Source: Turneriella sp.
GTDB lineage: Bacteria > Spirochaetota > Leptospiria > Turneriellales > Turneriellaceae
Direction: 5' to 3'
Assembly: GCA_965279515.1 (NCBI GenBank)
Contig: CBDIID010000003.1
Span: 928,001-992,000 of the forward strand
DNA: 64,000 nucleotides
Within the stretch, counting starts at the first letter, position 1, and each line of letters begins with the position of its first letter. Under the pieces are notes generated by a model. It had not been told where the DNA came from and ran no database searches. It was given only the letters and a program-made list of their open reading frames with translations. Made by a program: the position numbers and the translations under genes. This document shows, piece after piece, positions 1 to 64,000 of the stretch.

Positions 1-972
1 CGGGGCGAGCAGAGGTAAGTACGCAGCTTTGACCTGAGTATTAACAGAACTAAAAATGAGACCGTCAGCAATGCGTATATATGGCGAGAACGTAACCGCC
101 ATCTTCTTCGGTTTGAGATCCCAATAGAGAGCAAGTTGAAAGAGCACAGGAATAAGAGTGATGTCACCAGTGCTGACAGCTTGGCCATTCTGGAATAGAT
201 CCTGCGAGAATTTGTGATAACCCGCATTGATACCAAAGCGTAAACGCAGGTTATGCTTTTTTAGTGGCAAGAAGCTCATCTCGGGAACCTGAATAGAGTT
301 TTCGACGGTAAAACCGATAACCCCGAATTTCAACAGGCTGATATCTGCCGTCGGCACCAGCGGCGTATAATATGCTCCAATACGCGGGTCGAGTTTTGAC
401 CATTTGGCGAAGAGGCCCTGCCCCGGATGGATGGTGCTGCGGCCGCCTGAGATGTCCACCGTTTGCACTGTATCCATCGTCATATCGAGAGGAAAGGCCT
501 GCACACCTAAGCCCGCAGCCGGCGCTTTGTCGGCTTGTTGCTCCATGGCAAAGTTAAATCCCCATGCCATGCCGCGGCTGGTTTCGTAATAAGGCAGTTG
601 TCTTTTCTCACCGGCTTTTGACAGCGTCAGAAGCGTGGTATCATAGCGGCGTTTGATGTCGCTACGCTCAATGGCCATCGAACGCGCCAGGAAGGGGCTA
701 CCGACAAAACGGCACTCGCCGTTCGCCATTTTGGAAGGTTTCTTGAATTTTCCCTTGGGAAGATATTTCGGAAAATCTTTTTCATCGCAGTACTTTTCGG
801 GCATGATCGCGTTGCGCACATCGATCGAGGCCGACTTATCGGTTTCGGAAACGTACTCCGCGTGCAGCAAAATGCCGTCGACGGTTTCAATGACGACGTC
901 GGTTTTGGGCGGCGCCGCCATGAGAAAAAAAGTGGCGCCGCTTAAAATAGTGGCAACAATTGCAGTTTTCAT
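1..972 (-). CDS. Partial (runs off window edge) exported protein, probable outer-membrane beta-barrel C-terminal region
   Basis: Not in ORF track because truncated. Read by hand: ATG at 972, MKTAIVATILSGATFFLMAAPPKT (signal-peptide-like), frame open to position 1; later part has alternating aromatic/aliphatic strands (LRFGINAGYHKF, FSPYIRIADG). Confidence 0.65.
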   Translation of the reverse strand, partial: MKTAIVATILSGATFFLMAAPPKTDVVIETVDGILLHAEYVSETDKSASIDVRNAIMPEKYCDEKDFPKYLPKGKFKKPSKMANGECRFVGSPFLARSMAIERSDIKRRYDTTLLTLSKAGEKRQLPYYETSRGMAWGFNFAMEQQADKAPAAGLGVQAFPLDMTMDTVQTVDISGGRSTIHPGQGLFAKWSKLDPRIGAYYTPLVPTADISLLKFGVIGFTVENSIQVPEMSFLPLKKHNLRLRFGINAGYHKFSQDLFQNGQAVSTGDITLIPVLFQLALYWDLKPKKMAVTFSPYIRIADGLIFSSVNTQVKAAYLPLLAP

Positions 973-1023
973 TCGTATAATACCTTTCCCGACGGTGGAA
1001 AAGGCAGAAATACAACAAAAAAA

Positions 1024-4000
1024 TCAGGCCGTTAGGGCTTTCGATGCGCCCGCGGCGAGCACGCCGAGCTTCATGAGCAACCGGCGTGTAATGGCCACCG
1101 GGTCAAAAGCCGAATCTTCCTTATAAATAAGCTGTTTAGAATCCATCAGCAACGCCAGCGCTGCCGGGTCGGCAAACTGCTCGCCCCACAGGCCCTCGAT
1201 GAAGCGGCCACCCTGCACCAGGCCACGCATCTCCAAAAGGCGGAGGGTTCTCACAAACTTAGGCCAGGGTACCTTGAAGAAATCATTTTCCGCAGCGTAG
1301 CGGTAGATCACGCCCTGGCGCGCAAGCTGCATGCCGGCAATGGCGACCGCGCGTTCATCGGCATCCACAGCTTCGGGAAATACCACACGCGCAAAGCGCC
1401 CCGGAGGAAATTGCGCTGCCCCGGTGCCGCCATACCGCATAGCTGCACTGGGGCGGCGCGTGGCCGGGCGGGAGAGACGGCGCAGGGCAAAAAACTGGTC
1501 CGAAGTGATGAGTCCCCGGGCGATCAGCTCTTTCAGTCCGCGCAATGTCTGTTCAGAAAAGAATTTACCCGCATGGTGGATGTCCCCCGCAAACGAGGCA
1601 CCGTTTTTTTCGAGATACTCATAGATGCGCCGCGCATCGGCCGACAGCGTATTCAGCGACGCCGCTTCGAAACCTTCACCCAGCTGGTACCAGAGCTCGC
1701 GGCTCAGAATCATGTAGCGCGTTTTCGGTGTGATACTCTTCACCGTCGCCTCGGCGGTAGCCGGCCGCCACCAGAAAAACTCGCCGGTCAGAAATATATC
1801 CTCGAGCATGCGCTCGGAAAAATCGTTGATGCGGCGCTGCAGCGCGGCAACCCAATCGGCCTGCGAAAGCGCCACACCCTGCAGCTGACGCAAAATTTTC
1901 CGCAGCGATTCAACCCCTGCGAGTGGCTCTCCGCCCGCATGCTGCCAGACCTGTAGAAAGGTGAGGTATCCTTCGGGAGTCACCCTGTGCTGACCCTCGC
2001 GCGGGCGGCGGTTATAGTGCAGAAGGCGTTGGTAGAAGGCGCGCTCGACAAAGAATTTGCCGCCCTTTCGCTCTAGCTGAAAAACACTGCCGGAATTTTC
2101 GAGAGCCAGAAGTGCGAGAGTGACGGCGCTCTCCGGGAAATTCAGGCGAACCGCGATCTCCGCAACAGCCATGGGCCCCAATAGCTCAAGGTGAGCGAGC
2201 ACGATAGTCTCAATCGCGGTGAAGCGGCGCTGATCCGCAATCTCGTTACCCTCACCCAAAACTGTGGCATAAGCATCTTCGATCAAACCAAGTTTGTCCG
2301 CGCTGAACAAAAATCTTCCGCCGGCTGGGAGGGGGACAACCTTGCCTTCTTCGATGAGAGCAGCCAGCCCGGTGGAAAATCCCAGCTGACTTGCCTCGGC
2401 TTCAGGTAAAACGGCAAATTGCGTGATACGGTCATAGAGCTCGTAGGCATTGCGTGCGGGATAAAGCGACTCGGCCTTAACGGCTGCAATTGTGGAGTCG
2501 GATATTTCATCGCCCTCACGCTCTTCAAAATTCGTGCGCACCGCGCGTGTGCGTCGCTCTTCGAGCGGTGCATCGTCGAGAAAAGCATAGGGTCGCGCAT
2601 TGATGATTTCATGCGCCAGCTGTGAGGGTTCGCTGCTGTCGAGTGTCACGGTCTGAATGGCGCCGCTCTCGAGCCCCTTCAGCACGCCCAGAAAGCCATC
2701 CACATCCATCGCTTCGTGCAAACAGTCATAGAGCGTCTGCTCGACGAGCGGGTGTTCGGGTATCGAGCGCGGGCCGGAGAGATTCTCGGCGCAGGCAATC
2801 TGATCGGGGAAAAGCAACGCAATGAGATCCTGCGCATTCGATTTTTGCCACTGCGCCGGTGTCTTACCCTTCGCATTGCGGCGAAGAATCGCCAGCGCAC
2901 GCGAGGCATTCCAGCGCCAGCGGATTTCAAACATCGGCGCATCTAAGAGCGCCTGAATCAAGACGTCGCGCGCCGATTTGGAGGAAAGATAAGAGAAAAC
3001 TTCATCGAGCACGAAAGAGTGCGTGTGGCTGAGTGAAAGGATAATCGCGCTATCATTGGCCGCCGCCTGCAGTTCGAAGTTAAACTGTCGGCAAAAGCGC
3101 TTGCGCAAGGCCAGCCCCCAGGCGCGGTTGATCTGCGTGCCAAAGGGCGAGTGCAGAACGATGTGGCAGTTATTGACCTCGTCGAAAAAACGCTCGAGAA
3201 TAATCGTCGTCTGGGTGGGCAGGGTTTTCAGGTGATCGTGCGAGGCACGCAGGTATTCGGCCAATTCGCGGATTTCCCGCACAGCCAACCCGGTTTCGAC
3301 GCCGGTTGCCTGCGTAAATGCTTCGATATCGGGGTTTGCGAGAAAATGTTCATTTAACGACGAAACCGCGCGGCTGAGGGCGTCACTGCGGCCCGGCACA
3401 TCGACAATCCAGAACGGAATCGTCGGGTGTTTGTCGGGTGCGGCAAAAACCGAGACGCGGTTGCCGCGCACGGCCGTGATCTGCCACATGCGGTTGCCGA
3501 GTTGAAAGACATCGCCCTGTATCGACTCGATGGCAAAGTCTTCATGCACCGTGCCAACAAAAACCTGCTCGCGCTCGTCGACGACTTCATACTCAAAATT
3601 CTCGGGTATCGCACCGCCGTTCAAAGCCGCATAGATGCGCGTGCCGGGGCGGGCATGCAGGTGCTGCGATATCTGGTCATAGAAGAGGTAACGCGCCTTA
3701 CGGCCGAAGCGCAGCGAATAGCCGTCATTCAGCATCTGCAGAATCTGGCGGAATTTCTCTTTCTTTACGTCTCTGTAGACAAAGGAACCCGTAAACAGCT
3801 CAAAGAGTTCGTCGGCGCCATAGTCGCGCATCGAGACCTCGGCGACAATTTGCTGTGCGAGCACATCGAGCGCGGGCGCGCAGAGCGTCACATCTTCGAG
3901 TTCGCCTTTGTGCAGCGCCCGAATGAGCGCGACGCATTCCAGCAGATCGTCGCGCGAGAGCGGAATGAACAAGGCGCGTGAAGTGCCGTGCTTGTGGTGC

Positions 4001-5124
4001 TCGCTTCTGCCGACACGCTGGATAAAAGAGTGGATCGAGCGCGGGGAAGAGATCTGGACCACAAGATCGATCGAACCAATGTCGAGACCCAGCTCGAGCG
4101 ACGATGTGGCGATCATCACCTTGAGTTCACCCGCCTTCAGCATCTGCTCTGCGCGGTGGCGCGCGGCATGCGAAAGCGAGCCGTGGTGTGAGGCGACCAG
4201 GTTCTGCCCCAAAAGCTCAGAGAGATGACGCGCCAATCTCTCACACAGGCGGCGGTTATTCACAAAGATCAGTGTAGTGCGGCGCTGCTGTATCTCTGCC
4301 GCAAGTTTTTGATAGATTTCATCCCATGCCTCGCCGCTCATGACGGCAGAGAGCCCCGCGTCGGGAATGAGCATCTTCACATCGAAGGGCCGTTTTTTCG
4401 CATCGGCGCACAGCGCGATCGGTTCGTTGCCGACAAGATATTGCGCGACTTTCTGCAAGGGGCGCACGGTCGCCGAAATGCCGATGCGCTGCATTTTTGC
4501 GTAGTTGCCGACATCCCCCTCTTCTTTTGCCTTTTGCAGACGCAGATTCTCCAGGCGCTCGAGCGATAAGGCAAGATGCGCACCGCGGCGGTTTGAAACC
4601 AGCGCGTGGATTTCATCGACGATCACGGTTTCAATCGTCGAGAGCAGTTCGCGGCCTGAACCGCTGGTGAGCAGCAGATAGAGAGATTCAGGGGTTGTTA
4701 CCACAATCTGCGGCTTCAGGCGCACGAGCTTCGCGCGCTCAGACGAAGTGCTGTCACCGGTGCGCACCATCGCATGGATTTCGTCGATGTCAATGCCCTC
4801 TTTTTTAAGTTCGTTCTGGATGCCGGTGAGCGGTGCGCGCAGGTTTTTTTCGATATCGTTCGAAAGCGCTTTCAGCGGTGAAATATAAAGGATGCGTGCC
4901 GCGCGGATATTTTCGCCTGCGGCAGCACGGCGTACCAGACTGTCGATGATCGCGAGGAACCCGGCCAGCGTCTTACCTTCCCCGGTGGGTGCACTGATGA
5001 GAGCATGCTGTTTCTGCGAGAGCGCCGACCATGCCTCAAGCTGAATGGGCGTGGGATTTCCCAACGTTTCGGCGAACCAGCGCCGTGTCGCCGAATGGAA
5101 TATTGTCGGAAGGTCGGCAACCAC
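1024..5124 (-). CDS. lhr: Lhr family SF2 DEAD/DEAH-box helicase (long form)
   Basis: APTGEGKT, VDEIH, ISAT, QRVGRS motifs; C-terminal GGRFIEGLWGEQFA typical of long Lhr. Likely start GTG 5124 rather than 5232, which would overlap the divergent ORF. Confidence 0.9.
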   Translation of the reverse strand: MVADLPTIFHSATRRWFAETLGNPTPIQLEAWSALSQKQHALISAPTGEGKTLAGFLAIIDSLVRRAAAGENIRAARILYISPLKALSNDIEKNLRAPLTGIQNELKKEGIDIDEIHAMVRTGDSTSSERAKLVRLKPQIVVTTPESLYLLLTSGSGRELLSTIETVIVDEIHALVSNRRGAHLALSLERLENLRLQKAKEEGDVGNYAKMQRIGISATVRPLQKVAQYLVGNEPIALCADAKKRPFDVKMLIPDAGLSAVMSGEAWDEIYQKLAAEIQQRRTTLIFVNNRRLCERLARHLSELLGQNLVASHHGSLSHAARHRAEQMLKAGELKVMIATSSLELGLDIGSIDLVVQISSPRSIHSFIQRVGRSEHHKHGTSRALFIPLSRDDLLECVALIRALHKGELEDVTLCAPALDVLAQQIVAEVSMRDYGADELFELFTGSFVYRDVKKEKFRQILQMLNDGYSLRFGRKARYLFYDQISQHLHARPGTRIYAALNGGAIPENFEYEVVDEREQVFVGTVHEDFAIESIQGDVFQLGNRMWQITAVRGNRVSVFAAPDKHPTIPFWIVDVPGRSDALSRAVSSLNEHFLANPDIEAFTQATGVETGLAVREIRELAEYLRASHDHLKTLPTQTTIILERFFDEVNNCHIVLHSPFGTQINRAWGLALRKRFCRQFNFELQAAANDSAIILSLSHTHSFVLDEVFSYLSSKSARDVLIQALLDAPMFEIRWRWNASRALAILRRNAKGKTPAQWQKSNAQDLIALLFPDQIACAENLSGPRSIPEHPLVEQTLYDCLHEAMDVDGFLGVLKGLESGAIQTVTLDSSEPSQLAHEIINARPYAFLDDAPLEERRTRAVRTNFEEREGDEISDSTIAAVKAESLYPARNAYELYDRITQFAVLPEAEASQLGFSTGLAALIEEGKVVPLPAGGRFLFSADKLGLIEDAYATVLGEGNEIADQRRFTAIETIVLAHLELLGPMAVAEIAVRLNFPESAVTLALLALENSGSVFQLERKGGKFFVERAFYQRLLHYNRRPREGQHRVTPEGYLTFLQVWQHAGGEPLAGVESLRKILRQLQGVALSQADWVAALQRRINDFSERMLEDIFLTGEFFWWRPATAEATVKSITPKTRYMILSRELWYQLGEGFEAASLNTLSADARRIYEYLEKNGASFAGDIHHAGKFFSEQTLRGLKELIARGLITSDQFFALRRLSRPATRRPSAAMRYGGTGAAQFPPGRFARVVFPEAVDADERAVAIAGMQLARQGVIYRYAAENDFFKVPWPKFVRTLRLLEMRGLVQGGRFIEGLWGEQFADPAALALLMDSKQLIYKEDSAFDPVAITRRLLMKLGVLAAGASKALTA

Positions 5125-5273
5125 TGGGGACAGATTATGCCGGAAAACACCCCGCGACAAGTTTTTATGGAAGCTGAAAAGACTCTGATAATTTGTCGTG
5201 CTTAGTAATTCAGGTCCGTCTGATTGCCTCATGTGCTTATACGGGCTATTTGAGGAATCCGGGAGTTGTTTGT

Positions 5274-7541
5274 ATGAATTTTAATTTTGTTGCGCTATTC
5301 AAGGAACTGACGTTTAAAATTGAACTGTTTACCTATCTGGTGCCGGTACCTGTTGCGGTTTATTTTGCTTTCACAACAGTAAGCAAGTACATCGACGACG
5401 CTTCTAAGGGTATTGCTTTCGTCGTCAGCTTCCTGATCGCCGCAAGCTGCAACGCCACGGCCGCAATAACATGGCGTTATTTCCGATTGCGGAAAATTGC
5501 TGCCTCCCTTAAAAACGGAACAAACCCGCCTGAGGCCACGAAAAAAATGCTTTTGGGCCAACCGCGTTTCGAAGCCACACTGATGGTCTTCCGCTGGGTA
5601 TTCGGATGCATTCAGGGATTTGCGGGAACGTTCTTCTTTTCAGGAATCCCCGCCAGCGCCTGCGTCGAACTCTCGATCGTTTTGCTCGGCTTGCTGGTGC
5701 CACTCGAAAGTGCCGCAACTTACATTATGAGCGAGGCGGCGGTCGCAAAAGTTCTCGAAAAGCCGCCTTTTGATCACGTCGTAATACCCGAAAAGACCGT
5801 GAGGTTCCATCCCTACTGGCTGAAAATCGTTTGGACTGTCTTATCGGTTGTATGGTTGCCATATTTTATGCTGAGTTACCTTATGTACGCGGAGCGCTCC
5901 GGGATGGTTCAGATCACAAATCCCATGACGCATATCCTTATTATGGGTGGTCTCATCATCTTACCGATCGCAATTATGTCTTATTATTTAGGCCGGGGGG
6001 TTTCGCGGGGCCTCAAAACAGTATACTCACAATTGAGGAGAGTGAGCGACGGAGATTTTGAGGTCACAACAGCCGCAACGACGAAAGATGAGTTCGGGGC
6101 GCAAGCCTATGTCCTGAACGACGTCATTTCACGCCTGCGGGGCCTTTATGAAAATATTACGGAACTCAACGCGACGCTTGAATCCAAAGTGAGCCATCGC
6201 ACAAGCGAACTTAACGAAACGCTGAGCGAAATTCGCGAGATAAAGAAACAGCAAGACGGGGATTATTTTCTCACGAGTTTGCTTTTACATCCGCTCAACG
6301 GTAATTTCGCCCAGAGCGAAAAAATTGAACTCGTATCTTTTGTGCGGCAAAAAAAGACATTTGAGTTCCGTAACAGACCATCAGAACTCGGAGGAGATCT
6401 CATCGCCACATATAATGTGCAACTGAACGATCGCCGGTACATAGCTTTTGTGAACGGGGATTGTATGGGCAAGTCGATGCAGGGCGCAGGCGGAGCAATC
6501 GTTCTCGGCACCGTTTTCAAATCCTTTGTCAATCGGACCAAATTTCAGGCAAGGCGGGATGAGATTTATCCGGAGCAGTGGCTGCGCGAATGTTTGTTGG
6601 AACTTCAGGACGTTTTCACGGGATTCGACGGTCACATGGCAACCTCGGCCATCATCGGCCTGATCGACGAAGAAAATGGCGTAGTCTATATGATTAACGC
6701 CGAGCATCCCTGGTCAGTCCTCTACCGCAACGGTAAGGCTTCCTTCCTGAAAGAACAGACCGCAATGTACAAGATTGGTTTTCCCGATGCGGAGAAGAAT
6801 ATGTCCATCAATATTGTCCGGCTGCTTCCGGGGGACGCCATCATTTGCGGCTCGGACGGAAGGGACGACATCATACTCGGCGGCAGCAACGATATGCGGG
6901 AAATAAACTCGGACGAGGCCAAATTTCTGATCTCCGTGGAAGCAGGGAAAGCGGATCCAGCGCTTATTTTCAAAGAACTCGAATCCAGCGGGAATCTGAT
7001 CGACGATCTCTCACTGATGCGGATATCCCTGAAACAAGGCGCCCAATCGTATCTCGACGAAACCTCCGGTACCGAGGAAGTTGATCAAGCCAGATCATTT
7101 TACCAGGCCGGTGAAAACGCCAAGGCGATCGCTATACTTGCGGAACGAGTCCGAAGCGGCGGACCGACGTCGCGCGGGATCGTTCGCATGTTAGCACAAT
7201 TGTACGCGCAGGATAAAAGATATCTCGAGGGACTGAGAATCTGTGAGGAGTTCAGTCAGAATTTCCCCGAAGAAAATACGCTTCTCTACGTAGCCGCTTA
7301 TTGCGCGCTCCGGCTCGGAGACCGCGCTAAAGCGTTAGACCTTTCAGAACGCTTGCGGTTACGTGCGCGGGAACACATTGAAAACCTACTCCTATTGGCC
7401 CGTTTATATGGCCGTAGAAATAGCGTCCGAACACGAATGCTTTTGAATGAAATATTGCAACTACAGCCGAAGAATATAAAGGCGGCAAGTCTGCTGAGGC
7501 AATTAGACGATAGCGTGGATACCGATCTGCTCTCCGCGTAG
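5274..7541 (+). CDS. Membrane HAMP + SpoIIE/PP2C-type phosphatase with TPR-like C-terminus
   Basis: About 6 TM segments, HAMP (RVSDGDF..DEFG), QQDGDYFLTSLLL, GGDLI, GDCMGKSMQGAGGA, GSDGRDD, DDLSL; helical C-terminal repeats. Start ATG 5274. Confidence 0.85.
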   Translation: MNFNFVALFKELTFKIELFTYLVPVPVAVYFAFTTVSKYIDDASKGIAFVVSFLIAASCNATAAITWRYFRLRKIAASLKNGTNPPEATKKMLLGQPRFEATLMVFRWVFGCIQGFAGTFFFSGIPASACVELSIVLLGLLVPLESAATYIMSEAAVAKVLEKPPFDHVVIPEKTVRFHPYWLKIVWTVLSVVWLPYFMLSYLMYAERSGMVQITNPMTHILIMGGLIILPIAIMSYYLGRGVSRGLKTVYSQLRRVSDGDFEVTTAATTKDEFGAQAYVLNDVISRLRGLYENITELNATLESKVSHRTSELNETLSEIREIKKQQDGDYFLTSLLLHPLNGNFAQSEKIELVSFVRQKKTFEFRNRPSELGGDLIATYNVQLNDRRYIAFVNGDCMGKSMQGAGGAIVLGTVFKSFVNRTKFQARRDEIYPEQWLRECLLELQDVFTGFDGHMATSAIIGLIDEENGVVYMINAEHPWSVLYRNGKASFLKEQTAMYKIGFPDAEKNMSINIVRLLPGDAIICGSDGRDDIILGGSNDMREINSDEAKFLISVEAGKADPALIFKELESSGNLIDDLSLMRISLKQGAQSYLDETSGTEEVDQARSFYQAGENAKAIAILAERVRSGGPTSRGIVRMLAQLYAQDKRYLEGLRICEEFSQNFPEENTLLYVAAYCALRLGDRAKALDLSERLRLRAREHIENLLLLARLYGRRNSVRTRMLLNEILQLQPKNIKAASLLRQLDDSVDTDLLSA

Positions 7542-7637
7542 AATAAGAGCAGTCATGGTTGGCTCTGAAGCTTAAAAAACTAAGCCATCTGCGCATCGAA
7601 CTACTTTACACTGACTCTGAACCTGAAAACATGCGGC

Positions 7638-8129
7638 GTGCGTAACGCTGTCTACCCCGGTAGTTTTGACCCCTTTACCAATGGCCATCTCGATATTGTG
7701 CAGCGTTCGTTGCGCGTCGCGGACACACTGACGATTGCGGTGCTCAAGAACACCTCGAAGAAGAGTATGTTCACGCCCGACGAGCGCGTGGATATTATCC
7801 GCGAGGTACTCAAGGATTATCCGCAGGTAAAGGTCGAGACCTTTGAAGGCTTGCTTGTCGATTTTTGCCGCACGCGCGATATCCGCATCGTTATCCGCGG
7901 CCTCAGGGCAGTCTCCGATTTTGACTACGAACACGCGATTTTTCTGATGAACCGCAAGCTTTTGCCCGACCTCGAAACCATGTTCCTGATGGCTGCTTCT
8001 GATAACTCTTTTATTTCCAGCACGATTGTAAAAGAAGTCGCGCATTTTGGCGGCAACATTTCAGACCAGGTGCCGGCTATTGTCTTTGAGCGGATGCAAC
8101 AAAAGAAAAAAAGTCACCATGGCGAATAA
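7638..8129 (+). CDS. coaD: Phosphopantetheine adenylyltransferase
   Basis: AVYPGSFDPFTNGHLDI, IRGLRAVSDFDYE, ISSTIVKE. Confidence 0.97.
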   Translation: MRNAVYPGSFDPFTNGHLDIVQRSLRVADTLTIAVLKNTSKKSMFTPDERVDIIREVLKDYPQVKVETFEGLLVDFCRTRDIRIVIRGLRAVSDFDYEHAIFLMNRKLLPDLETMFLMAASDNSFISSTIVKEVAHFGGNISDQVPAIVFERMQQKKKSHHGE

Positions 8130-8153
8130 GAGCAAGAAAACCTTTTGGGGCGT

Positions 8154-9773
8154 ATGGTGACAGCTGCTCGCGGGCTCGGCGTCGGTTATCGCGCGGCGCT
8201 GGGGCTCACGATCCTTTCCGCTGCGCTGATTTCAGTCTCCTACGTGCCTTATAATATCTTTCCGCTGGGCTTCCTGGGGCTGATGCCCCTCTTCTACCTC
8301 TTTGAGCATTTTGTACCGAAACGCAAACAGCTCTTCTACCTGTGGCTGGTCTGGATCTTAATTCTGAATTTCATCGCATACCACTGGATCATGCATACCA
8401 TTGCGGTCTACGGCATGATGCCGACGTTTGTGGCTTTTCCTTTGTTCATCCTTTATACGCTCGGTACGGGCAGCAAAATGCTGTTCTTTCTCGTCTTCCT
8501 GAAATGGATGAACCGCCGCGCCGATCTCTTCGACTCTGTCGCCAAACGCACGCTGGCTGTGTCGGCAGCCTTCGGCATCTGCGAGATCGTCGGCTGGCAG
8601 CTCTTCCCCTGGCATGGTGGTAACATTGTCTCCGGGGATATCTGGTATGCCCAGGCGGCGGACCTGATTGGCACGCGCGGGCTTTCCGTGGTCTGGGTCG
8701 CCTTGCAATACCTCGCCTATACCGGTGGCAAAGACTTCTTTTACCGATACAATAAATCTTTTCGGACATTTTTGACGCAGAGCCGCAGCTTCCAGGCGTT
8801 TCTCGCACTTTTCGTGCTGTTCCACGCTTACGGAGCCGTGCGCCTCGACCAGTTTCGCACGGCAGAAACCCAGGCACCCAAAATGCAGATCGGCGTGCCA
8901 CAGGGCAATGTACCGCTCATCACACGCCAACATGAGCGCCCCTACATCATTTCACGGATGGTGGCGCAGACGCAGAAACTCGTTGCCGATGCCAGCAATG
9001 CGGGTAAGAAACCTGACCTGATCGTCTGGCCTGAAAGTTCGATTCCGGCCATGGAATTTGAGCGCTCGATGGAATTAAAATTGGCCGTCACCGATTTACA
9101 AAAATACACCAATACCCCCATCATCATCAACGACATCTATCATGAGAATAACACCGATAAGGATTATTCAAACATGTGGCACCTGGACAATACCGGTATT
9201 CCCCTGAACAGTTATCAGAAAAACTTCCTTCTGCCGTTTGGGGAATTCATGCCGCTGGGAAATCAGTATCCAGCCCTCAAAAATCTTTTTCCCGCGGTCT
9301 CCGATTTTTCGCACGGTGAAAAATTCTCGCTTTTTCATATTGCGACCAGGCACGGTATCGTTAAGGCCATGCCTCTCATCTGTTACGAGGTTATTTTACC
9401 CGAGTATGCCCGGGGTTTCGACACACTGACGCACTATGAGGCTCAGTTTATTATCAACATTACGAACGATGCCTGGTTCGGCGAGAGCATTGAAAGCCTG
9501 CAACACATGACACTGGGCGTGATGCGTGCGATCGAACTCAGGTTGCCGATCGTGCGCTCGACGAACTCCGGGATCAGTGCCTACATCGCCTCGACGGGAG
9601 AGGTTTCCGGTCAAACCAAGCTGTTTGAACGCGTAAACCAACTCTACGAAGTTCCGGCGATGCCGCGTTCAAAAACACTTTTTGCCGTGATCGGCAACAC
9701 GATTCTTTATGCCTTCATCGCCTTATGCTGCGGCTATCTGGGGTTCCTGTGGTTTCGCCGGCGCCAGACTTAG
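8154..9773 (+). CDS. lnt: Apolipoprotein N-acyltransferase
   Basis: Multi-TM N-terminus plus nitrilase triad WPES / KNFLLPFGE / ICYE, NITNDAWFG, RSTNSGIS. Start uncertain (TTG 8145 or ATG 8154). Confidence 0.93.
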   Translation: MVTAARGLGVGYRAALGLTILSAALISVSYVPYNIFPLGFLGLMPLFYLFEHFVPKRKQLFYLWLVWILILNFIAYHWIMHTIAVYGMMPTFVAFPLFILYTLGTGSKMLFFLVFLKWMNRRADLFDSVAKRTLAVSAAFGICEIVGWQLFPWHGGNIVSGDIWYAQAADLIGTRGLSVVWVALQYLAYTGGKDFFYRYNKSFRTFLTQSRSFQAFLALFVLFHAYGAVRLDQFRTAETQAPKMQIGVPQGNVPLITRQHERPYIISRMVAQTQKLVADASNAGKKPDLIVWPESSIPAMEFERSMELKLAVTDLQKYTNTPIIINDIYHENNTDKDYSNMWHLDNTGIPLNSYQKNFLLPFGEFMPLGNQYPALKNLFPAVSDFSHGEKFSLFHIATRHGIVKAMPLICYEVILPEYARGFDTLTHYEAQFIINITNDAWFGESIESLQHMTLGVMRAIELRLPIVRSTNSGISAYIASTGEVSGQTKLFERVNQLYEVPAMPRSKTLFAVIGNTILYAFIALCCGYLGFLWFRRRQT

Positions 9774-10453
9774 CTTTGCGGCAAGTCGATTTTACCGTCG
9801 CGCATCAGCAGGCGGCGTGATGCAGCCATCGCCAGTTCTGATTCATGCGTCACAACAATGATCGTGAGTTTGTCTTCGGCCTGAAGCGTGTTTAACACAT
9901 CAATAAAACGCTGGCGGTTGTCGCTGTCGAGATTTCCGGTCGGTTCATCGGCTAAAACCAGGGGCGGATTTTTCACCACGGCGCGCGCCACGGCCACCCG
10001 CTGGCTCTCTCCCCCTGAAATCTGCGAGGGATAGTGATTCATGCGGTGGTCGAGACCGATACGCTTTAAGATTTTTGCGGCCTTCTCTTTTGCCTCTGCG
10101 TTGGGCACACCCTGCGCGCGCAGGGGCAGCATGACATTCTCCAAAACAGAAAATTCCTGCATCAGGTAGTGGTTCTGGAATATAAAACCGATTTTGTCGC
10201 GGCGGAAGACATCCACCGTCTTATGTTTAATCTCAGCCGTGAGTTCAAGACCGTCGATGACAATCTTGCCCGAGTCGGGTTTATCAAGCGCGCCCAATAG
10301 GTTGAGGAGTGTGCTTTTGCCTGCGCCGGATGGCCCCTGGATTGCGACAAACTCACCCGATTCGACGCTGAAACTGATGCCCTTCAAAACCTCGGCAAAC
10401 GCTTCGCCGTCGCGGTAAGTTTTATGCAAATCTGTAACTTCGAGGATCGGCAT
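9770..10453 (-). CDS. lolD: Lipoprotein-releasing ABC transporter ATP-binding protein
   Basis: GPSGAGKST, ISGGESQR, LADEPTGNLD, VTHE; coupled to LolC/E-type permease. Confidence 0.85.
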   Translation of the reverse strand: MPILEVTDLHKTYRDGEAFAEVLKGISFSVESGEFVAIQGPSGAGKSTLLNLLGALDKPDSGKIVIDGLELTAEIKHKTVDVFRRDKIGFIFQNHYLMQEFSVLENVMLPLRAQGVPNAEAKEKAAKILKRIGLDHRMNHYPSQISGGESQRVAVARAVVKNPPLVLADEPTGNLDSDNRQRFIDVLNTLQAEDKLTIIVVTHESELAMAASRRLLMRDGKIDLPQS

Positions 10454-11811
10454 CAGAATTCCGCCTTACGGATAATATCAATAGGTTCGAGCTTCGCGGC
10501 TTTGCGCGCCGGGATAATCGAGGCGAGTATTGAAAGGATCACGGATACATAACCCAAAACGCGTAACAGCTTCCAGTCGATGTCGATCGGCAGATGGTCG
10601 AAATAGTAAACGTCACGCGGTATCAGGCGGACATCCAACCACATACAGGAGCTGAGTTTCGTACAATAGATGTGGCCAAAGTAGTTGATGACGGCTTCGA
10701 CACCGTGCAGGATATTTTCGAGGTTATTGGCAAGGCCGACACCGGCAAAAATGCCCGCGACCGAACCGATGATACCCATCGTCATACCGGTAACAGCGAA
10801 AATCATCAGGATATGCTGCCGCGAGAAACCCAGCGATTTCATGATACCGATGTCGCGCCGGTGTGCCCGCACAATGTTAAATGTCGCGATGATGATGCCG
10901 ACCATTGCCGCGATAATGAAGAGGAAAACGATCACGATCATGATCGTTTTTTCGAGGCGCAGCGCGGCAAAAAAATTACGCTGCTCGTCTTCGATGGTGC
11001 GAATCGTATAGGGCCAGGCTCGCGCAATCTTGCGGCGTGTTTTAGAGAGCGTGTCGGTGTCTTTGAGGCGAATCACCAGCTGCTGAACGGCATCGGGCAA
11101 GGCATAAAGGTTTTGTACCGTTTGCAGCGACAGCACCACCACTTTCGTGTCATAATTGTAATGCCCGGTCTTGAAGAGCGCGGCAATCTTAAAAGTACGT
11201 ATAGAAGGTGTCACGCCCGTCTGCAGATTGAATTGCCCGCGCGGCACAATCAGCTCAATGCTGTCGCCGACGCTGATATTCAGGTTAGCGGCCATTTCTT
11301 TACCGATGATGGCATAGTCGCCCTGCGGAATTTTGCGCGCATTCGGCGGCTCGACAATCTCCGGGAAGTATGAAGGTATTTCAAAAGTCTTCGCGGTGTC
11401 GTCGGGCTTGAAGTCCATGCCACGCACAAAAACGTGATCGAGAAACTTGCGGCGGCGGAAGATTGCCGGCGACTGGATATTGCCTTCGACTGCTTCGACG
11501 TCGTCTTTGAGTTCGGTCGCCAAACGCTCTTTCCACTTCTGCCAGCCAGCGATCTTCTCGCCGCCGGTGATGCGGTCGACCGTGAGCATAACATGGGGAT
11601 CAAACTGGAAGATACTTTTTTTCAGCTGCGCCTGGAATCCGCCAAAAATCGACATGACGACCACCAAGAGGCTCGTGCCGACAAAGACGCCGACGAAAGC
11701 CAGGAAGGCATTCATGCTGAGGAAATACTTACTCTTGCCCCGGGAATAGCGGTAACTGATGCCCAGCGCGAGTTTAAAGCGTTCGAAATTAGGGGATTTA
11801 CTGACGGCCAT
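10453..11811 (-). CDS. LolC/LolE (FtsX/MacB-like) lipoprotein-releasing permease
   Basis: TM-periplasmic-3TM layout; VVMSIFGGFQ, NFFAALRLEK, DIGIMKSLG, YYFDHLP, PARKAAKLEP. Confidence 0.88.
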   Translation of the reverse strand: MAVSKSPNFERFKLALGISYRYSRGKSKYFLSMNAFLAFVGVFVGTSLLVVVMSIFGGFQAQLKKSIFQFDPHVMLTVDRITGGEKIAGWQKWKERLATELKDDVEAVEGNIQSPAIFRRRKFLDHVFVRGMDFKPDDTAKTFEIPSYFPEIVEPPNARKIPQGDYAIIGKEMAANLNISVGDSIELIVPRGQFNLQTGVTPSIRTFKIAALFKTGHYNYDTKVVVLSLQTVQNLYALPDAVQQLVIRLKDTDTLSKTRRKIARAWPYTIRTIEDEQRNFFAALRLEKTIMIVIVFLFIIAAMVGIIIATFNIVRAHRRDIGIMKSLGFSRQHILMIFAVTGMTMGIIGSVAGIFAGVGLANNLENILHGVEAVINYFGHIYCTKLSSCMWLDVRLIPRDVYYFDHLPIDIDWKLLRVLGYVSVILSILASIIPARKAAKLEPIDIIRKAEF

Positions 11812-11947
11812 ACTGAGTAATTAAAGCAACGCAAACTTCAGAATCGAATCATAACGGCGAGACAAATTGGCATCATCCAAAACTTGGCCGGGTTTGGCGT
11901 TCATTATTCGAATTGCCAATACCTTTTGGATTCGGCCGGTGGCGGAC

Positions 11948-12733
11948 GTGAAGCTACAGAATAAAAACATCATTATCGTTGGCGGCTCGGACGGCATCGG
12001 GCAGGCCGTCGCTCTTGCATTGAGCAAAGCAAATAACTCGATTGCAATCATTGCACGCAATAGAAAGACGCTCGAGCTCACGGCAAAGCAGATTGAAAAA
12101 AATGGCAGCCGGGCTCTTGTTTGTGTGGGTGACGCGGCAAACGGTAAATTGGCGAAAAAACTCGTGGCCGATATCTGGAAAAAATTCGGCCATATCGATA
12201 TGGCGCTCCTTAACGTCGGCGGTGCATCCGACGTTTTACGTGTCGCGACAGGTGACGCTGAAGAAGCAAACCACGCGATGCGGCTCAATTTCGACACGAT
12301 GACCAACTATCTTTTCCCGATTGCGCAGATCATGAAAGATCAGCCTCAAGGCGGGGTTATCGCGCACACGAACTCATTGGCCGGATATCTGGGCATGCCG
12401 CTGGCGCTTCACTATAATGCCGGCAAAGCCGCGACACGGATTTTTCTCGACGGTGCGCGTATTGAGCTCGCCCGCCATAATGTGCGAATCGTCAATCTTT
12501 GTCCGGGCTTCGTGCAGACGCGCCTGCAGGCAAAAAACCCCTTACCGACGCCTTTCCTTATGACACCTGAAAAAGCGGCGTTGAAGATGGTCAAGGCAAT
12601 AGAACGGGAAAAAAAGGAATATTCATTTCCCTGGCAATTGGCATTGAGCACTCATCTCGGACGCCTGCAACCAAAATGGATTTTGTCGATTTTCTTTCGT
12701 ATGGCCGCGGGTAAACAACTATCCGGTAAGTAA
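11948..12733 (+). CDS. Short-chain dehydrogenase/reductase
   Basis: GGSDGIG, YNAGK (YxxxK), PGFVQT; likely start GTG 11948. Confidence 0.9.
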   Translation: MKLQNKNIIIVGGSDGIGQAVALALSKANNSIAIIARNRKTLELTAKQIEKNGSRALVCVGDAANGKLAKKLVADIWKKFGHIDMALLNVGGASDVLRVATGDAEEANHAMRLNFDTMTNYLFPIAQIMKDQPQGGVIAHTNSLAGYLGMPLALHYNAGKAATRIFLDGARIELARHNVRIVNLCPGFVQTRLQAKNPLPTPFLMTPEKAALKMVKAIEREKKEYSFPWQLALSTHLGRLQPKWILSIFFRMAAGKQLSGK

Positions 12734-12740
12734 GACTATT

Positions 12741-12868
12741 TAGCGACGCAGGAATCGCCTGCGGCGCAGCGAGGACGCTGAGCGAACCCCGAACCAAAAA
12801 TTAGTATTAGCACTCGCTCTAACCAGCTGTGGCCGCTTTGCGGCCTCCGTCTTCGGTGCTACGTCGCC
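12741..12868 (-). pseudogene. Degenerate tandem copy of tRNA-Met with two 27-nt hairpin insertions and a destroyed anticodon arm
   Basis: Colinear blocks shared with 12875-12956: agactatttagcgacgcagg / cgaacccc / tcgctctaaccagctg / gctacgtcgcc; extra 27 nt at 12758-12784 and 12831-12857. Confidence 0.85.
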
Positions 12869-12881
12869 TCGAATAGACTAT

Positions 12882-12956
<75 letters not shown>

Positions 12957-12963
12957 ATTATTC

Positions 12964-12998
12964 TTACTAAATAGGGGCCGCTGGCCCCTATTTAGTAA
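12964..12998. repeat. Perfect 16-bp inverted repeat in the tRNA spacer
   Basis: ttactaaataggggcc-gct-ggcccctatttagtaa. Confidence 0.9.
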
Positions 12999-13003
12999 TC
13001 ATT

Positions 13004-13076
<73 letters not shown>

Positions 13077-13083
13077 GTATAAG

Positions 13084-13113
13084 TTATATTGTGAGTTTGA
13101 GACAGGGTGACAA
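13084..13113 (-). promoter_or_regulatory. Putative sigma70 promoter of the tRNA pair
   Basis: Minus strand TTGTCA followed 16-19 nt later by AT-rich CAATATAAC, just upstream of tRNA-fMet; spacing imperfect. Confidence 0.35.
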
Positions 13114-13258
13114 TCCTTTTTGGTATTTGGGCATCCCAATTGCTTAGCTGGCAGCGTGGAAATTTGCCGATGCTTGACCACCTATGCAAAAAATACAGTG
13201 CAAATCTCTCTCCACTAAAAGGCAAAAATCACCGTAAGGAAATCCGTTTAATCAGACT

Positions 13259-15361
13259 ATGAGCACCGCAACCATCTCTTACCGCAACGACCTGCAGGGC
13301 CTGCGTGCCATCGCTGTTATCGTTGTTTTTCTCTTTCATCTCTGGCCTGATACGTTTCGGGGCGGATTTATCGGTGTCGATGTTTTCTTTGTTATTTCGG
13401 GCTTTCTGATCACCAGCTTACTGGTGGCTGAAATCGAGAAAACCGGCGCGCTGAGCCTGGGCAATTTCTGGTCGCGCCGGCTACGCAGGCTCTTGCCTGC
13501 CGCCACGCTCGTTCTTTTAGTTTCACTCTGGGCTTCCCTGAAATGGCAGCCTGAAACCGAATGGCTCAATACCGCCAAACAGGTCTTCGCTTCAGCGCTT
13601 TATTTTCAAAACTGGATGCTGGTAGCGCAATCTGTCGACTATATGGCGCGCGAAGCGAGTGCCACCGTGGCGCAGCACTATTGGTCGCTCTCAATCGAAG
13701 AACAGTTTTATTTTGTCTGGCCCCTGCTGGTGTTTTTCTGCGCCCACCTCAGCCGCAGGTCCGGCCGGTCGATCCGCTCGGTCGCGGCAATTTTTTCCAT
13801 TTTGATGCTGGTCGTTTCTCTGTTTTTCTCCATTTTCGTGCTACGCAATACGCCGCAGGGTTATTTTGTCACCACGACGCGCGCGTGGGAGCTCGCCCTC
13901 GGGGCAACGCTTGCGATACTGTGGCCCTATGTTAAGCTCGCCACTGGCCTGCGCATCGGTCTTAGCTGGGCGGGACTCATCATGGTCATAGCATCAGTCT
14001 TCGTGGTGAAACAAGGCGGCGACTTTCCGGGATTCATTGCCCTGCTACCCACCATGGGCGCCGTGTTTCTGATTCTCGGCAACGAGGCGCGCTTCGCGGC
14101 TGGCTCTCTTCTGGGTAAACAACCGACACGCTTCATCGGCGATATCTCATACGCGATCTATTTGTGGCACTGGCCGCTGATTGTTATCTCAAAACATATT
14201 CCCCAATTGGCAAAATGGCCGGCATGGCAGGTTTCCGCGGGGATTATCGTCTTAACGCTGGTGCTCTCGGTGCTGACAAAATTCCTCGTCGAAGATCCGT
14301 TCCGCAGTGGCTTTCTCGCTTTCTTCAAATCAAACCGCAGGCGCTTTGTGATCGGCTCGCTCGCCACGGCACTCGTGCTGATCATTGCCGGCTCCGGAGT
14401 TTCTGCATACACTTGGGTTAAGGAAGAAAAAGCCTGGCAGGCGCTCAAGGCGAAGGAAAAGGCTACGATCCACCCGAAATCCGAATACCCCGGCGCGGCG
14501 GCCTTCGACCCGATTTCACCGGCACCGGTACCTGCAGGCATGCCGATCATTCCGAATCCGGTGATCGCCGAGCACGATATGGATGGCAAACACGCGCACT
14601 GCATGGGGCTCACGGGTAGCATGCAGATCAGGCAATGCGAATTCGGCGTGCGTAACGGGCCCAAGACCATCATACTTGCGGGCGATTCGCATGCGATGCA
14701 GTTCGGCACCGCCATTGAAAAGGTCGCGAAGCTGCACGGCTGGCGCTTCGTGATGTTTGTCAAACCCGCCTGCCCGTTCGGGGATTTCTCTGTTTATACC
14801 GAAGGGTATGAGCGCGGCGAATGCTGGCATTTCAGAAAAGAGGTACTGCGCAGGGTTCTCGAAATTAAACCCGATCTTCTGCTCGTCGGTTCGGCACGCG
14901 CCGGACTTTTCGGCCAGATTTCTGCCGCTGAAAAACAAATCACGGGCTTTAAGACGTATCTGCAAAAGTATATCGACGGGGGTATCCGCATGGGAATCAT
15001 CCGTGATAACCCGAGCCTGCGCATATCGGCACCCGGCTGTGTGCTCAGTTACGGCAAAGACCACACGCTTTGCAACAGCCAGCGCAAGCTCGTGATCGAT
15101 ACGCTGAAGGATTACCTCGTCAATGTAGCAGAGATGCTGCCCGAAGCCTCGCTGGTCGACCTGACGCATCTCTATTGTACCAAGGATATCTGCCCCGCGG
15201 TGATCGGCAATATTCTCGTCTACCGGGATAGCCACCACATCACCGACGCCTATGGAAAAACCATGGCGCCTTACTTTGATAAGGTTATCCGGAAGTTACT
15301 GCTGAAACCGGCACCGACACCTGTCGTTGCGGCAGCGGTACCACCGGCACCAGCGAAGTAG
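13259..15361 (+). CDS. Acyltransferase-3 + SGNH domain O-acetyltransferase (OatA/OafA-like)
   Basis: DLQGLRAIA, GVDVFFVISGFLI, RRLRRLLP, HYWSLSIEEQFY, SYAIYLWHWP; SGNH GDSH and DSHH. Confidence 0.92.
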   Translation: MSTATISYRNDLQGLRAIAVIVVFLFHLWPDTFRGGFIGVDVFFVISGFLITSLLVAEIEKTGALSLGNFWSRRLRRLLPAATLVLLVSLWASLKWQPETEWLNTAKQVFASALYFQNWMLVAQSVDYMAREASATVAQHYWSLSIEEQFYFVWPLLVFFCAHLSRRSGRSIRSVAAIFSILMLVVSLFFSIFVLRNTPQGYFVTTTRAWELALGATLAILWPYVKLATGLRIGLSWAGLIMVIASVFVVKQGGDFPGFIALLPTMGAVFLILGNEARFAAGSLLGKQPTRFIGDISYAIYLWHWPLIVISKHIPQLAKWPAWQVSAGIIVLTLVLSVLTKFLVEDPFRSGFLAFFKSNRRRFVIGSLATALVLIIAGSGVSAYTWVKEEKAWQALKAKEKATIHPKSEYPGAAAFDPISPAPVPAGMPIIPNPVIAEHDMDGKHAHCMGLTGSMQIRQCEFGVRNGPKTIILAGDSHAMQFGTAIEKVAKLHGWRFVMFVKPACPFGDFSVYTEGYERGECWHFRKEVLRRVLEIKPDLLLVGSARAGLFGQISAAEKQITGFKTYLQKYIDGGIRMGIIRDNPSLRISAPGCVLSYGKDHTLCNSQRKLVIDTLKDYLVNVAEMLPEASLVDLTHLYCTKDICPAVIGNILVYRDSHHITDAYGKTMAPYFDKVIRKLLLKPAPTPVVAAAVPPAPAK

Positions 15362-15372
15362 AATTGGTTATT

Positions 15373-15435
15373 AACCACGGCGAACACGTAGAGCACGGCG
15401 TAATAATTTGCGAAGCGCCGTGCCTGCCGTGGCTT
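15373..15435. repeat. Nested inverted repeat built of 9-nt-period CACGG units between convergent genes; possible terminator
   Basis: cacgg/cacgt/cacgg at 15376, 15385, 15394; gcacggcg pairs with cgccgtgc, ccacggc pairs with gccgtgg; T-run follows. Confidence 0.65.
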
Positions 15436-15442
15436 TTTCTAT

Positions 15443-16351
15443 TTAAGCTAATTTAGCTTTGAAAAATTCAACCTGTCTCGCGGCAATTTTAGAGAACCAC
15501 GGTTCTTTGAAGGGCTGAATATGCCCCATCGAATATTCTTCGATTTCGACATCACGGATTTTCTTCGCCGTTTCAAGCACCGATTCGACAGGAATTCCCT
15601 CGTCGCGCTTGCCATATTGAATAAGCACGGGACAATTCACTTCTTCAGCCCTGAGTATCGGGCGGTGCAGAGGTAGTTCCAGTGCAATACGGGCCGGCAG
15701 TTTATTCTGCCACAGTGATCCCTTGGGCACGCTTTTCAGGATACCCTCTTTCCAGCCGGGAAAAGTGAGAAAGGCAAAGTCACCGGGATCACCCGCCAGC
15801 TGCATGTTGACGCTGCGCCCGAAGAGTGACGCCACTCCATCGGCGAGCGCCATGAGCGACACAGGGAGAAATCCCACCTTGGGCATGCGCGCCATCACGG
15901 CCCAGGAATCAAAAAGCGGCACGAGGCAACTGACTGCCTTGACCTTGCCGTCTTCCGCGGCGACCATGAGGGCATTGCCGCCCGAAAGCGAAGCGCCCCA
16001 AAGGCCGATGCGGGCAGCATCGACACGCGCATGTGTGCGCAGAAACTTCAGGGCTGCATGATAATCTTCGCGGTGGCGCGAGGGTGAAACCCACTGGGCG
16101 GGTTGCCCAGCCAACGGCTGGCGCACATTGCCCGGGCTGTCGCCGAAATTGCGGTAGTCGAAGTTGAGAACACCGATCCCCGCTTCGGCGAACTTCTGCG
16201 CAAAGTCAGGCAATTTCCAGGTACGTTCTGCCCCGAAACCGTGCGCCATCACAACAAAGGGCTGTTTCTTTGCGGCAGCATCAAAATACAAATCGCCGAC
16301 GCACTCAGAATCTTCGCTCGCGAAACTGACGGTTTCTTTCGAATATGCCAC
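15443..16351 (-). CDS. Alpha/beta-fold hydrolase with an 8-aa hairpin-encoded insertion
   Basis: HGFG, FDYRNFGDS, GASLSGG nucleophile elbow, D and H in C-terminal part. Confidence 0.9.
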   Translation of the reverse strand: MAYSKETVSFASEDSECVGDLYFDAAAKKQPFVVMAHGFGAERTWKLPDFAQKFAEAGIGVLNFDYRNFGDSPGNVRQPLAGQPAQWVSPSRHREDYHAALKFLRTHARVDAARIGLWGASLSGGNALMVAAEDGKVKAVSCLVPLFDSWAVMARMPKVGFLPVSLMALADGVASLFGRSVNMQLAGDPGDFAFLTFPGWKEGILKSVPKGSLWQNKLPARIALELPLHRPILRAEEVNCPVLIQYGKRDEGIPVESVLETAKKIRDVEIEEYSMGHIQPFKEPWFSKIAARQVEFFKAKLA

Positions 16352-17176
16352 TTACGCCAGCTTGCCGTCTTGGTAATCTGCAAAAGCCTGCTGTATTTCT
16401 TCTTTAGTATTCATGACAAACGGCCCATAACGCGCCACGGGCTCGCCGATAGGTTCAGCCGCGATGAATAAAAGCCGTGTGTCCTCTTTGCCTGTAATAC
16501 GCACGCCCTCGCCTTCCTCAAAGACCGCGATATCACCTGCCGCAATTTTTTCGCCTTCAATCTCCGCGTTACCGGTGACACCGACAACAAGGGCGTTAAA
16601 GTCAGAAGGAAAGCTGTGTTCAAAAACACCATCGCCCTTGAAGATGATATCGAAGTAGATCACAGGAATATTCGTTTCGGCGGCACCCGGTTTACCCTCG
16701 TATGAGCCGGCGACGAGACGCACTTTGAAGTCGTCGGTCTCGAACTCGGGAATTTTTTCCGGTGGGATATCCTGGTATTTGGGCTCGCTCATCTTGAGGT
16801 TCGCCGGCAGGTTCACCCAAAGCTGATAACCCCATAACATACCGTTTTCCATTTCCGGCATTTCAGAGTGAATGATACCGCGCGCGGCGGTCATCCACTG
16901 CGCTGAACCGGCTGTGAGGAGTCCCTTGTTGCCGCGCGAGTCGCCGTGGCGCATGCGGCCTTCAATCATATAAGAAACCGTTTCGAAGCCGCGGTGCGGG
17001 TGGCTGGGAAAACCCGCAACATATGCTTTCGGGTCGTCGTTCTTAAATTCGTCGAGCAGCAGAAACGGATCTAAAAAGGAGATTTCATTGGTGCCGATGA
17101 AACGTTTGAGTTTAACTCCCGCGCCGTCGGTCGTGTTCTGGCCGGCTAGCTTTGTCGCTACTTTTCTTGCGTTCAT
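16352..17176 (-). CDS. Pirin family protein
   Basis: DPFLLLD, HPHRGFETVSY, IHSE, YGPFVMNT. Confidence 0.96.
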   Translation of the reverse strand: MNARKVATKLAGQNTTDGAGVKLKRFIGTNEISFLDPFLLLDEFKNDDPKAYVAGFPSHPHRGFETVSYMIEGRMRHGDSRGNKGLLTAGSAQWMTAARGIIHSEMPEMENGMLWGYQLWVNLPANLKMSEPKYQDIPPEKIPEFETDDFKVRLVAGSYEGKPGAAETNIPVIYFDIIFKGDGVFEHSFPSDFNALVVGVTGNAEIEGEKIAAGDIAVFEEGEGVRITGKEDTRLLFIAAEPIGEPVARYGPFVMNTKEEIQQAFADYQDGKLA

Positions 17177-17976
17177 GTCGCTACCTCCACTACCTTTTGT
17201 TCCGTATTCTTAATATAGATTTCTTTACCTTTTTGAGTCATCTGTTCGAAGATGTGCATGTTCTTGGTATCGACGCGTGTGCCGATGTCGTAAAATGCAC
17301 CCGACCATTTTGCCTCGCCGATTTTTGCACCGAGAAGTTTCGCAAAACGCAGGTCGGCGTTTTCGAAATTTGTGTCTTCGATTTGGCAGTCGTTGAGGAA
17401 CGCACCGCGTAGGTTCGCCCCGGAAAAGTTGGCACCTGTCAGATTACTCTCGCGCAGAAAGGCATGCATCAGATTGGCACCCGAAAAATCTACGCCCGAA
17501 AGATCGAGTTTGTCGAGCATGACGGAGTTGAGGTTCTGTCCGCGCAGGTGACCGTTAGCTTTGAGGAATTCCAACGTCTTATCGCGGCTGATGACCTGCT
17601 CGCCCGCAAGACCCGTCTGGTTCTGGTAATCTTTCACGGCCTTTTGCAGCGCCTGCACCGCTGTCACGGCATAATTTTTTCTTTTCTCGGGATAACCTTC
17701 AATGGCAGGCTCCAGCTCATCGGGTTGGATTTTTAACGCGTCTTCGAGGCTTTTGTTTTTTGCCAGGTCGCAGATAATCGCGAGCGACGCCAGGGAAAAA
17801 CTACAGCCTGTCGTGGTATAACGCGCGTCACGGATGACATCCCCCTCGACATCGAGGTAGAGACGGTAGCCGTCGCCGCAGCCGATGTTTTTGTACTCAG
17901 ACACGACCGAAGCGTGCTCAAGCTCGCCGTAATTGACACGGCCTTCGACGAGGGCGTTGAATTTTTCGAAGTTCAT
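17173..17976 (-). CDS. IscU/NifU-N-like Fe-S scaffold domain fused to pentapeptide repeats
   Basis: NIGCGD and TGCS motifs in N-terminal ~115 aa; A(N/D)LxG-type pentapeptide repeats (VDFSG ANLMH AFLRE SNLTG ANFSG ANLRG) in C-terminal half. Confidence 0.88.
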   Translation of the reverse strand: MNFEKFNALVEGRVNYGELEHASVVSEYKNIGCGDGYRLYLDVEGDVIRDARYTTTGCSFSLASLAIICDLAKNKSLEDALKIQPDELEPAIEGYPEKRKNYAVTAVQALQKAVKDYQNQTGLAGEQVISRDKTLEFLKANGHLRGQNLNSVMLDKLDLSGVDFSGANLMHAFLRESNLTGANFSGANLRGAFLNDCQIEDTNFENADLRFAKLLGAKIGEAKWSGAFYDIGTRVDTKNMHIFEQMTQKGKEIYIKNTEQKVVEVAT

Positions 17977-18078
17977 CGATACTATAATATATAAAGAAGG
18001 AAAGAAAGTCTACAAATGCCGAAAGGGGATCGACCATGATACGGGCCCGAATCTGATGGCAGGTATATCTCCCCCCTT

Positions 18079-19287
18079 TTGGTATGGCGTGTGATAGAAA
18101 ACCGACCTGCGCCAACGAACCATTCGTGGCTTTCGAACCCGCTCGACTGGTGCCAGATCGACCGCATGATCATTCTGGGCGTCATGGTCTTGCTGATACC
18201 GGTGTTCTTCGGCGGAGCCCTGGCAGGGGCGCTCGCGCTGGCTCCGGACTGGCTGCATACGCCCGTGGCGCGCTCACTGCTGGCCCTCTACGCCGTTTAT
18301 ACAATTATTCTCCTCCTATTCCTGAAGCTGGCCTTCTCGCGCAGAAAGACAATCGACCGCTGGCCGTTTTTTGAAAATTTTATTATCAGCTCGTACGTTG
18401 TCGTCGTCTTCACGCAGGCCTGGCTCTCAGGCACCCATTTCACGGGCGGCATGCTGCTGATGATGATCGGCGTCTATATGACCTCGGCGCTGGCGGATAT
18501 CCGCAAGATCGTCAGGGCACACATCGCGGTCGCCATCATTTTCGTTGCGCTTTGCATCGCCGAAGGCAGCGGTTTTTTCCGTTACGCGCCGCTCTTCAAA
18601 AAACCGCCGTTCAACCCCGACGGCTCGTCGGTACCCGCATGGCTCGCCATACAGATCGCGCAAATCACGGCTCTTTTGGTGCTCACGCGCATCGGTATTA
18701 TGGCGACAGAGCGTTGGGTCGAGCGCGAGAATTTATTCCGCGAAATGTCGACGATCGACGGCCTGACGCGGCTCACCAACAGGCGCTCATTCATCGAACG
18801 CAGCGAAACGGAATTTGCCCGGGCAAGCCGTGCGCCCGTCACGGGAATATCCTGCATCATGATCGATATCGATCATTTCAAAAAAATCAACGACACTTTG
18901 GGTCACCCCGCGGGAGACACGGTGCTGATGCACACAGCTTCGCTGCTGCTGAAGGCCAGGCGCCAGTACGACGAGGTGGCACGTTATGGCGGTGAAGAAT
19001 TCGCGATCTTATTGCCCGCGACGTCGATCGACGATGCGGCGAAAATCGCCGAGCGGCTGCGCGACAGCATCGCCAGCCAGACCATGAGCATCGATGGGAA
19101 AAAGACCCAGGTGACAGCGAGCTTCGGCGTCGCGAGTTTTCCGGCGAAGGGTATCCAAAGCATCGGGGACCTGCTCAAGGCTGCCGACGCTGCGCTCTAC
19201 AAAGCCAAACACGCGGGACGCAACCGCGTTGTTGCCACGCGGAAACGCAGCGCGGGCCCGGCAAAAAAGAAATCTAAGGCAAAGTAA
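18079..19287 (+). CDS. Membrane-anchored diguanylate cyclase
   Basis: About 6 TM; DGLTRLTNRR, DIDHFKKIND, RQYD I-site, RYGGEEF. Start uncertain (TTG 18079 or GTG 18091). Confidence 0.93.
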   Translation: MVWRVIENRPAPTNHSWLSNPLDWCQIDRMIILGVMVLLIPVFFGGALAGALALAPDWLHTPVARSLLALYAVYTIILLLFLKLAFSRRKTIDRWPFFENFIISSYVVVVFTQAWLSGTHFTGGMLLMMIGVYMTSALADIRKIVRAHIAVAIIFVALCIAEGSGFFRYAPLFKKPPFNPDGSSVPAWLAIQIAQITALLVLTRIGIMATERWVERENLFREMSTIDGLTRLTNRRSFIERSETEFARASRAPVTGISCIMIDIDHFKKINDTLGHPAGDTVLMHTASLLLKARRQYDEVARYGGEEFAILLPATSIDDAAKIAERLRDSIASQTMSIDGKKTQVTASFGVASFPAKGIQSIGDLLKAADAALYKAKHAGRNRVVATRKRSAGPAKKKSKAK

Positions 19288-19307
19288 TCCGAACCGAAAA
19301 CATCCCG

Positions 19308-20024
19308 GTGCGTCTAAAGAAGATGAGATGGGCCGCCCTTGCAGTAGGATGCACTTCATTGATTGCGGCTAAAGAGTCGGATTTCCTCATGGAGAACGAC
19401 GGTTTTGCAGTGATACATACATTTACCCTCACCGGCGGAAAAATCTGCCGCAAGCTCGACCGCTATGCCTCCCCCGACCCCGTCGCTTGGAATATTCGCA
19501 GCGAATGGAATTCCATCCATTTGGGCCCCGCAGACGACACCGGTAAAAACCCATCCGTGACGACCGGGCTCAGCGGCGGTTGCCAGCGCGGCATCTCGCA
19601 GAGCACGCTCGTCGGCCCGCTTAAAAAAGGCAAATGGAAGATTCACAGCACGTCTTCCGTTTCCATCGGGAAAACTGTAGCATTTTCGGAACGGCGTGAA
19701 ATCCGTGAAGAAAAGAAGCAGTGGATCTTTAATGTGGAGAAGCCCGCCATCGCGTCCGTGCTGGTCTATTATTTCAGCAACACCACAGGCCAATGCCGTG
19801 AATTCGTTCCGCTGATTATGCGCGTTGAAGCCGGAAAAGATGCGCAGGCAGAGAATACCGTCCACGTCTCGCCCGGAGTACTTCGCTCTATCGACATTAG
19901 CCGCAGCGAACGTTGCCGGGCCATGCCGCAGACAATTGCAGAGGGCACGCTGGAAATCATGCCCGGAAAATACCGGGTCTCAGGCAATGATATAAAACGC
20001 GTCAGTCTCTATCTGCAACAATAA
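19308..20024 (+). CDS. Hypothetical exported protein with an apparent internally duplicated Cys-containing domain
   Basis: Signal-like N-terminus; two halves each with C-R..., C-x-R/C-R-A and L/M-x-x-G-K-W/Y motifs. Confidence 0.55.
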   Translation: MRLKKMRWAALAVGCTSLIAAKESDFLMENDGFAVIHTFTLTGGKICRKLDRYASPDPVAWNIRSEWNSIHLGPADDTGKNPSVTTGLSGGCQRGISQSTLVGPLKKGKWKIHSTSSVSIGKTVAFSERREIREEKKQWIFNVEKPAIASVLVYYFSNTTGQCREFVPLIMRVEAGKDAQAENTVHVSPGVLRSIDISRSERCRAMPQTIAEGTLEIMPGKYRVSGNDIKRVSLYLQQ

Positions 20025-20032
20025 CACGACCA

Positions 20033-21541
20033 TCACGCAAAGATGCCGCGCAGTAAGCCGCGAACCAGGCGGTATGCCAGGTAGACAAAAGCTACCGCGG
20101 CGAGAAGAAAAGCTGCACCCTGTACCGGCGCGCTTTGATACACGGGAATTCTGCGCGCGGTGAGATCGAGCATATAAACTGTATTGCCATCGAAAAAAGC
20201 CTCTATGCCTGCGATTCGCGAACCGGTGAACCGAAAAAGGCCGGGGCCTACGGGCACAAGCTCACCGCTGCGTAACAGACGGGAGCTATACCGAAGCGTT
20301 CCGTTCTGGGGCTCGATATGCAAATCTACAAAATAACGAAAGAACCAGAAATGCGGATCGATCACATCGTAAAACCGGTACGTACCGGCGAAACGCCTGA
20401 GTTCCTCCGGGGTGGGCTTATATGCCGTTGCCGCGGGCGGCGGGACGAGAAGATCGAAAATTGCATTCGCCGCTTCAGACGAGGCGGCATTATCGCTCTG
20501 GTTCGAGAGCAGAACGACACCGCTCTGCGATGCGGGATGCAGAATAAGCCGGTTGGCAACTCCGGCCAGACCGCCATCCCACCAGACAATCTTGCGGCCC
20601 GGATTCTCATTGACGCCGAACCCCAGGCCAAAACCGATCTTCGAGTCGGGGTAAGGCCGTGCCTGAATTGTGAATAGCTCCGCAACACCCGCCTGTGTCA
20701 GAATCTGTGCGCCATCGAGCGTGCCGCCCCTGAGCAGCATCAGCGCGAAACGTGCGAACTCGGGCGCCGTCGTTACAAGCCCGCCGGCAGGTAACGCAGC
20801 GGTGACATCGTTGTGAGCAGACAACTCACCGGGCGCCATGAGGCTACCGTAGGCGCGCGATAATTTTGCGGACGTCATCGTCCAGGGCGCCGCAAAGGTG
20901 GAAGTCTCCATTCTCAGGGGCCTCAGAATGACCTTCGCTGCATGTTCGGCAAAACTTTCGCGCTCGGCTTTTGCGGCGATATAACCGGCGAGTGAAAAAG
21001 CGTCATTCGCGTAGATAATTCTTTCACCCGGCGCATAAACGGCCTTCAGGTTCTGCGAGAGATAACTTTCGAGGCTCTGCAGGGCATCGCCCTCAGAGGC
21101 AATCGGCTTCCATGAAACCGGCAGGCCCGAACTATGCGAAAGCAGTTGCATGAGCGTCGCCGCCGAGGGCTTGCCGTCGCTGCCAACAATTTGCATTGCG
21201 CGGGGAAGATATTCGTTCGCGGGCCGGTCGATCTGTAGCCGCCGTTGCTCCGCCTGCCGCACGACAAGAGCCGCCGTCAGCAGTTTAGTGAGCGATGCCG
21301 CTGGAATTAATGTATCCGGCTCTATCGGCTTTTTATTTTCGCGGTCGGCATAACCGGAAACAAAAGTGCCGGCGATAATCCCGTTGCGGATGACCGTAAC
21401 AACCATTCCGGGAGTTCCGTATTGTTGGCGTTTTGCATTGAGTATTTCGACAACTTTATCTTCAAATCTTTCCGGCGCTTCAGCGGCGGCAATAACGCTG
21501 CCCGCCAAAAAAAACATGCATAGTGTCCTGATCTTTTTCAT
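20033..21541 (-). CDS. Serine hydrolase, beta-lactamase/AmpC-like family, with C-terminal TM anchor
   Basis: Signal peptide; SLTK, LLSHSSGL, YAN, PAGGL; third motif reads WDGG. Confidence 0.88.
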   Translation of the reverse strand: MKKIRTLCMFFLAGSVIAAAEAPERFEDKVVEILNAKRQQYGTPGMVVTVIRNGIIAGTFVSGYADRENKKPIEPDTLIPAASLTKLLTAALVVRQAEQRRLQIDRPANEYLPRAMQIVGSDGKPSAATLMQLLSHSSGLPVSWKPIASEGDALQSLESYLSQNLKAVYAPGERIIYANDAFSLAGYIAAKAERESFAEHAAKVILRPLRMETSTFAAPWTMTSAKLSRAYGSLMAPGELSAHNDVTAALPAGGLVTTAPEFARFALMLLRGGTLDGAQILTQAGVAELFTIQARPYPDSKIGFGLGFGVNENPGRKIVWWDGGLAGVANRLILHPASQSGVVLLSNQSDNAASSEAANAIFDLLVPPPAATAYKPTPEELRRFAGTYRFYDVIDPHFWFFRYFVDLHIEPQNGTLRYSSRLLRSGELVPVGPGLFRFTGSRIAGIEAFFDGNTVYMLDLTARRIPVYQSAPVQGAAFLLAAVAFVYLAYRLVRGLLRGIFA

Positions 21542-21555
21542 ATTTTTCCTGTGTT

Positions 21556-22809
21556 TTAAAGTACTGTGAACATCTCGACGGTTCCGCGGTTTTTAATACT
21601 GATCTCACCCCTCGCCTCGCAGCGGAACTCGTTTTTGACGAGGTCAAACGTCGTGCGTGAAATATTCACTTGTCCTGCAAGCGCGGCGCTTTCCATGCGG
21701 GAAGCCACATTCACGGTATCACCCCAGATATCGTAGGCAAATTTTTTCTGACCGACAATACCCGCGACCACGGGTCCGGAATGCACGCCGATGCGGATAT
21801 CCCAACTGGGTTCTCCCGCTTTCATCTTCTCTGCCCGATACATCGCCATAAAGTCACGCATCTCTATCGCGGCCCTGATACAGCGGATAGCATGCGCCGG
21901 GTTGGGCTCGGGCAGGCCCGCACAGGCCATGAATGCGTCGCCGACGGTTTTCAGCCTTTCGAGGTCGTATTTGTCGCAGATGCGGTCAAATTCAGAAAAA
22001 CAAAAATCGAGTTCTTGCAACAGCTTCACGGGGGTCATCTTTTCTGCGATCGCCGTAAAGCCGATAAAGTCGGTAAAGAGGACGCTGGCATGCGCATACT
22101 CGCGCGCCTCGGCCTTACCCTTCTCCTTGAGTTCGTTCGCCACGGCCTCGGGCAGAATATTCAGCAGCAGCTGATCTGCCTTGTCCCGTTCCCGGATATA
22201 GCTGCGTTCAGCCTGAATGCCCTGCGACGTGGTAATAATAAAAAAGATGACAACGACAGCAAAAACCGTAAACGCGGAGATATAATAGAAGGCGATGCGC
22301 ACCGGCTCGTAATCAATCGGGTAAAGCGGCGGGTAGTAGAGGTATAATGTGCGGATCGCCAGCAGATTCAGCAGGCTAAACAGGATTGCCGCGACCACAA
22401 AGCGCCGCTTGCGCCAGAAGCCGACGCAGCCAATACCGGCGATCACCAGCGTAAAATATTCAAAGCCGAAAAACGGCCCGTAAAAGATACATACCGAGGT
22501 TGTCCAAAAATGGTAAGTCAAGCCTGAGAAAAAATAAACATTCTCAAAATCACCAAACCAATGCTGGAGAAAGAATGCAATCGTCGTCAGGAAACCGACC
22601 CCCAACGCAATGTAGATACCGTAGATATGGTTCCAGTATTTTGGGGCGTCGTGATGGATCAGCATCAACCATGCGACAGCAAAAGCACTGACGACCAGTA
22701 TTAAGATTATCAGGCCAATCAGCAGCGACTGGTTGACCAGCATGTGGAACTTGCGCACATCGTGGCTCGCGCCCATGTCGACTTTATACTCGGTTAATTT
22801 CTTCCACAT
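21556..22809 (-). CDS. Membrane class III adenylate/guanylate cyclase (adenylate-type residues)
   Basis: LLLNILP, FTDFIGFT, LKTVGDAFM, YDIWGDTVNVASRME; about 6 TM. Confidence 0.92.
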   Translation of the reverse strand: MWKKLTEYKVDMGASHDVRKFHMLVNQSLLIGLIILILVVSAFAVAWLMLIHHDAPKYWNHIYGIYIALGVGFLTTIAFFLQHWFGDFENVYFFSGLTYHFWTTSVCIFYGPFFGFEYFTLVIAGIGCVGFWRKRRFVVAAILFSLLNLLAIRTLYLYYPPLYPIDYEPVRIAFYYISAFTVFAVVVIFFIITTSQGIQAERSYIRERDKADQLLLNILPEAVANELKEKGKAEAREYAHASVLFTDFIGFTAIAEKMTPVKLLQELDFCFSEFDRICDKYDLERLKTVGDAFMACAGLPEPNPAHAIRCIRAAIEMRDFMAMYRAEKMKAGEPSWDIRIGVHSGPVVAGIVGQKKFAYDIWGDTVNVASRMESAALAGQVNISRTTFDLVKNEFRCEARGEISIKNRGTVEMFTVL

Positions 22810-22862
22810 GGATAGTGCCAACTGAAAAAGAATCCGTCTCTCTGCAACAAGTTAACCCAAGG

Positions 22863-23867
22863 TCAGAATTCGATGTTGGGCCTGAACAGCACCTGGTAAT
22901 GCTGGCCGCCCGGATAATTATCCAGCGGGCCCGAATACAAACTTTCGGACTCCCAGGTAAACCCGAGCGCGAGCGTAAAAGCCGTGCCTTTGCGAAAAGG
23001 CCATTTTTTGTTCACTTCAAAATATGAGCGCACCGGTTTCAGGTTCGAGATTTTAAAATCGAGGCGGAATTCAAAACCGCTGTTCGCCAAAAAGTCCCAC
23101 GCGTCGGCGGTATAATCCAGCCGGTTGCGTTTGATGCCGATGAAAGCGACATCGGAGATATTGGAATTATCGTGCAACTTGACGCCGATTTTGTAATCCC
23201 ACTGCAGCTTTTGCAAGGTAAAGAGCTGATCGCCCTTCACCTTCCATTCCAGTTCGAACCAGTTATCCTGGAAGAGTTCGTTGTCTTTGATATGGTGTGA
23301 GCCATAACTGATGAGATACCCTGTGTAGCCGATCGAACTCTGGTAACCCGACTGTTTGTTCTTCTCGCGCTCTTCGGCATTGCGCGCGATCGGCCGGTAG
23401 CGCGCCACATTTCCAAGAAACAGGGAAACCGCGTACGGTTCCTGGAAACCCCGCGTCGCGGCGCGGATCAGGTTAAAACTTTCACCACCCACCTGTGCGC
23501 GCTGGTAGAGCTCATTGGCTTCCTGGCGGATCAGTACACCTGCCACGGGCATCGGATTTACGCTTGTTTCGAGGATCGCAAAGCTCGGCAATTTAAAGGG
23601 CGAGACCAGCAGGTGTTTATAAATCTTCAGCTCACTCTCCTCGCCGAGATTTTCCATGGGCTTATCGGTGAAGTTAAAAATCACGCCGCCATAGCTATAG
23701 TAGGCATCCACCCCATAGTCGAGTTCAAAACGTTTATGCCGCGGCTCTTCGGGTATGATCGGGTTGCCGTGCTCCATATAGACTGCAATGGGATCGACGG
23801 CGTCACCGGCGCGAAGCGCAGAGACGCATAAAAACACCGGGATCAGACAAAGCCAGACCCGTGGCAT
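22863..23867 (-). CDS. Hypothetical exported protein, probable outer-membrane beta-barrel
   Basis: Signal peptide (ALRA), amphipathic strands, terminal Phe (RPNIEF). Confidence 0.65.
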   Translation of the reverse strand: MPRVWLCLIPVFLCVSALRAGDAVDPIAVYMEHGNPIIPEEPRHKRFELDYGVDAYYSYGGVIFNFTDKPMENLGEESELKIYKHLLVSPFKLPSFAILETSVNPMPVAGVLIRQEANELYQRAQVGGESFNLIRAATRGFQEPYAVSLFLGNVARYRPIARNAEEREKNKQSGYQSSIGYTGYLISYGSHHIKDNELFQDNWFELEWKVKGDQLFTLQKLQWDYKIGVKLHDNSNISDVAFIGIKRNRLDYTADAWDFLANSGFEFRLDFKISNLKPVRSYFEVNKKWPFRKGTAFTLALGFTWESESLYSGPLDNYPGGQHYQVLFRPNIEF

Positions 23868-23870
23868 AGG

Positions 23871-24278
23871 TCAGTAAAGAGCTGTGTGCTCGGCGATTTT
23901 TTTTAAGAGACCTGCCTGATCGATGGGCTTGCCGATAACCTCGTGCGCGCCGGCCTTCGAGGCCTTTTGGTGCAGGTCGCTCGTATAGCGGCCCGCGGTG
24001 ACGAAAATGATACAGCGGTAGTCGGTATCCTTTTCTTCTTCGTAGCTGCGGATGCTTTTGATGAGTTCAAGCCAGCTTTTCGCGGGAAGGTTAGAGTCAA
24101 CCAGCACTATGCCGGGAGAGAAATCACTGAAAGCGGCCACAGCTTCGTCAATATCAGAAGCGCGGCGCACGGTATAACCGTTCAGTTCAAGGAAAGAGGA
24201 AAGCGACAAGGCGTCTGCTTCATCGACGTCGGCCAACAGAATTTTATCGCCGTTTGGGAAATGCGAAGAAACCGGCAT
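23871..24278 (-). CDS. Single-domain response regulator (CheY-like)
   Basis: ILLAD, VLVDSNLP (phospho-Asp), FVTA, GKP. Confidence 0.85.
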   Translation of the reverse strand: MPVSSHFPNGDKILLADVDEADALSLSSFLELNGYTVRRASDIDEAVAAFSDFSPGIVLVDSNLPAKSWLELIKSIRSYEEEKDTDYRCIIFVTAGRYTSDLHQKASKAGAHEVIGKPIDQAGLLKKIAEHTALY

Positions 24279-24394
24279 TTAGGCGACACTTTGAGCGCGA
24301 AAGAGGCGGTCGATAACAATCACTACCGATAGAGGGTTGATCCCGTTCAAGATTGGCTTTACGAAAAGTCGATAATGCCACAGGTACTAGTATC

Positions 24395-25975
24395 ATGACC
24401 CGCCGCGCCCGGACCCATGTTTTAGCAATAATCGCGGTATTCAGCGTGGCCCGCTTCCAGTGTGAATTCAAATTCTCCGCCGGAGAGAGTCTGCCCTGGC
24501 AAGAAAGGCTGCTGCGCATGGCGGATTTGCTGCTGATGGAACCGGGCTATGCCCAGGCGCGCACCCTCGCCGCTGAGTGGTCTGCATACACGCAAAAATT
24601 TACCACGGACGAGAAGCGCGCCGCTGAACTCGAAGCTTTGGCCAATGAGCCGGCAATACTCGGCCTTATCCGTGATCCCAGGGGCCCGCTGGCACCGGCC
24701 TTTGAAACGGAAACCGCGGAAATCCTCAATACCTTCGGCAACGGCGCGCTCAAGGCATGGCGCCTGCGCACCCTCGACGACAAGACTCTGTTCGCGCGCG
24801 ATGCCAAGCGCCTTGCGGGGCTCGACACCACAACGGCACGGCGCGAGATCGGGCCGCGTTTTTTTACGATACCGATCAGCGGCACGGGTTTTAATGTCAG
24901 CCTCGACGCCGAGTGGGATGTCACCCGGCTCTCAGACTTTCCGCTAAGCCAGATCAATTCCGAATATCTGTTTCTGACGACCGACCACGAAATGAATATT
25001 CTCGCGATCGGTAATCCCCGCTCTATACCCGACTCGGGTTTCCGTTTTATCTCCGGCAACAAATTCATCTCTGAACCATACGGCATTAAACACGGCCTGA
25101 GAATTGTGACAACCGAAGCGAAGGATTTTCGCCTCGTGATCTGTTATCCGTTTGCCGGTTATATTTTCTATGCGGTCCGCGGCGGCCTGGCCCTGCTTCT
25201 CATCATCACTCTTATAATAGCACTCGTTAAGATCGGCTCGCTGCGCTCGGCAGCCACGCATGTCATGGAAAACCGCTCCGGCGAATGGTTGCAGCAGCAT
25301 TATGAACAGAGCCTCGGCATCAACGAACAGGCGCTGAATATCGGTGAAAAGGCGCTGGGTGTCGTTTCATCGCTCAAGGAGCGGGAAGCAAAAGTGATCG
25401 GTGAACTCGGCCGCCATATTGAAGAGCTCAGCGACAACTTCACGGCGCAGACCCGCCTTGTTCTCGAGGAAGCCAGCAAAACCCAGGTACAGTCACCGGC
25501 GCCCGTTTCTAAAGGCGAACCTTCGCGCGAAGTGCGCCGGCCGTTGCACAAAAAATCCGTGCACAAAGCGCCGCTGCTCATCGAGCACGATAAGGCTCCG
25601 GAGATCCGGGTCACCATAGAACTCGATCTGCCGCTCGAGGATGAAAAACAGCTGAAGCCCGAAGAAAAAATCGCCTACATCGGTTCACTGCGGCGCCGCG
25701 CACAGGAAAAGACAGGTCAGAAAGATTTTATCCACGATGAAAAAATCGACAACTACGACTATATTGCGCCGGAGCCGATGGCCATACCCGAGCCAGGCTA
25801 CGCAGCGGCAGGCGCAGGCACGCCCGACACCGCTGATCTTGAATATGTCCAGAAATTCCAATATGCCGGCAAGACCCGTGTCTTGCCGATGGCTGCCGTC
25901 GAAAAGAGCGCGGCGACGCTGCGCATGCGCGAAGACCTGCACCGCGAGACCCTGATCGTTACCGAAGAAGAGTGA
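24395..25975 (+). CDS. Hypothetical membrane protein (periplasmic domain, TM, cytoplasmic coiled/acidic tail)
   Basis: Long ORF with N-terminal hydrophobic stretch and central TM (GGLALLLIITLIIALV); no recognised catalytic motif. Confidence 0.65.
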   Translation: MTRRARTHVLAIIAVFSVARFQCEFKFSAGESLPWQERLLRMADLLLMEPGYAQARTLAAEWSAYTQKFTTDEKRAAELEALANEPAILGLIRDPRGPLAPAFETETAEILNTFGNGALKAWRLRTLDDKTLFARDAKRLAGLDTTTARREIGPRFFTIPISGTGFNVSLDAEWDVTRLSDFPLSQINSEYLFLTTDHEMNILAIGNPRSIPDSGFRFISGNKFISEPYGIKHGLRIVTTEAKDFRLVICYPFAGYIFYAVRGGLALLLIITLIIALVKIGSLRSAATHVMENRSGEWLQQHYEQSLGINEQALNIGEKALGVVSSLKEREAKVIGELGRHIEELSDNFTAQTRLVLEEASKTQVQSPAPVSKGEPSREVRRPLHKKSVHKAPLLIEHDKAPEIRVTIELDLPLEDEKQLKPEEKIAYIGSLRRRAQEKTGQKDFIHDEKIDNYDYIAPEPMAIPEPGYAAAGAGTPDTADLEYVQKFQYAGKTRVLPMAAVEKSAATLRMREDLHRETLIVTEEE

Positions 25976-26049
25976 GCCGCCAGCCAGCTTTTTCGCGCCG
26001 CATCAATTCACCTTGACACGCTGACAAAAAAGCGATTACCCACCCCACT

Positions 26050-26538
26050 ATGAAAAAATTGATTCTGATGGGCCACGCGCTCATCCTGACTATTGCTTTT
26101 GCCCTGACCGGCAGTGTTGCGGCTAAATCCGCATGCCAGGGCCTCGGCGAAAGCGAATGCTCTTCCAACGAAAATTGCACATGGGTAAAAGGCTATGAGC
26201 AAAAAGACGGAGACAAAGTAAAAGCTTATTGCCGCGCAAAACCCGGTAAAGGCGACGGCGAAAAGAAAGAAAAAAAGAAGAAAGACAAATCAGACGAAGC
26301 AGTGAAGTCTGACGACGACAAAGCTGAGAAGAAAGACAAGAAAAAGAAGAAGAAAAAAGAAAAATCTGAAGAAGCCGTAAAAACTGACGACGCTAAAGCA
26401 GAAAAGAAAGAGAAAAAAGAAAAAAAGCCTAAGAAGAAAAAAGAGAAAGAAGACAAAAAAGAAACAAAGTCTGACGACAAAAAAGACGACGACAAGAAAA
26501 AATCTAAAAAGAAAAAGAAAGAGAAAAAAGAAGACTAA
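26050..26538 (+). CDS. Exported small 4-Cys domain plus Lys/Glu/Asp-rich low-complexity tail
   Basis: Signal peptide, C-x7-C-x5-C-TWVKGY...YC, then repeated KSDEAVK/KSEEAVK units (75-nt period, 26287 and 26362). Confidence 0.8.
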   Translation: MKKLILMGHALILTIAFALTGSVAAKSACQGLGESECSSNENCTWVKGYEQKDGDKVKAYCRAKPGKGDGEKKEKKKKDKSDEAVKSDDDKAEKKDKKKKKKKEKSEEAVKTDDAKAEKKEKKEKKPKKKKEKEDKKETKSDDKKDDDKKKSKKKKKEKKED

Positions 26539-26554
26539 TCCAGTTTCTTCAACT

Positions 26555-26584
26555 CCGGCCGCAATAAAACGCGGCCGGCTTTAT
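26555..26584 (+). terminator. Putative intrinsic terminator
   Basis: ccggccgc-N8-gcggccgg followed by ctttat, 16 nt after the stop. Confidence 0.5.
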
Positions 26585-26586
26585 CT

Positions 26587-27489
26587 ATGCACATTACCGG
26601 CTTCTCATTCATTCGCAATGCGATCAAATATGATTATCCGATCAAAGAATCGCTCGAATCGTTATTACCCATAGTCGACGAAATTGTCGTCGCCGTCGGA
26701 AAATCTGACGACAAAACCCTCGAACTCATACAAAAAATAGATAAAAATAAAATCCGCATTCTGAAGACCGTCTGGGACGACTCAAAGCGCGAAGGCGGCC
26801 GTGTGCTCGCCGAAGAGACGCAGAAGGCGTACGAAGCCATCGGCGATCGCGACCAAGGTGCGGACTGGGCATTTTACCTGCAAGGTGACGAAGTCTTGCA
26901 TGAGCAGGACTACCCCGTTATCCGCGCGGCAGCCGAAAAATACCGCAGCGACGAGCGCGTCGACGGCTTACTTTTCAAATACAAACATTTTTACGGCTCT
27001 TACGATTACCTGGGTGCATCACGACGCTGGTACCGGCGCGAAATCCGCATCGTACGCCCGCCGCAATTTTCCCTGAAACCAGAGATGAAAATTTATTCCT
27101 ATAAAGACGCACAGGGTTTCCGTAAAGACGACAACCGTAAACTCAGCGTGAAGGAAATCGACGCACACATCTATCATTATGGCTGGGTGAAACCCCCCGA
27201 AGCGCAGATGCAGAAGCAGCAGACATTTAACAAATACTGGCATAATGACCAGTGGATGCAGGAAAATATACCCGCGGCTGCCGAATTTGATTATTCGAAC
27301 ATCGACTCGCTGGCGCGTTTTGAAGGCAGCCACCCGGTCGTGATGAAAGACCGCATCCGCAAAAAGAACTGGCGCTTCGATTTCGATATCAGCCGGTCGA
27401 AATATACGCTGAAAGAAAAGATTTCTGCCTTCATTGAAAAGTTCACCGGTTACCGCCCCGGCGAATATAAGAACTACAAAAAAATCTGA
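26587..27489 (+). CDS. Glycosyltransferase family 2-like protein
   Basis: GFSFIRNAIKYDYP, VAVGKSDD, YLQGDE, HYGWV. Confidence 0.85.
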   Translation: MHITGFSFIRNAIKYDYPIKESLESLLPIVDEIVVAVGKSDDKTLELIQKIDKNKIRILKTVWDDSKREGGRVLAEETQKAYEAIGDRDQGADWAFYLQGDEVLHEQDYPVIRAAAEKYRSDERVDGLLFKYKHFYGSYDYLGASRRWYRREIRIVRPPQFSLKPEMKIYSYKDAQGFRKDDNRKLSVKEIDAHIYHYGWVKPPEAQMQKQQTFNKYWHNDQWMQENIPAAAEFDYSNIDSLARFEGSHPVVMKDRIRKKNWRFDFDISRSKYTLKEKISAFIEKFTGYRPGEYKNYKKI

Positions 27490-27492
27490 AAT

Positions 27493-28143
27493 TTAAAGCA
27501 GTTCAGCGCGCAGCTCGGCAATGCTGCCCAGCACCCTGAGCGGCGACGCAGAGAGCAGCTCGGCTTCACTATGCGCCCCGTGGGTTAATCCCACTGAAGC
27601 GATGCCTGCATTAGACGCCATCTTCAGGTCATGTCTGGTATCGCCGACCATGATTGCCCGGGCGGCGTCGATTCCCGCCGCAGCCAAAAGCTCGCGGATC
27701 ATCTGCGGATCAGGCTTGGGGCGGCACTCTTCGGGTGTGCGCGAGTGCGCGACAAAGGCAGCAAGTCCCGTCGTTGCCAGGGTGCGGTCGATGCCCGCGC
27801 GGCTTTTCGCGGTCGCCACGGTAACAATTTTGCCCGCTGCGTGAAGGTCACGCACCAGCTCGTAGGCGCCCTCATAGAGTTCGATTTTTCCCTCTCCCGC
27901 TTCATAGGCAGTGCGGTAGGCACGGTGGAAGGAAGACAAAAATTCGGGACTTAACGCGGCTTCGTCGGGAAAGAGCTGTTTTTGCGCGGCCTTCAGGCCG
28001 AGGCCGATTATATCACGGGCTATCGCCATCGGTATTTCGCGGCCGACCTCGCGGCCGGCGGCGATAATGGAATCTGCGATGAGATCAATCGACCGGTAGA
28101 GCGTACCATCCCAATCGAAAATGATGAGTTCGGCGCTGCGCAG
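27493..28143 (-). CDS. HAD-IA family hydrolase (phosphoglycolate phosphatase-like), probable CTG start
   Basis: Motif I IIFDWDGTL lies upstream of the track's 28029 start; ATAK, KPDP, MVGDTRHD. Confidence 0.88.
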   Translation of the reverse strand: MRSAELIIFDWDGTLYRSIDLIADSIIAAGREVGREIPMAIARDIIGLGLKAAQKQLFPDEAALSPEFLSSFHRAYRTAYEAGEGKIELYEGAYELVRDLHAAGKIVTVATAKSRAGIDRTLATTGLAAFVAHSRTPEECRPKPDPQMIRELLAAAGIDAARAIMVGDTRHDLKMASNAGIASVGLTHGAHSEAELLSASPLRVLGSIAELRAELL

Positions 28144-28145
28144 AG

Positions 28146-28550
28146 CTACTCTTCGTCGTCGTCATCATCGTCATCGTCGGGCAGCTCATAGTCGTCATAG
28201 GCATAACCGTCTTCGCCGGGGTCTTCTTGCCCGACATACTGAATCGGAATGATCTTATCGAGCATGACGACGTCGAACGAACTCTTGAGTTCTGGGTTCG
28301 CATTGATGACATTCAGGCGCCCATCGGTGCGCACGAGAATACTCTGCAGTTCGACAAACTTGGCGATGAGCTCTGAATTTGCTGAGTTGAGCTTTGCGAG
28401 GTCAATCTCGAGCAAAAGATTGGGAATCTTCGCCATCTCGAGCTCGCTGACGACGCGGTCCAGGTGCCGGATCATGTTGATGAGACCGAGCTTATTGTCC
28501 TGATCTTCAATGAGGACGAGCCATTTACTTTCGCTTTTGTTTACCTGCAT
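28146..28550 (-). CDS. STAS-domain protein (anti-sigma antagonist-like) with acidic tail
   Basis: IDLAKLNSANSELIAKFV...GRLNVINANPELKSSFDVVMLDKII matches STAS layout; poly-Asp C-terminus. Confidence 0.75.
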   Translation of the reverse strand: MQVNKSESKWLVLIEDQDNKLGLINMIRHLDRVVSELEMAKIPNLLLEIDLAKLNSANSELIAKFVELQSILVRTDGRLNVINANPELKSSFDVVMLDKIIPIQYVGQEDPGEDGYAYDDYELPDDDDDDDDEE

Positions 28551-28640
28551 AAATAAGTAGAGGCGGCATAGATTTTTTTTTATCTACACCGTCGACGAGA
28601 AAAGTAGCAAATGCGCGGTGCGAAAGGCGCTTCAGGAAGG

Positions 28641-29021
28641 CTAAACCGGGCGCCAGATCAGTGCGAGCGCGATGGCCGGAACCAGTCCCTGCAGGAGCAC
28701 GCCGCGCAGCATAGCCATGCCCGCCGAAAACAACAAGACAAGCGCCGCAGCGACCATACTGCCCAAGGTGACCGTCAGAATCGCAACGGCCTGCGAGACA
28801 TATCCCGTATTCCAGAGATAAATGCCGGCAACCGTCGCAATAGCGAGAAACAGGTTATAGTACCCTTGGTTCAGCGCCATCAGTTTGGTAGTCTGCGCTT
28901 CGGCTTCGGTGCGGCGAAAAATCTTCCGCACGGCAGGTTTCATCCAGAACAGGCTTTCCATCGCGAAAAACAGCACATGAACGAAAGCGGCAACGGCCGC
29001 AAGGATCGATATGGTTAACAT
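28641..29021 (-). CDS. DUF1304-like membrane protein
   Basis: HVLFFAMESLFW, ALNQGYYNLFLA, LLQGLVP. Confidence 0.8.
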   Translation of the reverse strand: MLTISILAAVAAFVHVLFFAMESLFWMKPAVRKIFRRTEAEAQTTKLMALNQGYYNLFLAIATVAGIYLWNTGYVSQAVAILTVTLGSMVAAALVLLFSAGMAMLRGVLLQGLVPAIALALIWRPV

Positions 29022-29118
29022 GGCTGATTCATATGCGAAGCATCCGGATGTCAACTAAAACGCGGGCCCCATCAAATCGCGATTTACAGCGCCGTTAAAG
29101 GCCATGTGCTGCCGGGCG

Positions 29119-29610
29119 ATGAGCGAAGCCGTACACCCACCACGCAAACGGATTGCGCAGATCGGCTTCATCACGATCGGATTGCCGTTTGCGGCGTTTA
29201 AGATTCTCTTCGGCCTGACCATGCCGGCGCTCTGGCCGGGGCAGGCAGCCCAGATCGGCGGCGCGGGGCTTGTTATTCTCGGTGCTCTTGATCTCCTGGT
29301 CAACGCGCTTAACTCCACATTTATGCTGGTTCGCGGAAAAATTTTGACGCAGGTCTGCGTGTTCGCGATCCTCTTCGATTGGCTGGGAAAAAAGAGAGTG
29401 GAGGGCGATAAGGCAACAATCCGTTCCGCGGATTTCGGCACGGCGCTCGATGTCATGCTGTCCTTCACGCTGGTCGCGCTCTGTGTAGGGCTCAATCTCC
29501 TGGCGCGCTTTGGCGAAAGCGAACGGCTGCTGTGGAACCTCAGCGTCGTTGTCAACGTGCTCGGCGCAGGTGTCTCGCGCATCATGGTTTCTATTCTCAA
29601 GGCGGATTGA
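29119..29610 (+). CDS. Hypothetical membrane protein
   Basis: 4-5 hydrophobic helices; ends 1 nt before cobB start. Confidence 0.7.
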   Translation: MSEAVHPPRKRIAQIGFITIGLPFAAFKILFGLTMPALWPGQAAQIGGAGLVILGALDLLVNALNSTFMLVRGKILTQVCVFAILFDWLGKKRVEGDKATIRSADFGTALDVMLSFTLVALCVGLNLLARFGESERLLWNLSVVVNVLGAGVSRIMVSILKAD

Positions 29611-29611
29611 C

Positions 29612-30454
29612 ATGGCGGAAAAAACGGCGATCGAACGCGCGGCGGCGATTCTCAAAGCGGCGAAACATCCCCTCTTCCTGAGCGGCGCCGGTATCTCGGC
29701 CGAGAGCGGTATACCGACTTTTCGGGGCACAGGAGGTGCTCGAGCCGGCGGCGACAAGGATGTCGCAGCCGCCGGCCGCGGCGCCGAGGGGCTTTGGAAA
29801 AATTTTCGGGCCGAAGCGACACGAGGTCGCGAGTCGGACGCCGCCAGGATGGCGTCCTTGCGTCCCGAAGAGCTGGCGACGCCCGAAGCTTTTCGCCGCG
29901 ACCCGGCGCTCGTCTGGGAATGGTACAACTGGCGTAAGCGCCTGATCTCGGAAAAGCAGCCGAACCCGGCGCACCATGCGATTGTCACCATTCAGAAAAA
30001 ACTGCCGGAATTGCTTTCGGTAACGCAAAATGTCGACGGCTTTCACGCCCTCGCCGGTCTCGGTGAAATTCTCGAAATGCACGGCAATATTTTCCGCGCG
30101 CGGTGTACATCCTGCAAAGCGGTGCATGCGATGCGCGAAGATGTAGATCCCCACACCGCCTGCCCTGCCTGTATGGCGGCGGCGCTGCGCCCCGACATCG
30201 TCTGGTTCGGCGAGCAGCTGCCGTCAGCCATTCTCGACAAGATCTACGAACGGCTACGTATCGCCGATGTCATTCTCGTGGTCGGCACTTCAGGGCAGGT
30301 TTACCCGGCCGCAGGTTTTGCGGTCGAGGTCAGGCGCCGCGAAGGGCATGTGATCGAGATCAACATTGAAGAGGGCCACAAGGCGTATGCGAACGATATT
30401 TATATCCGCGGCAAGGCGGGAGATATTTTGCCACAGATTGCGGAGCTGGTTTAA
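29612..30454 (+). CDS. cobB: Sir2-family NAD-dependent deacylase (class III) with two 18-aa insertions
   Basis: GAGISAESGIPTFR, WYNWR (YxxR), TQNVDG, HG, CxxC/CxxC, PDIVWFGE, VGTSG. Confidence 0.95.
   Translation: MAEKTAIERAAAILKAAKHPLFLSGAGISAESGIPTFRGTGGARAGGDKDVAAAGRGAEGLWKNFRAEATRGRESDAARMASLRPEELATPEAFRRDPALVWEWYNWRKRLISEKQPNPAHHAIVTIQKKLPELLSVTQNVDGFHALAGLGEILEMHGNIFRARCTSCKAVHAMREDVDPHTACPACMAAALRPDIVWFGEQLPSAILDKIYERLRIADVILVVGTSGQVYPAAGFAVEVRRREGHVIEINIEEGHKAYANDIYIRGKAGDILPQIAELV
29725..29778. repeat. 54-nt in-frame double-hairpin insertion 1 in cobB
   Basis: Follows TTTTCG, ends CG; gcac-aggag-gtgc and gccggcg(gcgac-aaggat-gtcgc)agccgccggc. Confidence 0.8.
29809..29862. repeat. 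54-nt in-frame double-hairpin insertion 2 in cobB
   Basis: Follows TTTTCG, ends CG; gcgac-acgag-gtcgc and ggacgcc(gcc)-aggat-ggcgtcc. Confidence 0.8.
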
Positions 30455-30501
30455 CCCCACCCCGGCGCAAGCGCCGCCCCTCCCCACGATGTGGAGAGGG
30501 G
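30455..30501. repeat. BoxC-like pyrimidine/purine double-hairpin element between convergent genes
   Basis: ccccaccc-cggcgc aa gcgccg-cccctccccac gat gtggagagggg. Confidence 0.7.
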
Positions 30502-30511
30502 TAGAGCGGGA

Positions 30512-31075
30512 TCAAAAAGGTATGAACACCACTGGCGCCCATTGCCATTCACTCTGGCTATAGTTATCAATCGCAAACGTCACGTAGCTGATTGAAATCC
30601 CCCAATAGATTCGCCCGATAAGATTTGTCATCAAACCAACCGAAGGGCCGTGAGACCATCCGTCAGCCTGGAGATTACCGCGAAAAAAATGACGGTCCGC
30701 ACCATAAGAGACTTTGAAAAGGTATCCGCTGAATGGACCGATGTAGTATGCAAGGGCCGGGCCGACATAATAATTATTAACAGCAGAGGAAAACAGAGCA
30801 CCACCGCCGGCCTGTAACGCAAGACGATCGATCAGAAAATAGCTGAAAACCCCGTATCCGCCCCAAACAAGAGTTGAATTTACGGAACCGAATGCAGGCC
30901 CGAGACTGAACCCCACGCAGCCCGCGCCAAAGGCAAAGTCCGTGCATGTCCGCTTCTTCTCAGCGTGCTCCGCGCCGATTGTGAGCGGTTTGTTTTCGTC
31001 AAAATCCTGTGCGGTTACCGCCGCGACGGATACCAAACTCATCAAACAAATTACCAGAAACTTATGCGCCTGCAT
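30512..31075 (-). CDS. Hypothetical exported small beta-barrel protein
   Basis: GAGGT RBS before ATG 31075, signal peptide (VTA-Q), Gly/aromatic-rich strands, terminal Phe. Confidence 0.65.
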   Translation of the reverse strand: MQAHKFLVICLMSLVSVAAVTAQDFDENKPLTIGAEHAEKKRTCTDFAFGAGCVGFSLGPAFGSVNSTLVWGGYGVFSYFLIDRLALQAGGGALFSSAVNNYYVGPALAYYIGPFSGYLFKVSYGADRHFFRGNLQADGWSHGPSVGLMTNLIGRIYWGISISYVTFAIDNYSQSEWQWAPVVFIPF

Positions 31076-31083
31076 ATTACCTC

Positions 31084-32220
31084 TCATGCACTCAGTTCTT
31101 TGACCATATCGCAAAAAATATGCGCGCCCTCTTCGAGCACCTCTTCGCGCGTCGCATAGCTGATGCGAATCGATTTGCGGTTAGCACTGAAGATATAACC
31201 CGGCACCAGTAACAGCCTGCGCTCGATTGCCTTGGTTACGAATTCTGACGAATCTATGGGAACATCCGGATAAACATAAAAGGCGCCGTCGGGATAAGGC
31301 AGCTTGGTCACTTTGGATAGAATGCCATAGACCAGATCGCGCCGCTTGCGCATAAACTGGAGCTCCGCCTCGATCGGCGTTTTTAATGCCACAATGGCGC
31401 CGCACTGCACGACATGCGGCGAGCAGACCATGGTGTATTGCTGGAGCGTCACCATCTTCTGCACAATGCCCGCAAAACGTTCGGGCGCCGCAAGATAACC
31501 GGCGCGCAAACCCGTCATCGCATGGCTCTTCGAAAAGCCGTTCAGCGTCAGCGTGCGCTCGGGGTCGATCGACGCCATGCTGACATGGGTTTTTTCATAA
31601 TCGAATGCCGCGTAAATTTCGTCCGAAGCGATGATTGCATCGTTATCTGCGCCTAATTTCGATAACAGTTCGAGTTGCTCGCGCCTGAGAATTTTCCCTG
31701 TCGGATTCGACGGCGAGGCGAACATGATGAGTTTGAGTTTGACATTGTCGCGTTTCAGTGTCTCTGCCAGGTTCGCGATCTCAGCGGCACCAAAACTTTC
31801 AGGAACAGTGTATTGCCTGCCCTCGTGGTATTTGACGAGCGCGGGATAGATCATAAAATAAGGATCGATGAGCAACACCGCGTCGCCCTTACCCACCATT
31901 GTCTGGAATAAGAGAAAAAGAATCGAGGCGACGCCCGTCGAAACAATGATGTTATCGGGTTTGGTTTCATAGCCGATTTTGGGCGCGAGAAACGCACTGA
32001 TCGCTTCGCGCAGCTCCACAAGACCCGCCGTCGGCGTATAGCCGGTACGGTTGTCGGTCAAAGCCTTCACCATCGCTTCTTTGACAGGCGCCGGCACGGG
32101 GAAATCCGGCTGACCGATCGACAGGTTCAGCGGGTTTTTGATTTTTGCGGCGAGGTCGAAAACCTTGCGGATTTCGCTCGTATCAATGCCGTGAATACGG
32201 GAAGAAAAAAAATCGCGCAT
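31084..32220 (-). CDS. PLP-dependent aminotransferase class I/II
   Basis: LSIGQPDF, SPSNPTG, SDEIY, GFSKSHAMTGLRAG, GAFY. Confidence 0.93.
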   Translation of the reverse strand: MRDFFSSRIHGIDTSEIRKVFDLAAKIKNPLNLSIGQPDFPVPAPVKEAMVKALTDNRTGYTPTAGLVELREAISAFLAPKIGYETKPDNIIVSTGVASILFLLFQTMVGKGDAVLLIDPYFMIYPALVKYHEGRQYTVPESFGAAEIANLAETLKRDNVKLKLIMFASPSNPTGKILRREQLELLSKLGADNDAIIASDEIYAAFDYEKTHVSMASIDPERTLTLNGFSKSHAMTGLRAGYLAAPERFAGIVQKMVTLQQYTMVCSPHVVQCGAIVALKTPIEAELQFMRKRRDLVYGILSKVTKLPYPDGAFYVYPDVPIDSSEFVTKAIERRLLLVPGYIFSANRKSIRISYATREEVLEEGAHIFCDMVKELSA

Positions 32221-32222
32221 CG

Positions 32223-32462
32223 TTACTCTAAGAGTTTGTCGGTCGCCTTGGTTTGCTCTTCTATCTCAAGGGTATTCAGCTGAATGCGGCATTCTTTCGA
32301 AGACCAGGCTTTGACTTTTTCTTTTGCCTGCGCGCAGGCTGGTGATTTTTCGTCGGCGCAGAACTTCTGTTCGTATTGTTTGCAGTAGGATTTACCGCAG
32401 TTCAGGGAACAAAAACCGACGACGGCCAGCAACACGGTTGCCGCTAAAACGCTTTTTCGCAT
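32223..32462 (-). CDS. Small Cys-rich lipoprotein
   Basis: MRKSVLAATVLLAVVGFCSLN-C lipobox-like; four further Cys. Confidence 0.7.
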   Translation of the reverse strand: MRKSVLAATVLLAVVGFCSLNCGKSYCKQYEQKFCADEKSPACAQAKEKVKAWSSKECRIQLNTLEIEEQTKATDKLLE

Positions 32463-32501
32463 GACGGGGATAAACAAAAACAAATTGCTGCGTCAAGAAC
32501 A

Positions 32502-33032
32502 ATGTCCCGCGGAAAAATCATCTTCATCGCCTCAGTGATACTCATCGCCGTAGCCGCGATGCTCGCCCTGCGCGAGTATTTAATGCTGAAACGCATCCAG
32601 GATACATTCCGGATGCCGGCGGCGACGGCAGAGACCCGGAACCCGGCAACGGCAGCGTCGGCGCCTGCAGAACCCGTAAAAATGGTCTATGGCGTGAAAC
32701 GTTCCGGCGACAGCGTTTCGGCGCGCGCGCGTTTCAGCGCATTTAAAAAGGCCGTCGAAACGCGGCCCGAGGTGCTGCGCACCTGGGGCTCACTCGGCTG
32801 GAAAATTCTCGAAGATATTCCCGCACTCTGCATACGCCATCTCGGCGACGAGGCACCCTTCAGAACACTGGGCGTCGTGCAGGGTGAGTGTATCACACAT
32901 ATCGACGGTGAAACCGTCAACCAACCGATGCGCAACCTTGGCATCTGGCTGACATTGGGCGCGCGCAGCAGCATCCGCATCGATACGCTGCGCGATGGCC
33001 GCAAAATTTCATACCATCTCACCAAAGGCTAA
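32502..33032 (+). CDS. gspC: GspC-like membrane-anchored PDZ-domain protein (short)
   Basis: N-terminal TM; C-terminus LGVVQGECITHIDG..IDTLRDGRKISY resembles the GspC PDZ domain; upstream of gspDEF. Confidence 0.55.
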   Translation: MSRGKIIFIASVILIAVAAMLALREYLMLKRIQDTFRMPAATAETRNPATAASAPAEPVKMVYGVKRSGDSVSARARFSAFKKAVETRPEVLRTWGSLGWKILEDIPALCIRHLGDEAPFRTLGVVQGECITHIDGETVNQPMRNLGIWLTLGARSSIRIDTLRDGRKISYHLTKG

Positions 33033-33517
33033 TGCAGCGGCACCTGAGGCTTGCATCTGTTGTTGCCGTGTCGATAGGTGCTGCATGGCTGCTGGTACAG
33101 GTCTTCCGCTTTTCCGTACTCGATTTTGCCCGCGTCAGCAATGAATCGATGCTCCCCCATCTTAAACCCGGGCAGATCATCGTTATCAGCAAACTGGCGC
33201 CTTGCCTGAAATTGCCCTTCACCGGCATCCGTGTGTTTTGCCGCCCCTGCGAAAGCGGCCGCGCCTACCTGTTTACCCACCCTGCCCGGCCCGGCCAGCG
33301 CCTGGTAAAGTTCGCTACAGAGCCCCAGGATTCAGCGCTGCGAAGAGACATAATCTGGTTTACGCAGGGTGCAGAGACACAGGCTCAATCCCTGAGTGCG
33401 ACGTCCTGCTATTTTGAAGGCAGTAACCGCGAGAATTCGATTGATTCCCGCCATTTCGGTCGCGTGCCGCTCGATAAAATTGATGGCAAAATAATTTATC
33501 CGCGCATTGCCCTATGA
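33032..33517 (+). CDS. lepB: Signal peptidase I (S26), short/divergent
   Basis: VSNESMLPHL (Ser), RLVKF (Lys), EGSNRENSIDSRHFG (box E). Confidence 0.75.
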   Translation: MQRHLRLASVVAVSIGAAWLLVQVFRFSVLDFARVSNESMLPHLKPGQIIVISKLAPCLKLPFTGIRVFCRPCESGRAYLFTHPARPGQRLVKFATEPQDSALRRDIIWFTQGAETQAQSLSATSCYFEGSNRENSIDSRHFGRVPLDKIDGKIIYPRIAL

Positions 33518-35391
33518 TCGACGCCAAACAGAACCGCCTGCCCTCGCCCTTCGCGCTGCGCTACAAATTTACCCTGCTGATTTTTATGCTGCTCTTTGCG
33601 GTGCTGGTGTTCCGCGCGATTGAGCTGGCGATCGCCTCACCCCTGCCGCCTTCAGTGATCGGCGAATCGCAGAAGGTACGGCGCGGTGTGATCTTCGACG
33701 CGCGCGGGCATGAACTGGCGATCTCGCGCGATACCGTGTCGGTGGGCATTAAACCACTCGAGGCGCGGCTGCAAACCGAGGGTGTCGACGTGCTCGCACG
33801 CGTCACGGGTATCCCCAAAGCGGAGATCCTGCAAAAAATCAAAGGCAGCGATAAGTTTTTTTACCTGCGCCGCAAGATGCCGATCGATGAGGCGGCGCCG
33901 CTGCGCAAACTCGACCTGCAGGGCCTTGTGCTGCAGATGGAACCCGACCGCTATTACCCCAATGGCCGGCTGGCTTCGCAGATCATCGGCTTCACCGGCC
34001 TCGACGGCGAAGGGTTGGCGGGCGTCGAGTTCAGCCAGAACCAGACGCTGACGCGCGCGCGCGGCAATACCGCGACCACAGGCGGCAACGGCGAAGATTT
34101 TATCGGGCAGAATATCCATCTCACGGTGAACTCTTTCGTGCAGCACCAGCTCGAGAAGACACTCGCTGCCGGCATCGAAGACAGCGCGTCGAAACGGGCG
34201 ATGGGTGTCATCATTGAGACGCAGACGGGAAAAATTCTCGCGATGTCTTCGCAGCCCGATTTTGATCCAAATAACCCGAACAAGGTGCCCGAAGCCGCGC
34301 GCAAAAACCTGCCGATCAGTTTTCAATACGAACCCGGTTCGACGTTTAAGATTTTTACGATGGCGGCACTACTCAGGGAAAACATGCTCGACGAGGGGCG
34401 GGAGTACAACTGCCCCGGCTATTATGAATACAAGGGCAGCCGCATCAGCTGCACGCGCAAACACGGCAAACAGGATTTCACCCACGTCATGATGAACTCG
34501 TGCAACTTCGGTGTCATCTCGGCGTCGTGGCAGATGCCGGTGCTGAAACTCTATGAGAACCTGAAGGCCTTCGGCATCGGCTCGGCTTCAGAGATCGCTC
34601 TCCCCGGCGAGGCCAAGGGGCATCTGGCCAGCCCCAAGGACTGGGATTATTTTCTCAAGATGTCGATACCGATCGGCCACGGTGTCAGCGTCACGCCGCT
34701 GCAACTCGCCCTTGCCGCCAATGCCATCGGCAACGACGGCAATTTCATGCCGCCGCTGATTATCGACCGTGTCACGGACGCACAGGGCCGTGTCGTCGAG
34801 CGCAATGTGCCACAGGTCAAATACCGCGTGGCGTCGAGCGAGAATGCATCGAAGATCCGTGTCACACTGCGCGAGGTAGTGAAGAGCGGCACGGGTGCGG
34901 GGGCCGATCTCGGCCTTAAAGAATTCGACGTCTGCGGCAAAACCGGCACCTCGATCAAATCGACGAAAGAAGGTTATTCCGACAAATACCAGGCATCGTT
35001 CGTCGGCTTCTTTCCCTGCGACAAACCCGAGATTACGATCATGCTGATGTTCGACGAACCGAAAGGCGAGATGCACCAGGGCGCCACGGTCGCAGCCCCG
35101 GCCTTCCGCCGCGTATTGCGCGAAATCATTCCGGCGATCCATGTGGGCGAGCTAAGGCAGGTCAAGGGCCTCGCCACACCACAATACCGCTCGGTCGGGG
35201 GAGATAAGGCGACAATGCCGGATTTCCGCGGTTTTAGTAAGAAAGAGCTCCTGTTTCAGGTGTTATCGAAATTTCCGGGCGACCATAAGATCCAGGGTGC
35301 GGGTTATGTCTCATCACAGACGCCGGCCCCGGGCCAGGCTATAAATCCCCCCTATAATTTCAGTTTTCAGCTGGGATTTCCCGATGAATAA
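33514..35391 (+). CDS. Class B penicillin-binding protein (FtsI-like) with PASTA-like C-terminus
   Basis: RGVIFDARG, RYYPNG, GLAGVE, EPGSTFK, SCN, GKTGT. Confidence 0.92.
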   Translation: MIDAKQNRLPSPFALRYKFTLLIFMLLFAVLVFRAIELAIASPLPPSVIGESQKVRRGVIFDARGHELAISRDTVSVGIKPLEARLQTEGVDVLARVTGIPKAEILQKIKGSDKFFYLRRKMPIDEAAPLRKLDLQGLVLQMEPDRYYPNGRLASQIIGFTGLDGEGLAGVEFSQNQTLTRARGNTATTGGNGEDFIGQNIHLTVNSFVQHQLEKTLAAGIEDSASKRAMGVIIETQTGKILAMSSQPDFDPNNPNKVPEAARKNLPISFQYEPGSTFKIFTMAALLRENMLDEGREYNCPGYYEYKGSRISCTRKHGKQDFTHVMMNSCNFGVISASWQMPVLKLYENLKAFGIGSASEIALPGEAKGHLASPKDWDYFLKMSIPIGHGVSVTPLQLALAANAIGNDGNFMPPLIIDRVTDAQGRVVERNVPQVKYRVASSENASKIRVTLREVVKSGTGAGADLGLKEFDVCGKTGTSIKSTKEGYSDKYQASFVGFFPCDKPEITIMLMFDEPKGEMHQGATVAAPAFRRVLREIIPAIHVGELRQVKGLATPQYRSVGGDKATMPDFRGFSKKELLFQVLSKFPGDHKIQGAGYVSSQTPAPGQAINPPYNFSFQLGFPDE

Positions 35392-35499
35392 AAGGTGGCT
35401 TGTCTTTTTTAGATTATTTGGCGCGTCTCAATGATTATCCGCAAATTCAAACAGTCACGTTTAGCCTTTACGCTTGTAGGTTTATCGCGCCCTCTTTCA

Positions 35500-37485
35500 A
35501 TGACGTTAACTAAGGCCTGCGACGTGTTTTCCGACTCATCTTCTTTACTAAAGACCTCCTTTGCCTGCATTCTTCTCCTCTTAACTATCTCGGGGGATGC
35601 CCCGCTGCGTGCGCAAGAAACCGACGCCGCGAAACCTGCGCCCGAAGCGCCTGTTCCCGGGAAAAAGCCACCTGAGGCACCGACGGGCCCCGCCGACGCG
35701 CAGTTAGAGAAACTCGCCACCGAGAGCGAAAAAGAGGCCGCTGAACCGGAAGCCAAACCCGAGAAGAAAAAGGCTGCCGAAACCGCAGAAAAGCCGACAG
35801 CGAAAGCCGACAAAAAGAAATCTAAAAAAGACCGCGATAAAGACGGCGGCGCATTCCGTCCCGATTTCCGCGACCAGGAAATCCAGGATATCCTGAAGAT
35901 CTTCTCGAAGATCATCGGCAAAAATATCATCGCCGACGAAAAGGTCAAAGGCAAGATCACAGTCATCTCGCCCTATAAGATTCCGCGCTCGCTCGCCTAC
36001 CCCTATCTCTATTCGATGCTGGCAATCAAGGGCTTTGGTATCATCGAAGAAAACGAAAACCTCATCCGCGTCGTGGCGATGAAAGATGCACTCGCGGGCA
36101 GCCCGCTAATCTTCTTAGGCCGTGAAGAAATTAAAGACGCCGAAGTGAAGAGCGATTTGCCAGTCACGCAGATTCTGCCCGTCTATGGCGGCAAACCCTC
36201 GCGTCTCTCAGCAATTTTAAAGCGCCTGACAAGCACCAATACCGATCTCATTGATTACGATGATATCAGCATGCTGATTATTACCGGTAGCCAGTTTGAG
36301 GTGAACCGACTGATACGCGTTGCAAACCTGATTGACTATAAAGGTACACCGGTAGAAGAATGCGATAAAGTCAAAGACCCTGACTGCGATAAAGTGCGCG
36401 AATACGGCAATGTGCACGTTTATCGCCTCGAAAACATGCAGGCAGAAAATGTTGAAGCTACGCTGAAGAAAGTGCAGCTGCCGATCGAGCCTGTAGCCGC
36501 GCCTACACCCAGTGCCGGCGGCGGAGCTCCTGCACCTGCCGTCACGCAGGCGAATACGCAAAAGAAGCCGATCGACGTTGTCGGCCATAAAGAGACTAAT
36601 AGCATTATTTTCGTTGGTACCAACGATGAATTCGAACTCGTTAAGAGTCTCATTAAACGTATCGATCTGCAGCGCCAGCAGGTGTTGCTCGAAGTGTTGA
36701 TCGTCGAGGTCGGTGTCGACAATACCAATGAATTCGGTATCGACTGGATCGTCGGCCAGGGCGGCAGCGCGCAGTTTAACAGCAATGCCATCGCGACGAA
36801 GTCAGGCTATATTGGTACTGACGGCAGTATCAATACCTCGCGGCCCACGAGCCTTCCGGGTCTGACACTGACATTCGCCGATCAATCTATTACCAGCATC
36901 CTTGGCATCCTGAACGCCCACATCGGCCGTTCAAACTTTCTCGTCGTCTCGGCGCCGCAGATTCTGACGCTCGACAACCAGGAAGCGGAAATTAACGTCG
37001 GGCAGGACCAGCCTGTACGTGTGAACTCATTACAGACCCAGGTGGGGTCGACCTCGCAGAGTTTTGAATACCGCCCGGTGGGTATCAAATTGAAATTCAC
37101 CCCTCAGGTGAATAAGAACCGCATGGTGATGCTCAACCTGTTCCAGGAAGTCAAAACCATCAATGCAACGGATTCCGCTTCAGGTAACCCGATTATCAGC
37201 AAAAAGGACATCAAGACATTTGTTCGTGTTCAGGACGGCCAAACCATCGTCATCGGCGGCCTCGTGAGCAGCGACCGCCGCACCGAAATGAAAAAGGTGC
37301 CGATTTTGGGCGACCTTCCCCTCCTCGGTTATCTTTTCAAGCGGATCGGCACTTCGAACAAACGCAGCAACCTGATGGTATTTATCACTCCACACGTACT
37401 CACCAACCGTGCGGTAGCCGATAAGGTCACCGACGATCTGCGTAAAGATCAGGTTAAAGAACTCCGCCGCGGCCAGATCGATTAA
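35500..37485 (+). CDS. gspD: Type II secretion secretin GspD
   Basis: DFRDQEI..GKNIIADEKVKGKIT (N0), QVLLEVLIVEV, PQILTLDNQEA, KVPILGDLPLLGYLF. Start uncertain (35500 or 35524). Confidence 0.93.
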   Translation: MTLTKACDVFSDSSSLLKTSFACILLLLTISGDAPLRAQETDAAKPAPEAPVPGKKPPEAPTGPADAQLEKLATESEKEAAEPEAKPEKKKAAETAEKPTAKADKKKSKKDRDKDGGAFRPDFRDQEIQDILKIFSKIIGKNIIADEKVKGKITVISPYKIPRSLAYPYLYSMLAIKGFGIIEENENLIRVVAMKDALAGSPLIFLGREEIKDAEVKSDLPVTQILPVYGGKPSRLSAILKRLTSTNTDLIDYDDISMLIITGSQFEVNRLIRVANLIDYKGTPVEECDKVKDPDCDKVREYGNVHVYRLENMQAENVEATLKKVQLPIEPVAAPTPSAGGGAPAPAVTQANTQKKPIDVVGHKETNSIIFVGTNDEFELVKSLIKRIDLQRQQVLLEVLIVEVGVDNTNEFGIDWIVGQGGSAQFNSNAIATKSGYIGTDGSINTSRPTSLPGLTLTFADQSITSILGILNAHIGRSNFLVVSAPQILTLDNQEAEINVGQDQPVRVNSLQTQVGSTSQSFEYRPVGIKLKFTPQVNKNRMVMLNLFQEVKTINATDSASGNPIISKKDIKTFVRVQDGQTIVIGGLVSSDRRTEMKKVPILGDLPLLGYLFKRIGTSNKRSNLMVFITPHVLTNRAVADKVTDDLRKDQVKELRRGQID

Positions 37486-37488
37486 TCC

Positions 37489-39192
37489 ATGAGACGTTTC
37501 GGCGACATACTTGTCGAAGAAGGATTACTCGAAGCCGAAGAGCTGAAAAAAGCCCTCACCATCCAGCGTAAATCGGCCTATAAACTGGGCCAGATTCTCA
37601 TCAAAAAGGGCCTCATCTCAGAAGAGGACGCGCTCAAGGCGCTCTCGAAACAGTATGAGATGGACTATGCCGAAAAGCTCGAACCCAATAATGTCGACGA
37701 GCTGGTCGAAAAAGTACCGCTGAAGTTCGTCCAAAAATACCGCGTCGTGCCCTATGCGATGAAGGACCGCGAAATCAAGATCGCGATGACCGATCCGTCG
37801 ATTCTGCATCCCCTCGACGAGTTTCGCCTGCTGTTTATCGGCTACGACGTTATTCCTGTTCTCACGCGCGAAAGCGAAATTCTGCGGGTCATCCACAATG
37901 TCTATGAGGCCAAAAGCCGGGCCGAAGACGCCGACCTTGAGATGTCAGACGGGCTCGAGATTCTCGACGATATCCAGGATCTGCACGACTCGACCGAACT
38001 CGCGAACCAGGCGCCGATCATCAAGCTCGTCAACATGGTCTTGTCGAACGCAGTCAATGAGAAGGCATCGGATATTCACTTCGAGCCGCAGGAAAACAAA
38101 TTTATTATCCGCTTCCGTATCGACGGCATTCTGCACGAGATGATGACACCGCCCAAATCGGTGCAAAACGGCGTAATTTCGCGCGTCAAGATTATGGCGA
38201 ACCTCAACATCGCTGAGAACCGGTTGCCGCAGGACGGAAGGATTCGCCTGCGGTTCAGCGGTAATGATATCGATGTGCGGGTTTCGTCCCTGCCCACACA
38301 GCACGGCGAACGCCTCGTATTGCGTCTTTTGAACCGCACCGCGTCGAAATATGAACTCTCGTCGATCGGCTTTGAGAAAGAGACATACGAACAATTTGCC
38401 GAGATGATCAAACAGCCAAACGGCATTATTCTCATCACCGGCCCCACAGGTTCGGGTAAAACAACAACGCTCTACGCGGCGCTGGTGCGCCTGAATAGTT
38501 CGGAACGTAATATCATTACCGTCGAAGATCCGATCGAATACCAGATCGAAGGTATCGGCCAGGTGCAGGCCCGCGCCAAGATCGGTTTTACCTTCGCCGA
38601 GGGCTTAAGATCGATTCTGCGCCAGGACCCGGACGTCATCATGGTGGGGGAGATCCGCGATGAAGAGACTGCGCGCATCGCGATTCAGTCGTCACTCACC
38701 GGTCACTTGGTATTCTCGACACTGCACACCAACGACGCACCGTCGGCGGTCACGCGGCTACTCGATATGGGCATTGAACCTTTTCTCGTGACCTCGACCT
38801 GCCGCGGCATCATGGCGCAGCGCCTCGTACGCCGGCTTTGCCCGCATTGTAAAAAGGCCACGACCGTCAGCGCCCGGGAACTCGGCTCACTGGGCCTGCA
38901 CTATCACGCTGAAAAAAAAGTGAAAAAATCCCGAATGCCGACGGGAAAAGTCAAGATTTACGAGCCCAAAGGCTGCAAAGAATGCATGAACACCGGTTAC
39001 CGCGGGCGCATGGGGGTTTACGAGTTTATGCCGCTGACGGCAAAAATCAGGGAAATGGTATTACACCGCGCGTCACTCGACGACATCAAAACACGGGCAA
39101 TTGAAGAAGGGCTCATCACGCTTAGAAACGCGGCGCTGCGGCAGGTGATCGCCGGCATCACCTCGCTTGACGAAGCGATGCGCATTACCTAA
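37489..39192 (+). CDS. gspE: Type II secretion ATPase GspE
   Basis: ASDIHFEP, PQDGR, GPTGSGKTT, LRQDPDVIMVGEIRD, STLHTND, CxxC..CxxC. Confidence 0.95.
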   Translation: MRRFGDILVEEGLLEAEELKKALTIQRKSAYKLGQILIKKGLISEEDALKALSKQYEMDYAEKLEPNNVDELVEKVPLKFVQKYRVVPYAMKDREIKIAMTDPSILHPLDEFRLLFIGYDVIPVLTRESEILRVIHNVYEAKSRAEDADLEMSDGLEILDDIQDLHDSTELANQAPIIKLVNMVLSNAVNEKASDIHFEPQENKFIIRFRIDGILHEMMTPPKSVQNGVISRVKIMANLNIAENRLPQDGRIRLRFSGNDIDVRVSSLPTQHGERLVLRLLNRTASKYELSSIGFEKETYEQFAEMIKQPNGIILITGPTGSGKTTTLYAALVRLNSSERNIITVEDPIEYQIEGIGQVQARAKIGFTFAEGLRSILRQDPDVIMVGEIRDEETARIAIQSSLTGHLVFSTLHTNDAPSAVTRLLDMGIEPFLVTSTCRGIMAQRLVRRLCPHCKKATTVSARELGSLGLHYHAEKKVKKSRMPTGKVKIYEPKGCKECMNTGYRGRMGVYEFMPLTAKIREMVLHRASLDDIKTRAIEEGLITLRNAALRQVIAGITSLDEAMRIT

Positions 39193-39195
39193 GCT

Positions 39196-40416
39196 ATGCC
39201 GCATTATCAATATACCGCATTCACAAGTAAGGGACAAAAGGTTACCGACACCATTGAAGCCATCTCGCCGCAGGCGGCGACACAGAAGCTGAAGTCACTG
39301 AATCTTTACGTGCGCGAAATACGCGCTGACTCGGCCAAACGCGACCGCGAACTCTTCCCCTTCCTGAGTAATTTTCTTTATCGCATCAAACGCAAAGACA
39401 CGGGTATTTTCACGCGCCAGCTTGGTACGCTTCTGGGTGCGGGAATTCCGCTCAACGAGGCGCTTAACGACATCAGCGACCAGACCGAGAACAAACACCT
39501 GCGGAAAATCATCCAGGAGATGAAACAGCAGGTGATCGAAGGGAAATCCCTCTCCGAAGCAATCAAACAGCACGCCAATGTGTTTCCCCCGGTCTATGAA
39601 AGTATGATCCGGGTCGGCGAGGCAACCGGTAACTATGAACCGACGCTGAAACGGCTCGCCGATCTCGAAGAGCGCAATGAAGAACTCAAGGCGCGCGCGA
39701 TCACGGCGATGATCTACCCGATGTTCATGCTGCTGATTTCGGTGGGCGTGGTGTTTTTCCTGATGACGTCGGTGGTGCCCCAGCTCTCCGATCTTTTTAG
39801 TGGCTTTAAGGCGGAGCTCCCCCTGATCACGCGTATGGTGATCGGCCTTTCAAAACTCTTTTCTAACTTCTGGTATGTCATGATACTCGCCGTCGCGGGG
39901 GCTATTTACGGCTTCGTGCGCTACCGCAGCACGCCTGAAGGCAGGCATAAGACAGATAAGATGATCATGCGGATTCCTTTTTTTGGCGGGCTCCTGCGCC
40001 GCATTCAGGTCGGTCTCTTCTGCCGTAACCTCGGGATTCTCGCTGAAAGCCAGGTACCCCTGCTCGATGCCCTGAAGATTGTTTCGGGAACGATAACAAA
40101 TTCTATTTTTATCGACGAGCTCACCACGGCGATACAGCAGATTAAAGAGGGCTCTTCGCTGCGCGAATCCCTGAGAAATTCCGTGATTTTGCCGCAGATG
40201 GCGAAGGGAATGATATCTGCCGGTGAAAGCACCGACCGCCTGGCCGAGCTTCTCATCAAGGCCGCGGAGATCATGGAATCTGAAGTCGACAGCTCGGTAC
40301 GGCGCATGACACAATCGCTCGAACCGATCATGATTGTTTTTCTCGGCGGCATCGTCGCAGCGATCATGGCGGCGGTCATGCTGCCGATGTACAAGATGAC
40401 CGAGTACATAAAATAA
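39196..40416 (+). CDS. gspF: Type II secretion inner-membrane platform protein GspF
   Basis: FTRQLGTLLGAGIP, GEATG, AMIYP, LEPIMIV. Confidence 0.95.
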   Translation: MPHYQYTAFTSKGQKVTDTIEAISPQAATQKLKSLNLYVREIRADSAKRDRELFPFLSNFLYRIKRKDTGIFTRQLGTLLGAGIPLNEALNDISDQTENKHLRKIIQEMKQQVIEGKSLSEAIKQHANVFPPVYESMIRVGEATGNYEPTLKRLADLEERNEELKARAITAMIYPMFMLLISVGVVFFLMTSVVPQLSDLFSGFKAELPLITRMVIGLSKLFSNFWYVMILAVAGAIYGFVRYRSTPEGRHKTDKMIMRIPFFGGLLRRIQVGLFCRNLGILAESQVPLLDALKIVSGTITNSIFIDELTTAIQQIKEGSSLRESLRNSVILPQMAKGMISAGESTDRLAELLIKAAEIMESEVDSSVRRMTQSLEPIMIVFLGGIVAAIMAAVMLPMYKMTEYIK

Positions 40417-40467
40417 CCTTTTCACAACCCGCTTGCCGCACGATGACGGTTTTCAGACGCGTTTCCC

Positions 40468-41643
40468 GTGTGGCTCAGGATTCTTGAGTACCTTTCCGGA
40501 TTCCGGCGCCGCCGGATGCGCCTGAAGCGCGTCTTTCTGCGCAAGGTAATTCCACCGAAAATTCTGATCGTGCGCAACGACGGCATGGGCGATTTTATCC
40601 TGACCTTGCCGATCGTGTCGGCTATCAAACAACAGATGCCCGATGCCCGCGTCTATGTGCTCGCGGCGCGCGCTCTCCACAGCATGTCGTCTTTTCTTCC
40701 CGAGATCGACGGTTGGGTGCTGGATCCCGGGTGCCTTCTGAAGCGGCATAGGAAAAATAAATCGGACCTGCAGCTGAAAACCGAATACCATAGCCTCGTA
40801 CGTGAAGTTGCAGCCTACAGGTTTGACCTCGCCATCTTCTCTTACGCGGAAAAAACCAGCGCGGCACTGATCAGCGATGCCGGTATTCCATACCGTTTGG
40901 GGCCACTGCGCCGCAGCTTTTTTCTTAAATTCAATCTCTGGTATTATATTCCGCGGCAAAAGACCGGGCAGGCAGAATACCAGCTGAATCTGAAAATTCT
41001 GCGTTCGCTCAGGCTATCTAACCCCTACCGTTTTCCGCGTGTGGAGATCCCCGCGCTGAGCGTCAAAACAGTTACCGGGCGTTATGTTGTGATGCACGCC
41101 TACAAACGCTCGGGCACTGCACTTGTCTGGCCGGTCGAAAATTTTCAGGCACTCGCGCGCCATTATTCGGGGCAAAAGACCAAAGTGATCGTCGTCGGCG
41201 ACCGTGAAGACGCCGAAACCCTGCATGCTTATTTTGGTTCGATACCACTCACGCAGATTTTTACCGACCTGAATCTGGTACAGACGGCGGCGCTGATCCG
41301 CGGGGCACGGCATTTTTTTGGGAATTCTTCGGGACCACTGCACCTGGCGGCCCTCGTTGGCACGCCGCATACCGGTTTTTACCCGCAGAATAAAATTGCC
41401 GCGCCGCGCCGCTGGCGCACGCTGCCTTCGCCCCGCACGCCCCGCCTTTCAGAGCATCTGCTGAGCACCGACTTTCCGGTCAACTGTATCCGCTGCAAGC
41501 TTGAAAAATGCAGTTATTATCCCTGCACGAAAAAAATCAGCGTCGAATCGGCAGTAGCGTCGACCCGCTTCTGGAAAGCACAGGTGCAGGTGCGCACTCC
41601 TACGGTTAAAAAACGGGCCGCAAAGAAGCAAAAACAGCGCTGA
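40468..41643 (+). CDS. Glycosyltransferase family 9 (heptosyltransferase-like)
   Basis: ILIVRNDGMGDFILTLP, GNSSGPLHLAALVGTP. Confidence 0.88.
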   Translation: MWLRILEYLSGFRRRRMRLKRVFLRKVIPPKILIVRNDGMGDFILTLPIVSAIKQQMPDARVYVLAARALHSMSSFLPEIDGWVLDPGCLLKRHRKNKSDLQLKTEYHSLVREVAAYRFDLAIFSYAEKTSAALISDAGIPYRLGPLRRSFFLKFNLWYYIPRQKTGQAEYQLNLKILRSLRLSNPYRFPRVEIPALSVKTVTGRYVVMHAYKRSGTALVWPVENFQALARHYSGQKTKVIVVGDREDAETLHAYFGSIPLTQIFTDLNLVQTAALIRGARHFFGNSSGPLHLAALVGTPHTGFYPQNKIAAPRRWRTLPSPRTPRLSEHLLSTDFPVNCIRCKLEKCSYYPCTKKISVESAVASTRFWKAQVQVRTPTVKKRAAKKQKQR

Positions 41644-41656
41644 CATTTTGGTGACA
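41641..41656 (+). promoter_or_regulatory. Hem-box-like direct repeat TGACA-N6-TGACA (putative HemR site)
   Basis: TGACA-TTTTGG-TGACA, ending 55 nt before hemA ATG; 11-nt period typical of OmpR/PhoB sites; cognate RR in same cluster. Confidence 0.8.
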
Positions 41657-41711
41657 GCTTGTTTAGATTGCATTTTTGCCCGGAAGCTGATTGTAATTTA
41701 TCCCTAGCCGC

Positions 41712-42983
41712 ATGCAAACCCAAGGGCCACTGAACCGTTTCCACGCCGCTTCTCTGAGCATTGCCTCGCATGAGCTCGAGTGCCTGGCCGAATTTCCTGA
41801 TTCGCGGGCGTTTTATACCAGCACTGCCGCGGGCCTGCCCCCCGAAATTCCCGGGCTGCTCTATATGGCCACTTGCAACCGCGTCGAAGTCTATGCCGAA
41901 TTTGCCGAGGGTATCGATGCCGAAACGGGGTTCCGTGCGCTCGCTTCAGTTTCTCCTGTCTTTGCTAAACTCTTTGCTAAAGATCCGCAGGTTTTTCAAG
42001 GCGGTAAAGTGCTCGCTCACCTGATCTCTGTGGCAAGCGGGCTCAAAAGCCTTGCCCTGGGCGAAACACAGATTGCCGGGCAAATCAAGCGTGACTTGGC
42101 GCATGCAGACGAGCTTGGCTGGCTCTCCCCGGGAATGGGCACGCTGCTTAAGAAAGCGCTCGAAACGCAGAAAAAAATCCGAACTTCTACGGGAATTTCC
42201 GAAAATTCCTATTCCCTGATGAGTCTCGTCGATGAGGCGATTGCCGAGCGGGGCCTGAGACCGCTGCAAAATACGGTGGTGCTTGTTGGCGCGTCAGAAA
42301 TGTCTGCAAAAGTGGCGCGTTTCGCGCTGCGCCGTAACGTCGCGAAGTTTATCCTGGTGCGCAAAGATACCAGCCGCGCGATGAACGGCGAGATGCGGCA
42401 AATTATCGACGAGAACAAAGAAAAGTTTCGCGAAATGACGCTGGCAGACTTTAAGACAACCACCGAAGAGATCTCCGCTGACGCGATCGTGCTTGCCTCT
42501 ACCGCTCCTCATCCGCTTTTTACAGCAGGGGATATCCGTACGCTGACCGAACGCGGCGTGCTGGCCGCAGACGCCGGCATCGTTGACCTGTCTTTGCCGG
42601 CAAACGTTGCATCCGATGCAGCGCTCGCTCTCTCTAGCCGGCTGATTTCACTCTCATCACTGCAGCAGATCTCAGAAGAAGCGCGCGCCGAACGCGCTTC
42701 GAGCGCCCTGGAAGCCGAGCCGATTATTCGCCGCGCGGTCTACCAGCTCTGGCTCGATTCGCTCTACCGCGAAAATCCTGAAGTTGTGCGCAACTACATC
42801 GAAAACAAATCGGGCCAGAGCGAAAGCGAATGGCTGCGCCTGGCCGATGAAGCCGCACTCAGCGAAAAACAAAAACGCATCATGTACGATTTTATCAAAA
42901 AAGAACAGCGCCGGGCGCTGCAACAGCACCGCGAGATGATTCTCGAACTGATTGCCGGTGCTGCTTCGACACCTTCGCTTTGA
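41712..42983 (+). CDS. hemA: Glutamyl-tRNA reductase (divergent)
   Basis: ATCNRVE, ASGLKSLALGETQIAGQIK, VDLSLP. Confidence 0.88.
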   Translation: MQTQGPLNRFHAASLSIASHELECLAEFPDSRAFYTSTAAGLPPEIPGLLYMATCNRVEVYAEFAEGIDAETGFRALASVSPVFAKLFAKDPQVFQGGKVLAHLISVASGLKSLALGETQIAGQIKRDLAHADELGWLSPGMGTLLKKALETQKKIRTSTGISENSYSLMSLVDEAIAERGLRPLQNTVVLVGASEMSAKVARFALRRNVAKFILVRKDTSRAMNGEMRQIIDENKEKFREMTLADFKTTTEEISADAIVLASTAPHPLFTAGDIRTLTERGVLAADAGIVDLSLPANVASDAALALSSRLISLSSLQQISEEARAERASSALEAEPIIRRAVYQLWLDSLYRENPEVVRNYIENKSGQSESEWLRLADEAALSEKQKRIMYDFIKKEQRRALQQHREMILELIAGAASTPSL

Positions 42984-44689
42984 CCGTGGCCGGAAAAAGC
43001 GGCACGCCGATCACGCTCGCCTCGCGCGATTCGCTGCTGGCGCTGACGCAGACAATCGATGCGGCGCTGCGGCTCGAAACCGCCGGCTTTCAGCCGCACA
43101 TTGTGACACTCAAAACCGCGGGCGACCTGAAGCTCGATGCACCCCTGTATAACAGCAAAGAAGGCCGGGCCTTTTTCACGCGCGAACTCGACGATGCTTT
43201 GCTGGGCGGTAAGGCCGACGCCGCCGTGCATTCCTTCAAGGATCTACCTACAGAAAAGGTGACGGGTATTTCTGAGCCTGTTTTTTTCTCGGAGACAACG
43301 GGCGCCGACATTCTGGTGGCGCGGGAAAGCATCGATCCGGAAAACGACGCAGCAAAACTCATCATCGGCACATCTTCCTTGCGGCGCATTCACCAGCTTG
43401 CACTGGCCTACCCCACCGCACGCACCGAGATGTTGCGTGGCAACATCGTGACGCGGCTCAGAAAACTCTTCGAGGCCGACCGGGGCATCAATGCAATTTT
43501 GATTGCCGGCGCGGGCATCGACCGGATGACGCACTTTTCTGCGATTGAACCCGAGCGGTATGCCCGGTTTTGCGCAGAAGCCGTCTCGGCCCACATTGCT
43601 GCGGAACTGAAGAAATTCCAGGATTACCTGGGTTCGGGGATTTTTACGTTGCCGCTCCCCGAAGAATTTTTTCCCACGGCGCCCGGGCAGGGAGTGCTCG
43701 CATTGCAAATGTCTGCAGCGTCTGAAAAGCAGCATGGCGAGAGGCTTAAAAGGGCTTTCCCTGAGCACGAAAAAATTGCCGCGCGTGTGATGCTCGAGCG
43801 TGAAGTCATGACCGGGCTTGAAACCGGTTGCCATGCGCCGCTGGGCGTCTCGGCATTTAATGGCCGTGACAGTAATTTCCGTCTTTCGGTGTGTTTCAGT
43901 AAAAAAGTGACAACTGATCCGGTAAAATTTTCCGAATCGCTGTTCATCCGCCGGCAGGTGCGCGCAGATGCAAAGGCGGTCATTGCGGAGATTCTGCAGC
44001 CGTTCACCAAGGCGTTTTGGTGGGGCTTTAAAGACGCACCGGCAGATTCATCCCCCGAACTCATCCGTATCCCCGCGGTTAAACAGGTGGCCGTTCAGGC
44101 ACAGCTGCAACGGAGTGAAAAATTCGCCTCGGTATTCGTTGCTTCGGCAACTGCCATCGGCGCGCTCAGGGATTACGACCTCTTCAATACGCACTTCTAT
44201 GTGGCAGGAGAAGAGACTGCGCAGGCGCTGAAAGCCGCGTTCCCGGCCGCGCATATTACAATAACAGGCCGGGGTTTTGCCGCAGCGGCCTCGCAGATGC
44301 CCGTCCCTGCTCTCTGGCTGGGCTCCGTGTCAGGGGAAACGCGCGCCCGGAAAATCGCCGCGGGAAAACCCGGTTTTGTGTTTTTGCCGGTTTACGAAAA
44401 CCTGCCCGCTGGCGCCGAAGAGCTTCGCGGCAGTGCTGAACTCGGTGATACAAACCTTGTACGTGAGGCGATCCACCTGATCACTTCAGCGGCAGCGGCT
44501 AAGGCATTTACCGGTTTTTGGGGCGGGCGCAGGCAGGCTGATGCCAAGATCTCGTGTTTCGGCGACTCTGCGGCGGAGCACCTCGCGCAACATGGCTTTA
44601 CGCCCTACCACATCAGCGCTGCAGAAAACTTCACGGAATACTTGGCAGAAATCCGCGGCGATACAGATGGTATGCGGAAACGAGGTTAA
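42980..44689 (+). CDS. hemC: Hydroxymethylbilane synthase fused to HemD-like domain (HemCD)
   Basis: ASRDSLLA, VHSFKDLP, GTSSLRR, LRGNIVTRL, APGQG, GCHAPLG; extra ~230-aa C-terminus with FVASATA, VAGEETA, PVYEN, ITSAAAA. Confidence 0.88.
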   Translation: MTVAGKSGTPITLASRDSLLALTQTIDAALRLETAGFQPHIVTLKTAGDLKLDAPLYNSKEGRAFFTRELDDALLGGKADAAVHSFKDLPTEKVTGISEPVFFSETTGADILVARESIDPENDAAKLIIGTSSLRRIHQLALAYPTARTEMLRGNIVTRLRKLFEADRGINAILIAGAGIDRMTHFSAIEPERYARFCAEAVSAHIAAELKKFQDYLGSGIFTLPLPEEFFPTAPGQGVLALQMSAASEKQHGERLKRAFPEHEKIAARVMLEREVMTGLETGCHAPLGVSAFNGRDSNFRLSVCFSKKVTTDPVKFSESLFIRRQVRADAKAVIAEILQPFTKAFWWGFKDAPADSSPELIRIPAVKQVAVQAQLQRSEKFASVFVASATAIGALRDYDLFNTHFYVAGEETAQALKAAFPAAHITITGRGFAAAASQMPVPALWLGSVSGETRARKIAAGKPGFVFLPVYENLPAGAEELRGSAELGDTNLVREAIHLITSAAAAKAFTGFWGGRRQADAKISCFGDSAAEHLAQHGFTPYHISAAENFTEYLAEIRGDTDGMRKRG

Positions 44690-44691
44690 TC

Positions 44692-46038
44692 ATGGAAAAC
44701 AAAAAATCCCGGAAACTCTGGCAGCGCGCGCTGAATATTTTCCCCGGCGGCGTTAACTCACCCGTGCGCGCTTTCCGCTCTGTGGGCGGAGACCCTGTCT
44801 TCATCGCCTCGGGTAAAGGCACTTACGTGAAGGATGCCGACGGGAACAAATATCTCGACTTTCTTTCTAGCTGGGGCCCTTTGATTCTCGGACATGCACC
44901 GCGCAAGGTTGTCAAAGCAACGCGCAAGGCCGCCCTCTCAGGCTCAACCTTCGGCGCTACGACCGCGATGGAAGTCGAAACCGGCGAATTTATTCTTTCG
45001 CACCTGCCGTTTGCGGAGAAGATCCGTTTTGTAAACTCAGGTACAGAAGCCGTGATGACGGCCTTAAGGCTCGCGCGCGGTATCACGGGCCGCCAGATGA
45101 TCATCAAATTTGAAGGCTGTTACCACGGCCACAGCGATGCCCTGCTGGCGCGCGCGGGTTCGGGCCTTTTGACGCTGGCCGGCAATATCGCCGAGGCGAG
45201 CTCACCCGGTGTGCCGGATAGCATCGTGCAGAACACCCTGGTGCTGCCGCTCGACGATTCAGCGGCATTTGACGAAGCGCTGAAAAAATTCGGCGACAAT
45301 ACCGCCGCCGTGATTATCGAACCTGTACCCGCCAATGCCGGGTTACTGGTGCAGCGCCGCGCCTTCATCGAATATATCTTAACCGCGGCGCGCGCGAAAA
45401 AGATTCTCGTGATCTTCGACGAGGTCATCAGCGGTTTCCGCCTTGGCTTTTCGGGTTATGCAGGGCGCGAAAATCTCATCCCCGATATTCTGACCTATGG
45501 CAAAATTATCGGCGGCGGCCTGCCTGTCGGCGCGATTGCCGGCAAAAAAGCCGTGATGGACCAGCTCGCGCCCGAAGGCCCCGTTTATCAGGCCGGTACG
45601 TTGTCAGGAAACCCCCTCGCCATGGCGGCGGGCCTCGCGGCGCTGAAGAGCCTGACACGCAATAACGGCGAAGTCTATGAACATCTGAAAAATCTCGCCG
45701 CATGGCTGAAGGCGAACTTCACCGCGGAAATCCTACCTGTTTTTGCCGGCCGCGACTGGCAGGTTGTACTCGTGCAGGAAGAATCATTGTTCTGGCTTTC
45801 TTTTCAGAAAGCCGGAGCGCCCGCTTTCGTGCGCAATGTCAATGCGATTGAAAGTTTCGCCGCAAAAATATACGCACGTATTTTTCATGAAATGCTGAAC
45901 CGCGGTATTTATCTCGCACCATCGGCGTATGAAGTCGGATTTCTGAACGCGGCGATGAAAAACCGCGAAATCGATTTTTTTACTGAAAATCTGAAAGCGG
46001 TTATCAAGACCCTGCCCGAGCGCCTGAAGGATTTCTAA
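44692..46038 (+). CDS. hemL: Glutamate-1-semialdehyde 2,1-aminomutase
   Basis: PGGVNSPVRAF, NSGTEA, GCYHGH, FDEV, GKIIGGGLP, YQAGTLSGNP; GAGG RBS before ATG 44692. Confidence 0.96.
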   Translation: MENKKSRKLWQRALNIFPGGVNSPVRAFRSVGGDPVFIASGKGTYVKDADGNKYLDFLSSWGPLILGHAPRKVVKATRKAALSGSTFGATTAMEVETGEFILSHLPFAEKIRFVNSGTEAVMTALRLARGITGRQMIIKFEGCYHGHSDALLARAGSGLLTLAGNIAEASSPGVPDSIVQNTLVLPLDDSAAFDEALKKFGDNTAAVIIEPVPANAGLLVQRRAFIEYILTAARAKKILVIFDEVISGFRLGFSGYAGRENLIPDILTYGKIIGGGLPVGAIAGKKAVMDQLAPEGPVYQAGTLSGNPLAMAAGLAALKSLTRNNGEVYEHLKNLAAWLKANFTAEILPVFAGRDWQVVLVQEESLFWLSFQKAGAPAFVRNVNAIESFAAKIYARIFHEMLNRGIYLAPSAYEVGFLNAAMKNREIDFFTENLKAVIKTLPERLKDF

Positions 46039-47105
46039 TGGCCCAGGTTCAGCGCAAGAATCTTTCGCGCCTTTCGCTGTTTTCCGGGTCAACCCTGGCG
46101 ATGGCATTTTCCATGCTGTCGGTCATCGTGCTGCTTATCTGGTGGCAGCAGCTCATCAGCAAAAACCTGGAAACGCAGTACCGCTTTTTTGCGGCGGAGG
46201 CCACGGGTGAAAATGTCACCGACGCGCTGCGCCGCCTCATCGAAGACCAGGATGCTAAACTCGGCGCACTGCTCTTTGCCGAAAAATCAGCGAATACGGT
46301 TATACCCGGGGCCCGGCAAATCATTGAAGAGCGGCTCAAGAACCGGCAGAAGATGGTGCTCTACGAACAGACTTTTTTTATTCTGCTGCTTTTGTCAGGG
46401 CATATCTTTTTTCTCTATATTTATTTCCGCGAACGGCTGCGGCGCCGCCAAACCGAGGAGACCATACTTCTGGCGACACATGAACTCAGGCAACCCTTGC
46501 AGTCGCTCTCCCTGGCCCTCGAAACTGTTGCGCCCAAGGCAAAAGGACAGAGCCTCAAGGCCATCGAATCGGGTCTCAGGGATATCACGCGCCTCGGCGA
46601 CCACATACGCTATCTGGCGGGGGCATTCTCGCCGGTCGTGAGAAAAGCGGGGATAACCCGCGTGGAAAACCTGCCGGAGTTCGTGCAGGCCTTGATGCAA
46701 CGTGAGTTCACCGCCGCCGAAAACAAACGCATCGTCATGCGGTTCGCGACAACACCTGCTGTGACGCTAAAACTCAATACGGAACTTTTTGTTTTTTTAC
46801 TCCGCAACCTGACAGAGAATGCCTTAAAATATGCGACAGGAACGGTCGAAATCGCCGGCAAGGCCGAAGCCAGGTATCTGCGGCTGTCCTTTGAAAACGC
46901 CGGTGCGGCGATTCAGCGGGAGGATTTCCAGAAAATTGGTTCGATCTTTTACCGGCCGGCAGCGGCCGGCGTTCAAAACACAACGGGGTTCGGCCTCGGG
47001 CTCTACCTCTGCGGCCGCATCGCGCGCAATGCCGGTGGAAAACTATTATTTCAGAACGATGAGGCAGGACGCACTTCGGCAAACCTGCTGTTGAGGCATA
47101 GCTGA
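46038..47105 (+). CDS. Sensor histidine kinase in heme cluster (Hklep-like)
   Basis: 2 TM, THELRQPL, NLTENALKY, GFGLGL. Confidence 0.88.
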   Translation: MAQVQRKNLSRLSLFSGSTLAMAFSMLSVIVLLIWWQQLISKNLETQYRFFAAEATGENVTDALRRLIEDQDAKLGALLFAEKSANTVIPGARQIIEERLKNRQKMVLYEQTFFILLLLSGHIFFLYIYFRERLRRRQTEETILLATHELRQPLQSLSLALETVAPKAKGQSLKAIESGLRDITRLGDHIRYLAGAFSPVVRKAGITRVENLPEFVQALMQREFTAAENKRIVMRFATTPAVTLKLNTELFVFLLRNLTENALKYATGTVEIAGKAEARYLRLSFENAGAAIQREDFQKIGSIFYRPAAAGVQNTTGFGLGLYLCGRIARNAGGKLLFQNDEAGRTSANLLLRHS

Positions 47106-47797
47106 TGCACCGCGGCAAACACATCGCCGTCGTCGAAGATGATGACAATATCCGCGCGCTGATTGCCGAAAACCTCAAAACCGCGGGTTACCGTGTTTCG
47201 GCGTTTTTTACCGCCGAACAATTCGAGCGCAAGGCGGATGCAGGTTACAATCTGCTGCTGCTCGATATCATGCTGCCGGGCAAGAACGGCCTGCAGCTGC
47301 TCAAGGAGATCCGCGCGAAAGGCTTAAACTTCCCGGTGATTCTCGTCACCGCTTCGGAAACCGAATCGCACATCGATACAGCGCTCAGCGCCGGCGCGAT
47401 CGATTACATTGTTAAACCCTTTAACCTGAAACACCTGCTGCTGAAGATCGAAAATTTGTTCGACCAGATCGGTGCCGCTCCTGCTGGCGAAAAAAGGGAT
47501 GCCCTGACGATCGGCGCGGGCAGGTTTGATGCCGAGCTCAATATCGTCATCCGCGAAAAAAAAGAACATAAGCTGACGCCCTCAGAGGCGGCGACGCTCA
47601 CCTACTTCATCGAAAACCCAAACCGCATCATCAGCCGCGAAGAGTTGCAGGAACATATCTCGGCCGAGGCCAAGGCGATATCATCGCGCAACCTCGATAA
47701 CTATATCCTGAAATTCCGCAAACTCTTCGAAACCGACCCTAAGGATCCCGTTCTTTTTGTTACAATTCCCCGCAAGGGTTATGCGCTCAAGCGCTAA
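47105..47797 (+). CDS. hemR: OmpR/PhoB-family response regulator (HemR/Rrlep-like)
   Basis: VVEDD, LDIMLP, KPF, winged-helix C-terminus TIPRKGY; position between hemL and hemE. Confidence 0.8.
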   Translation: MHRGKHIAVVEDDDNIRALIAENLKTAGYRVSAFFTAEQFERKADAGYNLLLLDIMLPGKNGLQLLKEIRAKGLNFPVILVTASETESHIDTALSAGAIDYIVKPFNLKHLLLKIENLFDQIGAAPAGEKRDALTIGAGRFDAELNIVIREKKEHKLTPSEAATLTYFIENPNRIISREELQEHISAEAKAISSRNLDNYILKFRKLFETDPKDPVLFVTIPRKGYALKR

Positions 47798-47806
47798 GGA
47801 TGACGA

Positions 47807-48835
47807 ATGACACAACAATTCAACCGCTTTGATGCAGCCGTGCGCGGCATCGCCGCCGACCGCACACCGGTCTGGTTCATGCGCCAGGCTGGGCGCTACC
47901 TGCCAGAATACCGCGAGGTACGTAAAAAGCTGAGCTTCGACCAGATGCTCGCCGATGCTGCTGTCGCAACGGAAATTACGCTGCAACCGATTCGCCGCTT
48001 TAACCTCGATGCCGCGGTTATCTTTGCCGATATCATGACGATTCTCCAGGGACTCGATATTCCGTTTAATTTTGCTTCCGGCGGGCCTGAGCTGACGTTT
48101 AATATTAAGGAAGAAAGCGAACGGCTAAAACTTAACGCTGTGAGACTAACTGCCAACGAGGCAAAATTCTCGGCTTTTCTGCAGGCGATCCGAAATACCC
48201 GCGCCGCGCTCGGTAACGATAAATCTGTCGTCGGTTTTGCCGCATCGCCGTTCACGCTGCTGAGTTACCTTATCGAGGGCAAAACCTCGAAAACACACAA
48301 CCGCACGCGCGCTTTCATGGCCTCTGAAGCCAAACTTTTCGACCAGCTGATGGCAGACATCGCCGCTTGCACCGCGGCCTACCTGAAGCTGCAGATTCAG
48401 GCCGGGGCTTCGGCCGTGCAGATCTTTGAATCGTGGGGGGATGTACTCGGTGGACGTGAATATGCCGCGCGCATTCTGCCTCATATCCGCCGCATTACCC
48501 AGGAAGTGATGCCAGATGCTCCGGTCATTTTCTACGACAAAGGCGCATCGCTGCACATCAACGAAGTGCGGCCGTTCATTGCTGAAACCGGCGCAGTCTA
48601 CTCGGTCGACTGGCGCATCGATCTTGGTACGCTTTCTGAAATCAAGGTGCAGGGTAACCTCGACCCGGCCCTGCTCGAGAGCGATGCGGCATCCGTGCGC
48701 ACAGCAACGCGGAATATTCTCGTAGCACGGCAGAAAATTCCCGGTCATGTCTTCAACCTGGGCCATGGCATCACGCCCGAGGCAAAACTCGAATGCGTCG
48801 AAGCCATGGTTGAAACCGTTCAGACCTATAGCTGA
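47807..48835 (+). CDS. hemE: Uroporphyrinogen decarboxylase
   Basis: PVWFMRQAGRYLPEY, QGNLDP, FNLGHGI. Confidence 0.97.
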   Translation: MTQQFNRFDAAVRGIAADRTPVWFMRQAGRYLPEYREVRKKLSFDQMLADAAVATEITLQPIRRFNLDAAVIFADIMTILQGLDIPFNFASGGPELTFNIKEESERLKLNAVRLTANEAKFSAFLQAIRNTRAALGNDKSVVGFAASPFTLLSYLIEGKTSKTHNRTRAFMASEAKLFDQLMADIAACTAAYLKLQIQAGASAVQIFESWGDVLGGREYAARILPHIRRITQEVMPDAPVIFYDKGASLHINEVRPFIAETGAVYSVDWRIDLGTLSEIKVQGNLDPALLESDAASVRTATRNILVARQKIPGHVFNLGHGITPEAKLECVEAMVETVQTYS

Positions 48836-50163
48836 TTTTTCGTCAGCAGCGCGACGGCTTCAAAGTGATGTGTCCACGGGAAAAAATCAAAGAGCCGCAT
48901 GTTTTGCACGCGGTAACCTTCGGCCGCAAGATAACCGAAGTCGCGCGCCATGGTCGCGGCGTTACACGAGGAATAAACAATCGGACCTGAAAAATCAGCC
49001 AGCGCATCGCTGCGCAATTTATCCCAGGTTTCCTTCATGAGCCCCGCGCGCGGCGGATTCACCAGCAGGGCCTGCGGCCTGAAACCTGCAACAGAGCGCT
49101 GAAATTCTCCGGAAATTTTTTCAGGCAGAAACAAGTCAACCTTGTGGTAATCCCGGTAAAAATCAGGGTTGAGATTCTGACCACCGCTTTCGAAGCGCAC
49201 TTTCGCGACGTCTGCCGGCGTCAGTAAATCGGCTGCCAGCGTATGAAAGGGCAGTTTCTGCATCAGCATACGCGAAATAAAACCAAACCCGGAAAAAAGC
49301 TCCAAAACCCGGTCGGTTTTTCCCGCTGAAGCCAGGTAAGTAGCCATGGTTTCGAGCCAGCGCGGCAACATGCGCAGGTTGACCTGGAAAAATTGCGAGA
49401 CTGGAAATTCAATTTCCGTAGAGCTGCCGGGTGGCCAGGCTACGGTATATTTCATCATCGTAGCAGCTTCGTTTTTGTGATTGAGTTCGGTAAAGACCGC
49501 ATTGCCGCCGGTATCCATCCGAATGCGCGCAGCGCGCACCTCGACGGGAAAGGCAGGGAATTTATCGCGCAGCGATTTCTCATCGAAAATCAGGCAGCCC
49601 TTTTCGGGGAAGGCACGGGTGCGGTACGACATCGGCTCGTAAAAGCCATAAGTGCCAAACTTGTTGATGTGCACCTGGACATGGTTGCGGTAGTGAAGAA
49701 GTTCTTCTTCGGGGGCCTGATCGACGGTAATTTCCGGGATTTCCACCTTATGGTGGCGCAACTGATTTCTCAGCCACTCTTCTTTAAAGCGCAGCGTATC
49801 GGCATAAGACATGTGTTGCATCTTGCAGCCGCCGCAGCGCAGAAAATTTTCGCAAGGGGGCACCGTTCTTTGCGGTGAAAGCGACTTCAACGCCCAGACC
49901 GGGTGTGCAAATTCCGCGGCCGCATCTTCTGCGCTGAGTTGATCGCGGTAAGCGAGAACACCGTGTGCAAGCTTCGATTTTACCTTGGCGATACGCGCGA
50001 TAAAACGTTCGCCCGGCAGAACTCCCCAGATGAAAAAAACATGGGGTTTGAATTTTTCTTTCATCGCCTCATCGGCGAAGTATGACAACCCCAAACCTTC
50101 AGAGACGAAATGTTTACACTCGAGCTCAACAAACGCGCCGGATAAGAGGCGGCGGATATTCAT
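48826..50163 (-). CDS. rlmD: RlmD/TrmA-family RNA m5U methyltransferase
   Basis: TRAM-like start, CENFLRCGGC..QH, YRNH, FFQVN, ELFSGFG, NPPRAG, SCN, DFFPWTHHFE. Confidence 0.8.
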   Translation of the reverse strand: MNIRRLLSGAFVELECKHFVSEGLGLSYFADEAMKEKFKPHVFFIWGVLPGERFIARIAKVKSKLAHGVLAYRDQLSAEDAAAEFAHPVWALKSLSPQRTVPPCENFLRCGGCKMQHMSYADTLRFKEEWLRNQLRHHKVEIPEITVDQAPEEELLHYRNHVQVHINKFGTYGFYEPMSYRTRAFPEKGCLIFDEKSLRDKFPAFPVEVRAARIRMDTGGNAVFTELNHKNEAATMMKYTVAWPPGSSTEIEFPVSQFFQVNLRMLPRWLETMATYLASAGKTDRVLELFSGFGFISRMLMQKLPFHTLAADLLTPADVAKVRFESGGQNLNPDFYRDYHKVDLFLPEKISGEFQRSVAGFRPQALLVNPPRAGLMKETWDKLRSDALADFSGPIVYSSCNAATMARDFGYLAAEGYRVQNMRLFDFFPWTHHFEAVALLTKNQL

Positions 50164-50169
50164 GTTAGC

Positions 50170-51717
50170 TTAATGCCTGAAGTGGCGCATGCCGGTGAAG
50201 ACCAGCGCCATACCGTGTTCATCGGCTGCCGTGATGCTGTCGCCGTCTTTGATGGAGCCGCCCGGCTGCACGACCGCCGCAACGCCGATGGTGGCGCAGG
50301 TATCGATGCTGTCGCGGAACGGGAAAAAGGCTTCGGAGGCCATGACCGATCCCTTCAGGGATAATTTGGCGTCATCGGCTTTGGTTTGGGCAATACGAAT
50401 GCTGTCGATGCGGCTCATCTGTCCCGCACCGATCGCCAGTGTGCGACCGGCTGCGGCAAAAACCACCGCATTGGATTTCACGAATTTAGCGACGCGGAAA
50501 GCGAATTCGAGGTCTGCGAGCATCGCCGCGTCGGGTGCTTTTTTCGAAACCACTTTGAGATCGGCTTTCTCCCAGAGTTTTTGGTCCTGATCTTGCAAAA
50601 GAAAACCGCCGGCGCCGGGCACAGAACGGATATCTTTCACAAGCCGCGAGGTCGCAGCGGCCAAGTCCACAGATATTAGCCGCAGGTTCTTTTTCGCCTT
50701 AAGAATCTCAAATGCCTGCGCATCAAATTCAGGGGCAATGATGAGTTCAAAGAAGTGCGGCGCCAGTTTTTCGGCGGCGGCCGGCAAAAGCTTGCGGTTG
50801 AAGACGACGATGCCGCCGAAAAAGCTGACTGGGTCGCAATCCATCGCCTGCTGCAGAATCAGCGCCTGATCGGCGCCTGTAGAGACGCCGCAGGGATTGG
50901 TGTGCTTAAAGATCGCACAGACCGGCTTTTCAAAATCGGCTGCTAAGCGGATCGCGATATCGAGGTCGAGAATATTGTTAAAGGAGAGCTCTTTACCGTG
51001 CAGTTGTTTCCAGACGGGAGTTGTGCCGGCTTCAACCAGGTAAGATGCGCCCTGGTGCGGATTCTCGCCATAACGCAGCGGTTGGGCTTCGGCGAGATTG
51101 AGTTTTTGGGTTTTCTGCCCGGCTCGAGTCGCAAGGTAACCACTGATAGCCGCATCGTAGGCGGCTGTGCGCGTGTAAGCCTCGAGGCGGCATTTCTCGC
51201 GGAAGGCAAGATCGGTCGAACCATTGCCCTTCTCAAAATTTTCGAGGAAAGCAGCGTATTGCGCTGCAGAAACCAGCACGGTGACTGCCGCCGCATTTTT
51301 CGCCGCCGAGCGGATCATTGCCGGGCCACCGATATCGATGTTCTCAACCGCTTCTTCAAATGTTGTCTCGGCTTTTGCCGTTACGCTTTCGAAGGGGTAG
51401 AGATTCACGACCACAAGGTCAAAGAGTTTGATGGCGTGTTTGTCAGCAGCCGCAAGGTGTTCGGGCAGGTCACGGCGCGCGAGAAAGCCGCCATGCACCT
51501 TGGGGTGAAGGGTTTTTACCCGGCCGTCCATCATTTCGGGAAAGCCGGTGTAATCTTCGACGGCGGTTGCGGCAAAACCCTGCTCGCGCAGGAATTTGAG
51601 CGTGCCCCCAGTGGAAAAAAGCTCTACATTGCGGTGACTAAGAGCGCGCGCCAGTTCGGTGAGGCCCGTTTTATCGGATACCGAAAGCAGCGCGCGTTTG
51701 ATTGGGACTGAATCCAA
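50170..51717 (-). CDS. purH: Bifunctional AICAR transformylase/IMP cyclohydrolase
   Basis: RALLSVSDKTG, GRVKTLHP, LRYGENPHQ, VKSNA, FTGMRHFRH. Confidence 0.97.
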   Translation of the reverse strand: MDSVPIKRALLSVSDKTGLTELARALSHRNVELFSTGGTLKFLREQGFAATAVEDYTGFPEMMDGRVKTLHPKVHGGFLARRDLPEHLAAADKHAIKLFDLVVVNLYPFESVTAKAETTFEEAVENIDIGGPAMIRSAAKNAAAVTVLVSAAQYAAFLENFEKGNGSTDLAFREKCRLEAYTRTAAYDAAISGYLATRAGQKTQKLNLAEAQPLRYGENPHQGASYLVEAGTTPVWKQLHGKELSFNNILDLDIAIRLAADFEKPVCAIFKHTNPCGVSTGADQALILQQAMDCDPVSFFGGIVVFNRKLLPAAAEKLAPHFFELIIAPEFDAQAFEILKAKKNLRLISVDLAAATSRLVKDIRSVPGAGGFLLQDQDQKLWEKADLKVVSKKAPDAAMLADLEFAFRVAKFVKSNAVVFAAAGRTLAIGAGQMSRIDSIRIAQTKADDAKLSLKGSVMASEAFFPFRDSIDTCATIGVAAVVQPGGSIKDGDSITAADEHGMALVFTGMRHFRH

Positions 51718-51718
51718 C

Positions 51719-52588
51719 TTAGATAAGAAGCGTCTGGCCTTCGAAAACGTCTTTGCAAGGACCTGTCATATAGACATGGTTGTCTTTCTCAGACCAGTAG
51801 ATCTCGAGAATGCCGCCCTTGAGCTCGACCTTCGCCTTACGCTTGATCTTACCTGAAAGTACACCCGCAACGACCGCAGCAGATGCTCCGGTACCCGAGG
51901 CAAGTGTCTCACCCACACCGCGTTCCCAGACGCGTTGTTTGATGTGGTCTTCGTCGACCATCTGTATAAAATGAACGTTGGTGCGGTTCGGGAACAGCGA
52001 GTAGTTCTCGATCATTGGGCCGTATTTGGCGACAGGGAAGTTATCCACGTCTTCGACCCAGATGACAACGTGAGGATTACCCATCGACAGGGCCATGAAC
52101 TCGAAGGTGTTATGGTCTTCGAGATAGATCTTTTCTTTAAGAACCTTTTTTTCTTCTTCGCCCGCTGCGCAGACCATCGGGATCTTCGCGCGCTCGAGAA
52201 TCGGCTCGCCCATGTCGGCTTTGACGCGGTAAACCCGGCCGTCACGTACCATCAGGATGCACGGGATAATGCCGCGCAGCGTTTGTACGTTGATCTCTTG
52301 TTTTTTTGTATTGCCGCGGTCGTAGAGGTACTTGCCGAGGCAGCGGATGGCGTTACCGCACATCTCAGCTTCGGAACCGTCGGGGTTAAAAATACGAATC
52401 TGGAAATCAGCCTCGTTCTTGTTATCGGGAGGCATGATCAGCACAAGGCCGTCAGCACCCACGCCATAGTGGCGGTCGCAGAGCAGACGCGCTGCCCGCT
52501 GAGGATTCTTCGGGGAATCTTCCGTGAAGAGGTAATCGTTGCCCAAACCTTCCAGTTTCGCAAATCTTAATGCTTTAGAACCACTCAT
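51719..52588 (-). CDS. dapF: Diaminopimelate epimerase (second catalytic Cys replaced by Ser)
   Basis: GLGNDY, GADG, DGSEAEMCGNA, MGNPH, ERGVGETLASGTG. Confidence 0.9.
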   Translation of the reverse strand: MSGSKALRFAKLEGLGNDYLFTEDSPKNPQRAARLLCDRHYGVGADGLVLIMPPDNKNEADFQIRIFNPDGSEAEMCGNAIRCLGKYLYDRGNTKKQEINVQTLRGIIPCILMVRDGRVYRVKADMGEPILERAKIPMVCAAGEEEKKVLKEKIYLEDHNTFEFMALSMGNPHVVIWVEDVDNFPVAKYGPMIENYSLFPNRTNVHFIQMVDEDHIKQRVWERGVGETLASGTGASAAVVAGVLSGKIKRKAKVELKGGILEIYWSEKDNHVYMTGPCKDVFEGQTLLI

Positions 52589-52687
52589 CCAGGTTCCCCC
52601 TTAACAACAGCACAGCTCTTTTCCGGTAAAACTCTTGTAATTTTTTCAGACTTTCGCAGAATGCCGATCGTGATGTAGCCAGAAACT

Positions 52688-53545
52688 ATGAACGAGACAG
52701 ACTTTCAAGCCTTATTTAACTCTTACCACGAAGCTATCCGTGCCCGCAGCGAGAATCCGGTACCCGCGAAGCTGCATTTGATGGTTTATAACTATGCCCG
52801 CCTCAGGCACCAGCAGACGAGCGACGTCTCGGCGGATTTCTACCTGCACATCGCGGGCAAACTCGACGGCATGCTCGAACGTTATGACCCGCGCCGGGTA
52901 CCATTCTATCAATATCTGGCAAGCATGCTCAATTTTGAATTCAGTCATTTTTTGCGGCGCCGGCGCCTGCCCCGCTCGCAGATTCAGCTGTTGTCGATCG
53001 AAGAATTACAAGAACGCCATGTTCAGCTCGAAGACCGGCCACAGGAAAAATCCACAGACCTCGAGGTTATCCTCAAATCGCTGAAGGCGGCCGAGCGGCA
53101 CTATGCAAAACTCGCGCTGGCGCTGCCCCTGACCTTCGGCGAACTCAGGCAATTGACGCAGCGCAAGAAAAGTAATCCGGCTGCCGCCTGGGGCATTATC
53201 CGTGCCTACCGGGAGTTCCTGCGTTTTGCCGAAGAGAAGCGCGGCAACGTTCTCGCGGAGCGCGACCGGCTATCAAAAACACTGATTTTACTGAGCCATG
53301 AATTGCTAACGGCACAGGGAACCGAGCTGGCGAGGGTCAAATCGCGTAAAGATGCGGCGCAAAAAAAGTTTTTTTCCATCGACGCCCGCATCCCCATACG
53401 CATCGTGGCGGCGGTCACTGGCGACTCCATCGCAACTGCCCAAAGGCAGCTCAAAAAGGCGGTGCAGGCGCTGAAAAAGGCCTGGTTACATTGGGAAAAA
53501 CAAAAACTTGGTGGCAAACAGAGGAAAATTAAAGAGGCAAATTGA
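52688..53545 (+). CDS. Divergent sigma70-family-like protein
   Basis: Region-2-like ERYDPRRVPFYQYL..FSHFLRR; region-4-like HTH IPIRIVAAVTGDSIATAQRQLKKAVQALK. Confidence 0.6.
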   Translation: MNETDFQALFNSYHEAIRARSENPVPAKLHLMVYNYARLRHQQTSDVSADFYLHIAGKLDGMLERYDPRRVPFYQYLASMLNFEFSHFLRRRRLPRSQIQLLSIEELQERHVQLEDRPQEKSTDLEVILKSLKAAERHYAKLALALPLTFGELRQLTQRKKSNPAAAWGIIRAYREFLRFAEEKRGNVLAERDRLSKTLILLSHELLTAQGTELARVKSRKDAAQKKFFSIDARIPIRIVAAVTGDSIATAQRQLKKAVQALKKAWLHWEKQKLGGKQRKIKEAN

Positions 53546-54303
53546 AGGTTAGCAAAACCAAGGTCAACAAAACCAAAGTCAAAAAAATCGCTAAAATCAA
53601 GACAGCCGTACGCCGTGGAAAATCCGGTATTTTAAGGCCGAAAAAAGCTGCCACCCCTATCACCAAGAAGAAGAAGGCCGCGCTGGTTAAAAAGAAGGCT
53701 CAGCCCAAGGCTGGCGCAGACGCTGTGCTTCTGAAAAATACCCTGCCAGAAGAAAATCTCCCCCTCAGCAACCTCAGTCCTTATGCCGCACTCTCCGATG
53801 AGTTTGCCCTGGCAAACGCGTGGGATGTCCTCGGTGACGAAGAGTATCTGCTCGACGATGAAGTCTGGAACAGCCTTTATAACCGTATTAAACTGCAGTT
53901 GCTGCAGACGACCTACTCCTTCCGCATTGAGACCGACGGGGCAAATCTTTCACCCTATGCGGTGACGCCGATGCCGGCATTCCGGTCAGAAAACGAACCG
54001 GGGTTCCTGAGCGCCGGCAGTTTTACGATTTTGCGTCCCGAGATTCCTGGTGTTGTCTTCGACCTGAAAATCTCGACCAGTGACCAGGCCCTGCTCCTGG
54101 ACTGGCAACTGACGCGCAAAGACCTCAAGGGAAGCACAGGGCATATCGCGCTCTACCTCGACGGTGAGCTTGTCGAAGCCGTGAACCTGCAGCAGAACCG
54201 CTGCCAGCTCGAACTCACGCGCGATGACATGGGTGACGCCACGTTCTATTTTCTCGATGCGGATACCGGTAAGCAGGCCAAAATTCTGGAGTTAAATATC
54301 TGA
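53542..54303 (+). CDS. Hypothetical protein, Lys-rich N-terminus, coupled to sigma-like gene
   Basis: TTGA start/stop overlap; basic N-terminus, acidic helix, beta-rich C-terminus. Confidence 0.65.
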   Translation: MKVSKTKVNKTKVKKIAKIKTAVRRGKSGILRPKKAATPITKKKKAALVKKKAQPKAGADAVLLKNTLPEENLPLSNLSPYAALSDEFALANAWDVLGDEEYLLDDEVWNSLYNRIKLQLLQTTYSFRIETDGANLSPYAVTPMPAFRSENEPGFLSAGSFTILRPEIPGVVFDLKISTSDQALLLDWQLTRKDLKGSTGHIALYLDGELVEAVNLQQNRCQLELTRDDMGDATFYFLDADTGKQAKILELNI

Positions 54304-54306
54304 AGA

Positions 54307-54777
54307 ATGCAAGTAGCAAGAAATAAAGTCGTCACGATCAGCTATGAAGTAGCGGAAAAAGGTAAAGGCAAACTCGAAGACGGCACCCTCGATTATCTCC
54401 ACGGCTTCAAAAACCTCATGCCGGCGCTCGAAAAATTTCTCGCCGACAAGAAAGAAGGCTTTTCGGGAAAAGTCGAAATGGGCCCGCGCGACGCATTCGG
54501 TGAAAAGAATCCAGAGCTGGTAATGCAGATTCCCAAGACGCAGCTTGAAAAACCTGAAGAAATTACTGCAGGAATGCAGATTGAACTCGAAAGCGAAGAA
54601 GGCGTCATCCCCGCTCTCGTGACAGCTATCGGCGAAACAGAAATCAGCGTCGACGGTAACCATCCTTATGCGGGCAAGACCATCACCTTTGATGTGAAGG
54701 TCGTAAAAATCCGCGACGCTTCGGCTGAAGAACTGTCGCACGGCCATGCGCACGGTGCTCACGGGCATCATCACTGA
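54307..54777 (+). CDS. slyD: FKBP-type peptidyl-prolyl isomerase SlyD
   Basis: YLHG, VDGNHPYAGK, EELSHGHAHGAHGHHH tail. Confidence 0.92.
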   Translation: MQVARNKVVTISYEVAEKGKGKLEDGTLDYLHGFKNLMPALEKFLADKKEGFSGKVEMGPRDAFGEKNPELVMQIPKTQLEKPEEITAGMQIELESEEGVIPALVTAIGETEISVDGNHPYAGKTITFDVKVVKIRDASAEELSHGHAHGAHGHHH

Positions 54778-54779
54778 CG

Positions 54780-54887
54780 CGCTAAAAATGTGAGTCTGCG
54801 AAAACCGCAGGCAGGCGCAGCCGCTTTAGCAGGCGTTTTCAGCCACTGAAAACGTCGAGGCCGGCGGTTTTCCTCACATTTTTAGCG
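54780..54887. repeat. 108-bp MITE-like nested inverted repeat
   Basis: 15-bp perfect terminal IR cgctaaaaatgtgag/ctcacatttttagcg; inner gaaaaccgc/gcggttttc and cgttttcag/ctgaaaacg. Confidence 0.8.
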
Positions 54888-54897
54888 TAGAAAGAAC

Positions 54898-55119
54898 ATG
54901 TTCTCCTCAATCAAAAAAACACTCACCCGCCTCACCGACCACCTGATCGAATCGCCCTGTATCGCTGTCTGCATCATGCATAGCGAAACCGGGCTCTGCA
55001 AAGGCTGCTACCGCACGCTCGCTGAAATTGAGGGCTGGCCCACTTTCACGGGCGATGAAAAGCGCAAAGTCATTCACGACTCGGCTGCCCGCAAAACCGC
55101 AACTAGTCTTCGGCCTTGA
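54898..55119 (+). CDS. DUF1289-like small Cys-rich protein
   Basis: SPCIAVC...GLCKGCYRTLAEIEGW. Confidence 0.85.
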   Translation: MFSSIKKTLTRLTDHLIESPCIAVCIMHSETGLCKGCYRTLAEIEGWPTFTGDEKRKVIHDSAARKTATSLRP

Positions 55120-56104
55120 TGTGCGGCGTCTTGGCGCGGATAAAGAACGCTGAGATAAAAATCACGAGAATTACGAGGCTTGTCTGCCAGTTTTCAAAAT
55201 GCCAGATCTTGAGTTTTAACGTATCCTGGGCGGCCTCGAAGGTCATCTTGAGCCCGACGATAAGCACTGCGAGCATTGCCGCGCCTTCGAGCTGCGGATA
55301 TTTTTCGAGCAGTTTGATGAAGGATTTTGCAAAGAGCCTGAGGCAGGTAACGCCGAAAAAAGCACCCCAGAAGAGCACCCAGAAATCACGGGTCATGGCT
55401 ACACCTGCGCCGATCGAATCGAAAGAGAACAGGATATCTGTCCACTCGACCGCGATGATGGCGGCCAGAATCACATGGCCTTTCCACTTAAAGCGCGAGA
55501 CTTCAATGCCCTTCTCTGCCTCTTCATCTTTTTTTACCGCGGCATGTTTTTGCCGCCAGTAACGGAAAATCACATAGCCGAGAAACAGCGCAAAAAATAT
55601 CCAGACGGGTATACGCACCTGCCACGGATGTATGGCTTCACCCGAAAGATAGAACGCCGCACCGACAGCCGTCAAACAGACGACGTCGGAGATAAACAGG
55701 AAAATGTTTGTCAGAAAAAAATCCGCAGCCATATTGATGAGATAAAAACCACCGATGCCCATGATCCATTTTTGCTCGAGTATGAAGCCGGCACCGATCA
55801 GGAAAAGGAAACGGAAAAGAAATGCACCCCAGATTCCCCAAGTCAGCGCCTTGTGTGCGTCTGCGGGTTTGAGGTGCCGCACCTGGATGGCGAGCACGGT
55901 GGCATTATCGATACCGAGGATACCCTCGAGAAATGCCAGTGTCAGTACCGTCACCAGGCCCGCCGAAACAAACAGGTCGGATGATCGCCCCGACGTCAGC
56001 GAGGTCATACTCGTCATAAAACCAAACTGGTAATCGGCCAGCATCACAGTGCCGAAAACCAATGCCGAAAGAAGGAGCGGCCACTCTTTTTTGATGATAT
56101 TCAT
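55103..56104 (-). CDS. TerC family membrane protein
   Basis: LEGILGIDNA, ALTWGIWGAFLFR, DILFSFDSI, KYPQLE. Confidence 0.88.
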   Translation of the reverse strand: MNIIKKEWPLLLSALVFGTVMLADYQFGFMTSMTSLTSGRSSDLFVSAGLVTVLTLAFLEGILGIDNATVLAIQVRHLKPADAHKALTWGIWGAFLFRFLFLIGAGFILEQKWIMGIGGFYLINMAADFFLTNIFLFISDVVCLTAVGAAFYLSGEAIHPWQVRIPVWIFFALFLGYVIFRYWRQKHAAVKKDEEAEKGIEVSRFKWKGHVILAAIIAVEWTDILFSFDSIGAGVAMTRDFWVLFWGAFFGVTCLRLFAKSFIKLLEKYPQLEGAAMLAVLIVGLKMTFEAAQDTLKLKIWHFENWQTSLVILVIFISAFFIRAKTPHIKAED

Positions 56105-57193
56105 TTATTTAAATCGATGGATCTCAAACTGATCCGCAAAGACGCGGATGCCATAGAATTCGCCGGAGAGGGTCTCCCAAACCTGGCGCCATTCGGAGGG
56201 GCGGCCGGAAAGTTCGAGCACCAGTGAATTGCGCAGGTCGCCTTCGAGCGAATACCTGCCGACACGCACCCGGCCATTCTCGAGGTTCTGCCAGATGCCG
56301 ACGCTGTCTTTGCCCTGGGGCAGGTAGGGATGGTCTTCGGCATTCGAGAGCCGCGCAAATACGGTACTCGATTCGCCCTCGCCCAGATTTTTGACTTTGA
56401 CGATGCGGTAGGCCAACGTCATTTGTTTTTTATCGGAATCGGGGTCGATACGGTCGATGCGTGATGCGAACATGATGCGTTCGCCCGAATAGAAGGGATA
56501 GATATATTCGCAGTGCACGATAGAATTTCGGTTCTTCAGCTGTTCAATCTGTTGTTTATCAAGGGTAGCACTCTCACAATCGGTCTGGCGGTATTCATAG
56601 GCAAGGCGGCTGCCTTCGTAACGGTCGAGATGAAGCTCGTCAAGATAGCGGTACAGCACCCAGAGATATCCTTTATTGTCGCTGTCGAACCAGAGAATAT
56701 TCTCAAAGACCAACTCGGTCAATCCCTTGCGGCCGATAGAGCGCAGGAGTTTTCCCTTGAAGTCGAACTGCAGAATTTTGTAACCGCCGCGTGAAGACGC
56801 GTCCTTGTTTTCGCCTTCCGGGGGAATATAGTTCTCTACGAAAAAATCGTCGTTCACGCCCATCATGATGCGGCCGGGCACACGCAGCGCCTCGAGACCT
56901 TTGCCATCTGATTTCCCCTTCCCCGCATCTTGCGCCTTGATCGAAAAAGCCAGCTTGCCTGAACGAAAAAGTTTCACGGTTTTCTCTGATGGTTCAGAGA
57001 ATGCCACCCATTCCTTCAGCACGCCAACACGGCCGGGAATCTCATGGTAGACGCCATTCTGCTTCGGAAAACGCGCCTTGTCTTCGCCGAGCGGCAGGGA
57101 AAATACTTTCTCAGGTTTCAGGGTGCTGGAACGGAAGCGTGCGCAGCCGGCAAAAACCGGGATTAACATCGCCGCAAAAAGGGCACTACGCAT
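56105..57193 (-). CDS. Hypothetical lipoprotein, beta-propeller-like
   Basis: MRSALFAAMLIPVFAG-C lipobox; repeated short beta-strand units (ILQFDFKGKLLRSIG). Confidence 0.7.
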   Translation of the reverse strand: MRSALFAAMLIPVFAGCARFRSSTLKPEKVFSLPLGEDKARFPKQNGVYHEIPGRVGVLKEWVAFSEPSEKTVKLFRSGKLAFSIKAQDAGKGKSDGKGLEALRVPGRIMMGVNDDFFVENYIPPEGENKDASSRGGYKILQFDFKGKLLRSIGRKGLTELVFENILWFDSDNKGYLWVLYRYLDELHLDRYEGSRLAYEYRQTDCESATLDKQQIEQLKNRNSIVHCEYIYPFYSGERIMFASRIDRIDPDSDKKQMTLAYRIVKVKNLGEGESSTVFARLSNAEDHPYLPQGKDSVGIWQNLENGRVRVGRYSLEGDLRNSLVLELSGRPSEWRQVWETLSGEFYGIRVFADQFEIHRFK

Positions 57194-57285
57194 ATCAACC
57201 GGTTTGAATAGTCGAGGCAACGCGTGAATCCAAATATAGAAGTAGACACAGCTTTACGCCGTGTCTTGACGCCCCACTTCAACCC

Positions 57286-58389
57286 ATGCCTCTCCAATGC
57301 GGAATAGTCGGATTACCCAATGTCGGTAAATCCACGATTTTTAATGCCCTGACAAAATCGCACAGCGCCGAGGCGCAAAATTATCCATTCTGCACTATTG
57401 ATCCGAATGTCGGCGTCGTTGCGGTACCTGACCCGCGTTTTGATTTTCTCGTCGAAATCGTGAAACCGAAAAACAGCGTCCCCGTGGCTGTCGAATTTGT
57501 CGATATCGCAGGCCTCGTCAAAGGCGCCTCGCAGGGCGAAGGTTTGGGCAATAAATTCCTCGATCATATCCGCAAGGTCAACGCCATTCTGCACGTGGTG
57601 CGCTGCTTCCAGGACGAGAATGTAACGCATGTCTCGGGCAAGGTCTCACCGAAAAGCGACGTTGAAATCATAGAACTCGAACTCATTTTGTCTGACCTCG
57701 ATCAGGTTGATAAACGCCTGCAGAATCTCGTAAAGAAAAAGAAGAGCGGCGACAAAGATGCGATCGAGCAAAGTGCGGTTCTCGAGCGCGTCTTTGAGAC
57801 TCTTAAAGCAGGCAAACCCGCCACCGCTGCCGGCCTCAATGCAGATGAAAAAGAACTCATTAAAGAGCTGGCCCTGCTCTCCATGAAACCGGTGCTGTTT
57901 ATCGGCAATATCGATGAATCGCTTCTGGCGACGCCCGACGCTTCCCCCGAGTTCCGTGAGCTCGTCGAGGTGGCGCGCGAGCGCGGTGCGCAGGCCATAC
58001 CGCTTTCCGGAAAAATCGAAGCCGAACTCGGCCAGCTGTCGCCCGAAGAAGAAAAAGAATTCCTGAAAGATCTGGGTCTCAGCGAAGCCGGGCTTAACCG
58101 CGTGATCCGCGAGGCATACAAGCTTTTAGGTTATATCACCTTTTTCACAGCTGGCGAAGTCGAGGTGCGCGCCTGGAATATTGTCGCTGGTGCGACCGCA
58201 CCACAGGCCGCGGGGCAAATCCACAGCGATATTGAAAGAGGATTCATACGCGCCGAAGTAACGCCATTTTCTGCGGTTCAGGAGTATGGCACGCAAAAAA
58301 AGGCGCAGGAAGCGGGTAAAATGCGCCTCGAAGGTAAGGAATATATCTTTGCTGACGGTGACGTTGTCTATTTCCGTTTCAACGTCTAA
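57286..58389 (+). CDS. ychF: Redox-regulated ATPase YchF
   Basis: [43 protein letters not shown]. Confidence 0.97.
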
Positions 58390-58426
58390 ACCTTTACCCT
58401 CACCCTGTTTCGGGCGATAATAAGAC

Positions 58427-59047
58427 ATGCGTATCATTGCGGCCTGTCTCGGCCTGGGTCTCCTGTTCTCCCTCTCTGCGGGTGACGAACCGCCACTCAG
58501 CGTCGATCCGAAACTCAATCCCTTGCCGCCCGAGGCACTGGCATTTCCCGAGTTTAGTGAAAATTACCGCCAGAAGATTATCCGTGGTGACTATGAAATC
58601 TGGTCCGAAGAAAAGCTGCAAAGGTGGAGCTCCGCCCAGGGGCTCAGCGTGAGCAGCGATCAGAAAGGTGCAGGCCTGCAATACCGCCGTGCGGCCATCA
58701 TCGCCGCGCCCGGGCTCACATTCACCCTGACACGGCCCGTAACGGAAAAGGGGTCTGAGTTTGCCAATGGCTGGAAGCTCAACCTCGATCTGGCGGCCGT
58801 GCGCGCGCGTGACGGCTCGACATTAAAGAAAGGAAGTCAGTACAATAATCTGCTGGAATGCGATGTGCACATTGACGGAGTTTTTTTCCGGCGCATAAAA
58901 CAAGGCTCGGCGATAACCATGCAGAGCCCGGTTCAGATCCAGATACCGCATATCCGCAGCGCAGAAGGCAAGATCACAGTCGAACTAAAACTCGCGAACC
59001 ATCCGCGCAATTTTCTCTTTCTCTACGACGCGTATCTGAGTCGTTAA
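58427..59047 (+). CDS. Hypothetical exported protein
   Basis: Signal peptide (SLSA-G); beta-rich C-terminus. Confidence 0.65.
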   Translation: MRIIAACLGLGLLFSLSAGDEPPLSVDPKLNPLPPEALAFPEFSENYRQKIIRGDYEIWSEEKLQRWSSAQGLSVSSDQKGAGLQYRRAAIIAAPGLTFTLTRPVTEKGSEFANGWKLNLDLAAVRARDGSTLKKGSQYNNLLECDVHIDGVFFRRIKQGSAITMQSPVQIQIPHIRSAEGKITVELKLANHPRNFLFLYDAYLSR

Positions 59048-59053
59048 GCCTGA

Positions 59054-60391
59054 TCAGCGGCCTTTCGGTGCAGGCCGCGCAGGTGCGGCCTTGGCGGGCT
59101 TCGCTGGTTTTGCCGGCACTGCGGTATTCAGCGTACTCGGCGCCGCGGTATCCGTACTCAGCTCGCCCGCAGCAGGTTCCTGGCCAAAGTGATAATCCAC
59201 CGCGATGCTCGCAAAACCTTCCCATGACGTTCTGGTTTTATGCTCAAAACCGGAATAACTTGCGTCAGTTGCCCCGCTGTCGCCGGCAAAACCGGTGCGG
59301 ACATATTTGTCAGTACTATAGGGGTTAACGAACCACCAGTGGCCTTCGTAACCGACGCTGATGATAATACCGACATTGTTGATACGCAGCGGTACGAACT
59401 CGATCGCCGTATTGACAATGTATTCATTTTCATTAAAGCGCGGGGATTTCGCCAACTGGGTAAAATACGTGAGCGCCGGGAAATAAAAATGTGTTCTCAA
59501 ACGTACCTGGGGATGGAACTGAATATACTGCCGGTAAACGAACATGAAGGTCGAGTATGTCCAGTCGTCTTGGCGCGTGGTGACACGCACCGGGTCAGAA
59601 TAGTCTTTGTAATACCAGACACGCAGACTCGGACCAAGCGACGCATCAAACCAGCGGAAAGCACTGCCCCAGTTCATGACAAAGTTGAGCGGCGTAAAAT
59701 GGTAAAAGGCGTTCGCGTATACCATCGTCACTTCTGCCGCGGTCTTGCCGGCACCCTGCCGTAAGGCATCTGAGATTCCGGCGCGCTGTAAATTCTGTGC
59801 TGTTACGGCACTTGTGCCCAATGCGCTATTATAACCTAAATCCACGGGAATCTCGGTCGTACCGGAGGGAGAAGTTTCAGAATAATTGAAGCGGCTGGGT
59901 TTATTTTCGGTCCGCTGCGTTTTAAATCCCAATTCAAAATCGGTAAAGATACCGCGATTGGAACGATAATAATGGAAGCCGGTTTTGGTATCGTGGTCCT
60001 TTTCCTTATCTTTACCGAGCCGGAAGCTCAGATCGAGCCCGAACATCGTCGTATAATCCCAGCCTGGAAGCGAATAGCCGCGGGTTGTGTTTGTGGTGGG
60101 ATTTTCCGTTTTGTTGTTAAAATTATAGATGCCGGCGGAGACAGCGACAGTGAATGTGCCGCGCGTCTCATTTTTTCCCATGTCAAGATTTTCGTATTTG
60201 CGTTCCGGTAATTTCACCGGATTTGAACCGGCGAGCTCGCGTTCTTCTTTTCCACCGGCCGGTTTCTTTCCCGGTTTGGCCGCAGCTTTTACGGGTGCCT
60301 TTGCAGGAGCGGCTTTGCGCGGCGCTGCTGACAGTGCGGCAAGCGTCCCTGCGATTAAAACTAAAGTGGCGTTTTGAAACACTCTTCTCAT
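59054..60391 (-). CDS. Hypothetical exported protein, probable outer-membrane beta-barrel with Ala/Lys/Pro-rich ends
   Basis: Signal peptide; many aromatic amphipathic strands (ISVGYEGHWW, FASIAVDYHF). Confidence 0.7.
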   Translation of the reverse strand: MRRVFQNATLVLIAGTLAALSAAPRKAAPAKAPVKAAAKPGKKPAGGKEERELAGSNPVKLPERKYENLDMGKNETRGTFTVAVSAGIYNFNNKTENPTTNTTRGYSLPGWDYTTMFGLDLSFRLGKDKEKDHDTKTGFHYYRSNRGIFTDFELGFKTQRTENKPSRFNYSETSPSGTTEIPVDLGYNSALGTSAVTAQNLQRAGISDALRQGAGKTAAEVTMVYANAFYHFTPLNFVMNWGSAFRWFDASLGPSLRVWYYKDYSDPVRVTTRQDDWTYSTFMFVYRQYIQFHPQVRLRTHFYFPALTYFTQLAKSPRFNENEYIVNTAIEFVPLRINNVGIIISVGYEGHWWFVNPYSTDKYVRTGFAGDSGATDASYSGFEHKTRTSWEGFASIAVDYHFGQEPAAGELSTDTAAPSTLNTAVPAKPAKPAKAAPARPAPKGR

Positions 60392-60870
60392 TGCACCGCC
60401 ACAAAATTCGAATAAAGACGCCCGGTCTTACCGTCGTATTTATAATCTAAACGGATAATATAGTAGCCCTTAAACGAGGCTGCTGTGGTCGTAAATGTCC
60501 CGGAACCCGCTCCGGTAAGGGCATAAACAGATCCATATCCCAGCGACCCACCCTGCTTAACAGTATTGATCTCCGTTTGGCTTGGCGCGTTAGCATTATA
60601 GAGCAACTGTGCTCCGTTTGTGCCGTTGATCTGGATATCGCTGGTTGATAACTCTGTTACTTTGCCTTTATCATCGGTATAATATACAGAACCCCATGTG
60701 AGCGTTGCATTGGTCGCGGACGGCTCCCCTGTTAAAACGTACCGGAAGGAACCGCTGTCATAGATGCGGTCGAGGGGATTATCATGTGCCATACGCATCT
60801 CTGTCATGGTGCATGATGCACCACTCAGCGCAACGAGGAGCGTGATAAAAACCGGCCCCAATCTTACCAT
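60388..60870 (-). CDS. Hypothetical lipoprotein, Ig/Fn3-like beta-sandwich
   Basis: LSGAS-C lipobox, DNPLD after Cys, ATLTW..YYIIR..YSN; overlaps neighbours. Confidence 0.65.
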   Translation of the reverse strand: MVRLGPVFITLLVALSGASCTMTEMRMAHDNPLDRIYDSGSFRYVLTGEPSATNATLTWGSVYYTDDKGKVTELSTSDIQINGTNGAQLLYNANAPSQTEINTVKQGGSLGYGSVYALTGAGSGTFTTTAASFKGYYIIRLDYKYDGKTGRLYSNFVAVQ

Positions 60871-61736
60871 TTGGGCCTCGTATTCTGCATCATGAATCTC
60901 TGGAAAAATGAAATTTGCGGTTCGTAGTTGAGCTTGCCCTTAAAATATTTCTGGTGAACCTGGTAGAGTACATCGTCTGCACGTTCACGGTCCTCAAAGG
61001 CTTCCCAGACTGAGTATGCCCAGGTCAGGGCACCAATCACATACATGGTACGCGCAACCTCTTGATGGTTACGCATCTCTTTGTACTTCTGCTCGGCATC
61101 AGAAGGACTGCTGGCGTTATTATATTCCGTACGCGCCTGAGCTGCTTTCGTCTCACGCGAATAACCATACCCAATCGAACCATAGGTTACCAGCGCCATC
61201 GCTGCGCCCGTGATATAGTTTTTATTGTAGAACTGTCCCCAACCGGAGAGCACAATCGAACGGATGCAGGCCCCCTCGGCTGTCTTCATAATCTCGGTGG
61301 TAAAAAAATCTAAATCGAAAAAACTCACCGTCACATGACAATCCATGACAGCCACGTGGAACGGAGAGAAATCAAAACCGTGATCCCAGTTGGGGTCATT
61401 GCAGCGCGCTTCGTCGATAACCTTCGCATTCACATCAGCGATCAGTTGCTCAGTCGTGACGGCAAAATCCTTGGTCTCAACGATCATGTGGCGGAAGCTC
61501 GAAATAGAACGTTCGAGCGCTTTTTTATGCGCGTCTATTTTCGCATTGTGAATGGCAATTTCTCTCGAGCGCCCCTTGCCTATCGCATCGCGTACACGCA
61601 CAACCTTCTGCGTAGAAAAATACTCCTTGTCGAGCCCCAGATCAACGGCAGAGGGTTTCGTTTCCTGGGCCTGCAGCGCACTGCCAGTCAAACATAAGGC
61701 TGATACAAAGATGAGAAACTTTTTACTTGTACTCAT
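60864..61736 (-). CDS. Hypothetical exported protein with RS..GWGQ.YN (DUF5683-like) C-terminal domain
   Basis: Signal peptide (ALQA-Q); IRSIVLSGWGQFYN; paralogous to next gene. Confidence 0.7.
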   Translation of the reverse strand: MSTSKKFLIFVSALCLTGSALQAQETKPSAVDLGLDKEYFSTQKVVRVRDAIGKGRSREIAIHNAKIDAHKKALERSISSFRHMIVETKDFAVTTEQLIADVNAKVIDEARCNDPNWDHGFDFSPFHVAVMDCHVTVSFFDLDFFTTEIMKTAEGACIRSIVLSGWGQFYNKNYITGAAMALVTYGSIGYGYSRETKAAQARTEYNNASSPSDAEQKYKEMRNHQEVARTMYVIGALTWAYSVWEAFEDRERADDVLYQVHQKYFKGKLNYEPQISFFQRFMMQNTRPKW

Positions 61737-61737
61737 A

Positions 61738-62511
61738 TTATCCGCCAAAGCTCCAGGTAAAAAGAACGAAGTCAAACTTCACGCCCCGCTCGGTGAGCGG
61801 CACATAATCATAACGGGCATCGAGGCGGTATGCCTGGCGCAGGTTTTCCAACCCCTGCCTGCCCATATAACGTGAGGTAGCGGCTTCAGAAACGTTGAAA
61901 CTCCATAAAATCAGCGCGGGTAACTGGAAGTTCAGCGCGGCCGTATTTAAGTCGTCGCTATTCGCAGCGCTCTTGGCCGCCTGAATAAAGAGAATATAGA
62001 AAGCCCAGAATGCAGTTCCATAGAGCAGGCTCGTCGTGTACTGGCGGTTGTAGATCTGGCCCCAGCCAGGCACAGCCATCGAGCGGTAGGTGGCACCAGT
62101 TACCGTTTTTTCATAGTCTTCCATGAATTTGGGCAGATCGACATAATCCATCTGCATCGTGACGCTCATGTTGACGCGAATCGGTTCACCTACAGGGCGG
62201 GAAAATTTGTACTTCAATACCTGCAGGTCGGTGACCTGCAGGTGCGCTTCTTTTCTGACCCAGGTTTCTTTAAGCACGAAATCCTGTGTTTCGCTGCGGC
62301 CGATGATTTCGGATTCTCCGAGGCTTTGCCCCGTCTTCATCGCCGCTTCGACGGCATTATTAAAGGCTTCAACAGGATCTTCTTTTAAACTTTCGCCGAC
62401 CGCATCCTCTTCGGAAATTTTGATCTTAAAGCTATTGGTATATTCACCGGCAGCGATGGGAATCACCGCCATAAATGCAGCACACAAAAGTGTATTTTTC
62501 AGGAATGCCAT
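61738..62511 (-). CDS. Hypothetical exported protein with RS..PGWGQ.YN (DUF5683-like) C-terminal domain
   Basis: Signal peptide; YRSMAVPGWGQIYN; terminal beta-strand FDFVLFTWSF. Confidence 0.7.
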   Translation of the reverse strand: MAFLKNTLLCAAFMAVIPIAAGEYTNSFKIKISEEDAVGESLKEDPVEAFNNAVEAAMKTGQSLGESEIIGRSETQDFVLKETWVRKEAHLQVTDLQVLKYKFSRPVGEPIRVNMSVTMQMDYVDLPKFMEDYEKTVTGATYRSMAVPGWGQIYNRQYTTSLLYGTAFWAFYILFIQAAKSAANSDDLNTAALNFQLPALILWSFNVSEAATSRYMGRQGLENLRQAYRLDARYDYVPLTERGVKFDFVLFTWSFGG

Positions 62512-62512
62512 A

Positions 62513-63112
62513 TTATTTCCACTCCACGGGGGCCCACATGTAACCAGCGCGGTATTCAGTTTCCCAGTTCTGCTGACCCGGATGCCCGATGAACACGACC
62601 GAAGATGTTAGCCCCCAAAGCTCAACACCCATTTGCCCATACACACCCCAGCGGTCATAATAGGTTTGATTATAACGTAAATTCACGCCTAAACCAAAGT
62701 GCATTTTCAGATAAAACGGCGTATATGTGCGGAACATGATACCGGGATAGCTGGAGTAGATCCACTGCTTATCACCGGGGTAAGTCTTGCCGGGATTATA
62801 CTGTGGTGAAATGTCAAAGTCAATGTAGTAGTAAAAAAATTTATGGCCAATCCATTGCTCGTCGAGTTTCGAATTCACCAGCAGGCCAACACCACCGCCG
62901 ACCTGGTTGAAAAAGCCCGCATCAGCTTGCCTGTCGAGGCCGCGCGACGATTTGTTGGCATAAAACCAGGGAATCACCTTTGCCGGTTCGTGATGAAACT
63001 CGGTTGAGCGCATGTTCTCGCGCGCAGGTTTTACTTGTGGCCCCCGCGAACGGCAATGCGCCGCAAGTACGCATGCCAAAGACAATAATATGTATATCCG
63101 CAACCTGTTCAT
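62513..63112 (-). CDS. Hypothetical lipoprotein with small beta-barrel-like domain
   Basis: LAAH-C lipobox-like; strands HFGLGVNLRY, WGVYGQMGVEL, EYRAGYMW. Confidence 0.65.
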   Translation of the reverse strand: MNRLRIYILLSLACVLAAHCRSRGPQVKPARENMRSTEFHHEPAKVIPWFYANKSSRGLDRQADAGFFNQVGGGVGLLVNSKLDEQWIGHKFFYYYIDFDISPQYNPGKTYPGDKQWIYSSYPGIMFRTYTPFYLKMHFGLGVNLRYNQTYYDRWGVYGQMGVELWGLTSSVVFIGHPGQQNWETEYRAGYMWAPVEWK

Positions 63113-63606
63113 ATATTTAATAACCGGAATGCATATTTGAAGCCGACAGCGACCGAAGTTCCCGTCGGATACCGGTAATCCCCGGCATTATTGTCCATGT
63201 AGCGGAAGGTGTAAAAGATACGCCAATTGTCGGAAAAAAAGAAATCCATACCGACGGCAAAATGGTACGCATAAGTTTTAGGTAGCCATGGCATAATGCC
63301 GCCACCCACGAAGACACTCATTTTATCCGTACGAATAAAATGGAAATAACCGGAGAATGCCACAAAGAACAGGCGGTAGTTACTGCCGAGATAGTTTTCC
63401 TGATCCGTTTTGCCGGTAAACACCTGCGGGGAAATAAAACCTTCAATTTCTGCATCAAAGCGCTTGTTAGAGGTAAAAAACCCAAAGCCGAGAAAGTTCG
63501 TCTCCTTTGAGTTCATATACTCGACCTTTGCCCCGCCAAATTCTACTGCATTTGTAACGGTGGTTAAGCCTGCAAGAAGCAAAGCGAGAAGGGATATTTT
63601 TTTCAT
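63109..63606 (-). CDS. Small 8-stranded outer-membrane beta-barrel-like protein
   Basis: MKKISLLALLLAG..TNA signal; VFVGGG, FAVGMDFFF, VAVGFKYAF. Confidence 0.7.
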   Translation of the reverse strand: MKKISLLALLLAGLTTVTNAVEFGGAKVEYMNSKETNFLGFGFFTSNKRFDAEIEGFISPQVFTGKTDQENYLGSNYRLFFVAFSGYFHFIRTDKMSVFVGGGIMPWLPKTYAYHFAVGMDFFFSDNWRIFYTFRYMDNNAGDYRYPTGTSVAVGFKYAFRLLNI

Positions 63607-63617
63607 CAGCCGCAGCA

Positions 63618-64000
63618 TTACTTGAGCTCCTCTAAAAGAGCCTTATGCTCTTTTTCAAAACGGCCGGTCGCTTTTCTGATAAAGTCCATTTCGTCCGCAT
63701 CACTGCCAATGATTTCGGTTTGCGCCGAGAGGCCCGAGTCACCCTTCTTATAATACAGCGTAAAGAGTTTCAGCTCGCCGCGGTTGCTGTCGACAAACAG
63801 CTTGCTGAACACAATCAGGTCGGCTCCCAGTGCTTGCTGAATGCGCTTGAGGTAAGCGCTCTCCAGCTCACCCGGATTTTGTTTCGGCGCAGCAACGAGC
63901 TTGTTGGCGTTGATCAGACGGCCGGCGCCGCCCTTGCCGACTTCGATCAGGTAGTTGCCGCGTAGTTTTTCCTTGATCGAATAATTCTTGGTGCGGCCGG
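63618..64000 (-). CDS. Partial CDS (C-terminus), CsgG/TolB-N-like motif
   Basis: Frame open from window edge: ...ESAYLKRIQQALGADLIVFSKLFVDSNRGELKLF...; start lies outside window. Confidence 0.55.
   Translation of the reverse strand, partial: GRTKNYSIKEKLRGNYLIEVGKGGAGRLINANKLVAAPKQNPGELESAYLKRIQQALGADLIVFSKLFVDSNRGELKLFTLYYKKGDSGLSAQTEIIGSDADEMDFIRKATGRFEKEHKALLEELK

Follow-up and report, generated by a model that had tools for sequence, protein, structure and literature searches.

Several groups of small DNA elements resemble, in one feature or another, the structure described here. Cyanobacterial small dispersed repeats, which Elhai and colleagues are said to have treated in 2008, are reportedly about 21-27 nt long, lack a target duplication, show a target preference, nest within each other and insert in frame; we know of no tRNA gene duplication connected with them. 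The double-hairpin elements of fungal mitochondria are small GC-rich inserts of two hairpins with no known transposase, and to our knowledge they have no fixed tRNA site. Integrases leave a partial tRNA duplicate beside the intact gene (attL/attR). RtT repeats contain tRNA sequence. Those of the E. coli tyrT operon are co-transcribed with the tRNA gene, according to a preprint (bioRxiv 10.1101/2024.07.17.603846). In the REP, REPIN and BIME families, TnpA-REP (RAYT) cuts at CT, and 3'-OH-primed amplification has been proposed for BIMEs, as stated in two articles (PMC3333891, PMC8266576).

We analysed a 64,000-nt stretch of the genome of Turneriella sp. (the window; G000:C3:928001-992000, G000 being the genome of the window), in which a second, interrupted copy lies beside a tRNA-Met gene. 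It carries two hairpin inserts, and the one in the D-stem is a cassette that recurs in the genus: a double hairpin of 25-50 nt, made of a near-fixed hairpin with an AAGA loop and a variable hairpin. The copy is part of a genus-wide system and most likely a DNA-level scar. The cassette shares with REP, REPIN and BIME repeats and their TnpA-REP (RAYT) enzymes the tiny palindromic units, mosaic clusters, local arrays, in-frame insertions and CT junction, as described in the literature (PMC3333891, PMC8266576, PMC3116915, PMC3733652). In tRNA copies it follows (G/A/T)TAG, much as the REP hairpin follows GTAG; however, this TAG is part of the tRNA target, and filled sites elsewhere lack it. Outside tRNA copies, the left flanks of such sites end in CGC, GCC, GAC, TCC, GGC and CTC, with no element-borne GTAG or CGTC tag. 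Unlike REP repeats, the cassette flanks no Y1 gene, is present in tens and not hundreds of copies, and enters tRNA genes at one fixed base, the gene being duplicated.

The other systems differ as well. With the cyanobacterial repeats, as commonly defined, the cassette has in common its shortness (lengths peak at 26-29 nt), the lack of a target duplication, nesting and in-frame placement, but those repeats belong to another phylum and are likened by these general features, not by sequence. The fungal mitochondrial elements are organellar and are likened by description only. In contrast to RtT repeats, the Turneriella copies occur beside many tRNA genes, either whole or as 5' halves, with the break at nt 12; in contrast to integrase-derived fragments, they have no island between copy and gene, are broken in the D-stem and hold a constant cassette at the break. 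No description of such tRNA-copy cassettes was found in the open literature searched. The term 'tRNA' had zero hits in the two REP texts searched, and a term search in PMC6006769 had zero hits as well.

The interrupted tRNA-Met copy and its locus

Table 1. Features of the tRNA-Met locus (positions in the window).
Feature	Position	Strand	Remarks
Interrupted whole-gene tRNA-Met copy, 128 nt, without CCA	12741..12868	-	
Copy of tRNA nt 1-11, same as gene	12858..12868	-	
D-stem cassette, 28 nt, in place of T12	12830..12857	-	order: A, hairpin 1, A, hairpin 2, A
Hairpin 1	12847-12856	-	3-bp stem, AAGA loop
Hairpin 2	12831-12845	-	6-bp stem
Copy of tRNA nt 13-28 (D-loop region)	12814..12829	-	identical to 12929-12944; repeat family D2
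18 AT-rich bases where the anticodon arm would be	12796..12813	-	
Variable loop and 5' T-arm remnant	12783..12795	-	12/13 identical; repeat family D5
T-loop module, 26 nt	12757..12782	-	between G57 and A58
3' T-stem and acceptor strand	12741..12756	-	T part 2 changes, acceptor unchanged
8-nt trailer, common to copy and intact gene	12733..12740 (= 12875-12882)	-	
Gene-to-copy spacer, 14 nt	12869..12882	-	first 8 nt = trailer
Intact tRNA, CAT anticodon	12883..12956	-	likely elongator tRNA-Met
Perfect 16-bp inverted repeat between two tRNA genes	12964..12998	.	I1
Initiator-type tRNA-Met gene, upstream	13004..13076	-	
SDR oxidoreductase ORF, convergent on copy	11867..12733	+	

A first, sequence-only reading had described a whole-gene copy with its own 8-nt trailer just downstream of the tRNA-Met gene, unchanged acceptor strands and AT-rich sequence in place of the anticodon arm. 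All of this was borne out, and both acceptor strands are identical to those of the gene (Table 1). The reading had also placed two 27-nt inserts in the T-loop and the D-stem, with target duplications of CG and GTG. The placement is right, but the T-loop insert measures 26 nt, and the D-stem insert measures 28 nt and replaces T12, a net gain of 27. Neither has a target duplication; both D-stem junctions read CAC where the target reads CTC, because an A replaces T12 on each side. The limits of the T-loop module were set by four orthologues that end in GGC before the unchanged 3' part. This module has homologues in the four orthologous Met copies and one close match outside tRNA (L414), and the other four of the seven hits to its pattern look like chance matches in ORFs.

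Both inserts had further been taken to be exactly half as long as those in cobB. This is a coincidence, because the inserts of cobB belong to another module, which measures 15-54 nt in relatives, and D-stem inserts in other copies range from 13 to 50 nt (n=53 inserts). The cobB gene itself (window 29612-30454, + strand) holds two in-frame 54-nt hairpin inserts, and its counterparts in relatives have neither insert, one, both, or shorter ones at the first site.

The intact gene is the one elongator-type CAT tRNA gene in the genome, an identity that we presume from general acceptor-stem rules. ARAGORN with default settings finds 39 tRNA genes in G000, nearly one per anticodon, and no tmRNA gene. 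The trailer of the copy shares one base with the stop codon of the convergent SDR oxidoreductase gene. ARAGORN did not call the interrupted copy as a tRNA, and taking out the inserts, a check that the first reading had proposed, leaves no complete tRNA (T12 and the anticodon arm are gone). In an Rfam search the copy fell in no family; a promoter and terminator scan found nothing. Several familiar classes were rejected: an intron-containing tRNA gene (T12 replaced, anticodon arm lost), an RtT repeat (RF00391, no hit with E up to 10 in 12500-13300 and none at the gathering score in seven loci) and a MITE (cassette ends not complementary, no target-site duplication). Mis-assembly, a caution of the first reading, is very unlikely because contigs from two public samples span 12300-12927, the whole copy into the gene, with 0 differences; both samples come from one study and may be source material of this assembly.

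That the copy is the attachment-site scar of an integrating element is extremely improbable, in agreement with the first reading, which had argued that a whole-gene copy is not an att scar. The T-loop, which we take to be a known integrase crossover region, would fit such a scar, as would the fact that the SDR oxidoreductase gene beside the copy is missing here in three relatives (G001, G002 and G003). However, these relatives have a lolC/E-type permease gene directly after the copy, and in the window the whole-length copy lies only 14 nt from the gene with no island between. The ORFs checked on the flanks encode the SDR oxidoreductase, a permease and an acyltransferase-like protein, and the constant break at nt 12, shared by many kinds of tRNA, is no att pattern.

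The cassette and its target site in the genus

The same kind of copy occurs in G000 beside tRNA-Ile (both rRNA operons), Ile2, His, Asp and several Arg genes. A census covered G000 and the tRNA loci of five relatives, drawn from 150 of 177 matches. In these six genomes, 46 of 200 tRNA genes have an adjacent copy of their own nt 1-11, compared with 13/3274 in a swapped-flank control. The copies go with CT at positions 11-12: they are found at 45/116 genes with this dinucleotide and 1/84 without, or, counted by tRNA type, at 16/21 and 1/19; the census genomes are kin, so that Fisher values overstate the association. The initiator-type tRNA-Met gene lacks CT at 11-12 and lacks a copy in 5/5 genomes, and Lys, Phe, Gly(GCC), Thr(TGT) and Arg(CCG) genes have the motif and no copy in the census genomes. 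The break comes by nt 13 in all 66 adjacent copies; at nt 12, 55 of them have A, five T, four G and two C. Upstream of the gene the copies are 5' halves, in many cases with an inverted copy of the tRNA 5' end behind them; downstream they are whole genes. Both types form arrays of 2-3 or more units.

The first reading had considered a decayed duplicate that trapped elements. This comes close, but the D-stem insert is no chance capture, because an intact D-arm is found in none of the 66 adjacent copies, and the cassette occupies one and the same base in many tRNA types. The junction pattern gave 36 matches, in 12/14 genus genomes versus 0/6 genomes from the rest of the family, and a reversed-pattern control gave two hits. 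Among the junction matches listed, 25 of 27 distinct loci are tRNA copies. In one sister-genus genome, a different insert interrupts Met copies at this same position.

The cassette has a simple grammar (hairpin, A, hairpin, purine) and is placed at CT^C(A/G); in its strict form this grammar finds nine sites in G000 and none in three controls. When 53 inserts were delimited by their tRNA flanks alone, one of two 13-mers stood at the start of 30. The second hairpin forms all four of its terminal pairs in 39 of these 53, compared with 2.4% of shuffles, and its terminal positions show several pair types each (swapped pairs). At tRNA-His, one cassette lies within another. The idea of DNA-type GNA triloops was not supported, the loops being mostly AAGA or AGGA in a set partly selected on that word.

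Orientation of the cassette follows the motif on either DNA strand, not transcription. In tRNA-Ser(GCT) copies of G013 and G007, where the opposite strand reads CTCAG, the cassette lies antisense (2/3 genes with the motif, 0/3 without), and an antisense cassette is also present in a tRNA-Asp T-arm array of G013; the T-to-A change is seen in antisense cases too. An orientation that is led by the motif and can be antisense points to a DNA-level process. Outside tRNA genes, four stray attC-like sites are filled versus 0/174 sites within arrays, and comparison of empty and filled sites shows no target duplication, an empty CTC becoming C-W-cassette-C. In several genomes, compact cassettes also fill the GCT^CAG of palindromes that belong to one family scattered over unrelated loci, and some of these cassettes lie in frame in proteins. 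The base at the position of T12 is A in most tRNA copies and mostly T at the other filled sites.

Some further arrangements of such repeats were seen. In four genomes the 27-nt cassette, embedded in its host palindrome, is in frame with unrelated ORFs and encodes one and the same short peptide (L419, L420, L432, L433). Two long arrays of branched palindromes of about 210 nt, spaced at about 0.9 kb and bounded like attC sites, occupy G000:C3 about 90,700-170,700 and 3,734,000-3,805,000, with the cassette only in stray copies. Directly upstream of tRNA-Thr(GGT), Ile2, Val(GAC) and Arg(TCG) there are inverted, perfect copies of 17-21 nt of the tRNA 5' end (e.g. L075, L079, L085, L107, L140). Such leaders would compete with cloverleaf folding, and the Thr leader is kept in four genomes with G-U-compatible changes. 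On the 3' side of tRNA-Ser(GCT), Leu(TAG) and Ile2 there are arrays of another hairpin module (e.g. L097, L121, L122, L140, L364, L390), whose units at Leu(TAG) are connected by repeated copies of the final 10 nt of the tRNA.

Searches beyond the genus used patterns that are blind to other cassette sequences. Across all GTDB species there were 84 cassette-pattern hits, against about 69 expected by chance under even composition. Sixteen of the 84 are near a tRNA, and the 14 of these with listed titles are all Turneriella, Spirochaetota/Spirochaetes or Leptospiraceae. In the phylum, 9/401 genomes match a junction pattern, and the seven outside the genus have no tRNA nearby. Among 65 metagenome hits, five are interrupted copies, all with tRNA sequences of the genus Turneriella, and nine lie inside ordinary tRNAs. 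In all three data sets (GTDB species, 401 genomes of the phylum, metagenomes), the exact cassette adjoins a tRNA only in the Turneriella group. Two fermentation metagenome contigs from another organism (L278, L295) have plain tandem 5'-half copies of tRNA-Arg(CCT) with no cassette.

Origin of the copies, candidate enzymes and a possible RNA role

In the reading that we prefer, and to which we give about an even chance, the structure is a broken tandem tRNA-Met duplicate with two hairpin inserts, a scar left when a very small mobile DNA cassette entered CT^C(A/G) of folded DNA. A patch from another hairpin repeat would repair a nick made at the CT or beside it. Insertion in a single-copy tRNA gene would be lethal, and therefore only events that leave an intact neighbour would survive. 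Duplication from the nicked end could be direct or direct-inverted-direct, with later expansion into arrays, and the copy would then gain further modules (here that in the T-loop) and decay. For the nicking enzyme, the best candidates would be small GIY-YIG nucleases, whose genes have flanking palindromes with GCT^CAG, and IS200-like Y1 transposases. Some observations stand against the cassette model. No pair of empty and filled sites within one population was seen, and the absence of intact duplicates may possibly be due to faster deletion alone. The host palindrome reaches 9/27 genomes outside the genus, whereas the cassette junction is in none of the six other family genomes. Both inserts are retained in five Met copies from three clades, a persistence that neutral inheritance does not explain.

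Other sources of the copies were rejected. Reverse transcriptases number one or two unrelated ones per genome in three genus genomes, with none in two outgroups, and the ORFs are of no common type. For an RNA intermediate, the start of downstream copies at +1 would speak in favour, but upstream copies have 4-11 nt of genomic 5' flank in common with the gene, and no copy shown ends in an added CCA. Loss of SbcCD as the cause fails in that the outgroups also are without it.

A host-only origin is possible, although on balance unlikely. Replication or repair would switch template between folded single-stranded DNAs at short shared words with no dedicated enzyme, patching hairpin modules of palindromes into tRNA genes and making direct and inverted duplications; the cassette would then not be a mobile element in the strict sense. 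The host palindrome indeed holds words of the tRNA T-loop and D-stem, direct-inverted-direct leaders and pure inverted 5'-end copies exist without the full cassette, and several other module types occupy other tRNA positions and cobB. Moreover, SbcD models scored below the cut-off in 5/5 genomes, and template-switch models for inverted triplications exist (PMC4689423). However, a single junction base and a near-fixed first hairpin across 17 gene starts are sharper than random switching suggests, and two outgroup genomes without SbcD over the cut-off show no junction match.

No cognate RAYT or IS200 gene was found for the cassette. At the Y1 transposase loci (28 with PF01797, plus NF047646 hits in G002 and G011) the flanking palindromes are of other kinds; the cassette occurs in one Y1 locus (L173) but not as the flanking repeat of the gene. 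G000 has one IS200-like Y1 gene, with flanks unrelated to the cassette, and no match to the RAYT model NF047646. Regarding RAYT membership, the CT junction was found, both in the tRNA census (45/116 versus 1/84) and at attC-like sites, whereas the tag and the flanked Y1 gene were not; by these tests the cassette is no member of the REP/RAYT system. IS200-like Y1 genes without TnpB, each with its own perfect palindromes with AT-rich centres, were noted at L021:1440-1900 and in L151-L174.

Small GIY-YIG genes are the better positional candidate, and the enzyme step that they would perform is one we infer. A GCTCAG-type word is present in the flanks of 6/12 genus loci versus 0/4 in other genera, and one small GIY-YIG gene ends in a cassette-filled palindrome as found by script, a second by eye. 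No small GIY-YIG gene was found in G000 or in the closed genome G002, and the only GIY-YIG hit in G000 is of UvrC length. Our literature search on such genes found nothing relevant. Stand-alone GIY-YIG genes amid palindromic repeats, in a REP-like arrangement with a non-HUH enzyme, were noted at L428:1494-1859 (- strand) and in L437-L444 and L455-L461. A more specific version of the cassette reading, which we regard as doubtful, is that a two-hairpin cassette of <30 nt is moved by a stand-alone GIY-YIG nuclease whose palindrome is mimicked by the tRNA D-arm, that insertion duplicates the target and restores the gene, and that some products, such as this tRNA-Met copy, are kept as RNA elements.

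The first reading had also offered a co-transcribed, tRNA-like ncRNA. We consider it rather improbable that the copies are kept by selection as co-transcribed RNA elements closed by the acceptor stem (tRNA-like decoys, or signals for processing or stability), but part of the evidence does lean that way. The synteny check that it had called for showed orthologous copies in G001, G002, G003 and a metagenome contig, so that with G000 five copies keep both inserts. They stay similar although identity at four-fold sites in the adjacent permease gene is down to 0.41-0.52, close to saturation. A selected RNA role is possible because the five copies persist despite these near-saturated synonymous sites. 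Fifteen full-length copies differ at 9/225 acceptor-strand versus 40/255 anticodon-arm positions, although the acceptor figure is biased because copies are bounded by their ends and one alignment is poor. Furthermore, the two 5' changes of the G001 copy each replace a G-U by a Watson-Crick pair and so strengthen the closing stem, and the copy in the window is predicted to fold with a 10-bp closing stem (z -2.15).

Against an RNA role, the same check showed the copy to be absent at the locus in eight genus genomes, among them sisters of carriers (G005, G006, G007, G008, G010, G011, G012, G013), so that it is patchy on a tree built from one gene; in G009 the contig stops at the gene, and the survey has no G004 locus. 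The D-stem and T-loop are both broken, cassettes also lie antisense, and the copy matches no Rfam family. Stem defects in 37 cassettes comprise five A-C and seven C-T versus one G-T, with no G-U preference. At predicted equilibrium the copy would swap acceptor strands with the real tRNA (P 0.99, 3.9 kcal/mol, from secondary structure only). Protecting the real tRNA against mispairing may by itself be enough to preserve a self-sealing stem. Among sequencing runs recorded as RNA, none contained more than small shares of the stretch. One putative RNA run, which may or may not include the organism, left the copy uncovered, and this result is no evidence of silence.

Significance for tiny palindromic repeats and tRNA genes

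How tiny palindromic repeats move with no cognate transposase is an open question, and CGTC repeats are apparently another such case, according to one article (PMC3733652). In Turneriella the empty target is known exactly, from the tRNA genes and the attC-like consensus. With a junction of one base and candidate nucleases beside filled sites in cultured or near-complete genomes, the mechanism could be assayed with short oligonucleotides. The finding accounts for a class of 'pseudo-tRNAs' that annotation tools overlook, and the cassette reading would show that tRNA genes are targeted via a DNA hairpin and not as integrase sites.

What the first reader, a model, noticed from the sequence alone, without database searches (positions are those of the whole stretch)
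29725..29862. cobB carries two exact 54-nt double-hairpin inserts, both after TTTTCG
Seen: removing 29725-29778 and 29809-29862 gives TTT CGC GGC GCC GAG GGG CTT TGG AAA AAT TTT CGT CCC GAA = FRGAEGLWKNFRPEE, the usual class III sirtuin loop pattern (FRG..GLW..F.PE.LATP). Both inserts start GG, end CG, follow TTTTCG, and have hairpin 1 with loop AGGAG/ACGAG and hairpin 2 with loop AAGGAT/AGGAT. They lie 30 nt apart. Known: this is the flexible cofactor-binding loop of sirtuins. Inference: two independent target-specific insertions, either tolerated as 36 extra residues or removed/used at the RNA level.
Basis: partly seen in the sequence, partly recalled or inferred. Interest (0 to 1): 0.85.

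Follow-up and report, generated by a model that had tools for sequence, protein, structure and literature searches.

The report
Mobile mini-hairpin repeats inside cobB
The two 54-base inserts in this sirtuin gene are copies of a small two-hairpin repeat that has spread through Turneriella genomes and often sits in frame inside enzyme genes, much like the palindromic elements of Rickettsia.

Summary
cobB (window 29612-30454) carries two 54-nt, in-frame, stop-free, double-hairpin inserts in the sirtuin cofactor-binding loop. They are not cobB-specific. A covariance model built from 23 look-alikes finds about 64 copies in this genome and 17-60 in each of 13 same-genus (Turneriella) genomes. Only 5 hits turn up in 27 genomes outside the genus.

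At least 13 copies lie in frame inside Pfam domains (SIR2, EPSP synthase, RNB, TatD, RecF-like and others). Same-genus CobB orthologs carry both inserts, either one, shortened remnants or none, so the two insertions were independent. Sister genomes show base-exact absence, probably by deletion between 6-10-nt flanking direct repeats. TTTTCG is not the target: 3 of 72 copies have it upstream.

The inserts are most likely translated as disordered 18-residue loops. RNA-level removal has no support, but it could not be tested because no RNA run was listed.

Unexpectedly, the inserts are conserved as nucleic acid. Third codon positions are 72-85% identical against 42-53% in the rest of the gene, and stems keep pairing through compensatory changes. 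The loops match the CsrA-site pattern, and the reverse strand resembles Rfam Bacillaceae-1 below threshold.

This is a new variant of a known kind (Rickettsia palindromic elements, TwoAYGGAY-like repeats).

The parts
29612..30454 (+). cobB, a class III sirtuin (NAD-dependent protein deacylase) ORF of 280 aa plus stop
   Evidence: Pfam SIR2 scores 154 bits, but only from residue 81 (profile positions 22-180), because the inserts break the N-terminal part. PDB Sir2-Af1 matches at E 1e-51. The catalytic His and four Zn Cys are invariant in 20 orthologs.
29725..29778 (+). Insert 1: a 54-nt copy of the two-hairpin repeat, encoding GTGGARAGGDKDVAAAGR
   Evidence: The family model R1 matches window 29726-29777 at 42.6 bits. 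It is absent from 13 of 19 aligned orthologs. It is present in G003 and G012 and shortened in G009, G002 and G001.
29725..29741 (+). Insert 1, hairpin 1: 6-bp stem with loop AGGAG
29744..29776 (+). Insert 1, hairpin 2: 9-bp outer stem, 3-bp inner stem, loop AAGGAT, 3-nt 3' bulge
29809..29862 (+). Insert 2: a 54-nt copy of the two-hairpin repeat, encoding AEATRGRESDAARMASLR
   Evidence: R1 matches window 29816-29866 at 56.8 bits. It is present in G003, G008 and G006. It is absent from the sister genome G001 and from 15 of 19 aligned orthologs.
29816..29830 (+). Insert 2, hairpin 1: GCGAC-ACGAG-GTCGC
29836..29865 (+). Insert 2, hairpin 2: outer stem GGACGC/GCGTCC, inner stem CGCC/GGCG, loop AGGAT, bulge TCCTT.
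   Evidence: Among the 4 orthologous copies, 60 of 60 cells are paired and 4 pairs show compensatory changes.
29723..29728 (+). Left copy of the direct repeat flanking insert 1 (CGGGGC). The right copy, CGCGGC, lies at 29777-29782.
   Evidence: In G003 the repeat is CAGAGGCG, 8 of 8 identical.
29807..29816 (+). Left copy of the direct repeat flanking insert 2 (CGGGCCGAAG). The right copy, CGTCCCGAAG, lies at 29861-29870.
   Evidence: In G006 the repeat is CGCGCCGAAG, 10 of 10 identical.

Best explanation
The two inserts are separate copies of a short (about 50-57 nt) interspersed repeat specific to the genus Turneriella. Each copy has two parts:
- a small hairpin with loop A(N)GA(G/T);
- a longer hairpin with an outer stem, a 3-4-bp inner stem, an A(N)GGAT loop and a roughly 5-nt 3' bulge.

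Shown:
- The repeat spreads by copying.
- Copies land in genes as well as between them.
- Inside genes, the copies seen add a multiple of three bases without stops, and they often lie inside domains.

Inferred: in cobB two such copies landed 30 nt apart in the flexible cofactor-binding loop. Each is translated into an 18-residue, probably disordered excursion, and the sirtuin core stays intact.

Shown: copies are bounded by 5-10-nt direct repeats. Inferred: these repeats allow base-exact loss, which explains the presence/absence mosaic among species.

Shown: after insertion the copies evolve under a constraint on the nucleic acid (paired stems, conserved loops) rather than on the peptide. Inferred: the structure does something as RNA or DNA. 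The most likely role is protein binding at the GGA loops.

The enzyme that moves the element is unknown.
For: Family:
- A strict two-loop pattern finds 5 sites in the genome, including both cobB inserts, all with loops 25-26 nt apart.
- Model R1, built from 23 copies, gives 82 hits at E<=1 in this genome. Only 150 of 1804 candidates were scored, so this is a lower bound.
- At E<=1e-3 there are 64 hits in G000 and 17-60 in 13 of 13 same-genus genomes. Of 27 genomes outside the genus, 3 have hits (5 hits in all) and 24 have none.
- Relatives are named Turneriella sp. in their record titles.

Copying: a dispersed pair, C3:725510 and the G000-only TatD insert, is 89% identical against a family mean of 65%.

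In-gene copies:
- 20 of 72 copies have both flanks coding in one frame.
- 24 of 28 spanning ORFs have Pfam hits.
- In 11 ORFs the copy lies inside the domain envelope: RibD_C, DUF2071, Guanylate_cyc, DUF2339, SMC_N, Pyr_redox_2, Oxidored_FMN, RNB, TatD, EPSP synthase, Ham1.

Filled versus empty sites:
- TatD: 57 nt, only in G000 (0 of 12 relatives).
- RNB: 54 nt, only in G000 (0 of 5).
- Pyr_redox_2: 60 nt, in G000 and G001 only.

cobB mosaic:
- Of 19 aligned orthologs, G003 has both inserts, G008 and G006 have insert 2 only, and G012 has insert 1 only.
- G009 and G002 carry shortened remnants at site 1, and 13 have none.
- G001, fetched apart, has a remnant at site 1 and an empty site 2.

Precise loss:
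- (G000,G001) and (G003,G008) are sister pairs with 100/100 support.
- G001 nevertheless lacks insert 2 and G008 lacks insert 1, both to the base.

Translation:
- The frame is open in all carriers, and in-frame remnants of 15, 11 and 5 extra residues exist.
- In the AlphaFold model, residues 40-60 have pLDDT below 50 and the 10-residue blocks 61-70 and 71-80 average 59 and 54. The core is above 90.

Nucleic-acid constraint:
- Third-codon-position identity is 72-85% in inserts against 42-53% in the rest of the gene, while amino-acid identity is equal or lower. This holds in 7 comparisons over 4 insert sites in 3 genes (Fisher p 0.002-0.013).
- In the 4 orthologous copies of insert 2, 60 of 60 stem cells are paired and 4 pairs changed on both sides.
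Against: - No transposase or other mobilising enzyme is linked to the element.
- The one Y1_Tnp gene is not flanked by copies (best 9.5 bits). Y1_Tnp also occurs in genera without the element.
- No conserved terminal inverted repeats are visible, and the ends of the element are the most variable part.
- The flanking direct repeats vary in length (5-10 nt) and in register. They may be target duplications or microhomology. Their excess is partly due to tandem arrays: a score of 9 or more occurs in 20 of 72 copies against 19 of 712 controls, and about 8 of the 20 lie in arrays.
- Translation of the inserts is inferred, because no RNA or peptide data were available.
- The covariation among the 23 seed copies is partly circular, because the seeds were picked by a structure scan.
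- The related genomes compared are kin and not independent.
Confidence: 0.85

Rival explanations
1. The inserts are kept because they are regulatory RNA modules. Each element presents two GGA-containing hairpin loops about 25 nt apart and could dock a CsrA dimer or another RNA-binding protein on the cobB mRNA. This adds to the insertion story rather than replacing it.
For: - GGAT is invariant in the hairpin-2 loop of 23 of 23 seed copies.
- The loops are 25-26 nt apart.
- The genome encodes CsrA (PF02599, 81.9 bits).
- The reverse strand of 3 copies resembles Rfam Bacillaceae-1 at 24-26 bits. The reverse complement of Bacillaceae-1 was proposed as a CsrA binder (PMC4333381, passages read).
- Two-hairpin TwoAYGGAY RNAs were proposed as multi-copy Csr/Rsm sponges that expand like mobile elements (preprint 10.64898/2026.09.22.753630, passages read).
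- The inserts show a nucleotide-level constraint.
- In-gene copies are biased to the sense strand, 23 of 31 (binomial p 0.011).
Against: - Many hairpin-1 loops read ACGAG, with no GGA.
- Eight of 31 in-gene copies are antisense.
- The three-unit array at C3:4131225-4131388 lies antisense to both neighbouring genes. It was not found beside the orthologous gene in the 5 relatives searched (one locus is cut by a contig end), so it is not a conserved sRNA gene.
- No promoter-like or terminator-like site lies around that array.
- Binding was not tested. That CsrA sites are GGA in hairpin loops, and the spacing a CsrA dimer can bridge, are recalled and come from no call.
Confidence: 0.2
2. The hairpins are kept without any function. 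Template switching within quasi-palindromes copies one arm onto the other, or a DNA-level role like that of REP elements applies. On this view the nucleotide conservation says nothing about RNA.
For: - Both orientations occur in genes and between genes.
- Arrays are lineage-specific.
- Arm-to-arm correction would give the double changes seen. That mechanism is recalled from the E. coli literature and comes from no call.
Against: - Arm correction keeps pairing but does not slow divergence, and it does not conserve loops, spacers or bulges. Yet the spacer GAGTC and the loops are identical or nearly so in the 4 orthologs.
- Third positions are conserved across the whole insert.
Confidence: 0.15
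3. The inserts are removed or skipped at the RNA level, as a mini-intron or by translational bypassing, so that normal CobB is made.
For: - The structure is conserved inside a coding region.
- Removal would restore the canonical loop exactly.
Against: - Every carrier keeps a length that is a multiple of three and has no stop codon. This holds for 7 orthologous copies in cobB and for at least 11 copies inside domains of other genes.
- Decayed remnants that no longer match the model are still in frame (G009, G002, G001).
- Copies in antisense orientation are also in frame (Ham1, DUF2071).
- No Rfam intron or ribozyme family matched.
Confidence: 0.04
4. The inserts are an assembly artefact, or a local duplication within cobB, rather than a mobile repeat.
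For: None found.
Against: - Contigs from a second assembler span both inserts without a difference in two runs.
- The inserts occur in four other species' assemblies.
- About 64 further copies exist elsewhere in the genome.
Confidence: 0.01

Closest known systems
Rickettsia palindromic elements (RPEs)
   Same: Both are short palindromic repeats that spread within one genus and are found many times in frame inside unrelated metabolic genes. They add a peptide segment without destroying the protein (review PMC10969869, passages read).
   Different: - RPEs are about 150 bp and fall into sequence families that each encode a conserved peptide. The element here is about 54 nt.
- Its copies share structure and loops but only 65% sequence identity, and they are read in at least two frames.
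- The host is a spirochaete whose type species is free-living (PMC3746428, title and abstract), not an obligate intracellular alphaproteobacterium.
- Sequence relatedness to RPEs was not tested.
TwoAYGGAY RNA (Rfam RF01731), as re-described in Pseudomonas
   Same: Both have two hairpins with AYGGAY-type loops and tens of copies per genome with large copy-number differences. Some hits lie inside CDS (1,693 of 16,086). Mobile-element-like expansion and a role as a Csr/Rsm sponge have been proposed (preprint 10.64898/2026.09.22.753630, passages read).
   Different: - No RF01731 match at E<=1 in 20 loci or at E<=10 in the cobB region.
- There is no common basal stem. Hairpin 2 has a bulged two-step stem.
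- It occurs in a different phylum.
- In-frame colonisation of protein domains was not described for TwoAYGGAY in the passages read.
Bacillaceae-1 RNA (Rfam RF01690)
   Same: On the reverse strand the architecture is the same: outer stem, bulge, inner stem and a UCCU-type loop, followed by a second hairpin with a UCCU-type loop (alignments). Its reverse complement carries CsrA-site-like loops, and its strand is uncertain (PMC4333381).
   Different: - The scores of 23.6-26.0 bits are below the gathering score of 35, and only 3 of the 20 loci searched gave a hit.
- Bacillaceae-1 is listed as a family-restricted RNA of Bacillaceae that is not cis-regulatory (Table 1 of PMC2864571), not as a dispersed repeat.
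REP/REPIN elements with RAYT transposases, and MITEs
   Same: Both are small, structured, non-coding, interspersed repeats that are sometimes arranged in tandem.
   Different: - The single Y1_Tnp gene is not flanked by copies.
- No terminal inverted repeats are conserved.
- No parent insertion sequence was identified.

Membership tests
Turneriella two-hairpin repeat (family defined here by model R1) | Full-length match to the 54-position, 17-base-pair covariance model | tested here: met
   Insert 2 scores 56.8 bits and insert 1 scores 42.6 bits, both covering model positions 1-54. In 24 of 27 genomes outside the genus there was no hit at E<=1e-3.
Turneriella two-hairpin repeat (family defined here by model R1) | Presence/absence polymorphism at orthologous sites | tested here: met
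   Shown for both cobB sites, TatD, RNB, Pyr_redox_2, AroA and Ham1.
Class III sirtuin / CobB | SIR2 domain with the catalytic His and the Zn-binding Cys pairs | tested here: met
   Pfam SIR2 scores 154 bits. H157, C165, C168, C184 and C187 are invariant in 20 orthologs. PDB Sir2-Af1 matches at E 1e-51.
Rfam RF01690 Bacillaceae-1 | Score at or above the gathering score of 35 bits | tested here: not met
   The best score is 26.0 bits, on the reverse strand of another copy. There was no hit in the cobB region at E<=10.
Rfam RF01731 TwoAYGGAY | Match to the family model | tested here: not met
   Not listed at E<=1 in 20 loci or at E<=10 in the cobB region.
Rickettsia palindromic elements | Sequence membership in one of the RPE families | not tested
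   No RPE sequence was at hand. The size differs: about 54 nt here against about 150 bp (PMC10969869).
Rickettsia palindromic elements | Repeated in-frame insertion into unrelated protein-coding genes | tested here: met
   Eleven ORFs plus cobB carry a copy inside a Pfam domain envelope. Insertion was confirmed against empty orthologs for 6 genes.
MITE | Terminal inverted repeats and a target-site duplication of fixed length | tested here: inconclusive
   The alignment of 23 copies shows variable ends and conserved interior loops. Direct repeats of 5-10 nt flank many copies, but their length and register vary.
REP/RAYT system | A Y1 transposase gene flanked by copies of the repeat | tested here: not met
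   One PF01797 gene lies at C3:2616152-2616472. The best R1 score within 1.5 kb on either side is 9.5 bits.
CsrA-binding site | GGA in the loop of a short hairpin (feature recalled, and as described in PMC4333381) | tested here: met
   GGAT is invariant in the hairpin-2 loop of 23 of 23 copies. Hairpin-1 loops only partly fit, since many read ACGAG.
CsrA-binding site | Binding by CsrA | not testable with these tools
   A CsrA gene is present. There are no binding data.
Intron or translational-bypass element | mRNA or protein that lacks the insert | not testable with these tools
   No RNA run was listed. The indirect evidence is against it (see rival explanations).

The most novel reading that the evidence does not exclude
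The element is a mobile docking module for the global regulator CsrA, or for another RNA-binding protein. Its two GGA hairpin loops lie about 25 nt apart, a spacing that one dimer could bridge. By copying itself into untranslated regions and, in frame, into coding sequences, it places genes such as cobB under post-transcriptional control. Selection then maintains an RNA structure and a peptide loop in the same 54 bases, as an overlapping code.
Probability: 0.2. Interest if true: 0.85.

Novelty: new variant of a known kind. Interest (0 to 1): 0.6.

Why it matters
- In-frame colonisation of enzyme genes by palindromic repeats is not confined to Rickettsia. It also occurs in a spirochaete genus whose type species is free-living, and with an element only 18 codons long.
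- The species mosaic (both inserts, either one, remnants, none) is a natural series for asking how much insertion a sirtuin cofactor-binding loop tolerates.
- The inserts are conserved as nucleic acid rather than as peptide. That is unusual for supposed junk and makes an RNA- or DNA-level function testable.
- These copies break Pfam matches: SIR2 is recognised only from residue 81. They could mislead annotation and alignments of Turneriella genomes.

Tried and rejected
- **Rfam.** The cobB region at E<=10 gave only noise: RsmW at 14.3 bits and IRES_Bag1 at 11.6 bits. Over 20 copy loci, nothing reached a gathering score except an unrelated tRNA.
- **RNA evidence.** No RNA holder was listed, so retention versus excision could not be examined.
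- **Runs X5 and X7.** They covered only parts outside the inserts and say nothing about them.
- **Outer stem copied from the target.** I considered that the 5' arm of hairpin 2 is templated at each insertion, because its 3' arm lies in native cobB sequence at site 2. I dropped the idea because in the RNB and TatD insertions most of the 3' arm is absent from the empty site.
- **TTTTCG as family target.** Found upstream of 3 of 72 copies, against 1.6% of random windows.
- **Y1 transposase as mobiliser.** It is not flanked by copies. It is present in 11 of 13 genus genomes but also in genera without the element.
- **Reverse transcriptase.** The one RVT_1 gene, at C3:1300966-1301448, is more than 20 kb from any copy. 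I did not pursue it.
- **Array as a conserved sRNA gene.** No copy lies next to the orthologous flanking gene in G001, G008, G006 or G002. The G003 locus is cut by the contig end.
- **Promoter and terminator scan** around that array found 0 sites of each kind.
- **Earlier notes of this scan.** Nothing was on record.
- **Literature.** Searches for 'Turneriella' with 'repeat', for 'palindromic element' with 'in-frame', 'protein-coding genes' and 'insertion', and for 'Leptospira', 'MITE' and 'miniature inverted-repeat' listed no paper on this element. The T. parva genome paper mentions no such repeat in the passages found.
Full report
**1. The observation.**
One search shows TTTTCG at 29719-29724 and 29803-29808. 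The ORF 29612-30451 is open through both stretches and is a SIR2-family protein. Pfam recognises it only from residue 81, profile position 22. Solved Sir2-Af1 chains align to residues 14-42 and 83-277, which leaves 36 residues unaccounted for in the loop.

The two inserts are not identical to each other. They share length, architecture and loop motifs. Hairpin 2 of the second insert ends at 29865, not 29862.

**2. A repeat family, not a cobB peculiarity.**
- A strict pattern finds five sites in the 4.9-Mb genome, two of them in cobB, all with the loops 25-26 nt apart. The pattern requires hairpin loop A[GC]GAG, then hairpin loop AGGAT within 45 nt.
- A looser structural scan found about 30 clear copies, some in tandem with a 55-60-nt period.
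- An alignment of 23 copies has invariant GGATG in the second loop and variable stems. Of 379 stem cells, 89.7% are paired, and 14 of 17 pairs change on both sides. This covariation is partly circular, because the copies were picked by a structure scan.
- The covariance model R1 gives 82 hits at E<=1 in this genome, including both cobB inserts at 56.8 and 42.6 bits. Only 150 of 1804 candidates were scored, so the count is a lower bound.
- At E<=1e-3 there are 64 hits here and 17-60 in each of the 13 same-genus genomes. Of 27 genomes from other genera of the class, 3 have hits (5 hits in all) and 24 have none.
- Record titles of the close relatives name Turneriella sp..

**3. Copies inside genes.**
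- A codon-usage test of the flanks marks 20 of 72 copies as lying between flanks that code in one frame.
- I scanned 28 ORFs that span a copy, and 24 have Pfam families. In 11 the copy lies within the domain envelope: RibD_C, DUF2071 (split in two), Guanylate_cyc, DUF2339, SMC_N, Pyr_redox_2, Oxidored_FMN, RNB, TatD, EPSP synthase and Ham1.
- Other copies sit in linkers or tails, such as the ThiC C-terminal tail, a GDSL-MBOAT linker, and two tandem copies in the tail of the RNase P protein.
- Sense-strand copies are read in at least two frames. They give Gly/Ala/Ser/Thr/Asp/Arg-rich peptides of the types ..RM[AS]SL.. and ..TDG[VI]...
- Among 31 copies in these ORFs and cobB, 23 are in sense orientation (p 0.011).

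**4. Insertions confirmed against empty sites.**

| Gene | Size | Present in | Lacking it |
|---|---|---|---|
| TatD | 57 nt | G000 only | 12 of 12 aligned relatives |
| RNB | 54 nt | G000 only | 5 of 5 |
| Pyr_redox_2 | 60 nt | G000 and its sister G001 | 4 of 4 others |
| AroA | not measured | G000 and G008 | not counted; G012 and G010 have a different insert in the same loop |
| Ham1 | not measured | G000 and G002 (antisense copy) | not counted |

The G000-only TatD copy is 89% identical to a copy at C3:725510, against a family mean of 65%. This points to spread by copying.

**5. The cobB mosaic.**
Among 19 aligned orthologs:
- G003 has both inserts.
- G008 and G006 have only insert 2.
- G012 has only insert 1.
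- G009 and G002 have in-frame shortened forms at site 1, with 15 and 11 extra residues.
- Thirteen have none and read FRGxxGLWxNYRxEELATP.

G001, fetched apart, has a 5-residue remnant at site 1 and an empty site 2. Copy-specific stems and spacers are shared by the carriers, so each insert goes back to one event.

A four-protein tree puts (G000,G001) and (G003,G008) as sister pairs with 100/100 support. Even so, G001 lacks insert 2 and G008 lacks insert 1 to the base. These are best read as precise deletions.

Both sites are bounded by direct repeats 54 nt apart:
- CAGAGGCG, 8 of 8, in G003.
- CGCGCCGAAG, 10 of 10, in G006.
- CGGGGC/CGCGGC and CGGGCCGAAG/CGTCCCGAAG in the window.

Slippage between such repeats would restore the empty site. 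Across the family, flank-to-flank direct repeats are in excess: a score of 9 or more in 20 of 72 copies against 19 of 712 controls, with about 8 of the 20 due to tandem arrays. A pyrimidine, usually C, stands 4 nt upstream of hairpin 1 in 60 of 65 copies, and C is the last base in 41 of 65. Whether these repeats are target duplications or microhomology cannot be decided here.

TTTTCG is not a family feature. It occurs upstream of 3 of 72 copies. It lies at different distances from hairpin 1 in the two cobB inserts and is absent upstream of the same inserts in other species.

**6. Fate of the inserts.**
- All carriers keep the frame, and so do the decayed remnants that no longer match R1.
- The catalytic His and the Zn cysteines are invariant.
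- The AlphaFold model has mean pLDDT 84.5 and pTM 0.83. The core blocks are above 90, residues 40-60 are below 50, and the 10-residue blocks 61-70 and 71-80 average 59 and 54.

This fits two poorly ordered excursions from the cofactor-binding loop. Translation itself is inferred. No RNA run was listed.

**7. An unexpected constraint.**

| Measure (pairs that share an insert) | Inside the insert | Rest of the gene |
|---|---|---|
| Third-codon-position identity | 72-85% | 42-53% |
| Amino-acid identity | 50-83% | 71-92% |

These figures come from seven comparisons covering both cobB inserts, Pyr_redox_2 and AroA (one-sided Fisher p 0.002-0.013). The genomes are kin, so the tests are not independent.

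In the four orthologous copies of insert 2, all 60 stem cells pair. Four pairs changed on both sides: G:C to C:G and G:C to A:U in the outer stem, U:A to C:G and C:G to A:U in the inner stem. A fifth pair changed G:C to G:U, and 2 of 500 shuffles do as well. The copies are therefore held as nucleic-acid structures, not as peptides.

**8. What the structure might do.**
- The loops fit the GGA-in-hairpin-loop pattern of CsrA sites, and the genome has CsrA.
- The reverse strand of three copies resembles Rfam Bacillaceae-1 below threshold. Gardner and Eldai proposed the reverse complement of Bacillaceae-1 as a CsrA binder (PMC4333381).
- A 2026 preprint describes two-hairpin TwoAYGGAY RNAs in Pseudomonas as multi-copy, mobile-like candidate Csr/Rsm sponges.

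Against a simple sponge-RNA reading:
- Many hairpin-1 loops lack GGA.
- A quarter of the in-gene copies are antisense.
- The array at C3:4131225-4131388 is antisense to its neighbours and is not conserved in relatives.
- I found no link to a Y1 transposase or to a reverse transcriptase.

**9. Verdict.**
The finding is real. It is explained as two independent in-frame insertions of a genus-specific two-hairpin repeat, which works like the Rickettsia palindromic elements (PMC10969869). The element is much smaller than an RPE and is defined by structure more than by sequence. It fails the membership tests for Bacillaceae-1 and TwoAYGGAY. I found no description of it in the searches.

Noticed in passing
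G000 C3:3054294-3054409 (outside the window): Two tandem copies of the element, 96% identical, lie in frame in the C-terminal tail of the RNase P protein ORF. The Pfam Ribonuclease_P domain ends at residue 142 and the copies cover residues 143-182.
   Followed up: partly
G000 C3:2702361-2702499 (locus L011:14-151): An element copy starts 5 nt after the 3' end of a tRNA gene (Rfam tRNA 57.8 bits).
   Followed up: no
G000 C3:3198123-3198278 and C3:3202910-3202961: The csrA gene lies about 4.6 kb from an element copy. That copy sits at the 5' end of the FlgN ORF, at residues 9-27 of the stop-to-stop frame.
   Followed up: no
G000 contigs C1 and C2: My structural scan hit identical sequence at C2 positions 5272, 11898 and 18524 (6,626 nt apart) and at C1 positions 10376 and 33858 (23,482 nt apart). 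The two small contigs therefore look like head-to-tail concatemers of smaller units, perhaps circular replicons assembled more than once around.
   Followed up: no
G000 C3:1300966-1301448: This is the genome's only RVT_1 reverse-transcriptase match (59.7 bits, 512-aa open frame). Its type is not determined, and it lies more than 20 kb from any element copy.
   Followed up: no
Loci L189 (G012) and L195 (G010), AroA loop: The AroA loop that holds an element copy in G000 and G008 holds a longer, different insert in G012 and G010, with a hairpin-1-like start. Six other genomes have an 8-10-residue extension there relative to the shortest orthologs, G001 and G003. This loop is a recurrent site of length change.
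   Followed up: partly
Loci L217-L219 (G001, G008, G006), Oxidored_FMN loop: The old-yellow-enzyme-type gene has element-derived sequence of differing length and position in G000, G001, G008 and G006. G003 and G002 have none. This suggests repeated insertion, duplication or decay in one loop.
   Followed up: partly
window 28146-28550 (-): A 134-aa ORF ends in a run of acidic residues (DDDDDDDDEE).
   Followed up: no
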